In this document: positions 1-64,000 of the stretch, in pieces
Layout: each line of letters opens with the position of its first letter
How positions within the stretch are numbered: position 1 is the stretch's first letter
Source of the DNA: Eledone cirrhosa
Taxonomy: Eukaryota
Length of the DNA: 64,000 nucleotides
Assembly: GCA_964016885.1 (NCBI GenBank)
Contig: OZ024746.1
Coordinates: forward strand, 27,652,001-27,716,000
Reading direction: 5' to 3'
The notes under the pieces: generated by a model
Seen by the model: only the letters and a program-made list of their open reading frames with translations
Told to the model about the DNA's origin: nothing
Database searches by the model: none
Made by a program: the position numbers and the translations under genes

Positions 1-141
1 GTCGCTGACTGAAATAAAAAAGTCACACTCGTTCAGCGCACCGGTAGGGGTTCTCCTACATGGATATACAGTAGTGGCCGTACTCGAAAACGAGTTTTCA
101 GCCACCATGTATGTATGTATGTATGTATGTATGTATGTATG
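1..141 (+). mobile_element. 3' end of RTE-derived element (family R1) with (TATG)n tail, cut by window edge
   Basis: Matches 39453-39558; terminal stem-loop GTGGC..CTCG-AAAA-CGAG..GCCAC followed by a TATG tail. Confidence 0.85.
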
Positions 142-170
142 TGAACATAATCTTGTATCAGTAATGACGG

Positions 171-269
<99 letters not shown>

Positions 270-287
270 TATATATATATATATATA

Positions 288-694
288 GTTAAAGAAAGAA
301 GTGTAACATGGTTGGCTGTACAATACGGGGTTTATTCAAAGTGCTGACAATTGTTTCGTTGATCTGGTACGTCTAGAGTTCGCTAATCACTTGATGCAGC
401 ATCAATCAATCTCCAATACGTTGTTTACAACCAGTAAAGCCCTTATTGTACAGCCAACCATGTTACTCTTATCTCTTGAATTATTATTACTCCAAGTACA
501 ACCTGCATAGAAATTAACGCGAACTCGCTGCATCACTATGGAAAGGTCTTGTTGAGTCAAACTAAGCCGCACGTTAAAACCATCTAGTTAGAGTACTCCG
601 TGTTGTGGATGGTTTTAACGTACGGCTTAGTTTGACTCAACAAGACGTTTTCATAGTGATGCAGCGAGTTCGCGTTAATTTCTATGCATAATTC
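288..694. mobile_element. Double fold-back insertion between (TA)n tracts with a degenerate minus-strand hammerhead; Penelope-like pLTR remnant
   Basis: Inverted repeats 303-334/435-466 and 504-584/608-688. Minus strand 420->341 reads TTGGAGA(degenerate core)-ttgat...atcaac-GAAAC-AATT-GTC-agcac, then AATAAA. Confidence 0.7.
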
Positions 695-729
<35 letters not shown>

Positions 730-849
730 AAGTGAGTAGCGTGTGTGTGTTTGTTTGTATGTATGAGTGTTGGTGTGTACGCGCGTATGTATGTGTGTGT
801 GTGTGTGCGTGTGTGTATGTCGTACGTATGAGTGTCAATAAGTGAGTTT

Positions 850-2244
850 TTTTTATGCGCGGGGACATAGAAATAGTCGGGCTGGATACCCGATCGCGCA
901 GTTAAACCACTGGGAGTGAAGAACCCCTAGCCCTTGTCAGGGCATTCTTGTAGGAGAAGGCATCTCAGGAAACTGGGTTAACTCTGACATAAAACCTGCG
1001 GCTCAGTAGTTACCGTTGATGTTGATCTTTTCTTCTTTTCGCACACAGGGAGTGATATGCAGCACATTTTGAATGCATTTTCTGATGCTTGCACTGCCCT
1101 AGGGTTGATTGTCAGTCTTAAGAAAATCGTCGTCATGTACCAACCTGCCCCTTGTAAGCAGTACAGTGAACCAAATATCTATGTGTATGGTAAACGACTT
1201 GGAGTGGTTGATCAGTTTGTCTACCTGGGAAGCACTGTCAATCGATACAGCAACCTTGATAATGAAATCCCACTCAGAATTAGGAAAGTAAGTGAAGCTT
1301 TCGGAAAGCTAGAAAGGCGACTCTGGGGTCGGCGTGGCATATGCAAGAAGACAAAGGTAAAGGTGTATAAGGCATGTGTGCTGTCTTCTCTTCTTTTTGC
1401 CTGCGAGATCTGGATCACATATCGACACCACCTTAAGCAATTGGAGCGTTTCCATCAGATGTGTCTCAGACGGATCCATGGCGTTCACTGGAGGGACCAC
1501 ATCAGTGATGTCGAGATTTTGGATAGATCTCTGTGTGACAGTATAGAAGCTCTTGTGCTTAAGCAAAGACTCCAAGACTCCGTTGGAGTGGTCACCTTTC
1601 CAGGATGAAGGATTCTAGAATACCAAAACAACTCTTTTATGGAGAGTTAGTTAAAGGTAAACAACCTCCACATAAATAAAAAAAGAGGTATAAGGATTCC
1701 TTAAAAGCCTCTTAGAAAGACGCTAACATCTCTGCTGATACATGGGAAAATGTTGCTGCTGATCGTAATAAATGGAGAAAGACTGTATATGAGGGGAAAA
1801 TTGCCTTTGAGGCATCTCGAATCGTATACGAGAAACTAAAGCGGGATGTGAGGAAGGGCATTGCTGTTGCATTTCCAGGCGGCGAAGGTCCTCCCATGGC
1901 GCTGACATGCAGCGTCTGTGCGAGACTCTGACTAAGCGAAGCTGGACTCGAAAGTCATCTTCGCAGTCATAAAGTGAGACCAGTGGTTGACTACCAGGCT
2001 GCTGTTGGAGATGCTACTCATCATGCTTGCCAAGCATGTGGTAGAGAATGTAAATCAGGAGGAGGGCTCAAACGACATGCAAAAGTACACGAACTCCAAC
2101 CACAGCCGACTATTCCCAGTGAAGGTTTTGGTTGCCAACTCTGTGCAAGACATTTTAGATCATTGGCTGGGCTAAAAAGCCACATTCGATCGCAGTGCTG
2201 TTAACTGCTATCGTCTGGGTGTATGGATATGTTTATGTGTGTGC

Positions 2245-2284
<40 letters not shown>

Positions 2285-2423
2285 TATTATTGTTGTTGTC
2301 GTTATTATTGTTGTTATTATCATTATTATTGTTATTATTATGTTTTGTTTTCTCGTGCAATGGCCATACTCGATAACGAGGGGGCAGCCATCATGTATGT
2401 ATGTATGTATGTATGTATGTATG

Positions 2424-2451
<28 letters not shown>
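850..2451 (+). mobile_element. Internally deleted RTE-clade LINE: 5'UTR-like segment joined to the C-terminal part of the RT ORF, 3'UTR and (TATG)n tail
   Basis: 930-1040 resembles the 5' segment of the element at 39168-39262. 1057 onward encodes RTE-type motifs (GLIVSLKK, FVYLGS, KVKVYKACVLSSLLFACEIW, LERFHQMCLRRI). Ends in a stem-loop at 2360-2391 plus TATG tail. Confidence 0.9.
1057..2204 (+). pseudogene. Disrupted RTE ORF2 C-terminus (RT thumb and downstream region) ending in three C2H2-like zinc fingers
   Basis: An 8-bp duplication AAGACTCC (1566-1581) shifts the frame. Continuation reads RLRWSGHLSRMKDSRIPKQLFYGEL...WENVAADRNKWR, then CSVC..HLRSH, CQAC..HAKVH and CQLC..HIRSQC. Internal stops present and YADD absent. 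Confidence 0.88.
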
Positions 2452-2454
<3 letters not shown>

Positions 2455-2750
2455 GATTATTATTATTAAAGTTGTTGTTTTTTTGTTAAGGCCCGGTCGC
2501 TGGTGATGGTGATGGCGGCGGCGGTGGTGGTGGTGGTGGTGGCAGTTGATGTTGTTGTTGGGTTGTGTGTGTGTGTTTTGTTATTTTGATTTTTTTTTTT
2601 TTTTTTAATCGTTTGATGCCGCTGTTGTTGTAAATGTTCATATCAATTCATTCTGAAGCTGTTGCTGTAAACATTAGTGCCGAGATTGTTGTTGTAGATG
2701 TTGGGGTTGAAATCTGGTCCTTTGACTGAGTGATATATATACACACATAT

Positions 2751-2828
<78 letters not shown>

Positions 2829-2833
<5 letters not shown>

Positions 2834-3016
2834 AACAAGTAAGACCCCGACGGCTGAGCTGAAGCCGTTTCGACGGCTAATTCTGGAATTAGCCGTCGAA
2901 ACGGCTTGAGCTCAGCCGTCGAGGTCTTACTTGTTCCTATTACCCACTCTACTACCCTAAGTATTGAGTACTTTGGTGAGTTATGGTCCACCTGGTTCCT
3001 TACCACATTTTCTTCG

Positions 3017-3018
<2 letters not shown>
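2829..3018 (+). mobile_element. Fold-back element family B (hammerhead 3' half) in (TA)n
   Basis: Palindrome 2829-2940, axis ~2884. GAAAC-GGCT-tgagctc-AGCC-GTC at 2898-2920. 3' end shared with 3940-4158, 13495-13572 and 45541-45741. Confidence 0.85.
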
Positions 3019-3053
<35 letters not shown>

Positions 3054-3250
3054 ATCTCGTGCAATGGCCATACTCGATAACGAGGGGGCAGCCATCATGT
3101 ATGTATATATCTACGTGTGTATGTATATATGCATGTATGTATCTATGTACATATATCTGTATGTATGTATGTATGTATGTATGTATGTATGTATGTATGT
3201 ATGTATGTATGTATGTATGTATGTATGTATGTTTGCATGTATGTATGTAT
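3054..3250 (+). mobile_element. Severely 5'-truncated RTE insertion (terminal stem-loop plus TATG tail only)
   Basis: TCTCGTGCAATGGCCATACTCGATAACGAGGGGGCAGCCATCATGTATG is identical to 2351-2399. Confidence 0.85.
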
Positions 3251-3620
3251 ATATGTATACATCCTCTCTCACATGTTGCACTTAATCATTTCTTTTAGGT
3301 CTTCATGGTATTTTAACCGAGGAGGTAATCATCCATACACACACACAGACTTCAAACATAATTTATAAAAGGGACATGACCACCTACTTCCCTTCAATGC
3401 CACACAGTCACACACACTTCTACACTGAACTACATCCTTTTCAACCTGAATACTTATGTAGTTCCCCACCCCAACAAAAGCAGCCCTACCTATACTGTTA
3501 TGGTTCATTAAACAAATAAGAAAATTAAAAAGAAATATTTGGAGGTGCTCATATACATCATGCATACAATATAACAGAAATTACATCACCTGAAACACAC
3601 ACGCACACACATACATACAT

Positions 3621-3652
<32 letters not shown>

Positions 3653-3662
3653 TTTTTTAAAA

Positions 3663-3863
3663 ATATTTTATAGAAGGAGCTTCTACAGGACTAGTACTGT
3701 TTCATTCAGATGAAATCTTCAGGAAGCTTCCTGAAGATTTCATCTGAATGAAACAGTACTAGTCCTGTAGAAGCTCCTTCTATAAAATATAAAAAATTTT
3801 TACTCTGCCATGTATTGATTACCTTACTTACTGTGGTTATCCCCGACTCAACCCGGGACCTAC

Positions 3864-3864
<1 letters not shown>
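3663..3864 (+). mobile_element. Fold-back element family A carrying a hammerhead on each arm
   Basis: Perfect 64-bp arms 3663-3726/3727-3790 with axis in AGCT. Long arm runs into (TA)n. Second copy at 48764-48900. Confidence 0.88.
3725..3775 (+). ncRNA. Type I hammerhead ribozyme (predicted cleavage after GUA, 3769)
   Basis: AGCTTC-CTGAAGA-tttcatctgaat-GAAA-CAG-tactagtc-CTG-TA-GAAGCT: helix I AGCTTC/GAAGCT, helix II TTCA/TGAA, helix III ACAG/CTGT, intact core. Confidence 0.85.
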
Positions 3865-3939
<75 letters not shown>

Positions 3940-3942
<3 letters not shown>

Positions 3943-4155
3943 AGTAAGTAAGACCCCGACGGCTGAGCTCAAGCCGTTTCGACGGCTAGTTCTGTACTGG
4001 CTAATTCTGTACTAATTCAGTACAGAATTAGCCGTCGAAACGGCTTGAGCTCAGCCGTCGGGGTCTTACCTACTCCTATTACCCACTCTACTACCCTAAG
4101 TATTGAGTACTTTGGTGCGTTATGGTCCACCTGGTTCCTTACCACTTTTCCCTCG

Positions 4156-4158
<3 letters not shown>
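3940..4158 (+). mobile_element. Fold-back element family B, second copy
   Basis: Palindrome 3939-4079 with a 15-bp duplication near the loop; GAAACGGCTTGAGCTCAGCCGTC|GGGGTC; flanked by (TA)n. Confidence 0.85.
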
Positions 4159-4215
<57 letters not shown>

Positions 4216-4336
4216 GCACACATACACACACATATATATATTCATGTGTGTATGTGTGTGTAATGAAAATAGCAATAGTAACAAAGGAAGATATATATAT
4301 ATATAGTAACAGAGCTAATATGTGTTAAATGTTACA

Positions 4337-4720
4337 TTGCACGTAATTAGCAGAGTTGTTAGATGGTCGGATAGAGTGCTTTGAAATGATCGTTCCGGAT
4401 CTCTGCTCTCTCAGTTCAAATCGCGCCGAGGTCAACTTTGAGTTTCATCCTTTCGAGGTCGATAAAAGAAAGTACCAGTCCTATACTGGGATCGATTCTT
4501 TCTCTATATCTCTTTCTCACATCCATTCTCTCACTTTCTATCCTTCCCTCGAAGAAATCTGTTGTAGTCTGACATAGGGATGGATGGGCGCCGCCGGGGC
4601 TTTAACTGCCCAAGTAACGTTGTATGACCCTACGGCCCTCCCACGACTCCATCAGGAGTTACGGGTCCATACCATACCATACAATATTGTGCGTAGGTAT
4701 CATAACTATCATTGTGTAAA
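4337..4720 (+). mobile_element. tRNA-headed SINE (group 1) with long 3' tail
   Basis: B-box-like AGTTCAAATC, then the conserved TTTCATCCTTTCGAGGTCGATAAA..AAGTACCAGT block; tail recurs at ~17405-17605. Confidence 0.75.
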
Positions 4721-5426
4721 CTTATCTTCTTCTTCTGTCTCTATGTATTTGTGTCTGTAAATCTTTAACATTTATACGCACAAAGATACAAACTCGCACA
4801 AATACATGTGCACTCAATGCATTTCCTATCTCAACGATGTTGCTATAATAAGACGTTTTCCAATCACAAGTTCTGGCCCTACATTTATTCCTGTAAATAG
4901 TAAATTCTCCAAAGTTATTCATACATTTAATCTCGTACGTAATTTATTGTACATATATGAGGAACATTTATGTAATTATATCCTAGAAATACACTTTTAG
5001 AATATAATTTTATCTTTAATCGCTCCCACCTGTCAGTAATCAATATAATCTATAGGGGTTTTCTTAGGCAAAAGCAAACTTCCCACATTGTATGAATGTT
5101 CATATAACCGCTAGTCATTAAGCAAAAATTAAATGTGTTCATCACCATCAAAATTAATGAGGATCGCTCTACTGACCAACTATAACCACACGTATAGCGT
5201 CGCTGACATAGATTCTGCTGTAGGTGAATATATGTTTATAATCTCTTTTAGTGAAATATTTATTACAAAATGAAATACACATCCCAATAACTGGGTATTG
5301 ATATGTAATATACACTTTTCATAAGCTTGTCAGCTTGTGTACAATGAGAAATAAGAATACAATATATTTTGAGCGAAAAAATAATTATATATATTTAACC
5401 TATACATACACAATAGATACACACAC

Positions 5427-5474
<48 letters not shown>

Positions 5475-5547
5475 GTGTAAAATAAGAAATGAAAATACAC
5501 AGCGATGGTATGTAAGTAAATAACCCCACTGAAGTGTCATATTATAT

Positions 5548-5733
5548 AAGTGGCTTGGCAGTATCGGTAGAGGGTCGGACGCCATGCTTTCCAGCATAGT
5601 TACGTCCCTTTGCGGTCTGAGTTCAAATCCCACCGAGGTTAACTTTGCCTTTAATCCTTACGGGGTCGATAAAATAAAGTACCAGTAATGCACTGGGTAA
5701 TTGATGGCCTTGTGCCAAAAGTAGAAACAATTA
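5548..5733 (+). mobile_element. tRNA-headed SINE (group 1)
   Basis: TGGCAGTATCGG A-box-like, GAGTTCAAATCC B-box, CCTTACGGGGTCGATAAAATAAAGTACCAGT; near-identical copies at 28865 and 43428. Confidence 0.85.
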
Positions 5734-5979
5734 TATATTATTATAATTTTTTAAAAAATCGTTAAACATTGATGCGAGTGCAGGTGAGATAATCTCTTTC
5801 TCAAAAATGAAACAAAAACAAATCATGAACAAAATAGAAGATATTGCAAATAGCAACAAAAAAAATGGAGGTAATTATTACGAAATTTTAGCACAATTCA
5901 GAGTAGTGAATAATAGTTGTTACTGTGTAACATTACATAAAGATTATCAACATTGTCTCTTTGACTAAATGATGAAAAT

Positions 5980-6860
5980 ACGATGTTGGTGTATATGTTG
6001 GCAGATGTATTGTTGTATATGATAGTGTATATATTGAAAACGGTGAAGATGATGTATATATTGTTATGTGTTGTCATAGTTGGTGTATATGTTGTTGTAT
6101 GTTTATCTATATGTCTGAGTAGACTGTTGGTGAATATATTGAATATGTTTAAGATGATGTATATATTGTTATACGTGTTGAAATTGTTTAGTGTATATTT
6201 TCGTGTAAATGTTTGTGTATATATATATGTGTATATGGTAGTGTATATATTGTTATTTGTGTTGAGTTTGTTAGTGTATATGTTGGAGGTATTTGTGTGT
6301 AAGTTGGTGTATATGTTGGTGTATATATTTGCGTATATATATATTGAATATGGTGAGAATGGTGTATATATTGTCATATGTGTTGAAATTGTTGGTGTAA
6401 ATGTTTGTATATATATTGATTATGGTAAAGATAGTGTATATATTGTTAATTGTGTTGAAAGTGTTGGTGTATATGCTGGGGTATATATTGAATATGTTGT
6501 GAATAGTGTATATACTTTACATGTTGTTGAAATTATTGGTGGATATGGTGGTGGTATTTGTGGTTATGTCGGATGTATTTGTATATATGTTGGAGGTAAT
6601 TGTATATATGTTGGTGTGTATATTGAATATAATGAGGATGGTATATATATATATATATATTGTTACACGAATTGAAAGTGTTGGTGAATATGGTAGTGGT
6701 ATTTGTGTATATGGCAAACTCAGTGGTGTTTATGTTAATGACGTTAGTAAATATATCGGAGATGGTGTATATGTTGGTGTATATATTGAAAGTATTTTTG
6801 TGCATGTATGTTGAAAATGTTGGTATATATGTTTGTGTATATATAGAAGATGTGTATATA
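5980..6860. repeat. Degenerate GT/AT-rich minisatellite-like low-complexity tract
   Basis: Recurring GTTGGTGTATATATTGAA-like units. Confidence 0.7.
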
Positions 6861-6932
6861 TTTCAACAATTTTATAGTCCAACGCCGTAGAAAAAGATGT
6901 ACACGTCTGAAGGAGAATTCGTAAGGAGTGCT

Positions 6933-6988
<56 letters not shown>

Positions 6989-7426
6989 TGTTGTAGTAGT
7001 TGTTGTAGTACTTGTTGCTATTGTTGTTTAGACACATTCTCTTCTTGCTCGAGAATTCCCATGATTAAAGTATTTCCAGCCCCATGACGATCCTGTAGTA
7101 TGATTTCTTTTAGCAATAACTAATGAAGATCTGGAGGGCTCATCCTTGAAACAGACGGAGGTCATTCCATTATTTCGTAAAATTCGATCTGCAGATTTAG
7201 TTTCTCCAATACGCTTGCTTAGCATTTTTCAAGAGATATTCCTTTACACATTAACACAAGTTTATTGCCAAAGGTAAGTATTCGAAAATTAATACATATG
7301 CAGGTGTATTCAGATAGTTGAAGTATCTAAGAATAAACCTGACTAGATATGAAATCACCAACAGATACGACAGATTGTTAAAAGCAATTAGCAAGAAACA
7401 CGATTGTGTGATACCCCAAAAATATC

Positions 7427-7427
<1 letters not shown>

Positions 7428-7497
<70 letters not shown>

Positions 7498-7523
7498 GGA
7501 GAGAGACAGAAAGAGAGAGACAG

Positions 7524-7566
<43 letters not shown>

Positions 7567-7573
7567 GAGATTG

Positions 7574-7615
<42 letters not shown>

Positions 7616-7769
7616 TGTGGGAGAGAGATACAGAAAGAGAGAGAGATTGATAGATAAAGAAAGAGAGAGAGAGAGAGAGCGAGAGAGCGAGAGCAAGCGA
7701 GAGATAGAGATAGAGAGAGAGAGAAAGAGAGAGAGAGAGAGGGAGGGAGAGACAGAAAGAGAGAGACAG

Positions 7770-7843
<74 letters not shown>

Positions 7844-7990
7844 ATAGATAGATAGATAGATAGAGAGAGAGAGTGTGGGAGAGAGATACAGAAAGAGAGA
7901 GAGATTGATAGATATAGAAAGAGAGAGAGAGAGAGCGAGAGAGCGAGAGCGAGCGAGAGATAGAGAGAGATAGAGAGAGAGTGGGAGAGA
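7428..7990. repeat. Compound (GA)n/(GAAA)n/(GATA)n array with an internal ~250-bp duplication
   Basis: GTGTGGGAGAGAGATACAGAAAGAGAGAGAGATTGATAGA occurs at ~7615 and ~7872. Confidence 0.85.
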
Positions 7991-8310
7991 ATGTTGTATT
8001 ATACAACATATATGTCTTTGATTATGTTTCTGATTGGCATTCAACGCGTCTATATCTTTGGGAAATATTCGCTTTGATCTTTTCACTATTGAAACAAACG
8101 AAAACCACACACGAACAGCTTTAATGGAGTGGAAGCACGGCTAACCTGGTTTTCGCTTTCAACCAGTCAGCAATTCTCAATTTAACTAATGTCAATTAGA
8201 GGGATGATGATGAAGAAGAAGAAGAAGAAGAAGAAGAAGAAGAAGAAGAAGAAGAAGAAGAAGAAGAGAGAAGGACGTTGTTGTCATTATCTACAGTACA
8301 AAATCATGTG

Positions 8311-8375
<65 letters not shown>

Positions 8376-8511
8376 GTGTTTATATGTGCATGCGCGTGAT
8401 CAGGGGAAATTATTATCTAGGAGAAAAATAGCTGATTTAAACACACACAAACACACAACGCGCGCACCCACCCCCGCACAAAGATACACAGCGCGCGCAC
8501 ACACACACATT

Positions 8512-8583
<72 letters not shown>

Positions 8584-8590
8584 CATATAC

Positions 8591-8676
<86 letters not shown>

Positions 8677-9407
8677 GTGGATTATAATGTACGTGAGAAA
8701 AAGTACTCAATGCATGTTTTGGAGGATAATTATATTTATTCGTTTGACTCCGTCTGTCGTGACAATCAGATAGCATTTCATAGCCTAACATGTAACTAGT
8801 AAGAGCTGGTAATCCTGAAATAAGATATTTATATTGGCACTAAATGCTTTCCTCTGTGTGTGTATTTCGGATGGGCTTCGACATAGTTTCTGTCGACTAA
8901 ATTCCATTTGCCAAATATGAAACGAGTTGGGATCGAACTCGGTGCCTAATGATTGTGAACTTAACTTTTTAACTACTCAATCATGCTGCCTCTACGTAAA
9001 ATAATTGATTCTACATTTGGCACAAGCCCTGCAATTCGAATCTAAGTGGAATGACGATCCAGCATTTTAAAGTGATGCTGTAAATTAAATCGTGCGAAAC
9101 CGTTTTGCTGGTGTGAGAGTTGATGCGATTGACAATATATATGTGAACTTGTCTTTCTTTATTTCCTTCTTCCAATCACTTCTATGCGCCAACGTACCGC
9201 TTGGACTCCTCCTCTTTCAAATTTTTTTAATATTTTGTCTGCCTGCCACCCACTTCGTGGACTGTTACTCTACCGACCGCAGGCCGCTTGTCTCTGTCCT
9301 TTGAGGCATGTTTGCTCATCGCTGTCATTGACAGAGTATTTGACTGTTTTAACAGCTGTTCTAGCGATGAATTTTTTCATTTTCTATTCATGTATATATA
9401 TATATAT

Positions 9408-10290
9408 TAGGGTGGCTCTTAGCAATAGGTAATTTTCAGAAGGTTAAAATGCTCCCACCCTCTAATCCTCTTTCAATCCCCCAAAACACGGGGTGTGCTA
9501 AATTTCAGCTCAATTGGACAACTGTTAAGCGACCCCCAAACGCCTTGAAGTTGGAACATAGTAAACGCAACGATTAACTCTGTTCACAAGCGGTATACTG
9601 TTCTCTATCTCTACCATTTTCTTTTTTCTTCGAAAAGAAATTTATTTGGACACATCTAGGCAACCCCAGCATATGTTTAAAAACGTTCTAAATCAAATTT
9701 ATTAATAGTTAATTTGAAAAATTCCTGAAATAACATGAAAAACTTAAAAAATATTAGGTTTTCTTAATAAAGCACACAACTTCTATAAAAGAAACGCATT
9801 TATATTTACAACAATAATTTCTATAGAATCAAAAACATAATGTGAACACTGAACACTGAATATTGAACATTATTTTTGCATAAGAGAGGATTTAGTGGCA
9901 GTTGTGTATGTTTTACAGTTTTTGGTAACGATCTGTAAAACAAATTGTTTCTCAGTTTCATCTTTTGTGAGAATGTTATTGTATTCCTGAATGAGCTTGA
10001 CACTTCTTTCTGCAACATCATTCAAAATAACTATCTTCTCAAGTTTTTCAAGCCCACTTTTGTAACCAGGATCATCCTTCCATGCTGAAAGGTCTTTGTC
10101 GAGGAAATCGGTGTTGATAGAAAATCTTGGGAAGAAAGTTTTTTTACCAGGAGTTACAAAAGACGAAAACTCGATGTTTGTAAAGGAAGAAAAATCATTT
10201 TGGTGCAGAATGAACCTCTTCATTTTTTTCCTTCTTTTCCTCCTTCCACTTCTTCATTTTTGTTTGGTTCCAACATAACTTGAGCAATAT
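9408..10290 (-). mobile_element. hAT-superfamily (hATm-like) DNA transposon remnant: terminus plus transposase C-terminal fragment
   Basis: Terminus TAGGGTGGCTCTTAGCAATAGG at 9408. ORF 9870-10223(-) contains NDVAERSVKLIQEYNNILTKDETEKQFVLQIV, resembling hATm-type transposase C-termini as recalled (not searched). Confidence 0.65.
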
Positions 10291-10297
10291 TTGCCTT

Positions 10298-10665
10298 AAC
10301 CTCTCCTTGCTCTCCTTGCTCTCCTTTTCTCATTCTCTCCTTGCTCTCCTTTTCTCATTGCTCTCCTTGCTCTCCTTTTCTCATTGCTCTCCTTGCTCTC
10401 CTTTTCTCCTTGCTCTCTTTGCTCTCCCTTTCTCCTTCCTCCCTCTCCTTGTTCTCCTTTTCTTATTGCTCTCCTTGCTCTCCTTCTCTCCTTGCTCTCA
10501 TTGCACTCATTTCACTCCCTTTCTCATTACTCTCTTTGCTCTCCTTTTCTCCTGGCTCTCCTTGCTCTCCTTTCTCTCCTTTCTCTCCTTACTCTCCTTG
10601 CTCACCTTTAATCCTGTGGTCATTATTTTCTCATTGCTCTCCTTGCTTTCCCTTTCTCCTTGTAT
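10298..10665. repeat. Pyrimidine-rich tandem repeat (TTGCTCTCC-based units)
   Basis: Many repeats of CTCCTTGCTCTCCTTTTCTC. Confidence 0.85.
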
Positions 10666-10796
10666 CTATGTACTTGTTTATATACAAATACAATGAGAAA
10701 AGGGGGAGCAAGGAGGAATATGAAAGCAAGGATATTAAGGAGAGTATATATATATACATATCATATATATATATATGTCTATATGTATATATATGT

Positions 10797-10866
<70 letters not shown>

Positions 10867-10867
10867 G

Positions 10868-10901
<34 letters not shown>

Positions 10902-10907
10902 CATATA

Positions 10908-11114
10908 TCAGATTTGAGAAAACCACAGACCCTCCATTTCAACTCTACGTTTGAAAAGCAGAAGAACTACGAAACCGGTAAAGGAACCAAATAAATATAT
11001 ATCATTTTTTAAAAATAAGACTCCAGTTGCATTTTCGATTTCATCTTTTTTTCTTTATACTTTCACTCGTGTAGGACACCTCGGTTAATTTTCATTTTGT
11101 AAAAAAAACCTCAC

Positions 11115-11120
<6 letters not shown>
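10908..11120 (+). mobile_element. Penelope-like 3' terminal fragment in (TA)n with hammerhead 3' half
   Basis: GAAACCGGTA at 10971-10980 followed by AATAAA at ~10990; TA tracts on both sides. Confidence 0.5.
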
Positions 11121-11181
<61 letters not shown>

Positions 11182-11290
11182 GCACCCCAAACGTATAATT
11201 GGGAATATACTTAGGTATTTCCTAATGTTTGTTGAGTGAGATGGAAGTTGGTCGGAGTATCGCTAATAGCTTTCTCTGTTAATGTATTAA

Positions 11291-11356
<66 letters not shown>

Positions 11357-11359
<3 letters not shown>

Positions 11360-11575
11360 GAACGATCGACTTTCGTCAAATCGGACCGGGGGAACAATGT
11401 TTCCGTCGGTCTTTCCAATTGCTAATACTATCTATCGGTCGCAACTCCAGGTAGAAGGAGCAACGTGAAATAAAGTGTCTTGCTCAAGGACATAACGCAT
11501 CGCCTGGTCCAGGAATCGAACTCACAACCTTACGATTGCAAATCCAATTCTCTAACCACTCAGCCACACGCCTTC
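11357..11575 (-). mobile_element. tRNA-headed CORE-type SINE (group 2)
   Basis: Reverse complement of 13826-14042; contains TGTCCTTGAGCAAGACACTTTATTTCACGTTGCTCC. Confidence 0.85.
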
Positions 11576-11666
11576 ATGGTTGCTAGACACTGTACGGCTT
11601 AATTCGGGATGTTTATTTACAAACACACCGAGCATTATAATAAATGTTCGGTGAATCCATACGTAC

Positions 11667-11697
<31 letters not shown>

Positions 11698-11701
11698 CAT
11701 G

Positions 11702-11749
<48 letters not shown>

Positions 11750-11851
11750 CTACTGTACGTCTATATACATATATGTATGTACGTATACATACGTATATTT
11801 AAGTAACAGCCGTACTAAGAGTGGGAAATGAAATTTCGTTTCATTTTTTCC

Positions 11852-11892
<41 letters not shown>

Positions 11893-11896
<4 letters not shown>

Positions 11897-12426
11897 GATA
11901 AATCTACCAAGAGTTTACGGTAGTGTCCAATCCGTATGAAGAACTCAATGTAATCCGGATATCATGGAAAGAACAGATGCAATGAAAAATCACTTTCGGT
12001 GAAAGATAAACGGAATACAGAGTCAAGATAAAATATAAAAAAAATAATGAATAAAACAATGAAACAGTTCCTTATATTAAACAAAAAAAGTTCATTATTT
12101 AACGATCGTTTCTGGGATATATATGTGTTAGAATTGGCATGTATATTTAACAGATCTATGTACAAAATTATACAAAATTATACAAACTATCAAAATTAAA
12201 TATACATACCAACTCATATATATGCCGTCTTCACTGAAGACGGCATATATATGAGTTGGTATGTATATTTAATTTTGATAGTTTGTATAATTTTGTATAA
12301 TTTTGTACATAGATCTGTTAAATATACATGCCAATTCTAACACATATATATCCCAGAAACGATCGTTAAATAATGAACTTTTTTTGTTTAATATAAGGAA
12401 CTGTTTCATTGTTTTATTCATTATTT

Positions 12427-12440
<14 letters not shown>
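11893..12440 (-). mobile_element. Fold-back element family C: ~206-bp arms, axis at 12234 on the hammerhead CTGAAGA core
   Basis: Mirror ORFs 11962-12165(-) and 12303-12560(+) share their first 46 aa. CTGAAGA (12234-12240), long helix II, then GAAAC-GATC-GTT (12356-12367). TA tracts at both ends. Confidence 0.88.
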
Positions 12441-12465
<25 letters not shown>

Positions 12466-12669
12466 CAACGTGTGTTGTATTGAAGGGAATAACTATGTGT
12501 ATATTCTGTGAGTGTATTTTACATTACCTATTGAGTACGCTGAGATGCAACCGGTCCTAGCATTGATACATATCCTGGGTCCGTCAACTTCTTCTTATAT
12601 ATATATATATTACTCAATACCGAGTACTCATTTCTTTTAGCTGTCACCTACATACGGATATATGTATAT

Positions 12670-13024
12670 TAACGTGACCCTTAGCAATAGGTACTTTTCC
12701 GAACGTTAAAATGTTGCGGCTCCCACACCGAAAAATAGGTGTTCGCCCTAAACCTGCGCTCTGTCCCCAACTTTGCAAGTCACCTTCCCCATTATATTTA
12801 TTGTCACTTATCCTTCTAATGCCCAGAATAAGCCTCAACAAGTTTTTAATTTAAGAGATAATTGTATAAGAGATAAAAAATGCCTTTCCGGGCGGAAACT
12901 TCAAAATTTCACGGTCGATGAGGGTCGCTTTGTAGTTGTCTACTCGAGTTAAAATTTTGCAAAGATTGGTTTTCTGTTAGTGAGAGCTAAACGTTTAGAA
13001 AATTGAAAAATAAGGGCCACCCTA
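12670..13024. mobile_element. Non-autonomous hATm-like element / MITE
   Basis: Left end (taac)GTGACCCTTAGCAATAGGTACTTTTC matches the 9408 terminus; right end TAAGGGCCACCCTA is its inverted repeat; no clear TSD. Confidence 0.7.
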
Positions 13025-13494
13025 ACATACAAATGCTATTGAAATGAACAATAATTCTACTCAGTGTGGTGCATACATATGGTTGAAGGAAAGATACATC
13101 AGAACTCCTAATGAGATTACTTATTTAATGTTTGTTATGGGGATTGGCTGCTGTTAGTAACATCCATTTCTCATTGACTTACTAAAATTAAAGAACTGTT
13201 AACTCTAACTTCTGATAATGGTGTAAAATTTAAATCAACTATTGCAGCTTATAAGTTTCAGATTTTCAGACATAATGTACACTAAATAAATGAATCATAA
13301 TACATTACAATAGATGGTTGGTGTCTTCTATGGATTGCTGTCATATCTAATTTATTCCACAAATCAGTAATTAGGACCCGTGCAGTATTCATAATTATTT
13401 CCATCTCCATAGATATTATAATAATATAATACAATGATATCAATGAAAATACACCACCTTCACTATAGTGTGCTAACTCTAATATATATATATA

Positions 13495-13770
13495 ACGAAG
13501 GAAGTGTGGTAAGCAACAAGGTGGACCATAACGCGCCAGAGTACTCAATACTTAGGGTAGTAGAGTGGGTAATACCGAGAACAATTGTTTCAGCTTAGCG
13601 GATCTTCAGCTCGTAATAACCATGTCCATTACGAGCTGAAGATCCGCTAAGGTGAAACAATTGTTCTCGGTATGGTGAACTAACTGTTGTGTTACCACTT
13701 CTACCTAACTCATCCCATGGACTGAGTGCTCTAGTACTACGGATATTACCTTCCAGTGTTCTACCTCTCT
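13495..13770. mobile_element. Chimeric fold-back: family B 3' end (minus) fused to a family D palindrome with a complete hammerhead
   Basis: 13495-13572 is the reverse complement of the family B tail; palindrome 13572-13673; family D 3' end recurs at ~19815-19867. Confidence 0.8.
13632..13669 (+). ncRNA. Minimal type I hammerhead ribozyme (predicted cleavage after GUU, 13665)
   Basis: CGAG-CTGAAGA-tccgctaaggt-GAAAC-AATT-GTT-CTCG: helix I CGAG/CTCG, palindromic helix III ACAATTGT. Confidence 0.82.
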
Positions 13771-13825
13771 CTCTCTCAATATATATATATATATATATAC
13801 ATATATATATGTATATATATACATA

Positions 13826-14042
13826 GGCGTATGGCTGAGTGGTTAGAGAATTGGATTCGCAATTGTAACGTTGTGAGTTCGATTCCTGGACCAGGCGATG
13901 CGTTATGTCCTTGAGGAAGACACTTTATTTCACGTTGCTCCTTCTACCTGGAGTTGCGACCGATAGATAGTATTAGCAATTGGAAAAACCAACGGAAACA
14001 TTGTTCCCTCGGTCCGATTCGACGAAAGTCGATCGTCTCTTT
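13826..14042 (+). mobile_element. tRNA-headed CORE-type SINE (group 2)
   Basis: A-box TGGCTGAGTGG, B-box GAGTTCGATTCC, then CORE-like TGTCCTTGAGGAAGACACTTTA. Confidence 0.85.
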
Positions 14043-14822
14043 ATATATATATGTGTGTGTGTGTGTGTGTTTGCGAGTGAGTATTAAAAAAAGGTTTGTT
14101 TGTTTGTATATACATATAAACAGACTACTATAGGTATGTGTGTGTGTGTATTTGTGGGTGAGTATGCATGTGTGTTTGTGTATATTGTAAGTGTGCTGAG
14201 GGAAATACGTAGTATATTCAACGAAGATACTACAGAAGATATGTCTGATATATGTTTACAAAGTTTACATGGAAATTAATATACATCAACGTCATTTTCT
14301 GTTGCGTATAACATATATGGTGTCAAAGTTGGCTGGGGATACCTTCGGTGTTATTCATATGGTGTAATTACACATTAACATCGCATTTTATTAGCTAGAT
14401 CGGTGGAAGACCTCCAAATGATTGAGGGAAGGCTACATCATATGAGGTATGAATTAAATATCAGAAATAGGTAGAAGCCATGAAAATTGAGAAAAGATGA
14501 AGATGGAACGATGAAAGAGAGAGAGAGAGAGTTTGTGAAAGCTACACATTTCTGTTAATTACTGTCAAAAGTTTAGAAACTGACAATTATAAGTCTTCTC
14601 TCTCCCGTAAATGAACACACGTTCACAGATAGACACAGACACACACACACACACATACATACAAACACGCATATACTTACACATACATGCAAGTTCGCAC
14701 ACACACATACATACAAACAGACATAGACGTACGCACATAAGCACGCACACACACACGGACGCACACATGCATATACACACCACACAGACGTACACAAGCA
14801 CTCATGCACACTCACACACGTG

Positions 14823-14855
<33 letters not shown>

Positions 14856-14902
14856 ATATGTGTGTATGTATAAATGTATAAGCATGTATAATATATATGT
14901 GT

Positions 14903-15080
14903 GTCCCTACATGGACACACTAGAAGAGGAAGACCAAGGTTAACGTATGTTGATGCCCTAAGGACAGACACTGGTCTGTTGGAGTCGCAGGACATGGCAG
15001 CGATAATGAGGGACAGAGACCGCTGGAGAGAACTCGTCCATGGATCTCGGGAATTTTACCCACCTTAGATAGATAGATAT
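14903..15080 (+). mobile_element. 3' fragment of an RTE-group LINE with (TAGA)n tail
   Basis: Translates as PLHGHTRRGRPRLTYVDALRTDTGL...MRDRDRWRELV then stop, followed by TAGATAGATAGA. Confidence 0.8.
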
Positions 15081-15111
15081 ATATGTATAATATGTATATG
15101 TATGTATATAT

Positions 15112-15326
15112 ATGGTGGCTTCCAACTCGTTTTCGAGTACGACCACTACTTTATATCCATATAGGAGAACTCCTACCGATGCGCTGAATGAGTGTGACTT
15201 TTTAGTCCAGCCAGCGACTTGAAAACTCTGGTACAAACACTACACTTGTGACAATTATTGACACATAGTGCTGGGCCCATGGTACCATGTGACGACAAGT
15301 GCAGAGAGATCTCCAGATATAAAGCA
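15112..15326 (-). mobile_element. RTE-derived family R1 3' fragment
   Basis: Reverse complement of ~39347-39560; encodes [25 protein letters not shown]. Confidence 0.85.
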
Positions 15327-15824
15327 TGTATATATACAAACTTATATATATTATGCATACATGTATATATATTTATATACACGTGTGTGTGTATGCATAT
15401 TATAGTCTAGGAGATAGGGTGTAATAAAAAACACTGTTGACTTTTGACAGTTGTTAAAGACTCCTGGACACTTGGCGATGAACCATGATGCTATGCTCAG
15501 TTAAAAAGTTTCTCCCTGCAAAAGGAATGGAATTTATTAAAGACACCAAAAGCCCAGGCGTTTCTTGTAATATCCCTTGTCTTTTGTGAAAAACAATATT
15601 AAAAAAAATCAAGGACTTTATTACTGACTCTTGGTTTAAGTTGTTTTGTTAACATCAATTTTGTAAATCCCTCACTTGGCCATTTGCAATTACGTCATTA
15701 CGCAGGCGTGAACCGCTATGTACTTCCCTCCCTCTCCCACTCCCACTTCTAGTCTACGACGTAACACGGGCGGTGGTTACATGCCCTTGGTTATTGTTTT
15801 CTATGTTAAACTAAGTGGCAGACA

Positions 15825-16185
15825 GATTATATCTACCACCACAGATAACAAAATATAGCATTCAGACCTCTAAAATGTGGTCACCCTCACTGATTTTGTC
15901 TACCAACCTAGATAAGAAATAATACAGCTTTCAGAGCTTTCCAAAGGTGGACCCCCCTCACGGATATCGTCTACCACCCCAGAACAATATATATAGCGTC
16001 CTGACCTCCCCAAAGGTGGTCACCCTCACGGATTTCGTCTACCACCCCAGAACAATATATATAGCGTCCTGACCTCCCCAAAGGTGGCCACCCTCACGGA
16101 TATCGTCTACCACCCCAGAACAATATATATGGCGTCCTGACCTCCCCAAAGGTGGTCACCCTCACGGATTTCGTCTACGACGCCA
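15825..16185. repeat. 68-bp minisatellite, about 5 units
   Basis: CGGAT(A/T)TCGTCTAC recurs at 15961, 16029, 16097 and 16165; two more diverged units upstream. Confidence 0.92.
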
Positions 16186-16348
16186 GATCACGTATTGGTC
16201 TTATATCTCATCTGCATGCTCATTTGATTTGTTGTCAAACACCGAATGTAAATTTACACACATCTACGTAGAACGTCACACCACTGTATATATCATGCCA
16301 GAAGAAGAAGAAGAAGAAGAAGAAGAAGAAGAAGAAGAAGAAGAAGAA

Positions 16349-16443
<95 letters not shown>

Positions 16444-16789
16444 AAAGCCTTTGTGAGATAGTGTAGGTAGTGTGCGGAATATGGGAAGTCTTTCAAGTGT
16501 AAGCAAAATCTAAGTACTCTGACTTGGCAACAAGCAGAGATGAGTGGGCGCCTGTATAGTAGGTGTGTAGCAAGTGTGGAGCCAGATGTGTAGCAAGTGT
16601 GGGGCAGGTGTCTAGCAGGTGTGTGGACAGGTGTGTAGCAGGTGTGTGGGAAAGAATTTATGCTTATGCTTCAATGTGTGGATTGTTAAATAGCGCCAGT
16701 GTCCATTGTCCAATGTGTACGTTTCACTATTGAATTGTAGTGAGATCGATTCCCGAAGCAGGTGGTGCAATATATCCTTTATCAAAAAC

Positions 16790-17090
16790 ACTTTTATTTC
16801 ATGCTGTGACAGTCCACTCAGTATGCAAAAATGAGCTGTACATGGAATATAACGGGCTATTCTTGCCACACATTCTGCCTCACTGAATCTCCATGAGGAT
16901 TGCATTAAGAAAAGGCCGATACAACTTGGTACCAGTATCGCCACAACTTACTTTCTCCAGAGATGTTGCGTGGAGCAAAGTGAAATAAATTATTTTATTC
17001 AAAGTCTCACCGAGCCGACATGTCATAGAATCGAACCTACGAACTCACGATTATTTTCCCCGCAACCTAATTTCTAAGGTATATGCATTT
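16790..17090 (-). mobile_element. Diverged group 2 SINE
   Basis: GGAGCAAAGTGAAATAAA and GAATCGAACC match the reverse complement of group 2 motifs. Confidence 0.55.
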
Positions 17091-17184
17091 ACAAAAGAGT
17101 CTAAAATTGTATATTTAAAGGGTTGACATAGAAATATTTTCTGAGAAAACCTGAAATTACAGACTTTTTTTTTGTTTCAGTAAA

Positions 17185-17390
17185 AGAATTTCTACAATAG
17201 GCACAAGGCCAGCAATTTTGGGGAGGGGAAAGTCAATTAAATCGACCCCAGTGCATTACTGGTGCTTTATTTTATCGACACCATAGACAAAGCTAACCTC
17301 GGCAGGATTTGAACTCAGCACGTAAAGGGTCATAACTCTATGCCGCTCAGCAAGTTGTCCAACGCTTTACTGATACTGCCAATCCGCTCG
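17185..17390 (-). mobile_element. tRNA-headed SINE (group 1)
   Basis: ACTGGTGCTTTATTTTATCGAC and GGATTTGAACTC are reverse complements of group 1 motifs. Confidence 0.75.
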
Positions 17391-17604
17391 ATAAAAAAAA
17401 GCCCCAGTATAGTATTGGAGTCGATTCTTCCTCTATATATTTACTTTCTTCCATTCTCTCACTCCCTAGCCTTTTCTGGGAGAAATCTGCTGTATTCAAA
17501 CCTGAAGAGGTGATGGGCTTTGCCTGGCTTTAAAACATGACCTACAGCAATCGTATGTCAATGCGGGGCCCCTACGATTTCCTCAGAAGATACGGTTCCG
17601 TCAC

Positions 17605-17684
17605 TACATACATACATACATAAATGGTGGCTGCCAACTCGTTTTCGAGTACGGCCACTACTTTATATCCATGTAGGAGAACCC
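17605..17684 (-). mobile_element. RTE-derived family R1 extreme 3' fragment with (CATA)n tail
   Basis: GGTGGCTGCCAACTCGTTTTCGAGTACGGCCAC. Confidence 0.85.
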
Positions 17685-18606
17685 TTGAATCCGTTACAAT
17701 CCATAATGGTTAATTTAACTTGTGTTCTATGAAATAGTGAACACAACAACACAAATCTTATCAACATGAGATTTAACTTATAGGATATTATAACTTATTT
17801 CATGTTGTAACTTATTTCATTTCATAACTTATTTGCTATTCTAACATATTTCATTTTATAAATTATTTGATATGAATTCAACATCACTTTTCCCCTGATA
17901 TTAACTCTGCTTCTATTGTTGTCAGTTTTAATATTCCTACCTCATTACAATACAGATTTCAAATAAAAATAAATGAAGCTATTCACTTTATGAAATATTT
18001 CATGATAATTACTAATATTGAAGCAACTCTTTATTACAAAGAATTTTCACCTCAGAGCAAAAGTAATATCATTCTTAGTTTTCTAAAAATGGGATGGTGT
18101 AATTTCAAGATATTTCTGATGAGAATTGCTGATAAACGATTCCAGTGACGCCAATTTCTTCCGAAATGTAAAACACTGTCAAAGAAGATAAACTTGTGAT
18201 AACTAGGTTCACATTCGTTCTCAGGGCTTACTAATCAGTCTCCGTCAGTTATCCTAATACTTGTATAAGTGTTAATGAGAAATTTATAAGATTTACGGAA
18301 GATATCATCACATGGAAATGGAAAGACACCTCTGTAATTAATTGTTTCTACTTTAGGCACAAGGCCAGCAATCACCCAGTACATTACTGGTACTTTATTT
18401 TATCGACCCCGTAAGGATGAAAGGCAAAGTTAACCTCTGTAATTAATAGAATGTAATAACGATACATTTGGAAAACATAAGAATACACGCACCTTCTCAC
18501 ATACACACACACAGGTGCACTGATGCACTATCATGAACAGTGTGTCTTATCGTTCATTTTTTTCTCTCTTTCTCACTCTCACTTACTCAGAATACACACA
18601 CACACT

Positions 18607-19121
<515 letters not shown>

Positions 19122-19129
<8 letters not shown>

Positions 19130-19733
19130 AATTTAGTATATCTACTAACATATGCGTACAGATGTATGCTAATGCCAGCAAATACACAGGTTATGTTATA
19201 GTACCTAGGTGGTTCAATGCATTGAACCACCTAGGTACTATGACATAACCTGTGTATTTGCTGGCATTAGCATACATCTGTACGCATATGTTAGTAGAGA
19301 AACTAAATTTTCTATATTTATCTTCAAATCACTTGTTTGTCGAGCAAACCTGCCAAAACCACTACTAATTTTTTGGTGTGTTAGTAGGCTTCTGTCATCT
19401 TACCATCCCACTCCTACCGACTAGCCTCAGTGTCACGTGATCGATTCTTTAGAATCGGCCATTTCACCAGTGACAGCGAGATTTTCAGTGCATGGAATCC
19501 AGTCCCCGCTAGCTGTTCCATTTACTGAATTATTATTATATTTATATGAGTCCCCAGTGTCCGCGCATTGCCTGGAGACTTAGCTGAGAATAGACCTCCC
19601 TGATGACGCAATGAATTCTCAACAGTTTATTACGTAACTGTCTTTATCCCATTGCAGAAACTAATTAGTTGGAGTGAAATTTTAGTAAGTAAGTTAATTT
19701 CTTAAAATTTTTTTAAAATTTTCTTATTTTACG

Positions 19734-19740
<7 letters not shown>
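19122..19740 (+). mobile_element. Fold-back element family F: 5' palindrome (19122-19317) and complete hammerhead near the 3' end
   Basis: Axis at 19219/19220 (CAATGCATTG); mirror ORFs 19033-19230(-) and 19209-19424(+); bounded by (TA)n. Confidence 0.85.
19596..19674 (+). ncRNA. Type I hammerhead ribozyme with extended helix II (predicted cleavage after GUU, 19670)
   Basis: CTCC-CTGATGA-c-GCAATG...CATTGC-a-GAAAC-TAATTA-GTT-GGAG: helix I CTCC/GGAG, helix II GCAATG/CATTGC, palindromic helix III. Confidence 0.88.
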
Positions 19741-19812
<72 letters not shown>

Positions 19813-20319
19813 AGTAGTTCTACAACTGAATGCTCTACTACGGATATAACCCTCCAGTGTTGTACTATTATATATATATATATACACTCCCCCCCCCACA
19901 CTCTCAAGCGTGAACCTAATACCAACACTGTTCGTACTGTACTCTTCGTTATTGTTTTTCTGTTTTGTTTTTTACCTATATATATATATATATATATATA
20001 TATCGCTTAGAACAGATAAAGGGAACAAAGCACCTTATAAATATGCAGAACTGGAATATTATGGTATATTTATCGTCAACATATCTTCCTGCGAAGGTCA
20101 CTCAACAATGTCAAATTAATTGCAGAACTTGAAGTATTCCAACGAAGATACACTAAGAAGGCTTTGGCAATGAAATGAGTGAGCTGCTGAGGAAGGCTGA
20201 AAGAATTAAGGTTTCACTCTCTGGAGGGAAGACAGTAAAGATACACAGTGATATACATATGGGAGATCCTGCAAAGGTTAGCACCTAACTTCGGGATAGA
20301 GGACTAGATAATATCTCGA

Positions 20320-20640
20320 AGGCACGTGGCTTGGTGGTTAAAGTGTTCGGCTCCTGATTGTAAGGGAGTGAGTTCGATTCCAGCAACAGACGCTGCATTG
20401 TGTCGTTAAGCAAGACACTTTATTTAACCCTGTACTAATTCCTTCAGCGAACAAACATGAGTTTTACCTCAAATTTAAAGAGCCGGCTTTCTCTTACAAA
20501 ATGTCACGTTGAATCTGATAAATACGTTATATGTGCACTTGTCTGTACCCATAAATTCTAATGCCTTAATTTCGGTGGCAGGAGGTTCCATATGTTGTAT
20601 CAATTGGAGCACTCGTCGAAAACAACGGTGGTAAAAGAAC
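20320..20640 (+). mobile_element. Diverged group 2 SINE
   Basis: GTGGCTTGGTGGTTAA, GAGTTCGATTCC, TGTGTCGTTAAGCAAGACACTTTA. Confidence 0.7.
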
Positions 20641-20699
20641 AACAGCATACACTGTTATTGGTTTTAGTCAATGAGATGTAGCCAAGCTGGAGAACAGCC

Positions 20700-21430
20700 T
20701 TAATTTGTTTTCTTTTAGTTTTGTTGTAGTTTTATGACTGGAAGTTGGCCTATAATTAATTTTGTAGCAGCTGATCTTGCTTTAGTTTATTCTTGAATAT
20801 TTGGCTGATCTGGTATTATGGTTAGGTGTTCATCCAGTGCCTTTTAGGAATGTTTTTGTCGAGTTCCCTTTAACATTTCTGATTACTTTAGGTAGGCAGT
20901 GGAACACTTGAGGACCTCTAAATATCTGAATGTACAATGGTGTATTTTTATTCACGATTTCGAAGGTGGTATATTTGGAAGCTTGCTATATCTATCACTT
21001 CATGGATTAAAATTCTCTTTAATGTCTGGAAGATGACATCCCCTCCAGTATCTTCTCCATATATACAACAGTGCATCCCTCATTTCGTCGCTCGAGAGAG
21101 TAGAGATACAAAGCTTCCATACGATTCCTGCAATTAAAGTCTTTAATCGAAGTCATTTTACTAGCGAACACTTCTCTGTAACCCTTCAATTTCTCCTATG
21201 AGATCTCCTATGTGTTTGGAGATAGCAAAGCTATGAGCATTAATCTAATCTACGTAACACTAAGCTTTTCCATAGGATCAACATCACTATTTATTCTCTT
21301 GTTACTAATGTCTATAGGATCCTTTCTATGAGATGTTTGTATTGAAAGGTCAGTTTGGTTATGTGGTCTGATATACGATACATCATTTATCATATTCCTA
21401 AGTCAAGTATGTCATCAAAACCTTGAATTG
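20700..21430 (-). mobile_element. Decayed CR1-group LINE ORF2 C-terminal fragment
   Basis: Minus-strand pieces read KSLVLRRLD, LYLYSLERR, FRGPQVFHCLPKVIRNVKG and EHLTIIPDQP, with frameshifts. Confidence 0.72.
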
Positions 21431-21520
21431 TATTATACTAGAAACATACATACATACGTGAATACATGCATATGTACATACATGCCTGCATATATACATA
21501 GATACGTACATACATACATA

Positions 21521-21551
<31 letters not shown>

Positions 21552-21674
21552 GAAAAAATGGGGAGAAGAATACTGCAGGTTGCACATGGATAATATGTAA
21601 TAAAATAAGTCCCTCATCAGTGATTTGCCGACGATCATAGATATTTCATTGCATTATATATATATATATATATA

Positions 21675-21769
21675 TAGTAATAATAATAAAATTGAAGACT
21701 AAAATCCAGAGAGGGCTCGATAAGGAAAATATATATCAAATATATAAGAACCGAAGAGCAAATATTTAT

Positions 21770-21770
<1 letters not shown>
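21675..21770. repeat. Short dispersed repeat between (TA)n tracts
   Basis: Near-identical to 57325-57415. Confidence 0.8.
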
Positions 21771-21859
<89 letters not shown>

Positions 21860-22558
21860 CATACGTGCATATATACATTCGTACGTACATACATACAGAC
21901 GTATATACAGATAGCAGATATCAATGTATACATGTATGTACACATGCTGGACGAGATTATTTTGCAATATAATCAGTTTCTAAGGCAACCTAATATCCAA
22001 TATTTTTATGAATGTTCACCTAGTTTTGCATTTACCTTTTCAATCAGAATACGACCCATAACTTTAAAAAAATAAAAAGTAAAGTAATAAATCCTAAAAA
22101 ATACGAAAAGAAATAAAGAATAAAACCTTTTGTTATAAATTACATTGTATTCCATATTATTTCAGTTATTTATTTATTTATTCAATTATTATTTAAGTAT
22201 TTATATATTTATGTATTCATGTATTTGTTTATTCATTGATGCAGTGAAGGAAAGTCTACAGAGGCGTAATATCTGTCTTCATTCCATCTTCCACAATGTG
22301 CATTTTGTTGCAATCATTAGCAAGCAAGAATGTGTAATTAACGCTGTAAGGACATTAGTAGCAGCATTTGAGAGTTATAATTAAAATAACATAACGCCTT
22401 CGCTCTTCTTTGCTAAGTGACATTTACGTCAAAACATTTCACTCGTACTAGCTTCTTCTTTTTCTTCTTCTTCTTCTTCTTCTTCTTCTTCTTCTTCTTC
22501 TTCTTCTTCTTCTTCTTCTTCTTCTTCTTCTTCTTCTTCTTCTTCTTCTTCGTCTTCT

Positions 22559-22602
<44 letters not shown>

Positions 22603-23607
22603 TATTTCTTTATTTATTTCCTACCTTCCTTATCATTCATAATTTGGCCTTATAACTTTCCAACAATTTGAAAAGAGAAAGAAATATACAAAAATTACAT
22701 ACATATAGAAATACAATTTATCTTATTACATTACAAACGATCTTGACGTAAATAAATTTTTCATTCAATATGAGAAATATGAACATTTTGTGTCGTGAAA
22801 ATTATATTTATTTAATTAAATATGCCAGCTTGATTAAATATATTTCAAAACCACAAGAACAGCAGAAATCATTATTATGGAAATGATTTCTAAACAATAA
22901 TGAGTTACTTGTAGCATGTGATGAGTTCCAAAATTGGAACAAGGTTATAAATATTTGGGTTGGGGTGGGATTGTAGTTGGTTTCTTTTATTGGTATTTTT
23001 AAAGTATAATCCTGTTTTATTAACTCTCTAGAATGGATGTTGAGAAATCCTCTCATCTATTTTCTTTTTCTTTCGAATATACGAAAATTTGCGTTTCATC
23101 TATTTATCTTCTTCTATTTCTCTCCCCACCTCTCTCTCCTTCTCTCTCTTTCTCTCTCTCTCTATTCATATGTATATATGCAGGCTGCATCTTGAATTTG
23201 AGAATTGCCATCAGGTAATCATTTCATTTCCTCACACATCTGTAGCATATACATTACATTTTTACTCTGACAAGGACTTACAAGCCTTTCTGCATATGCT
23301 GCAGCGAAATTAAAGAAAAAAACTCTTTTCGGCTAAGTCCAGCCATGCTCATACAGAACATATGTACAGCATTTAGATCAAGTGATGCATATGCTTGAAG
23401 CTTTTTAACTACCCACTCCCACTCTCTGAACAATGGTGACAGGTATCCATAAAGAGAGACAAGTCAACATAAAAACTCTGATGTAAAATCTGCCATCGAG
23501 TCTTAGGTTTTATATCAGAGTTTTCGTTTTCCCAGAAGGATCTTAGCAAGGATCAGAGGTCTATACACACAAACATATCTACGCGAGACATATAAATGTG
23601 TACATAT

Positions 23608-23760
23608 AATTGGAGGGCTGTTGACTGGCTTCATTTATTCTGCCCTTGAGGCTACTGGTAATATGTAGCCCAGTAACCTGTCACACCGCCGGGTCGTCAG
23701 AGGCTAAATCGGCAACCCCGCCAAGCTCGCTTGGTGAGAAGGAGTATTTTACACAGCTGC
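23608..23760 (+). mobile_element. RTE 5'UTR-like fragment
   Basis: CCCAGTAACCTGTC..GGGTCG..CTAAATCGGCAACCCCGCCAAG aligns by eye with 38988-39060. Confidence 0.6.
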
Positions 23761-23885
<125 letters not shown>

Positions 23886-25774
23886 TAAGTTGAACATTAT
23901 TTTTTTATATTAGTTCGAATTATGCACTTCTGTTTTTGTTGTTTATACAACTATTTTTGAAAAACTCGGCACTCTTTTCAAACTGTTTGAATATAGCCGC
24001 CAATAGTGTGTGTGTATGTGTGTGTGTGTGTCTTTGTGAGTGTGTGTGTGTGTGTGAGTGTGTGTGTGTGCCTGTGTCTGTGTATGTGTTTGTTTGTGTC
24101 TCTGTGTGTGTCCGTGTGTTTGTCTGTGTGAGTGTGTCTGTGTGTGTCTGTGTATGTGTGTGTGTGTGTCTGTGTTTGTCTGTGTGAGTGTGTCTGTGTG
24201 TGTGTCTCTGTATGTGTGTTTGACATTTTATTCATTTGATCATTGCGTAATGATGGAATTTGACTACCTTCCTCTTTAGAAGGGCACCTAATGCTGCCAC
24301 AGAGTAAAACTACTACCACCGCTTTAGTAGGGTTAAGTTTGGTCTCTGCTGGTATCTCGAACACATTCCTTTGCTAGAATTTATGACTCAACTCTGTTGA
24401 AAATTCGTTTTGAATTATTTTCAGAAATAACTCGCGGTTTTTGTGAAGCATGTTTTGCTATTATATCAATTGTACATGAGATGTAGCGATGTACTGTTCG
24501 GAGTATTCTTTGTGTTCCCATACAAATCCGTTTATCCACCACATAACGTATTGTGTCCACTCTGATATGCAAATTCGTATTTACATAATACGATATTTAT
24601 AAAATCACTTACAAATTTTATAACTGAACTAAATAAATGAATATTAATTTAATAAACAACATAGCATAGAAAATATTTCTGCAATAGTTTCATTTGAAGC
24701 ATAGTGAAAATAATGTGGAAATGAGGTTCTAAAATATAATGAAATTTATAACTTATAAATGGATGTGTTAGTAACGGATATCATTTATATTATTGTCGAA
24801 ATACGTATTTTGATTGAAGGTGTATTACTGTTCATTATGTTCAGTACTGATACATTCACATGAAATACAGTAAATTGGATGCAGTAGCTAATCATGGTCT
24901 TTACTACGAAATAACGAATTATAAAGCTGTTTCTCATCTCCCCGTGAGAATAAAAAAAATGTGGACTAATCAGGATATAGACCTGAGGTGTGTACTTCGG
25001 TAATTTCTCATATAGTTATAGTATACTCGTAATTCGGGAAAAAATGTCTTCTGTATATTTCATTAACAAATAAAAGTTTTCATATATGTTTCTGCCTTTA
25101 ACCTAGATACCATGTTAGTAATATTATTTTTTTACAATCAAGATCTGAATTTGCTGCTGCTGTTTATATGCAGACATTTTGTAAAATGACTTACTTCATT
25201 AATTCGAAACAATCAGACCTACAGCAAGTTTTTTACTTTTCATTTTCTGCTTTCTTTGACAGAGAGGTATTTATCTGATTTTGTCTTGAAATATTCTCAA
25301 TCCTTTTTTGTATGATATTATATTGATATAGCGTTTTCCAATTACCATATTGCAACTTTTATATACATCAAATTTATATATATATTTATATATATATATC
25401 AAATTTACCTATTTTCTTTTTTTTTGTTTTCTTTCATTCTTTCTGTTTCCTTATCTAGAACGAAGTCGATTCTACACATTTATATATATCAAATTTACCT
25501 ATTTTCTTTTTTAATCTATACAAAAGTATTTCTTTTACATTTCAACAGGATTTGTTTTTTTAATTAATTTTCTAGTTCCCTCTTCCCTCGCAATAACCTG
25601 AGAAAGCAAATATCCTTTCTATAACTTATGCCGTTGATATTGGTGAAGTTTTATCTTCAGTAATGTTTCAAATTAGCCTACATATCTAATGTACATTACA
25701 TATCAAGATCACGCGACGTAGAAATATTTTTTTCTTTTTCGGAATTTCCCAAGAATGTTATTTAAACATTGTTA

Positions 25775-25843
<69 letters not shown>

Positions 25844-25957
25844 TATATATATATTATATATATATGTGTGTGTGTACGTACATATATACATACATACATA
25901 TATATATATATATACATACATACATACATACATACATACATACATACATACATACAT

Positions 25958-26025
<68 letters not shown>

Positions 26026-27207
26026 GCATAAATATTGGTTTTATTAATATTTATTAAATCAGCGTTCATTCTCCATCGCATCTTATCACAATATTATACT
26101 CATGTTAACGTGAGTCATATATATTATAGAGAGCTTTCTTTATATTTTCCTAAATCAATTATACCACAATATTTATGCGCCAGTTATATAGATCTTCTTT
26201 GACCTCCTTCTAAGATGCTTATAATTCTATTTAGATTGGATTTGTTTAATAAGCAAATCACCATTGCAACACAGAAAACCACAGGTAAGATTAATCTATA
26301 TGTGACACATCTTTTACCTATATTCTTATCTTCTTGCTACTTCTTAATGATATATTCCAAAGCAAACGTATTCTTCTCTTGGGGATCTTATTATTTCATT
26401 TCATCATTATATTTGCGCTAGTTTATTTTTTTTTACCGAAAATAGCATTGTTTCTCTCAAAAGAAGTTCCATATAATGTTTGAGTTTTATTCTCATTCAA
26501 TGTCTCCACACAACCAATTCCAAGATGCTCTCCATCCTCCCTCCCTTACTTCCTCAAATACTTTCTATCCATCTCTGTGAGACGATTCCATGAAATATAC
26601 TTTCTTGTATCCTACTGTTATCATTCAAATCGTCTTTGTTACCTGTGACTTATGCTCCATTACATCTCTGCTGTGAACAATTTGATGGAGAAGAGAACGT
26701 TCTTCATAATGCTTTATTAGATTTTTGTTGCGGGTCACGTCGATGTAAATTGAAAAAGTAATTTGTAAATCAAGATAAGTACTTGAAACGCGTAGAGAAT
26801 TGTATTCAGACGTTTTGCATTGTGTGTTTTTCTTTGAAGTCAGCAAGAAATATGCTGGCGAGGCTGGGAATAAATATGGAAAATATATGAAGAAGTAATT
26901 GGTAGTCAATAGTTATAATGCCTATCAAAGACAGTACCCACGTATGTACATTTGTATGTATGTATAGACACACACACACACACATACACACACACAAACA
27001 CAAACGCTCTCTCGCGCTTTCTCTCTCACACACACACACACAGGTATATAGCATGAGATATATTGGTAATTTCTTACAGATTACAAACATTATCCGATGA
27101 CAGTCATTTCTACGAAGGGTAGAATGTTAATCTATTAATATCTGCATATATTGTCAATTACTTTTAATACAATTTAGCCGAGTATTTCTGCAAAATTGTA
27201 TTACTAG

Positions 27208-27305
27208 TAACTGCTTTTTATTGACATAGGAAAGTTGCTTTTTATTGACATAGGAAAACTTCTTTTTATTAACGCAGGAAAACTGCTTTTTATTGACATA
27301 GGAGA
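27208..27305. repeat. ~24-bp tandem repeat, 4 units
   Basis: AACTGCTTTTTATTGACATAGGAA repeated. Confidence 0.85.
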
Positions 27306-27986
27306 CTGATAACGAAGAGAACTTTCAGGTTCTGAAAACCGAGGCTTTCATCTATACATATCTCCACTTGAATGACAGGGAAGAAATTACCTTTTGTAGT
27401 AATGTTGAAAAATAGGGTTTAAGCTGGGCAGCAGAAACAGAGAGATTTATTTGAAATGTGTGTATCAAAGATTAATGAGATGCATGATTCGCACGTTGAT
27501 AAACGATAGGGAATAGAAACACGGCTAGGCTGAAAATATAAAATATTTACAATAATATCTCAAGTATAAATATTATCTCGACTTATGGATTTCGTTTATA
27601 AATTGTAGGAGAAATAAATCATTAGCAAGAAAGTAGAAAATACATTTTGTAGTTTCAAAGAAAAATGAAAGAAATTTATCAATGTCAGTACGGATGCATG
27701 TTATAACATGAATTTTTCGTTTATATATTGGAAAGAGAATTTAGAAATTCTGCTACATAAAAAAGAAGATAATATGAAAGCAAGTTAGATATATGCGTAT
27801 ATGAAGAACTAAAGTAAACATAACATGTTATATACATAAAAATGATATATTACTGTGTGGATATGCAGTGAAGAAAATGCGTATATATTAGAAAGAAAGG
27901 TATACGTACGAATGTAAAATTATATTTATGCACATACACATACGTACAGACAAACGATAACTTACGCAAAGTCACACACACCTTTG

Positions 27987-28034
<48 letters not shown>

Positions 28035-28038
<4 letters not shown>

Positions 28039-28290
28039 GAGATAAGCGGAGCAAGTAAAATTCAAACAATTTCTTAAAATAAACTAAAAAATATAATTTA
28101 AATATTTACCTAATTCATTTGCTTTTACCGACGGTTTCACCTTACAAAAGATTGGAGATCCTAAGGATCTCCAATGGAAATGTTTAAGAAATTGTTTGAA
28201 TTTTACTTGCTCTGCTTATCTCAATTTTATAGTTCTGATATGTCAAATTAATACAATGGAACACCACTGAATCATAGACACCCTATATAT
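28035..28290. mobile_element. Fold-back element next to (TA)n with internal hairpin and hammerhead 3' half
   Basis: Inverted repeats 28035-28078/28182-28226; hairpin ATTGGAGATCCT-a-AGGATCTCCAAT; minus-strand GAAACCGTC at ~28130-28138. Confidence 0.7.
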
Positions 28291-28585
28291 TTCCAGAATA
28301 CTTAGTACCTGTGGGGATATTAATCTCCTTTTATATTTGCTCCGTTATGTTGAGAACAAATCTGTTGTTTTATTTAGCTGCTATTTTTAGTGGCGTGATA
28401 GATAACACGTCTATGTTTACTTCGTGCTTCTACTAAGGGCTGGTTCATGCATAGGTCAAGTTTACGGCCTCATTCGATCCTGTGCTAGCTGGCAGGTGGC
28501 AATATATTTTGCCGTTCTTGGGGCTTCTGTCCTATGAAAGGAAAATGCTCTCTGATGATCCGAACATTTCCATTGGAGATACCTA

Positions 28586-28839
<254 letters not shown>

Positions 28840-28864
28840 GTGGGTATGCGTGCGTATATTTTCT

Positions 28865-29047
28865 CTGGCAGTATCGATAGAGGGTCGGACGCCATGCTTT
28901 GCAGCAGAGAGTTACGCCTCTTTATGGGCTGAGTTCAAATCCCACCGATGTTAACTCTTTGGCTTTCATCCTTACGGGGTCGATAAAATAAAGTACCAGT
29001 AATGCACTGGGTAATTGCTGGCCTTGTGCCAAAAGTAGAAACAATTA
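28865..29047 (+). mobile_element. tRNA-headed SINE (group 1)
   Basis: Near-identical to 5548-5733. Confidence 0.85.
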
Positions 29048-29117
29048 TTATTGCTGGATCTTGGTCCTTTCACATGGAAGAAACGTTGCCGGAAAGTCTG
29101 TTTTGTCTTTAATAACT

Positions 29118-29163
<46 letters not shown>

Positions 29164-29184
29164 CGTGTGTGTGTGTGTTAGCGC

Positions 29185-29308
<124 letters not shown>

Positions 29309-29322
29309 ATGTGTGTGTGTGT

Positions 29323-29366
<44 letters not shown>

Positions 29367-29601
29367 TTGTGAGTGTATGCAGGATATCTTTAGCGTTAAT
29401 TTGCGGCTGACGAGAGAGCCCAGTTTTAGAAACACTACTCTACTATATAGAGGTAGCCGTAACTGGAGTGTGAAACCTAAGTTTCATGCGAAACTAAGTG
29501 CTGTATGTTGAGTGTAAGTACTTTAATACAAACTACATATATATATTTATATATGTATATACATGCATATACATATACATACCCACACACATACACACAC
29601 T

Positions 29602-29635
<34 letters not shown>

Positions 29636-29636
29636 T

Positions 29637-29708
<72 letters not shown>

Positions 29709-31214
29709 GGAAAGAAAATACTAGTTTCCAATATATTCCCTTAATGCTTCATAAAAACACAATACGTATTTCTATAGGCGACATCTTACGTCATTAGATC
29801 ACGACGTAAGGCATCCGGTCAAGTCCTGATGTGTAATTAACAATAAAGATTTAGTAATCCATTTCTGGGTTACGTCTAAATATAAACGTTGAGTTGTTAG
29901 GGAGGTGGTACGTCAAACGATGCTAACGCTGCAATAATTGGCTCCCGTGTGCTACACATTCGACAATGCTATGTGATAACCAAGAAAGAGTGTGCCCGAC
30001 ATCGACATTCATGCAGTGGGCTGTTATTGGACGCTATCAATCACACAGCTAGTCATACAAACAGTCAAAACCATTTGATTGATGTCTTTAACAAGGTATT
30101 GGGGGGCGTCATCCCGGTTGTAATAGATCTACTTAACTCTAGCCGACGGATACAACAAACATTCAGCGTAAAGTGTTATAAAGACAGTAAATTACAAAGA
30201 TTACAAACAGGAAGGTACCAATGATAAACAGTTATAAATGTAAATAGATGAAAAAGGTTATAAAATATATTAAGTCATGGAACGTGAATAATTATAATTA
30301 TAATGCAAGTAATTAGTTAAAAATGCAAATAATTATTCTTTTATAAATAATAAATACAATTATATTTCAAAATGGTCTAGTGTCTTTTGGGCCAGCCCCC
30401 CCCCCCATATATATATATATACACACACATATATGTATATATGTGTGTGCCCATTATTTGGTGTGTATACAGATAGATAGATATGTAGATAGATAAAGAG
30501 AATGAGAGATAAATAGATATGGATATTTGCAATATTACATTTGGTTTAATACAAAAGCACATTAGTGTATGAGGGGGACCCTGGGATAGTTACATGTATC
30601 TCATTTCCATTTAAATCCTACTCCTCTTGAAAACTGACATATATCCCACTCTGTTTCTCTTGTTAATGTGAAACCAATGTCAGTTGTCAAACGCTTTACC
30701 TTCACAGATGTTATTATATTTTTGTGAACCCACGAAAGTATTTCAATTTTCAGTTGACACTAATTAGGTTCATTTAACTTCTTTCCATGCTCTGCTGCAG
30801 GGGGACAATATGTGTAAACATCTCGCGCTGTTCTTCCATTTGTAAATCAGGCTGTTGGCAAAAGTAAAACACGGACATTGTTTACAAACTGGTATAATTT
30901 ACGTTGACGCTCTCTCTCACACAGATAGGTCCACCCTCTCTGCCTCACTCACACAAACTATCCCTCCCCCTCTATCTCTGTTGCTAAGTCTACAGCGTGA
31001 TGTAGTCACCCTTCTGTACATGTCTAGGACACACAGTAATACAACTCCATTAGGAATTGTAGGATTGGCATTGCATTTTATCTCGGAATCATGAAAAGTA
31101 AAGTTCATCTGGCGGTAAAGAGACTTAACTCAACATCGCAAAGCATTTCTTGCCTGTGAGTTGAACTATTCAAGGAATGCATAACAAACCATTCATCCCA
31201 TCCCTTAACGATTT

Positions 31215-31400
31215 CTCATTTAGGGCCAAGTCCAGCACATTCAGTGAAGAGAAAGTTGATTAAATCGACCCATTACTTGACTGGTGCTTCAGTTTATCAA
31301 TCCAAGGAAGGATAAATGTCAAAATTAACGTCGCCAGAATTTGAACCCAGAACGTAAAAAGCCGTAACCGAGTGCCACGTAGCATTTTATCCGATAAGCA
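31215..31400 (-). mobile_element. Diverged group 1 SINE
   Basis: ACTGGTGCTTCAGTTTATC and GAATTTGAACCCAGAACGTAA. Confidence 0.6.
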
Positions 31401-32009
31401 TAAAAGCAAGAATAACAATAACACTGAAAGCCCCAAACAGTAAATCTCCTGAGGATATTTTCATCCTCATTATACCGTCGAGTCATAATAGTTGATAGAT
31501 CCAACATTTTCTTTCTGGCTAATATCCACAAACAATTAATCATACTCAGCCAGCGTTTGATGACCAACTTATCAAAACTAATTTTAATACACTAATAATA
31601 TCTAACAATACAATTGTATACAGCCTTGCCTCATTGCTTATTATTTGTTGCAGACATACTGGTGCCCACACTGCATTCCAGTGTACGAGGTTTTAATTCA
31701 TGCTTATATTAACTTAAATATTATATTTCGTAGAGCAAAGCATAAATCATCAATAATCACAATGTGTCGGATGTCTAAAACGATATTTATTCGTCCCTTT
31801 CAATGGATTTAAAGCGAAGACAAGGACTGACTCATATCGTAAATAGGAGAGAAAGAAAAAAACAAAACAAAAGAAAACACTTATATGTAGAAACAGCTAA
31901 AACACAAGCATACAAACACAGGCATACGTAAATGGTTATATATACACACACACCATCATATATATATATATACACTAAATCCAAATCATTGGATATCGAT
32001 CTAAACTCT

Positions 32010-32081
<72 letters not shown>

Positions 32082-32579
32082 TTAGACACACACATGTATT
32101 AGTGTATATATGTATGTATGTATTTGTGTATGTATATATGTGTATATATTAAGTTTATATATATATTCTTATATATCTATATATATATGTGCGGTCATGC
32201 ATGTATATATGGAAGCACGCACGCACGCACGCACGCACGCATACACATACATACTTACATACCTACATGCATACGATACACAGAACATTCATATAGAAAG
32301 CAACACTCAAAGTCCAATAACACGTATATTAATTGTAAAGATATTTTCTAATACACTGTTATCCACGCATGCGTGAAAGTATTCGGGACATAAAAAACAT
32401 CTGCCAGAAATATTTGTCTAGTCTAATGTATGGTTGGCTGTATAGAAGCTTGTGAGAAGAAATAGTGGGAGAGACCTGATATCTTAATTGTAAGATCATA
32501 GTTGGTACTTACCCACACACAGACACACATAAACAGACATACATACAGACATACATATATATATACAAATACCCTTCTA

Positions 32580-32835
32580 TATCTTCTTCTTCTTCGCCCA
32601 CTTATTCCTGAGAGGGTTTTAGGAGCAGAGCCCTCAAACACTCCTTCCAGTGGGTCCTGCCAGAACCAACCGTTTACGACTGATCTGGCTTGATCCCCAA
32701 GCTAGACCAGTCGAGTTCATGGATGATATCCAACCATCTTGCTCGGGGGTATATCCCTCGGTTTCCTGTCAGTTGGTTTTGCCCGTGAAATCTATCCAGT
32801 GATTCTTTCCCGAGACATTTGGTTCCGTCTCAAGA
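32580..32835 (-). mobile_element. RTE (Expander/Rex3-like) 3' fragment with (GAA)n tail
   Basis: Minus strand reads MSRERI..AKPTDRKPR..RARWLDIIHELDWSSLGIKPDQ..HWKECLRALL. Confidence 0.75.
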
Positions 32836-32926
32836 ACTCATGCACTCGATGTATTCATAACTAATTTATGGTGATAATTCACAGTTCGAGGTTTTTTGCT
32901 TGACAGGAAAAACAGACTTGCTTGTA

Positions 32927-33010
<84 letters not shown>

Positions 33011-36000
33011 GAGCAAGACACTTCATTTCACGTTACTCTAATTCTCTCGGCTGCATCGGCTTTTGCTTATCCCTTGGACAACGCCGGGAAAGAGAATACT
33101 GATATGTAAGAGCGACTGGTGTTCTTCCACAAAGACAACTTACCTGGGCTCTTTGGAGGGGGAACGTACCCCCTCCCCCACACACACACATATATAAGGG
33201 TAATCATTCATGAAGCCTAAGGGACATGAAAAATCACGTGAGATGTAACATATGTAACATTTCTTACAGCTATACGACTACCCTCCACATACACATACTC
33301 TCAGTTCGAGGAAAATGTGGATAGTGTTTTGGAGAATCACCTTTTTTTCTTTTTCATATTAAGGTGTGATATAGTGCTAAAGATATATTCCCCGTGTTAG
33401 TTAATTAGTTATGCTTGGATTCTATTTCATAAACTCCAAACTACGATTTGTGTTGTATGCCAGTGACTCTCGCATCAGGAGATCCGGTTTTTTAGTTAGA
33501 CTGCTGGTTTCAGGTGACTCAGTCCATGGAACAACTATATTTAGCTTTACAGTTCAGAAATTTACAGTAGGCAACTAAATATCTTTGCTGACAAGTTAGA
33601 TCTCAAAAACCAATTCTGGCAGTTTATTGGAGCGGGGGAATATATTTTATTTGTTATAAACATTGACTTCAACATATTTCGATATAGCATTACAACTGTT
33701 TTATTCTGTTTTCCTAAGATACAGAAAAGCTAAAGAGTTCAACAAATCGTACAACTGGTAATTGTATTTTATCTGTATCGAAATGATGGATACGGGGAGA
33801 TCTCCCACCCACTTTGGGGTGGGTGAGAGATGTCTTCTCTTGTGAAAATGGATATAGCTTTCATTATTTAAAATCTCCATATTTTGCCTGATCTCTTCCC
33901 GTTTGGGGGCACTTTCTTTCGTGGTACTCCCCGATTGGGGTTTTAGAGGTTGGCAGGTCTGTAGATAGCAAATTTAACATCGACAATATTTGAACATAGA
34001 ACACAGACAACCAGAAGAAATAACATAAGATATTCTGTCCGACACTCTAACGACTCACTTCTTCTGTACACTATTGTAAATTGTGTGTCTTTCTGACAAT
34101 ACTTCTCTACCACTCTCGTAAACTGTATGTCAATTGTTCTGTTTTTTTTTTCATTAACTCCGCCAGTTGCAGACTTTGAGTCACCCCAAAGATTCGTTGT
34201 ACAGAGGAGGTCACTTCCGGACTCTCGAAGAGTGAACAAAAGGGCATACTAGCAGCGCCAGACTGATGTGACAGCTATGACAATAGTTCTGTACCACTGT
34301 CTTAAATTGTGTGTCTCTTTACCACTGTCGAAAATGTTGTGCCTTTGAGTCAGGTTTTCTGTACCACTTTCGTACGTTTTGTGACTTTGTTTCAATGTTA
34401 GAATATTTAATAAATAGGTTACCTTAACTCATCTAATTAATGCTGCTCAGGAACTCTCCCTTCATCCTTTTAGCTTTGCTGTACTAAAATACCATTAAAG
34501 CAACGATGCACTCACATTCCATTCATCCACACCACCCACTTGGAAAGTCAAACCTCTTCTTCCAACTGTAGAATTCCTTAGAAAGCTGTAGTAGCTAAAT
34601 TATAGCAGAGTCAGCTCTGCATATACTGATCAAAACTAAGGATATCCGGAGATAATCATCGTGTTTACGTCTGCTTATATCTTAGGAAATTTAAATAACA
34701 GTATATGCAGAATTGTCGGATTATATCTTAAGAGGTTTAAATAACTGTATATGCAGAATTTTCAATAAGAACATTTAAAATAAATAGATAATTTAATTAA
34801 AATTGAGTGTTCTGCTTTTAAATTGAATATTCCCTTCCTTGTAACTTTTCTGTCGAGCATTTTTAATAATTATATTGTACACAATTCTGTTAGTTTTCTT
34901 CTTTTCCTAGGTTATATTATAAAATTAGTGGTTTCTTATGAAGTTATGGTGTACTATAAAATATATGTGTAGAATATAAGCTAACTCGGTTTCTATAGAC
35001 AAATATAAACAACTTGTCATCTTTGTCGATACGAATATATCGAATAAAATGAAGACACACAGAGTGCTGGTTTAAAATCTACGTATTTATTCTACAGTTC
35101 ATCATATCAGCATAGCAAATTACTTTAGTAATATAACAATTGAATGAACTGTCTAGAATCCCCTATCTCATGCGAATTTGTCTCTCTCCGATTCACCGAA
35201 TAACATATTAATAGGGGTTTTATAAACATTAAACCTATGTACAACGAGGCCATTCCATTACTGATGTGATCTAAATGTTACTTTTGAATCGAATCCGGCT
35301 AATCCATCTTTTGTCTCCAAAAAAATTGTACAAATGAAACAATTATTTATATTTGTCAACTCATAATATTTTGGCTAAACTTCTATAGTTCTCTTCTCGG
35401 TCATTAGGTCTTGGTCTTGAAACATTTATGTGGCACCTTGTCACTTAACATAGCTTCCGGTCAACCCATGTTTGTGAGTCAAATTGGGTATACGGCAACT
35501 GTTTGGAAGCTCGTCGGATGGACTCTACCTGTAAGTCAAGTGGTCTTGTCATACACTGTGTCATGATGAGTCTCACTAAGAATTATGTTAAGAATTACGC
35601 ATCTGTGGAATGGTCATCAGCATTTTATCTGATGATTGCTCCTTGAAGATGTTTAAAGAGAAGTGATATCATCGATGTACATTCAATACATTGCAGAGAT
35701 TGGGAAGAAATTTTTCAACATTGCTTTTCTTTAACATCTGTGAAACCTTTTGAAAATAAGTCATCTGGCTGTCAACTCAATCATATATATATATTTATAC
35801 CACCATTAATGCTTTATTGTTTTTATAACAATAAATATGTTTTATTGTTTATAGTTACCAATTAAGATAACTCACTTGAGGCGGAAATGGTTACACAGGC
35901 TAGAGGCACTATATTATTGTATAATGTAATCCTGGAAATGGAGTTGAAATTCGCAAATAGAACTAATTTAAAATATATTGATAATCACTTGTTCTAGAAA

Positions 36001-36484
36001 AGAACATATGGAAGGTCAGTTTAAAGAATGCCCTCCTAATTGTGATTTTATAGACTCCTATAACTTACAATTACTGTAGTGTTTAATACGCCATTTTCTA
36101 TAAACACTGCATTGCTGGGAATTATATTAGTGAAGTATACATGTGAGATGATTGCTTGTTTGCCTGTTCTAATGAAGCAATATATAACAATTATCCAGTG
36201 AATATTATACTGTTTTTAAAATTTCATATTTTCGCTGCTATGGCATATACTTGTATATGCAATATAACTCTGTCATATACATATTTATACACAGACATTC
36301 AGAGATATGCACACTTACTAATACTCACACTAAAGCATGCACAAGTAACAACTTAGAGATGTGACAATGTATATGTTAAGATTTATAGTGGAGTCTCGTC
36401 TTTAAGGGTCCCTACCAAACAGTTTCATAAGTGTGACCTTAAGCACGAAGGTCTCATAACAATGGTATAACATAATAGCTATGA

Positions 36485-37067
36485 TGCCGATTCTGCAATG
36501 ATGAGATTGAATCAATGGACCACTTAATCTCAGGATGTAAAAATTTAGCACCAGTAGAGTACAAATCTAGACAGGGTTGGCCAATATTTACACTGGTTAA
36601 TTTGTTGGCATTATAAAATCAAAACTGCTGACTAGTGGTACAATCATCACCCCGAGGCTGTAACTGAAAGAGAAAAAATAACGATTCTTTGGGACTTTCC
36701 TGAACATACTGACAGGACCATTAAAGCTAATAGACCAAATATTATTGTAAAAGACCAACGTAGCAAGGCTTGTTTATTAATTGATATGAGCATCCCATGT
36801 GATCTCAAATCTCGCGGCAAAAGAGTTTTATAAGGTCAGTAAATAAAAAGATTTGCTCATTGAAATTGAAAGAATGTAACACCTCATTGAAATTGAAAAA
36901 ATGTGGCACCTCAAGGCTGTTAAAATACCAGTGGGAGCACTAGCAATGATAAAATAGTATTTGAATAGTATTTGAGAATGATCCCTGGTTTACCATCTCG
37001 GTTAGATGTTCAAAATATTATTTTAACTGGTACTGCGCACGTATTGAGAAGAGCACTATCACTGTGA
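36485..37067 (+). mobile_element. R4/Dong-type non-LTR retrotransposon C-terminus (CCHC knuckle plus restriction-like endonuclease), decayed
   Basis: [94 protein letters not shown]; stops and frameshifts. Confidence 0.88.
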
Positions 37068-37125
37068 GAATGATAACATTGCATGTATGTATAATGTGTG
37101 TGTGTATATGTCTGTATGTGTATGA

Positions 37126-37237
<112 letters not shown>

Positions 37238-37265
37238 GCTAATCAGACTTGAGGTTTTCTCAATG

Positions 37266-37300
<35 letters not shown>

Positions 37301-38090
37301 TTACATATATGTATATATTGAGAGTGAGAGAGATAGCGAATTTTGAGATGTGCCATTAAACACGAAAGTCCTACTCTCCGAGCCACTCATAGAACTTCAC
37401 CTCTATAATATACTACATGTCGCTCTACCGATATATTGAGTTTTGCTTCTCCAATTTCTACAGCCAAATCTACGTCAAAATTTAGTTATTTCTCTGTTAT
37501 TGATTTAGTTCCTTCCAATAATAAATAATGCCACACAACATCACCCCACAGTGGCTATGGTTATTTATTTTATTCTCTAACTTTCCCGCTTTATACAGAA
37601 ATAAAAGTAAAATAAAAATTCCTGATTCCTGCAATTTGAAGCAGCTGATGTTGTTTCCGAGTGATTCTCAACACTATAATTCTCATTTTACACTGACAGT
37701 AATCTTTCTGTAACATATTCCTTACACTAACTTCCATTTACTATACTACACTTGATTTATATTACTTCAGACATTTGATATCGCTCAAACAACTTTCCCT
37801 TCGTGTGCCGAACGATTTCTAAAAATAGGATCCATTTATCTTTCATCAATCTCTGCTCTCGATGAACAAATCTCGTTTTTCCCTACCACCTTCAGACGTC
37901 CGAGGTGACATCTGACGGCCGCATTTCTAAAGAAAATCTGAAAAGATTATTATTCTAGATCTTTAGAAACATGTGTTCCGTTCTAATGAAGATTTGATAA
38001 CCACTATTATACTGGAAAGTGCGGCTAGGGCTGAAGTAAAACATAATTGACAAAAACTTTATTACACATTGTTGTTGTTGTTGATACTAC

Positions 38091-38171
<81 letters not shown>

Positions 38172-38172
<1 letters not shown>

Positions 38173-38447
38173 CTTCTTCTTCTTCTTCTTCTTCTTCTTC
38201 TTCTTCTTCTTCTTCTTCTTCTTCTTCTTCTTCTTCTTCTTTGCCAACTTATTCTTTGCCAACTTATTCCTAGGAGTGTCTTGGGCGAAGAGTACAAAAG
38301 CACAGCTTCCAGTGGGTCTTGTCAGAAGCAAACCTCTCTAATCGATCCGGCTGGATCTTCAGTATGGACCAGCTGAGCTCATGGATGTTATCCAGCCATC
38401 TTACCGGGAGTCTACACCTGGGTCTTAAGTCAGTTGGATTTGCCGGA
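38172..38447 (-). mobile_element. RTE (Expander/Rex3-like) 3' fragment with long (GAA)n tail
   Basis: ANPTDLRPR..VRWLDNIHELSWSILKIQPD..HWKLC; homologous to 32580-32835. Confidence 0.75.
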
Positions 38448-38689
38448 GCTGTGATGTTTTTTTATGGACATATGCTTAGAATGTCTCATGAAAGAATAAG
38501 ATTTTATGGACAAAAACAACGAGATCAAATAGAGACGGTTGCTTTTGACGGTTGGTTTCTCTGCAGAGATTTTCAGCTAGAGAACGTGTCGCAGGTAGAG
38601 GATAGCATATGGCCACCAGACATGATGGATATTTGCGATACAAGCGAGCTCCTACCGGACGAATAAGCAACCCTGGACAAACAGCGGTA

Positions 38690-38893
38690 AACTACTAAGG
38701 GTGATGACGCATTGGGTGACACTGTTAACTTCAAAGAAAACTGACACAGCCCAATGATTGTGTCACACTGAATCTCTCCCAGAACCTCGTTAAGTGAAGA
38801 CGTGTCTGTGGAATGCTCATCCAATTTCACTTACAGTCATTTCCGTAGATTGAATCAACTGGAACATTCGTCATCTGAAACGACGGAGGGCCT
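38690..38893 (+). mobile_element. 3' part of group 2 SINE
   Basis: GAATCTCTCCCAGAACCTCGTTAAG..GTGTCTGTGGAATGCTCA..TCAACTGGAAC, shared with diverged copies at ~20500, ~35550 and ~53600. Confidence 0.6.
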
Positions 38894-38986
38894 CCATATA
38901 TATATATATATGTACATTTGTTTGTATGTATGTATGTATGTATGTATGTATGTATGAATGTATGTATGTATATATGGTAACATGTA

Positions 38987-39592
38987 TCCCAGTACAACCT
39001 GTCTCATGGTCGGGTCGTTGGCGACTAAACTGGCAACCCCACCAAGGTTTCTTGATGAGGAGGGTGACTTTGGACATCCTGCAGGACTAAAAACAAAACC
39101 TGTCAAAGGGCAAAGGAGCTCTTAAGAGTCAATGGCCTTCCAAAATCACCGGGAGAGATGACACCTTAGCCTCTGTCAAGGCATAATTCTAGGAGAAGGA
39201 AAACTCTGATATAACACCTGCAACCCTGATAGTATCCAATGATGTTGACATGTTCTTCTTGTTGGTAAATATCATCTTGGTTAAGAGAGTGGGACTGGCT
39301 TTGTGCAGTGCCTTTGCTCACTATAAAAGCTTCACGGCACAGGCATTGCTTTATATCTGGAGATCTCTCTGCACTTGTCGGCACATGGTATCATGGGCCC
39401 AGCACTGTGTCAATAATTGTCACAAGTGTAGTGTTTGTACCAGAGTTTTCAAGTCGCTGGCTGGACTAAAAAGTCACACTCGTTCAGCGCATCAGTAGGG
39501 GTTCTCCTACATGGACATAAAGTAGTGGCCGTACTCGAAAACGAGTTGGCAGCCACCATGTATGTATGTATGTATGTATATATGTATGTATG

Positions 39593-39595
<3 letters not shown>
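38987..39595 (+). mobile_element. ~570-bp bipartite non-autonomous RTE derivative (family R1): 5'UTR-like segment, zinc-finger-coding 3' end, TATG tail
   Basis: 5' half resembles 930-1040 and 23665-23745; 3' half matches four other copies in the window; inserted next to a (TATG)n tract. Confidence 0.85.
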
Positions 39596-39629
<34 letters not shown>

Positions 39630-39636
39630 ATATATA

Positions 39637-39751
39637 TGCAAAAGTTCTATTTAAAATTGTTGGGATACAACAAGTAAATATTTTTTATAACTGATATAAA
39701 GCACTCGACAAGTATTTGGAGTAGATATACGATATTAATAAATGGAAACTA

Positions 39752-39760
<9 letters not shown>
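39637..39760 (-). mobile_element. 3' end of Penelope-like family G in (TA)n
   Basis: Reverse complement of ~49400-49520. Confidence 0.8.
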
Positions 39761-39831
<71 letters not shown>

Positions 39832-40646
39832 ATGAATGTATACATGCATGTAAGTGTATGTGTGCCAGTGTATACATGTATACCTAGGAGTGTATACATG
39901 CATATAAGTGTATGTGTGTGTGAGTGTGCGTCGTCATTGTTTCAATACTGTTGGAGAAACGACAGCTTTATAGGTGATTGTAACGATAAAAACATTATTT
40001 AGATAATAAAAGATGTCTGATATATATATTATAGATTCATATCAATAACTCTAATGGATAATTTGCGTAAAATATGTACTATATATATATTGCTAATTAA
40101 GAAAACTACATTTCACTATATCCTCTCATACACATACATATATATATATATACATAAACACATACACGCATACATACACACACGCACACACAAACACACA
40201 CACATATATATATATGGGTTTTGTATATATGTATATGATTAGCATAATAATACTCCGAGATTATATATATATATATATATACTATATTATATTTAGAGAT
40301 TACACTCATAGTCGTTTACAATTAATCAGCTCAAAGAAAGAGGCAATACAAACACGTTTTGTGTTTATCATATATATTAATGTATAACTTGTATATATAT
40401 ATATATATATAATCACGCGGCATTATTATACTAAACATATACATACAAATATAGTCATATATATAATCACACAGAATTATCATAGTAGCTTACATACTCG
40501 TATATACGCATACATATACACACTGGTATACATGGTGTCGTCGCACTAGTATTGTACTAATCATATTAATAGCGAGGAATCAGATGAAATGTCTGCTACA
40601 GATAAGATAAATAGAAACACCATTGAAATATTACACACACACAGAG

Positions 40647-40724
<78 letters not shown>

Positions 40725-41285
40725 ACACATACAGGCACGCACACATATATATATACACAGGCACACAGTCACATACATATATACATAGGCCCACACACAT
40801 ATATACACATACACTTTCGCTCTTTATTTATATGTGTTACGCCACCACCCCTCTCTCTCTCTTCCTCCTCTATCTTCCCCACCCTAGCACTTCTTCTCTG
40901 ACCACTTCACTAACACCAAGTCACTAAATACATCTCCCTTGGACTATACGTGGATATTCAGATACACATACACATGCTCATACACATACATAAACATACA
41001 TACACTTACCTCACATACATTTACCAAAAATAATTCCGCTAGAGACAATACAAACAGTCACAAACAGTGTTGCACTGGGTCTAAAAATATTGGTTGCCAG
41101 GAGATGAAGGGGGCCCACCTACATATAAAATGCTATCATTTAATTTTTATAATGAATAAATAACATTTTCAAAAAATACATAGTGGAAACAAAACAGTGC
41201 AATCAAATTTTTGCGGGAAAATATCTTACCTTCTCCAATAAAATATATGTATTTTGCGAAATTCAGTGACTTTCAATAATGACCA

Positions 41286-41730
41286 GAAGTCAACCCTAAG
41301 TATTACTAATAGCTCCAGGAAAGCCATGAACGACGCCACATCTTTTTTTGAAAGTAGGTTTATAATTATCGATTTTCATTATACTTTCGGAGCTGTCTCG
41401 GTGGCCTACTTGGAGGAATCATAGACGGTGGTGATCTTGGTCTGAAGTTCGATCCTGGTCGGGAGTAGGATTCCCGGTAAACCTTTTCAGTTCTTTTCTA
41501 TGGGTTGTAAAATAAAAGCTGAAAAATGTTACATGTACCTCTTGACTAGAATTGAACACAACGCCAGGATCTCCACTGCTCTAGTACTTAACACTAGGCT
41601 AAAGAGACAACTACGAAAATCTTATGAAAATTCATACTTATAAACCTACTTTAAACATTTTCAAAACAAAGTGTTGTAGTGTCGTTCATGTCTTTCTTAA
41701 TGTTAATACTCCTACTTAAGGCGGACTTCT
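41286..41730. mobile_element. Old fold-back element whose arms each end in a tRNA-like A/B-box segment
   Basis: Arms ~41286-41465 and ~41535-41730 share CATGAACGAC, AAAGTAGGTTTATAA, (T/A)GCCTA(C/G)T and GTTC(G/A)AT. Confidence 0.6.
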
Positions 41731-42010
41731 AAATCATTTGGGTGTTCCATACGCTACATCCTCGTTTTGTTTCACATCTATCTAGACTATATTTTAAACT
41801 GTAATCCATGTTTCATTTCTGTTGTACTTAATTTCTTCCCCTTCTCTCTCTTTTTCTCTCTGTGATATTTGAATCTACTATGATTTGGGCTTACCTTATT
41901 CCTATATATATGTTTTTTCATGTCAGTTAGATTCAAACTTACAATGATTGGCATTATATATATAAAGATGGATAATACCCTCTTTCGCCCATGTATATAT
42001 ATATATATAC

Positions 42011-42084
<74 letters not shown>

Positions 42085-42501
42085 ACTAGAAATTGATTGA
42101 CATATTTAAAATAAATACATGAAACAATCAAAGAGGATCATTTGTAGGGAGGTAACTAATTAAAGTTTAACTAGAACTTCAAATATTACCTTTTAAAAAT
42201 GATTAACCTTCCTTGTATATACTTCATTAAAGAAATATATTTCACCATTAATCCGTAAAATGTGAAAAAACACACACATGCACAAACGTACACACTCACA
42301 TACAGAGAAACAATAGAAAAAAAATAACTTACACACACGCACAGACACACATTCACGTGAAAACACATTTACCAAAAAAACAAAGAACTCACACCTACAC
42401 ACCAGTGTGCACACACCAAGAATATAAGACTCAGAGACACACACGTGTATACACACACACACACCAACAAACAATAATGCACACCTTCCATATTCACCAT
42501 G

Positions 42502-42706
42502 TTGTTTAGATATTGTCAAAGCTCTTTCGTCACACATTCTGTGACCTACTTAGTGACTAGGCTTTTATTTTGTGTCTCTCCTTTGTTCTGTCCTACACCA
42601 TCTAGCTTTTGGTGTAGGACAGAACAAAGGAGAGACAAAATAAAAAGCCAGTCACTAAGTAGGTCACAGAATGTGTGGCGAAAAAGCTTTGACAATATAT
42701 AAACAA
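42502..42706. repeat. ~100-bp-arm palindrome with 9-nt loop
   Basis: 42502-42600 versus 42610-42706 with a few substitutions and indels. Confidence 0.9.
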
Positions 42707-43427
42707 TTATCCGGTTATCGAACCAACAAGCCAACCAACCAGCCAACCAGCCAACCAACCGAAGTGAAAACCAACAGCTGCATGTGTTTTATTGGCAGCA
42801 TCACCCTCCCAAAGTATAACCATATCTGTTTCAACTCACGTTTGCAAATCAAATTCAAATAACAAAATAAACAGTCATATATTTTAGTCAAAATATGCGT
42901 GTGGGATCATGAAAGATTCCCACTACCGTATGGTAGGATTACGAGAGCGTAATGTGTGTTGTTACTTTCACTGATTTCTGTTATGACTCTGCTCCTAGAT
43001 GGATTCGTTACTTCGTGAGGAGATGCAGGAATCAGCTTCATCTCACCATGAAATTCAAAAATCGTCCTCAATATGTACAACTAAAATACCAATCTCTAAT
43101 TATCTTTAGGTAATATACATTCTCCTTAAATTGCCTTTACGCTAAAGGGACTAAATGGACGTAACTAAATACTACTAGATATTTCTACCAACGCTTTGTC
43201 GATTGTACTAATTAATTGTTCTAATATATGACTACGTATAATATAATATTAATATTAATGACGGGTCGTTAGCGTTAATGAAAGTACTTTTCAGAAGAAA
43301 CAGATGAAAGAATCACCAAAGGTAATTTCTCAAATAGATACACCGAGAGATTGAGTCTAATATTTGGTAGCTATGGTCATAATGCATATATGAGATAGAA
43401 TTAAATATCCCAAATCATTATTAACAT

Positions 43428-43620
43428 GAGGGCGGTGAATTGGCAGTATCGATAGAGGGTTGGACGCCATGCTTTCCAGCATAGTTACATCCCTTTACGG
43501 TCTGAGTTCAAATCCCGTCAAGGTTAACTTTGCCTTTCATCCTTATGGGGTCGATAAAATAAAGTACCAGTAATGTACTGGTGTAATTGCTGGCCTTGTG
43601 CCAAAAGTAGAAACAATTAT
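43428..43620 (+). mobile_element. tRNA-headed SINE (group 1), apparently full length
   Basis: GGCGGTGAATTGGCAG start, B-box and central block; flanked by a direct repeat ATTATTAACATGAG (43416-43429 and 43616-43629), a candidate TSD. Confidence 0.88.
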
Positions 43621-44073
43621 TAACATGAGTGATACGAGTAACAATAACACGAAACCGTTAAAATAAGCGCAGCTTATCAACATTTTATCGTATTCCTTGA
43701 CTGAACAACATAATAACTAGATGCACCATAACATTTGAAGAGAGAAGTGAGTTCTAATGTTCAGTAAACAAACGATGGGGTTAGGTCGGTGATAAATATA
43801 TGAAGATGCAGATAAATATATATGGCAATTGGAAAGGATATGATAGAAAATGAGAGGAAATAGCAGATGTAAACTATTATCAATATAATGTGTTTAGATC
43901 GAAGGGAAATGAAATACTGATGCGAAGGAAAAGCAGAAAGCAGTGAGGGAAAAACTACCATCAATGCAATATGAAGTGTAGGGATGCTTGAATGAAGTAG
44001 ATACAAATACACACTCAAAGATATTATATTTTCTGTGTAGTTCAAGTGATACATCATCCACATAAATCGTTGT

Positions 44074-44164
<91 letters not shown>

Positions 44165-44265
44165 CCTATCTATCTATTTATCTATCTACCGATCTGTATA
44201 TCTATCAATCACCCAATTTATCTATTTATCTGTACACACACACAGCCGGACACACACATACATAG

Positions 44266-44315
<50 letters not shown>

Positions 44316-44319
44316 GTAT

Positions 44320-44365
<46 letters not shown>

Positions 44366-45179
44366 GTATACGTGTGTGTGTGTATGTTTTGTATACGTGT
44401 GTGTGCGTGTATGTGCCCATATCCGTATGTGTGTATGAGTCTATGTATGTGTATGTATATATGTATAACACCTTCTCCATTGCCTCTCACCTTCCCTCCA
44501 TCTTTGTTCTTCGCCACCCCCACCGATACTCCCCCACTCTCCATATTTGTGTCCGCATGCGCGCATGCACATACATGTGTGTATATATACATATGGCTAT
44601 GTATGCGCGTGTATCGATATGTGTGGGCGCGTGTGTCGATATGTGTGGGCAACGGTGTGCGTATGTGTTTTTTTGTGTGTGTTTATACATCAATATATGT
44701 GCGCATATATACATATGTGTGTGTGTATAATTATATACAACGTATTTGTCAGACGAAGACCGTCTAGCAATATATCCCCGTAAGGACTTGACACCACCAA
44801 CACATTCACCACACCACCACAAACACCACTACCATAAACAACAACACTACAACCACACCCCCAGACACGCCAACCCGTCTACCGACAATTCACTAACCTC
44901 ATACGACAGCCCATCCCAGTAAGCGTTCAAAACCACCATCATATCATCACATCCACCACCACATATTCTACAGGCCAAGGCCAAACGACCACCACCACAC
45001 CACAGCCCATCTCATCCACCGACCGTCACCAACATCTCACCATCACATCCACCCCCACATACACTACAGGCCAGTACATCCCCTTGATCCTTCCCACCAA
45101 TCAAAACAACTCATTTTGTCAAACTCTTGAAACTCTGACTTTACCACATAGCATGGATTTCATTTTCTTATAGCATTTT

Positions 45180-45320
45180 AAGAAGGTCCGTCGAGCTGCC
45201 GATTATTGAGTCGGGTAGGATCGATACAGATCGAACCTTGAGCTGATCAGTGGCGAAACGCGCGTGACCTATCAATAAATGCAATGAAGGAGTAATCAAT
45301 CGTCCTTGCTCTCCTTTCAA
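45180..45320 (+). mobile_element. Penelope-like fragment family H (hammerhead 3' half)
   Basis: GAAACGCGCGTG then AATAAA; homologous to the minus strand of ~48460-48535 (GAAACGCGCGTC..AATAAA). Confidence 0.6.
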
Positions 45321-45384
45321 TATATATATATATATATAATGTATATATATGCATATATATATATATATAAATATATATATATAT

Positions 45385-45505
45385 CTCACCTGAAGAAGGG
45401 CTTATGCCTGAAACGTCGTCCCCCACCTACCCCCCACTCTCCTGAGCGTGAATTTAATAAACATTTATTGTACTGCCTCTCTGTTCTGTCCCTGTTCAAT
45501 TTTTC

Positions 45506-45508
<3 letters not shown>
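45385..45508 (+). mobile_element. Short TA-flanked element with hammerhead core
   Basis: CTCAC-CTGAAGA-agggcttatgcct-GAAACGTC-GT; downstream part identical to ~57907-57985 and similar to ~19888-19978. Confidence 0.65.
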
Positions 45509-45540
<32 letters not shown>

Positions 45541-45542
<2 letters not shown>

Positions 45543-45741
45543 CAAAGGAATTGTGGTAAGGAACCAGATGGACCATAACGCACCAGAGTACTCAATACTT
45601 AGGGTAGTAGAGTGGGAAATAGGAAAAAGTATGACCCCGACAGCAGAGCTCATGCCGTTTCGTCGGCTATTTCTGGAGAGTTAGTCCAGAAATAGCCGTC
45701 GAAACTGCTTGATCTCTGCCGTCGGGGGTCATACTTTTTCA
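45541..45741 (-). mobile_element. Fold-back element family B, third copy
   Basis: Palindrome ~45624-45740 with axis in TTCTGGA-gagttag-TCCAGAA. Confidence 0.85.
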
Positions 45742-45746
45742 TATAT

Positions 45747-45941
45747 ATCTCTCTGCACTTGTCGTCACAGGGTACCATGGCCCCAGCACTATGTGTCAAT
45801 ATTTGTCACAAGTGTGGTGTTTGTACCAGAGTTTTCAAGTCGCTGGCTGGACTAAAAGGTCACACTCGTTCAGTGCATCTGTAGGGGTTCTCCTATATGG
45901 ATATAAAGTAGTGGCCGTACTCGAAAACGAGTTGGCAGCCA

Positions 45942-45945
<4 letters not shown>
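45747..45945 (+). mobile_element. RTE-derived family R1 3' fragment
   Basis: Matches 39363-39558. Confidence 0.85.
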
Positions 45946-46004
<59 letters not shown>

Positions 46005-46062
46005 TGAGTGAGAAATGAAATATATATAAGAGTGAGAAATGAAATTTCGTTTCATTTTTTCC

Positions 46063-46125
<63 letters not shown>

Positions 46126-46889
46126 TAGGCGTGTATGTGATTATTTGTGAGTATATGAGTGTGTATGAGTGTGTAGGTGTGCCTGTGTCTGAGTGCATTT
46201 TTGTGACTGTATTTTGCTTGTGCACTGTAACGTCTCGCTGTCGGTTTAATATGCCTATCTCGGCAAATAGATATATGTGTGCATATCAATATTAGCCTAA
46301 AGATTAACTACCTCTACCGAGGAAATGTAAGAACACAACTTTGTACATATTCACAGCCACAAACACAAAGACACAGACACTCACTAAAATACAAACTTAC
46401 ACACACTAAAACACAAACACATACACACACACACACACATACTACACACACACACACACACATATGTATGCATAGACACACCTGAACGAAGAAAAAAAAA
46501 AAAAAGAAATGATATCTATGAAGAGGTGAACTACATAAAATTCTTCGAATAGTGATGATTGCATTATATATATATATTGAAAATAAAACCCTACAAATGT
46601 ATATATAGTCACAAAAACGCCGTGTAGGAAAACATACACAGACACCGACTCACACACATATATATGCTTACATATATACATCGGTGTATAAGTGTGTGTT
46701 CCTGTTAAATATGTACGTGTGTGTATACATGAAGATATTTGAGTGGGAAAGGGTTTAGAAATAAAAGCTTTCTGATTACATAAAAAACGCAACATTTCCG
46801 TTGGGCAAACATGGTGCGTATGTCATTGCGCTTCATAAATTCAATTTTATTAGAAAATATAAGAATATGTACATGTATGTATGTAGGTG

Positions 46890-47175
<286 letters not shown>

Positions 47176-47248
47176 CTGTCATGTAAATATTCCACTCACT
47201 CATATAAAAGAAAAGTACACACGACGATAATTCTTTCACAAATAATTT

Positions 47249-47328
<80 letters not shown>

Positions 47329-47768
47329 TATATATATATGTATGTAATAGATGAGGATCATACATAGTACAAAACACGCATAGTGATATAAGTATATGCA
47401 TATATATATATGTGTGTGAGTGTGCCTGTGTGAGTGTATATATATGTGTGTGTTTAGGTATGTATATATATATATATATGTATATGCATGAGCGTATGTT
47501 TACCTATATACAAAATATTATGCAACGTTATAGAAGAGTGTGTATGTCACTATATTTGGCTGTATGTCACTATATTTGCCTGCATGTATATATATAAAGG
47601 TAGATATGTTTGTATGTGTATATGTGATAACATATGTGTGGTGTGTGTTGTGGGAGTAATTGTATGAAAGGTTTTATGTGTTTCCCCATAAACTTGCGTG
47701 CATATTTATAATTACTGAACATCCTATTGGGTGCTGAGTCAGCAGAAATTCAGATGAAAAGAACTCTC

Positions 47769-47878
<110 letters not shown>

Positions 47879-48221
47879 ACATATACATATATATATATAT
47901 ACAATATGTATACAGCGTGTGTGAATATGTACGTGTTTGCGATAAGAAATTGTATGCAAGGTAAGCAGATGTTAGTCTTTCTCAATGAACACTCATGCTC
48001 AATTTCACAAAACTTATTAAATATCACTAGATTTTCCCAAATATTTTTTTTTTGTTTCCATTACACATCAGATGTTGACTACTCTCAATTTCTTACCATT
48101 CCAGCATTTTCTCTTTCTCCTCTGCCACTATGCCACTATTCCAAACATACCCCTAACCCATTATCCGATTATCCCATGGGATCCAGCCTGTTAGGTATAC
48201 CAACCTTATCATATAGATATA

Positions 48222-48284
<63 letters not shown>

Positions 48285-48287
48285 GTA

Positions 48288-48386
<99 letters not shown>

Positions 48387-48421
48387 ATATATATATATAT
48401 AAAGATATATATATGTATATA

Positions 48422-48704
48422 TAATAAAGAGTTGGAATGCGGTATCAAAATAGCACTATTATTTTTATTCATCTGTGACGCGCGTTTCGCGATCGATCAG
48501 CTCAAGTTACGATCAATATCGATCATGCCCGACACTAATCCTAACCTTAAACTTAACCCCAACCCTATCTCCACTCGGGAACATATGACTCTAACCCAGC
48601 TTTCTTAAATGAGAGAAGATATCGGCAACCGAACTCACTCAGTAATCGAGTAATCGAGTACTGAATCCGGGCAACCAATAGTAACTTAAGTTTACGCACC
48701 AATA

Positions 48705-48708
<4 letters not shown>
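48422..48708. mobile_element. Back-to-back Penelope-like fragments (family H minus, family I plus) in (TA)n
   Basis: Minus-strand GAAACGCGCGTC at 48477-48488; 48631-48708 is the inverted copy of 49603-49681, which has minus-strand GAAACCGGTC. Confidence 0.65.
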
Positions 48709-48763
<55 letters not shown>

Positions 48764-48764
<1 letters not shown>

Positions 48765-48900
48765 GTAGGTCCCGGGTTGAGTCGGGGATAACCACAGTAA
48801 GTAAGGTACTCAATACATGGCAGAGTAACATTTTTTTATTTTATAGAAGGAGCTTCTACAGGACTAGTACTGTTTCATTCAGATGAAATCTTCAGGAAGC
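48764..48900 (-). mobile_element. Family A copy, unfolded, starting exactly at hammerhead helix I
   Basis: Reverse complement of 3726-3864; begins GCTTCCTGAAGA; complete hammerhead on minus 48852-48900. Confidence 0.88.
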
Positions 48901-48952
48901 GCATATATACATACACACACACACACATACACACACACATACATATATATAT

Positions 48953-49516
48953 ATATACGATATTAATAAATGGAAACTATATTTATAAAACCATATTTAT
49001 TTCATTATACATATTTCAGGGATACTCTCTGTTGCTTTCCTCTGGTTTTCTTATTTCTTCCTTTTTTCTTTTTTCTTTCTTTCCTCCTGTCTTTATTTAT
49101 CTCTTTCTTTTTTCTCCATGCATTTCTCTCTCTCCGATATTTCTCCACGTTTTTTCTTTCTCTCTCTCCGTCTTTTTCTTTCTCTCCGTCTTTTTCTAAT
49201 TGTCCTTAACACTATGACTTATTAAAATAATATAAACAACTCACTATCCAGATGGCCTCCAAAAATAATGGTTGCATTTTAAAAGGGTACGTCAAAGCTT
49301 ATTTGTAAAACTGTTATATATTGTATTTTGTCTGATGAAGGCATACCATAATTTAATTTGGTATCACTGAAATATGTATAATGAAATAAATATGGTTTTA
49401 TAAATATAGTTTCCATTTATTAATATCGTATATCTACTCCAAATACTTGTCGAGTGCTTTATATCAGTTATAAAAATATTTACTTGTTGTATCCCAACAA
49501 CTTTAAATAGAACTTT

Positions 49517-49520
<4 letters not shown>
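48953..49520 (+). mobile_element. Penelope-like family G: 5' inverted partial terminal repeat, spacer, and 3' terminal repeat with hammerhead
   Basis: 48953-49025 is the inverted copy of 49361-49432; TA tracts at both ends. Confidence 0.82.
49325..49387 (+). ncRNA. Type I hammerhead ribozyme, partly decayed (predicted cleavage after AUA, 49380)
   Basis: ATTTTGT-CTGATGA-aggcATACCA..TGGTATcact-GAAAT-ATGT-ATA-ATGAAAT; helix I with two G-U pairs; AATAAA immediately after. Confidence 0.7.
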
Positions 49521-49580
<60 letters not shown>

Positions 49581-50045
49581 TAATAATAATAATATATATA
49601 TATAGTTTATTCGTGCGTTAACTTAAGTTACTATTGGTTGACCGGTTTCAGTACTCGATTACTCGATTACTGAGTGAGTTCTGTTATATATAGAGATTAA
49701 AATTGGCACTCCCAAAATTCTTATTTAGATTTACTCATGGTATTCTCATGAGAAACCCATTATATACTTGTTTAGCAGTAAATTAATTTACCATCTGTCA
49801 TATACTATCCCCCCTGTTTCTTCCTCTATTACTAATATAAATACTTCAATTTTTCTGATTTTATCCAATTTATCCAAAATCTCTGAAGAAGTGACAACTG
49901 ATTATACATTTGCTATCGAATACTTGCTAACATTATATGATTACGCAAGCAGCGATACATAGGTATTCCGTCTGTTACAGAAATATATGTCAATACCTAA
50001 TAAATTCCTTTTTTAAAAAAAGCACTTTCATTTTATATTCATCCT

Positions 50046-50116
<71 letters not shown>

Positions 50117-51569
50117 GAGTGAGAGAGAGGGAGAGAGAGAAAGAGAGGGAGATTGATAAATTTATATATATATAATATAAATATAAATTTCTCCCTCCTA
50201 TATATATATATATATATATATATAATTGGTGTTGGATGCTTAAAGCGTCCGTATGCGATAGGCCGTATGAGCACTCGATGCCCTCGTAGAGCACAGTATG
50301 ATATCACAGAAAAAAGAGAATCAGTGTTGCGACGAAAGGAATTTTGGACATATTATAATTGTTTCTCGGGCGACCAGCTCGAGGCACGATCGATGTGGTG
50401 ATCAAACCTGACTCTGAAATCGCGTGGTCCTCGGATACGTCTCTATTCTACGAAGCAGATTTTCCTAATATATATAGCTAGATAGATAGCTTTATCTCCA
50501 CAATGTGTATGCAGGTGAAAGGAATTTGCACCTTGTCAAGCAGTTATATTTTATTGAACAATTACAAGATGATATGACGCCAATCTAGTTAGTGTAATAT
50601 TATTTCTATGTTTGACACAAGGCTAGCAATTTGAAGGGAAGAGGAAAGTTGATTAAATCGATTACCTTAATGGTACTTTAATTTGTATTAAAAATGCATA
50701 GGTATCTATTTAAAACCTTAGAAATAAATACCGTTAAAATAGTGTTTTCGTTGCATTTGCATATATATTACTATATATATTCGATTAGTACTTCGATATA
50801 TAAGATATATAAGTGGCTAAGTAACTAAATGTCGGATAGAAAGTTTTGCAGCTTACGTTCCGACTCACTACACTCTGAGTTCGAATCCCCCGTAGGTCAA
50901 CTTAACTGTTCATCCATTCGACAACGATATATACAATATCATTAAAGCAGCCAAGAGACTTCCTATAAGGTATAACTTCATAGGAGGCCAGCTACACCTA
51001 AATAGGTGAAACCATACCTCATAGGAGGCCCACCAAAGCTGCTTGGATATTAATTAGCTATGAATTTAATTTCATTTCAAGATACGACACTCTGTGCGTC
51101 TAACCTCGTTTTATAGGTTTTACGAAGCGAACTTCTCAAACATTTGGTCATGGTTCTGTATCTATGCTTTACTATTATCGCTCAATAAATGGATATGTAT
51201 TTCTAAGCATGTGGTGTTTGAACACACAGTTAAGCATTTATCGATCTTTAATTCTCTCTGATTGAAAATACATATTATCCGTTTGCTTTAAACAAATATT
51301 GATAGCAGATCTTAAACAGTAGATATTGATTTGACAAGGTAGCATAGATATATGTTTATGATTCTACTCTAAAGATTAACATAACAGCAACGTTCTATTA
51401 TTGATTCTAAGCTGACAATGATGTGTTACTTCGACTCTGGGATAGAATCGACCTCTACCGACTGGTCCAGGAATCGAAGTTGCGACTTTGCGAACCTCAG
51501 CTGAACGTCCTACTAAGCCACGCGCCTTCATACATTAATATAACACTAAAGCTAGAGTAAATATAAAGT

Positions 51570-51715
51570 ATTGTAAATGGTAAAGGGTTACTATAGTATA
51601 TGTAGAGTAATGTAAGTAGTAAAGGGTTACAATAGTAAATATAGAGTAATGCAAATAGTAAAGGGTTACTATAGTATATATATAGAGTAATGTAAATAGG
51701 AAAGGGTTACTATAG
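51570..51715. repeat. ~39-bp tandem repeat, 4 units
   Basis: AAAGGGTTAC(T/A)ATAGTA..AGAGTAATG repeated. Confidence 0.88.
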
Positions 51716-53564
51716 ACACAGCTTCACTGTAACAAATACCTAAATATGGAATGTTATGCGATATTGATACCAAGCTGACCTGAATTCACTATTTTACTAC
51801 TGTTGGAATGGTAAAGGTATTATCTAAATTTCCAATCAACTTTTTAAAAAATTCTGTCACATATAAGGGTGAATTTAAATGTCACTCCCACCCTATACCA
51901 CCAACATTGCTGGCCTTGTGCCTAATTTTTAAACAAGTGTCTTTTGTTAGTCCAGGTGTATATTGAAATATAAATAAATCCCGGTGTATTATGGAAATGA
52001 CCTATTATGTTATAGTTGCAGTTTTTAAGCTCAGGTTAGTTCTGATGGAGCAGACCTCAATGTGATTTGAACGGACTTCACGAGAAAGATGATTGGATGA
52101 CCAGATTAAGCTTACTGTGTTAGGTTGGAAATTGAAACTGCGTTGATAATTGTGGTTTTTAACTCCAGGTCGAGTAAATATATGATCGAGTGTTACGACC
52201 ACGACAATCCGATCATGACAATTCCATCGATTTTGTATAGATTTAACTATATATTTTTAAAAAATAGATGATTTGAGAGATATTTCGCATTGCTATTTCT
52301 TGCAAAGTAAACAAGTATTTAGAGGTTGCCTCGTGTGTTCTTTTTTAATGATGTATACCTTTTTAATGGTATACAATTTTTTTTAATGGTATATACATTT
52401 TTAAATGTGTATCCGTTTTAATGGTTGAATAAGCACATGATACACAACTGTTTACATGTAACGGAAATCAATTTGGATAGATAGTAGATTGCATCGTAGT
52501 CTGAAAACCAATCGTATTTCCCACTCCTCTACCTGTACATAATCAATTATGATAAATATATGAATTAATTTCCTCGCTGTGTAACTATTTGAACATGTAT
52601 CTGTATGCATATTTATGAATTTTAAGCGACCTTATTAATTCACACACACACTCATTTATTCATAACCAGACATTTATCCATACATAAATGTATAATTTTC
52701 ACACGAACGCTTATTGATAAATATACATGCATGTATATTCATATATAGATTTCAAACAACCTTGCTTCTCCAAATATCTACAAAAACATTTTCTCTCTAT
52801 AGTATCAAATTAATTTTATCGATTAATACTTGGTTTATGTGTTCCTTGCATATATTTTCCATGGAATTAGAAACAATCGCTCAATGTATGTCGATTAGTA
52901 TTATATATAGCACCTCATACATAAGTAATGTAGCAATGGGTGTATTGAGATCAGTTATCAGTTTACACTGAACAACCAGTCTATTTAACCAATAATTGAA
53001 CAAACCAATCAGAAACATTCCATTAAAGAATCACCAATTGAAATGGAAGTTGTGTTTATATATCATTTAGAATTGATTGCCGTGTTTAATATAATATGGA
53101 AATATTATTCTCTGAGGAAAGCTAAAGTAGAATTTCGCCATGTTATTATAACAGAACATCTCAACTGATTAGAGAAATTATAATGTTCAGATATTTAGTA
53201 AAGTATTTAGTAAAGATATTAATTATATATTTACACATTTAATTGTTAGGTGACATTTTCAGATGTCGAGAGTATCCGATGAGATTATTCGTCGATATAA
53301 TTAGAAATATATGAATTCAGTTCATTAAATATTGGTGACTCAGTAGGAGAATGTGCACTGTATGAATGAAGATCACACTTAAATGGCGATTATTCTACAC
53401 AATCATGACATTTACTTCACCCTTGTGTAAATGTTAATTTCATACATAAAACACGCAGTGTATTGTTCAGATATGCATTACATTGATTACATTTAAAAAG
53501 ATATATGTATAGACGGAAGTATATCATTAAGTTACTCTAGATCATCATCTATGTATGTATGAGT

Positions 53565-53850
53565 GTGTTGGACCTCCATCAGTTTCGAGAAGGAGTCTTC
53601 TTGCTGTTCCAACAACGGAACAACCTTCTCGGGAAAATATATACGTGGTTGAGTATTCCACAAATGCGTGCAATCTTAATGTAGTTCTCGGCGATATTCA
53701 TCCTGAAAAAGCAGGTGACAAAACTGGACTTTTCACCTACAGATACAACTCATTTTTGCTAACAGCAATTAGAGTGTTTTACTCAAGGACACAAGGCGCC
53801 GCTTAGATTGAGGGCGGAACACATAAACCACTAAAGCACGCACCTTCTAA
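53565..53850 (-). mobile_element. Diverged group 2 SINE
   Basis: AGTGTTTTACTCAAGGACACAA and AACCACTAAAGCACGCACCTTC match the reverse complement of group 2 head and core. Confidence 0.6.
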
Positions 53851-54861
53851 ACATCTATAGAGGTGCGCTGCATCTAGAATCGAATCACTCATTTCTTTCT
53901 AGAAGAGCTCAGCTAGCAATATATATTATATGTATAAAGATACAATAATCTGAAATAGATGAGTGGCTGCTGCATGTTAGACTTTGAATCACATATTCAG
54001 TTATAGAATCTGACATGTTCTCATTTTTGATGTGGGGATTTGTGTTCCTGTTGTTCAATCAACTGAACAGTCACCATGGGAAGTTAAGATGTTAGTGGCC
54101 GAGCATTCCTCTGACGTGAGTAACTTTAATGTAATTTTCAGCGAGCATCAGCGTGACAAAATAATAGACAAAGTGTGACAAAATAAGTCAACAATTTTTA
54201 GTCTGCCCTATTTCACTCACAGGGCTTAGCTCTCTCAGATTCGTATTAAAATCACTACGTTGTGGAATCGAACTAGGGACAATGTGATTGCCAATCGATC
54301 TTTTTAACAATTTGTCCTGGCTATGTTTGGTACATAAGTTTAGAATCCCTTCGATCGATCTACTAACTATCAACATCGTACCATCAGTACTACCAGCACA
54401 TTACAAACCAAGTTCAATATCTACTACCTCCCTACACCTTACCACATGTACTATCGTCATTTCCACGCCCAATATATATACCTAACCTCTTATCTTCAAC
54501 GATAAATGATGCTACGTTAACATTCTACATACATGCTGTCTGTTAATATACCTTTTTCATATGACCCATATTTTAATGTTTAACAAACTAAAAGCTTTTT
54601 GCATTTTTATCATGACATATTATAATTCAGGAATTACGAGACAGGGGAAATGAAAGATGGTGGAAAATAAGCAATATGAGAAAACAGGAAATATACTCTT
54701 TCCATGTCTAGTAACTTGTTACACACTGCTAAGTCTTCCTATCATCCATGTTTGTTGCGATCTACTTCATCATTTCCTTAGACATTAAATATGTTAATGT
54801 ATCGTTGGAAGTTTAATAGAATTATTTTCCTTTCTTTCTTTCCCCGTTCTTCTCCCCCTTT

Positions 54862-54945
<84 letters not shown>

Positions 54946-55004
54946 TATATGTATATGTATATAAATATATATGTATATATATATATGTACATATATATAT
55001 GTAC

Positions 55005-55054
<50 letters not shown>

Positions 55055-55088
55055 GTATATATATATGTATATATAAATATATATATGT

Positions 55089-55153
<65 letters not shown>

Positions 55154-55177
55154 AATGTATATATATGTAAATGTGTG

Positions 55178-55212
<35 letters not shown>

Positions 55213-55447
55213 AGGTGTATGTGTGTGTAAATAAATTACGTTTCGCTAACGATAAAGTGACATAAATATATAAATAGTCTATATATTTTATACTATATGT
55301 TTAACACAACAGATGCACCGTTGTACAAATTCACAGAGTTATTACTTATATAGAAGAATTTAAAAGTACTCTCTCTCTCTCTCACACACACGTGCACACA
55401 CACGTGCACAGACAAATGCGCACACACATATACATATATATATAAAT

Positions 55448-55478
<31 letters not shown>

Positions 55479-55479
55479 A

Positions 55480-55556
<77 letters not shown>

Positions 55557-55583
55557 ATATACATATATATTAATACATAAAAA

Positions 55584-55762
<179 letters not shown>

Positions 55763-56177
55763 GCTATTTAGGTAACTATATATTCATCATTGTCAGAAGT
55801 TATTGATTTATATAAATGTTTTTAGGCTTCTTAGAGATTTTTATGATTGGCTATTATAACAATTATATTGGTTATTGGAACTATATCTGGTATTCTCAGG
55901 CCTACATTGGACTATATTAATAACAATATATTCGTTGAAGCAAGAGTTATTTCATATATACATATATACATCGACTGACCTTTTTCACTTGATGTCAAAG
56001 TATTACTTGCAAGAATCCGTTTGTCTTGAATACTTTCGCTATGAAATTACCTATCAGAAGAAAATAATAATTGTCGATTTCTTCGTTTCAATCGTAGTTG
56101 TTCTATAATTAGCTTCCTGAGATGAAACCGAAGTTGATTCATCTTTTATATGCATATATATACATGCACACAAACAT

Positions 56178-56231
<54 letters not shown>

Positions 56232-56817
56232 ATACATACATATAAACATACATGCACATATATATAAGAATATATATATACAGACACACACGAACACACA
56301 CACATATATATATATATATCGTTTTTTGTTGTTGTTCAAATAACTATATTGTTCAGCGTGTTGTTAACTAGTGTAAGACATCTGGTGTGATTAAAGGAGA
56401 CATTCACTGCTGTTTGCGGAAGATAATTTTACGGTAGTTAGTGTAAGATGAAATATAAGTTACTGAGGGTGTGTGGGTTAGCCGGTTAGAAGAAGAATAG
56501 ACAATATTTCAGCTACGTCTGTAGATATACTTATATTAACTGTATTCTACTTACTAAATCTCTCGTACTCTGTCGAACTTTAGTTTATATCTGACATTGT
56601 TTCTGTTAAAACCTGATATTTTTTAAACCTAAAGTTGTTATTCACAAAACCTATCGATCACCTAGTTGCTGTAGGTTTTCGTCCTTGTCAGGCATCTGCA
56701 TCGGTATCTGTCACGTTTTTCTGTACCTGATTGGTGAATGACCTTGCACCGCGAAGCCTTAACAGCCAGGGGATCATGGAAACGACCCACTCCACCACGG
56801 CAAGGTGTCAGATGTAA

Positions 56818-57027
56818 GGATAATAAAGATAAAATAACAGAAATGACATTTTAACGGAATTGTGCAGTGTTAAGCGTTTTTCTTTTATTTACCAAATGTA
56901 GTCAGCTAATGTTCCTCGGTTCGATTTTATTTCCCAATATATTTTAGACTATATATTGCTTTCTCACTCTTCTTCACTCTTTCGCTCAATTTATTTATAA
57001 ACACGCCCACATATGTGCATACATACA

Positions 57028-57075
<48 letters not shown>

Positions 57076-57104
57076 TTGTGTGTGTATGCATATATATATG
57101 TAAA

Positions 57105-57146
<42 letters not shown>

Positions 57147-57175
57147 TTGTGTGTGTATGCATATATATATGTAAA

Positions 57176-57217
<42 letters not shown>

Positions 57218-57246
57218 TTTACATATATATATGCATACACACACAA

Positions 57247-57329
<83 letters not shown>

Positions 57330-57479
57330 ATAATAATAAAATTGAAGACTAAAATCCAAAGAGGGCTCGATAAGGAAAATATATATCAAATATATAAGAA
57401 CCGTAGAGCAAATATATATTTATATATATATAGTCTTTGTGTGTGTATGCATATATATATACTTTAATCTGTTATTTTA

Positions 57480-57536
<57 letters not shown>

Positions 57537-57787
57537 TGTATGTATGCACATATGTGGGCGTGTTTATAAATAAATTGAGCGAAAGAGTGAAGAAGAGCGA
57601 GAAAGCAATATTTAGTCTAAAATATATTGGGAAATAAAATCGAACCGAGGAACATTAGCTGACTACATTTGGTAAATAAAAGAAAAACGTTTAACACTGC
57701 AGAATTCCGTTAAAATGTCATTTCTGTTATTTTATCTATATTATCCTGATATATCGTTATTAAATGTCTTCTCACCATGTATTTCTG

Positions 57788-57837
<50 letters not shown>

Positions 57838-58032
57838 CAGAAATACATGGTGAGAAGACATTTAATAACAATATATATATATTAGAGAGAGAGAGAGACG
57901 TGTATATCCCCACTCTCCTGAGCGTGAATTTAATAAACATTTATTGTACTGCCTCTCTGTTCTGTCCCTGTTCAATTTTTCATTATATATATATATATAT
58001 ATATATATTTATTAAAATAACAGATTAAAGTT
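56818..58032. repeat. Nested inverted-duplication complex around (TA)n tracts
   Basis: Outer arms ~56818-57031/57532-57747; inner inversion 57141-57251; further pairs 57461-57485/58005-58030 and 57757-57790/57834-57868. Confidence 0.88.
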
Positions 58033-58077
58033 TAAGCACATATATATATATACATACATATGTATAATATACATATG

Positions 58078-58152
<75 letters not shown>

Positions 58153-58544
58153 ATGTATGTGTGTGTATGTATGTGTGGGTGTGTGGGGGGGGGGTTTATT
58201 AAGTACCCAAATGTCATTGACTGTGTAACACTTTCTGTCATTGTTTGATTTTGTATATGTTAAATTGCTAAAGCAAATTTATATAAGGACAAAACAATGA
58301 ACATTAGAGTTGTCAAGTTATTTAAGAGAAATGAAAATTATGACAGAGAGCAATAAATGCAAACAATAACTTTAATATCAAGGAGAGGTGTGCTTTTCAG
58401 AAAACAATGACGACAATTTTTAGGAAAAGAATGGAATAGTGGAGCTAACAGATAATTAATAGAACAAAACGATGCAATGAAGTCATCAGGTTTTATCAGC
58501 TTGTACAGCATTAATAAAATCTCACTACCTGCATAGTTGACATC

Positions 58545-58610
<66 letters not shown>

Positions 58611-58632
58611 ATATATATATATATATGTATGC

Positions 58633-58682
<50 letters not shown>

Positions 58683-58778
58683 GCATATGTATATTATACA
58701 TATGTATATATATGTATATATATATATGTATACATATATATATGTATATATATATATATTATACAATACATTATATAT

Positions 58779-58849
<71 letters not shown>

Positions 58850-59440
58850 ACATTTTCATAAATATCAAATAGTGAATGTTTAATGCTGCACTTGATACTT
58901 CATAATAAACAAGAAATACAGATGAATATATCATTATCTTAAATATAATATTAACGGCTGCAACAATAAAGATATTGCTAGTTAAGTTCTATTTTTTTTA
59001 TACAATAGCAATATACAGTGTACCAAATGATGCTATTCAATTATCCTGATATGATTATAAAATTATGGAAAAATTGTTAGAAACTCAATAGAATACATTA
59101 AAATAATATGAACATTGAAATTACACAGGTAGGCCGTCATTAACGGGAATAAATGACGAAGCATTCATCAATTTAAATTAATCAAATGAACTCAGCTGCA
59201 TTTAACAGTTTTGTCAGCAAAATAATTTATGTTGAAAATGTCATTTGAGTTTTACTGCTGCATAGAAATATATATAAATCTATTGTGCTTCAGTGAAATC
59301 GTATAAATGAAAATGTAAATTAATGCACACACACACACACACAAACGCGTGCACACACACAAACTCATACACACACACTCACACACACACATACACACAC
59401 ACACACACACGCGCGCACGCAGACACAAACAAACACACAA

Positions 59441-59758
59441 ACATGGCTTAGTGGTTAGAGCATTAGGCTTGCAATTGAAAGGTTATAACTTCGATTCTCG
59501 GACCGGGTGATGCGTTGTGTCGTTGCGCAAGACACTTTATTTCACGTTGCTCCAGTTTACTCAACTGTAGAAATGAGTTGCAATGTCAGTGGTGCCAAGC
59601 TGTATCGGTCATAGCCTTTCCTTTGGGCATCATCGGTGGCGTGAAGAGAAGGAGACTGGTATGCATGGGCTTCCTGAAACAGCCTTTCCCGGACTTGTGC
59701 CCCGGAGGGAATCTTTCTCGGTGCAAATCACATGGTCATTCGTGACCGAAGGGGGTCT

Positions 59759-59761
<3 letters not shown>
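59441..59761 (+). mobile_element. Group 2 CORE-type SINE with alternative tail
   Basis: ATGGCTTAGTGGTTAGAG, TTCGATTCTCGGACC, GCAAGACACTTTATTTCACGTTGCTCC. Confidence 0.8.
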
Positions 59762-59807
<46 letters not shown>

Positions 59808-59812
<5 letters not shown>

Positions 59813-60579
59813 AAACACAAAACGTGTTTGCATTGTAACAGGCCAAAACGTGTTTGCATTGTAACAGGCCAAAGTAGCCGTCCCGCACAGCCGTTTGTGC
59901 GGGATTAATGAACAGCTCTACAGATAAGCAGCAATATACTATATTATAATTTGAGATTAAACTCTCAGTCGTTTACAATAAATCAGCTCCAAGAAAGGGG
60001 CCTTTCCGAGCAGTTAAATATATATGATAAACGTGTTTGCATTGTAACATACAAAGTTAGCTATCAATGCACAAACGACTGTTATTTCTAGCACCGGGAA
60101 TGCGGGACGGCTACTTTGGCCTGGCTAGACACACGTGTAGTCAGACCTGCAACATTTTTTGATGGTGAGATATACTAATTTTACTGGGTTCCTGTTGATA
60201 AGCACAGAAGATTTGGTTATTTCACTTTTTATTTCAATTCCATTTCGATTCTCTTTATTTTTCAATTCACGTACCATCGTTGCGAAACATATTTAGGTTT
60301 CGAAATTCAAATTCATCTACGGAGCGGGTTTGGATTTTGAAATTTAGATTTGTCCAGGAATCACGGCCTTTGCCAATATAAGCTTGTCTTTATTGACTTA
60401 TATCGAGACAGACAAATTGTATTCACTTTAATTAGTTTATTTCATTGATAGCTAACTTTGTCTGTTACAATGCAAACACGTTTTGTGTTTATTATATATA
60501 TTTAACTGCTCGGAAAGGCCCCTTTCTTGGAGCTGATTTATTGTAAACGACTGAGAGTTTAATCTCAAATTATAATATA

Positions 60580-60585
<6 letters not shown>
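59808..60585. mobile_element. TA-flanked element with ~135-bp inverted repeats and reshuffled terminal pieces; Penelope-like candidate (family J)
   Basis: 59933-60069 inverted versus 60443-60585; 59863-59886 inverted versus 60101-60123; related fragment at ~40280-40380. Confidence 0.7.
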
Positions 60586-60629
<44 letters not shown>

Positions 60630-61264
60630 ATGTGTGTTCGAGTGTGTATATATATATTTATGGGGTATATATATATATATATACGTATATATATATAAGT
60701 ATAAATATGGTAGGGGGGAAAACAGGAAAGTCAAAATAGGAAGATGTGGAAAGAAGGAGAAATTTATTGTGTGATCAACCTTTTAACATATGTTTATATA
60801 CAATTACATAACTGTCTACATGCGCTGATCGCATTATACAATGCTCATTCGTATGCATTACGTGTCTATGATTGCACTTCATCAGAAGGACAAACAAAAA
60901 TTGGCTATACTTGCAGGATTTAAAATCAGAGCACAGTGTAGTGGTGACTAATCTCTCAGGAAGAAGAAGAAGAAGAAGAAGAAGAAGAAGAAGAAGAAGA
61001 AGAAGAAGAAGAAGAAGAAGAAGCGTAGGGAGCGTGAACCAATACCACCAAACAGCCTCTCCGCCGTTCCACTGATTCTGTCATTTTCCATCGCCACCCC
61101 TCGAAATTAAATAATGTGACTATTATTTAATATTGATAGTTTGAATAATTCATAATTTTATTAAAGTGTTGATGATGGCTTTTTAAATATGTTTATCTAA
61201 CTATGTTTAATTTTTACAAACTTCAGAAGATTGCTTGCATTGCAAGGAATTTTGCATCACAACG

Positions 61265-61520
61265 CTCTATCAGGTTTGTTTGATAACCCTCGAGACAACA
61301 GAATTTTAGGCAGAAGGCCAATGTGAAAATTCTTGTAGAATTTGATTTGTACAAATGTATACATGTTTATGTGTTTCTTGTGAACGTGTTGTTTATATTT
61401 CACGTACATGAACATTTGGCTCTCTCGGATTTATTTGATAACCCTGGAGACAATAGATAGTTAGGCAGACCGCCAAGATCAAATTATTGTAGAATTTTCT
61501 TTATTCACGTGTATACATGA
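61265..61520. repeat. Diverged ~157-bp tandem duplication
   Basis: TTTGATAACCCT(C/G)GAGACAA..TTAGGCAGA..TTGTAGAATTT..TGTATACATG occurs twice. Confidence 0.75.
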
Positions 61521-62199
61521 CTGAAAACTTTGATTCTATGCAGAAAACCGAATGTTCAAAGTTGTATCTTCCTTTTTACGTGAAAAACTCTTTGTTTTTG
61601 TTTTTGCAAATGTTCAACCTTATTAAAATGATGCCCCACCTATAAACATAATGGTTTCTAATTCAAGCAAATGCATGACAATTTAAAGGGGGGAGATAGG
61701 CTTGAGTGGTACTTTATTTTCTCAAGCTCTGGAGCAAGTGAAGGAATGTGAACCACAGTCGTATTTGAAATCAGATTTCTTTTTAGATTTCTTTTCGACG
61801 CTCTGACGAATATGCCAAGCCATGCTCTTCCCCCAATAAAAGAAAAACTGTTTAGATGGCAACTATCAAGAATCTGATCTATGTTTAATAGCTTATATCT
61901 AAGAAAACAATTTTTGTGGGGGATACGACATTATTTGTACTTAGTATTTCCCTGCGTGTACAATAATTTTTAGCTTCTATTGAAGATTCATATCAACAAT
62001 GATTCCATGATATATAAATAATGAACATGATTCTATTGTTAATATAAGATTCAGGCCGTGGGATGAAGGCTGAAGAAATGCACTTCAGATGAGATTGTAT
62101 TTAGTTTGGACTGGAACGAGGTGTCTTTTTCAGTTGGTCACTAGATACGTTTTAAAATGTCTTGGTTATTAATGTTAATATTTGTAGATAATGCATAAA

Positions 62200-63000
62200 T
62201 AGAATACAATAAAAACAATTGTTCAGAGGTTTATAACTCGGCATAAAGGCATAATCGAGTACTGGCATTAAGTAAGGGCTTGAAACACATGTATCCATTA
62301 CCTTTACCCCGTTGTCGAGAGAGCTGCTATATGATCATAACTTAAAACAATCACAGTGACTACATCTATGTTTGTTTCCCATAAAGATGTTGTATATATG
62401 TGCATGTACCCATTTATTGTAGATATGTCGTTCATAAATAGAGTAAATATAAAGGTTTGTAAAATGTCTCCTTGGGGAACACCATTGACAGTTAGGATGA
62501 CATGAAATTTTGCCATTGTTGTAAGCAAATAAATATGGATTAGGTTTTTTAAAATTCTCTGGTATGACCTGTGCAAACCCCCTACCGGCTTCTGAAAAGT
62601 AGGCCATTTTTTGTTTGGATTAAATAGAGCGAAAGATTGCTTTTTCAGACATTTCAGACATATTAGGAAGTTGAGAAAGTGGTCGATAGATCGAAAAGGA
62701 ATTTTTGTTATCTATGTTGGGAAAGATTAATAATGCTAGCAATGTTTAATAGGTCAGTAGAAGGCGACACATTGTCTAAATATGGCCGATATCAATTTGT
62801 AGAGGAATTGAGATCGTTTGTGAAAGTATGTCGAGCTATACGAGATAAATATTCATTACAATGTTCTAAGATTTGCTCCTGATTTTCAATCTCTCGACCA
62901 TTGTATGTATAGAATAATCAGGTGATTCTCTTATTCAGTGTCGATTCGTTTACTATTTATAGTTTGGTTGATAGTACGCCTCGCTTATTTGTATAATTTT
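62200..63000 (-). mobile_element. Highly decayed CR1/L2-group LINE reverse transcriptase fragment
   Basis: NGVPQGDILQTFIFTLFMNDI (cf. GVPQGSILGPLLFxIxINDI) in ORF 62304-62576; upstream FLFDLSTTFS (cf. FxDLSKAFD). Confidence 0.65.
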
Positions 63001-64000
63001 TTTTTATATTTAGAAAATAATCTAGATTAATGGCTCGGTTCGTCATTTCGTATACACTTAATAATGAGTCGATTGTACGTTTGATTATATGTTTTTAAAC
63101 TTTTACTCCTCTGACTCCCTAGAAACTCAATTAAGATCTATTCTATATACAGGCATTCACTTATATTTCTAATCAAACTAACATTCTATGCATCATTCAG
63201 TGTTCTTTTGTTCATATTTCTATGCATGATGGGTATAATGAGATTATTAGCTTACTGTCAAAAAATATGAATAAAATAGTTACCATAGTGATATTAAAGC
63301 TTGTGGCAACAGTCATACAATAACAATTTATGTATATTTATTTAGTTGCCTTCAATGTACAAAATCCTGCCAGTTTACAAGTATACCATTCTTCTGTTTC
63401 TTGTTATCATTAAACGAATTATGACCCAGCCTGTATATTAAACTTATCAGTGTTTCACTGTGTTGTTAATCAATTGTTTCATCTCTTTCATAGTTGAAAG
63501 TCGCTATGCAGTATCAAATATTATCACTATTTATTTGTTGCCACAGATCTTTTTTTCTGCTGACGCATCTAATTTTGTCCGAATAGTCTCAAACCGGTTC
63601 ACCTTCAATTTATTGTGAACTGGTTTTGTTAACACACACACGCACGTACATCCACACACGCACACAAACATACACAATCGAATTCAAACAAGAGTAATGA
63701 TCAGAGAAACGTTTGAACTAAATTCACAAAGCTATGCTCATATTGATAGAAGACGTTTTGCAAAATACGTAGTAAATTAAGCTGGCATTTTCATCAAAGA
63801 ATCTTGTTGGCAACATGATTACGGGACCTAAATTATTGCCCATTAGTTTCGCAAAGCAGTTATAATACTTAGAACTTCTCTGCTAACAATCCAAACCAAA
63901 TCAATGTTAAAATCACCAGTGATGTCTAAATTTGCAAACTTATGAAAGATTTCATTCATATCATTTGGGACACGTTACAAATTACTAAAGATATACTTGT

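Follow-up and report, generated by a model that had tools for sequence, protein, structure and literature searches.

A high-copy short retroelement fragment with a hammerhead motif, facing a shorter, head-to-head copy of the same fragment within a TA repeat of Eledone cirrhosa

One palindrome in the window (the whole stretch of 64,000 nucleotides that was analysed) carries a hammerhead ribozyme motif on both strands, and a second copy without a mirror arm begins at the same base. What kind of element is this, and where does its recurring 5' end come from? The element is a high-copy short retroelement fragment with a hammerhead motif; a shorter copy of the fragment adjoins it head-to-head, and the pair sits in a TA repeat. 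Our analysis indicates that the element probably derives from the 3' pseudo-LTR (pLTR) of a Penelope-like element (PLE), as a short non-coding unit of SINE size that a PLE reverse transcriptase (RT)/GIY-YIG endonuclease mobilises in trans.

Positions 3663–3790 form a perfect palindrome of 128 bp, as given in the preliminary description, with 64-bp arms, no spacer and no mismatch; its chance expectation is about 2e-31 per window. The centre (3726|3727) lies within AGCT (3725–3728), which is the spacer-free head-to-head junction and overlaps the 5' strand of helix I. The long arm (3726–3864, plus strand) is the full unit of 139 nt and consists of the hammerhead, an A/T linker and a 74-nt tail (3791–3864), the last present in this arm only. 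It is followed by a (TA)n tract (3865–3940), the putative priming target. The mirror arm (3663–3726, minus strand) is the exact reverse complement of 3727–3790. It contains the whole hammerhead motif and no tail, corresponds to the first 64 nt of the unit only, and ends 10 nt from a second (TA)n tract (3637–3652, start approximate), which comes after a (CA)n tract and is the target on the mirror-arm side. The T/A linker in between (3653–3662, minus strand) is host DNA, or the mirror arm slipped onward through an A run.

The unit, family A, opens with the 5' strand of helix I (3726–3730; 5 bp in copy 2, 6 bp in copy 1 with 3725). Next, all on the plus strand, are the catalytic box CUGANGA (3731–3737, CUGAAGA in copy 1), helix II (3738–3749) with a basal U.U, 3 bp and a 4-nt loop (3742–3745), a segment at 3750–3769 with the GAAA box, helix III (A-U plus 3 bp), an 8-nt loop with the palindrome ACUAGU and the GUA triplet, and the 3' strand of helix I (3770–3774). 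The boxes CUGANGA, GAAA and NUH stand in order and helices I and III close, which gives a type I hammerhead sequence in all three arms. A purpose-written type I descriptor, applied strictly (helix I of at least 5 Watson-Crick pairs, helix III of at least 3), matches at +3731, -3722 and -48895, that is, 3 times in the window versus 0 in each of 60 local shuffles, and the earlier identification as a hammerhead stands. The predicted cut site falls after A3769, within the GUA triplet, where it had been placed before; the position is right by the descriptor. Rfam yields 0 matches at gathering score in the whole window, and no hammerhead family is among its 73 weak matches at 3600–4200. Canonical G10.1-C11.1 of helix II is not present; U.U plus 3 bp is found instead. 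The word "intact" is true of the sequence, in which the motif is complete, with the caveat that the motif is Rfam-negative, weak in helix II and rarely predicted to fold. Weak Rfam matches of microRNA type at the element were rejected; they reflect the hairpin alone.

Copy 2 (48764–48900, minus strand, 137 nt) is 96.4% identical to the 139-nt unit and has no mirror arm. Its first base is the equivalent of 3726 and its last base before (TA)n is also that of copy 1, as had been claimed; all three family A arms in the window begin at one base. The two copies differ in 5 of 139 columns, all 3' of the hammerhead and none among the first 61. (TA)n is found at the insertion site in both window copies (48708–48763 at the 3' end of copy 2, whose 5' flank is a TA/CA microsatellite). 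Target-site duplications are unreadable at both, the flanks being microsatellites. A MITE or foldback DNA transposon was rejected, copy 2 being without an inverted arm and the tail of copy 1 lying outside the palindrome.

Arms that are 100% identical and spacer-free are also what a fold-back chimera produced during library preparation or assembly would give. Such an artefact is very improbable here: both ends of the element lie at (TA)n, other fold-backs of the window have mismatched arms, independent runs show the fold again in a different sequence, and the mirror-free copy 2 ends at the same base.

The whole palindrome is predicted to fold as a single hairpin of -107.2 kcal/mol. All folding values are equilibrium predictions, made without Mg2+ or protein. 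The preliminary description held that transcription in either direction yields a full hammerhead sequence. The sequence is indeed on both strands; an RNA started in the flank, however, meets the mirror first and folds into the long hairpin, and the pair probability of helices I–III is 0.00 in every growing transcript folded from 3600. The mirrored copy is thus predicted to be catalytically silent, and the mirrored motifs are probably not bidirectional ribozymes. For the isolated core the predicted probability of the hammerhead fold is 0.002. A competing hairpin (3766–3784, plus strand) is predicted to bury the cut site, with a mean pair probability of 0.92 in the full unit. It seems to be kept in variant copies, in which the changes (variants 3775–3777) fall at the loop and the closing pair, and is possibly a conserved off-switch. 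The palindrome of loop III has a predicted self-dimer of -15.2 kcal/mol, and helix III can pair between two molecules. One PLE hammerhead that needs its protein for cutting is reported in PMC11167929; for the basal U.U of helix II, PMC7229834 offers a precedent, a weakly cleaving retrozyme of the axolotl.

The mirror is not peculiar to family A. Self-comparison of the window measured nine further fold-back elements; at least nine exist. Because of these, the mirror is regarded as a general insertion signature, the shared product of one insertion route. In eight of the nine an arm end or a 77–80-nt tail adjoins (TA)n; the layout of tail-arm and arm beside (TA)n is common to other families of the window, and tails of 77–80 nt occur in four elements. 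Family B comprises three fold-backs with a 77–80-nt tail (2832–3017, 3941–4156 and 45542–45744, the last with its fold-back at 45619) and has apparently the 3' half of a hammerhead only. Its copies fold in the helix II region at three different centres, and since the central spacers differ, the three folds were formed separately. A second fold-back is nested in the copy at 3941. Family C (13495–13673, fold-back 13572–13673) has a complete minimal hammerhead on both arms, with CUGAAGA, a U.U-closed helix II, a palindromic helix III, GUU and a 10-nt spacer upstream of helix I. It folds a few nucleotides upstream of helix I and shares its tail with family B, while its ribozyme is different; the sequences suggest module swapping. 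Family D (12028–12440) is a palindrome whose 206-bp arms match perfectly around a 1-nt spacer, and it folds exactly at CUGAAGA and has its right end at (TA)n; past CUGAAGA no GAAA box is found at hammerhead distance. Family J (45385–45507, core at 45390) has a minimal hammerhead core just after (TA)n, with helix I largely missing; its 3' part is found again at 57908–57983, and both end at (TA)n. Four fold-backs (504–688, 18796–19076, 19127–19312 and 42502–42706) are without a recognisable hammerhead core, three of them with one arm ending at (TA)n. The 5' ends of the window families are all found upstream of the cut site and none falls on it; outside family A they vary: helix II in three elements, C3 (12234) in one, and a few nucleotides upstream of the core in others (13622, 45390). 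At 56812–57752 and 59811–60580, (TA)n tracts are surrounded by larger inverted duplications, which are nested.

An 11-nt motif lies in the family A tail at 3812–3822. In the window it occurs at 2961, 3812, 4100, 8703, 12528, 12610, 13541, 45588 and 48806. Six of these occurrences are in tails of families A, B and C, 42–46 nt ahead of (TA)n, and the three others also lie close to (TA)n. Its nine matches compare with 2.2 expected for a motif chosen after the fact, which makes it a candidate recognition signal of marginal significance. The likeness of the family A tail to the tails of B and C is likewise marginal, 23–56 of 2000 shuffles reaching the score for copy 2 and 167–337 of 2000 for copy 1.

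A search of sequencing runs found part of the stretch in 8 of the 19 runs listed, none of them with half of the nine words. Four runs were compared with the 168-nt stretch 3697–3864 at 82% likeness: X1, X3 and X8 as contigs, X17 as raw RAD reads. Matches were found in 4,958 contigs of X1, 3,610 contigs of X3, 2 pieces of X8 and 3,969 reads of X17; summed contig depth was not used as copy number. Since contigs or reads match in the thousands in X1, X3 and X17, the element represents an interspersed family that is abundant in two organisms or more. A metagenome contig collection and a viral contig collection gave 0 matches each. A single match in a genome_contigs collection (L001, 313–338) was rejected as chance, lying in a bacterial coding region without partners for helices I and III; the gene just downstream resembles, by eye, a MazF/PemK-type toxin-antitoxin gene.

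Relatives vary in a manner that respects the hammerhead. Position N7 (3735) is A in copy 1 and T in 864 of 944 X17 reads, all four places of loop II (3742–3745) are variable, and T at 3758 in most relatives leaves a 4-nt palindrome in loop III. Among the best 40 of 81 variant rows, 6 of the 7 variable places within 3735–3774 fall at N7, loop II or loop III, which belong to the 13 places of these 40 that the hammerhead leaves free (P=0.003). On this sequence comparison the hammerhead shape appears to be kept.

In X1, X3 and X17 the 3' loose ends at 3856–3863 continue into (TA)n; an X3 row of 10 contigs does so at 3791, the end of the short arm. On the 5' side, among the best 20 of 308 loose-end rows from all runs, ends are found at 3725 (19 contigs), 3728 (84) and 3736 (68) in X1, at 3728 (76 contigs) and 3796 (7) in X3, at 3749 (1) in X8, and at 3736 (508 reads) and 3746 (520) in X17. 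The best-supported junctions with unlike flanks fall at 3725–3736 in this set, the rows at 3728 having a flank agreement of 0.44 (X1) and 0.41 (X3). The X1 row at 3736 represents clipping at the variable N7, with a consensus that continues to helix I. The reference held the mirror upstream of 3727, so that any non-mirrored copy also clips near 3727. In X17, 90 molecule ends at 3728 were set aside, since in a RAD library a restriction site or clipping may be their cause. Of five opposite-strand joints, four pair 3732–3758 with 3803–3825, so other 5' ends occur.

A defined unit of about 140 nt, or a strong RT stop at helix I, had been offered as the cause of this end. The recurring unit is supported. 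The stop does not hold as worded: judged from the geometry, an RT moving 3' to 5' would meet helix I at 3774–3775, and the helix would already be open at 3726. Nor does cleavage place the end, since a cleavage-made end would be at 3770, 44 nt from the actual 5' end at 3726. Most likely the common 5' end is inherited from short source copies that start at helix I and is not made anew by a stop there.

The 5' ends might instead belong to ordinary truncated copies of a long autonomous PLE, whose RT falls off at an RNA structure upstream of or within the ribozyme, with no dedicated short unit. The accounts of PMC4209133, PMC8557442 and bioRxiv 10.64898/2026.07.22.740005 present strong 5' truncation and solo hammerheads as usual in PLEs; the 19 X1 contigs at 3725 have a common upstream sequence (agreement 0.68), which suggests longer copies; and the other families of the window end at differing points of the motif, three helix II folds having formed separately. 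The candidate native upstream sequence of X1 is absent beside any hammerhead in the window. Against truncation stand the probable opening of helix I before RT reaches 3726, the one start base of all three window arms, and the largest 5' rows shown, which have long unlike flanks (agreement 0.41–0.44) and lie at the same place in two organisms. We regard truncation as possible, with the balance of evidence leaning away from it.

Centres of the fold were also compared among runs. X1 and X3 each include one contig whose centre is 10 nt shorter. Read by eye, the consensus of 520 X17 loose ends before 3746 mirrors the letters downstream in 10 of 11 positions, around a 1-nt spacer at 3727; its letters differ, so this is a recurrence of the same fold in another sequence. 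Only 2 X17 reads match the mirror arm itself. Six of 18 contig pieces shown span from 3700 or before to 3774 or beyond, and one X8 piece begins at 3712; the contigs that cross the centre have 27–30 aligned letters left of it, under the 31-letter rule.

These pieces bear on the idea that the palindrome itself replicates. A read-through RNA of mirror, arm and tail would be a long hairpin with a single-stranded tail, which RT copies whole (copy 1 type) or which yields the copy 2 type through an RT stop, or a cut in the RNA, at the tip of the hairpin. This accounts at once for the exact common end and the recurring centre; the predicted hairpin is very stable (the -107.2 kcal/mol above), six of the pieces cross the centre, and the X8 piece from 3712 resembles a hairpin-collapsed contig. 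We nevertheless consider it unlikely: identity of the arms over 64 bp fits fresh copying equally, the centres vary among X1, X3 and X17, and the pieces shown were chosen by length and lie below the 31-letter rule.

The preferred reading, a PLE-derived short unit moved in trans, draws on what the sequence itself displays: the anatomy of the unit, (TA)n at its 3' side, a one-sided tail, the head-to-head mirror, high abundance and structure-respecting variation. Mechanistically, the PLE enzyme would nick the (TA)n tract and start cDNA synthesis from the tail end (3864). The template would be uncleaved RNA, whose 3766–3784 hairpin would keep the ribozyme off. The cDNA would end at the unit boundary (3726), just upstream of the catalytic core. 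For the copy 2 type, this end would be joined to the target. In the copy 1 type a second strand would be made head-to-head through the 4-nt self-complementary AGCT: the cDNA end would either fold back or be joined to another cDNA, primed by the opposite strand of the target at the A/T linker (about 3790), so that two start sites, 3864 and about 3790, would be used. In DNA folding of the cDNA 3' end, the fold-back at the centre is the lowest-energy state at 0 of 5 end points. Several observations speak against the preferred reading, namely no linked PLE protein, the 74-nt tail, the X1 row at 3725, the opposite-strand joints and the clip-prone reference. Because no PLE protein was found in the comparison of 145 of the 187 non-repetitive window frames with Pfam (no GIY-YIG either), PLE membership is inferred from sequence features. 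The sole RT match among the 145 is a weak RVT_1 at 988–1605 (E=0.0036). The region 988–2204 holds a broken LINE-like RT C-terminus with this match and then C2H2 zinc-finger frames, and related zinc-finger 3' pieces occur at 15114–15406, 39193–39557 and 45696–45943.

In an extended form, two uncleaved RNAs would pair through the loop III palindrome with helix I intermolecular, and the hammerhead would mark a boundary and mediate pairing instead of cutting. A dimeric PLE enzyme would prime one cDNA per target strand, one at the tail start and one at the linker start; both would stop at the paired ribozyme and then be joined head-to-head. Lunse et al. are said to have described dimeric PLE hammerheads. 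We give this full dimer scheme only slight credence. If true, it would define a class of SINE-like PLE parasites of about 140 nt bounded by a ribozyme, and it would explain why the 5' ends of several families lie within or just upstream of the 5' half of the hammerhead and why many junction spacers, at 0–3 nt, leave no room for a hairpin loop.

The role of the hammerhead in PLEs and the origin of head-to-head inversions are treated as open questions in print (PMC8557442, PMC11167929). A many-copy family of 139 nt with two start sites and a recurring 5' end is a large natural data set for end histograms and arm phylogenies, as well as a minimal template for in vitro tests. Annotators should be aware that mirrored motifs score as microRNA-like hairpins and that Rfam hammerhead models miss them.

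Published PLEs supply close parallels. PMC3846280 describes inverted pLTRs that are shorter than the direct one and overlap it, a palindrome at the head-to-head junction and an optional one-sided tail, and proposes self-priming. For Neptune and Naiad, PMC8557442 reports an adjacent inverted 5'-truncated copy, a 30–40-bp tail and a bias to (TA)n. PLE hammerheads with palindromic loop III, opposite-strand motif pairs and low activity are given in PMC4209133, as is the end of the Drosophila Penelope intron at the 5' end of helix I. Cutting and extension of both target strands, two RT start sites and uncleaved RNA as substrate are documented in PMC11167929; hammerheads are unmentioned in the accessible text of PMC13282606. 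In the openly available papers that were covered, no published report of 5' ends clustering at helix I was found. Four short motifs of the unit are not in the supplementary metadata table of PMC8557442, whose consensus sequences may include the parent.

Among short interspersed elements, the schistosome hammerhead SINEs Sm-alpha and Sj-alpha, as cited in PMC6765202, are alike in being short interspersed units with a hammerhead; they have a promoter ahead of the ribozyme, whereas the family A unit begins at helix I. No tRNA gene and no A or B box are found at the unit. Non-LTR retrozymes (PMC7229834; bioRxiv 10.64898/2026.07.22.740005) are also small and non-coding, carry a type I hammerhead and are proposed PLE derivatives, but they form head-to-tail tandem repeats of 150–450 bp with circular RNA, whereas family A is 139 nt, dispersed, and single or head-to-head. 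That the copies are solo monomers of such a retrozyme is an improbable reading. Besides the type I motif it has on its side the U.U precedent in the axolotl retrozyme (PMC7229834), the dispersed monomers common in bioRxiv 10.64898/2026.07.22.740005, and two joints of tandem type, the only two listed; it is opposed by the lack of a tandem array in the window, a unit shorter than the range in PMC7229834, unit ends away from the cut site, and a head-to-head layout with tail, which is a PLE insertion feature.

Compared with the short-helix-III, minimal hammerheads of PLE type (PMC4209133; PMC6765202), the family A motif agrees in being type I, with a 5-bp helix I and a dimerisable palindromic loop III, and in occurring as dispersed single motifs and opposite-strand pairs. 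It differs in a 3-bp helix II with U.U for the conserved G10.1-C11.1, in having no extra base after A9 and in a longer helix III (3 bp with an 8-nt loop). Naiads, in the published description, are without a canonical hammerhead, whereas the family A motif has all three helices. With PLE pLTR insertions, as described for Neptune/Naiad-type (TA)n targeting and for the inverted pLTRs of Adineta Pen2/Pen3, the element shares a hammerhead near the 3' end, a head-to-head, overlapping and shorter inverted copy, a palindrome at the junction, a tail at one end and a (TA)n target. Unlike them, it has no ORF and a whole insert of about 200 bp, a tail of 74 nt as against 30–40 nt in the printed accounts available, and 5' ends that appear clustered at helix I. 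The layout, a head-to-head mirror in a TA repeat, is already known from PLEs, and only the tight clustering of the start points is unusual.
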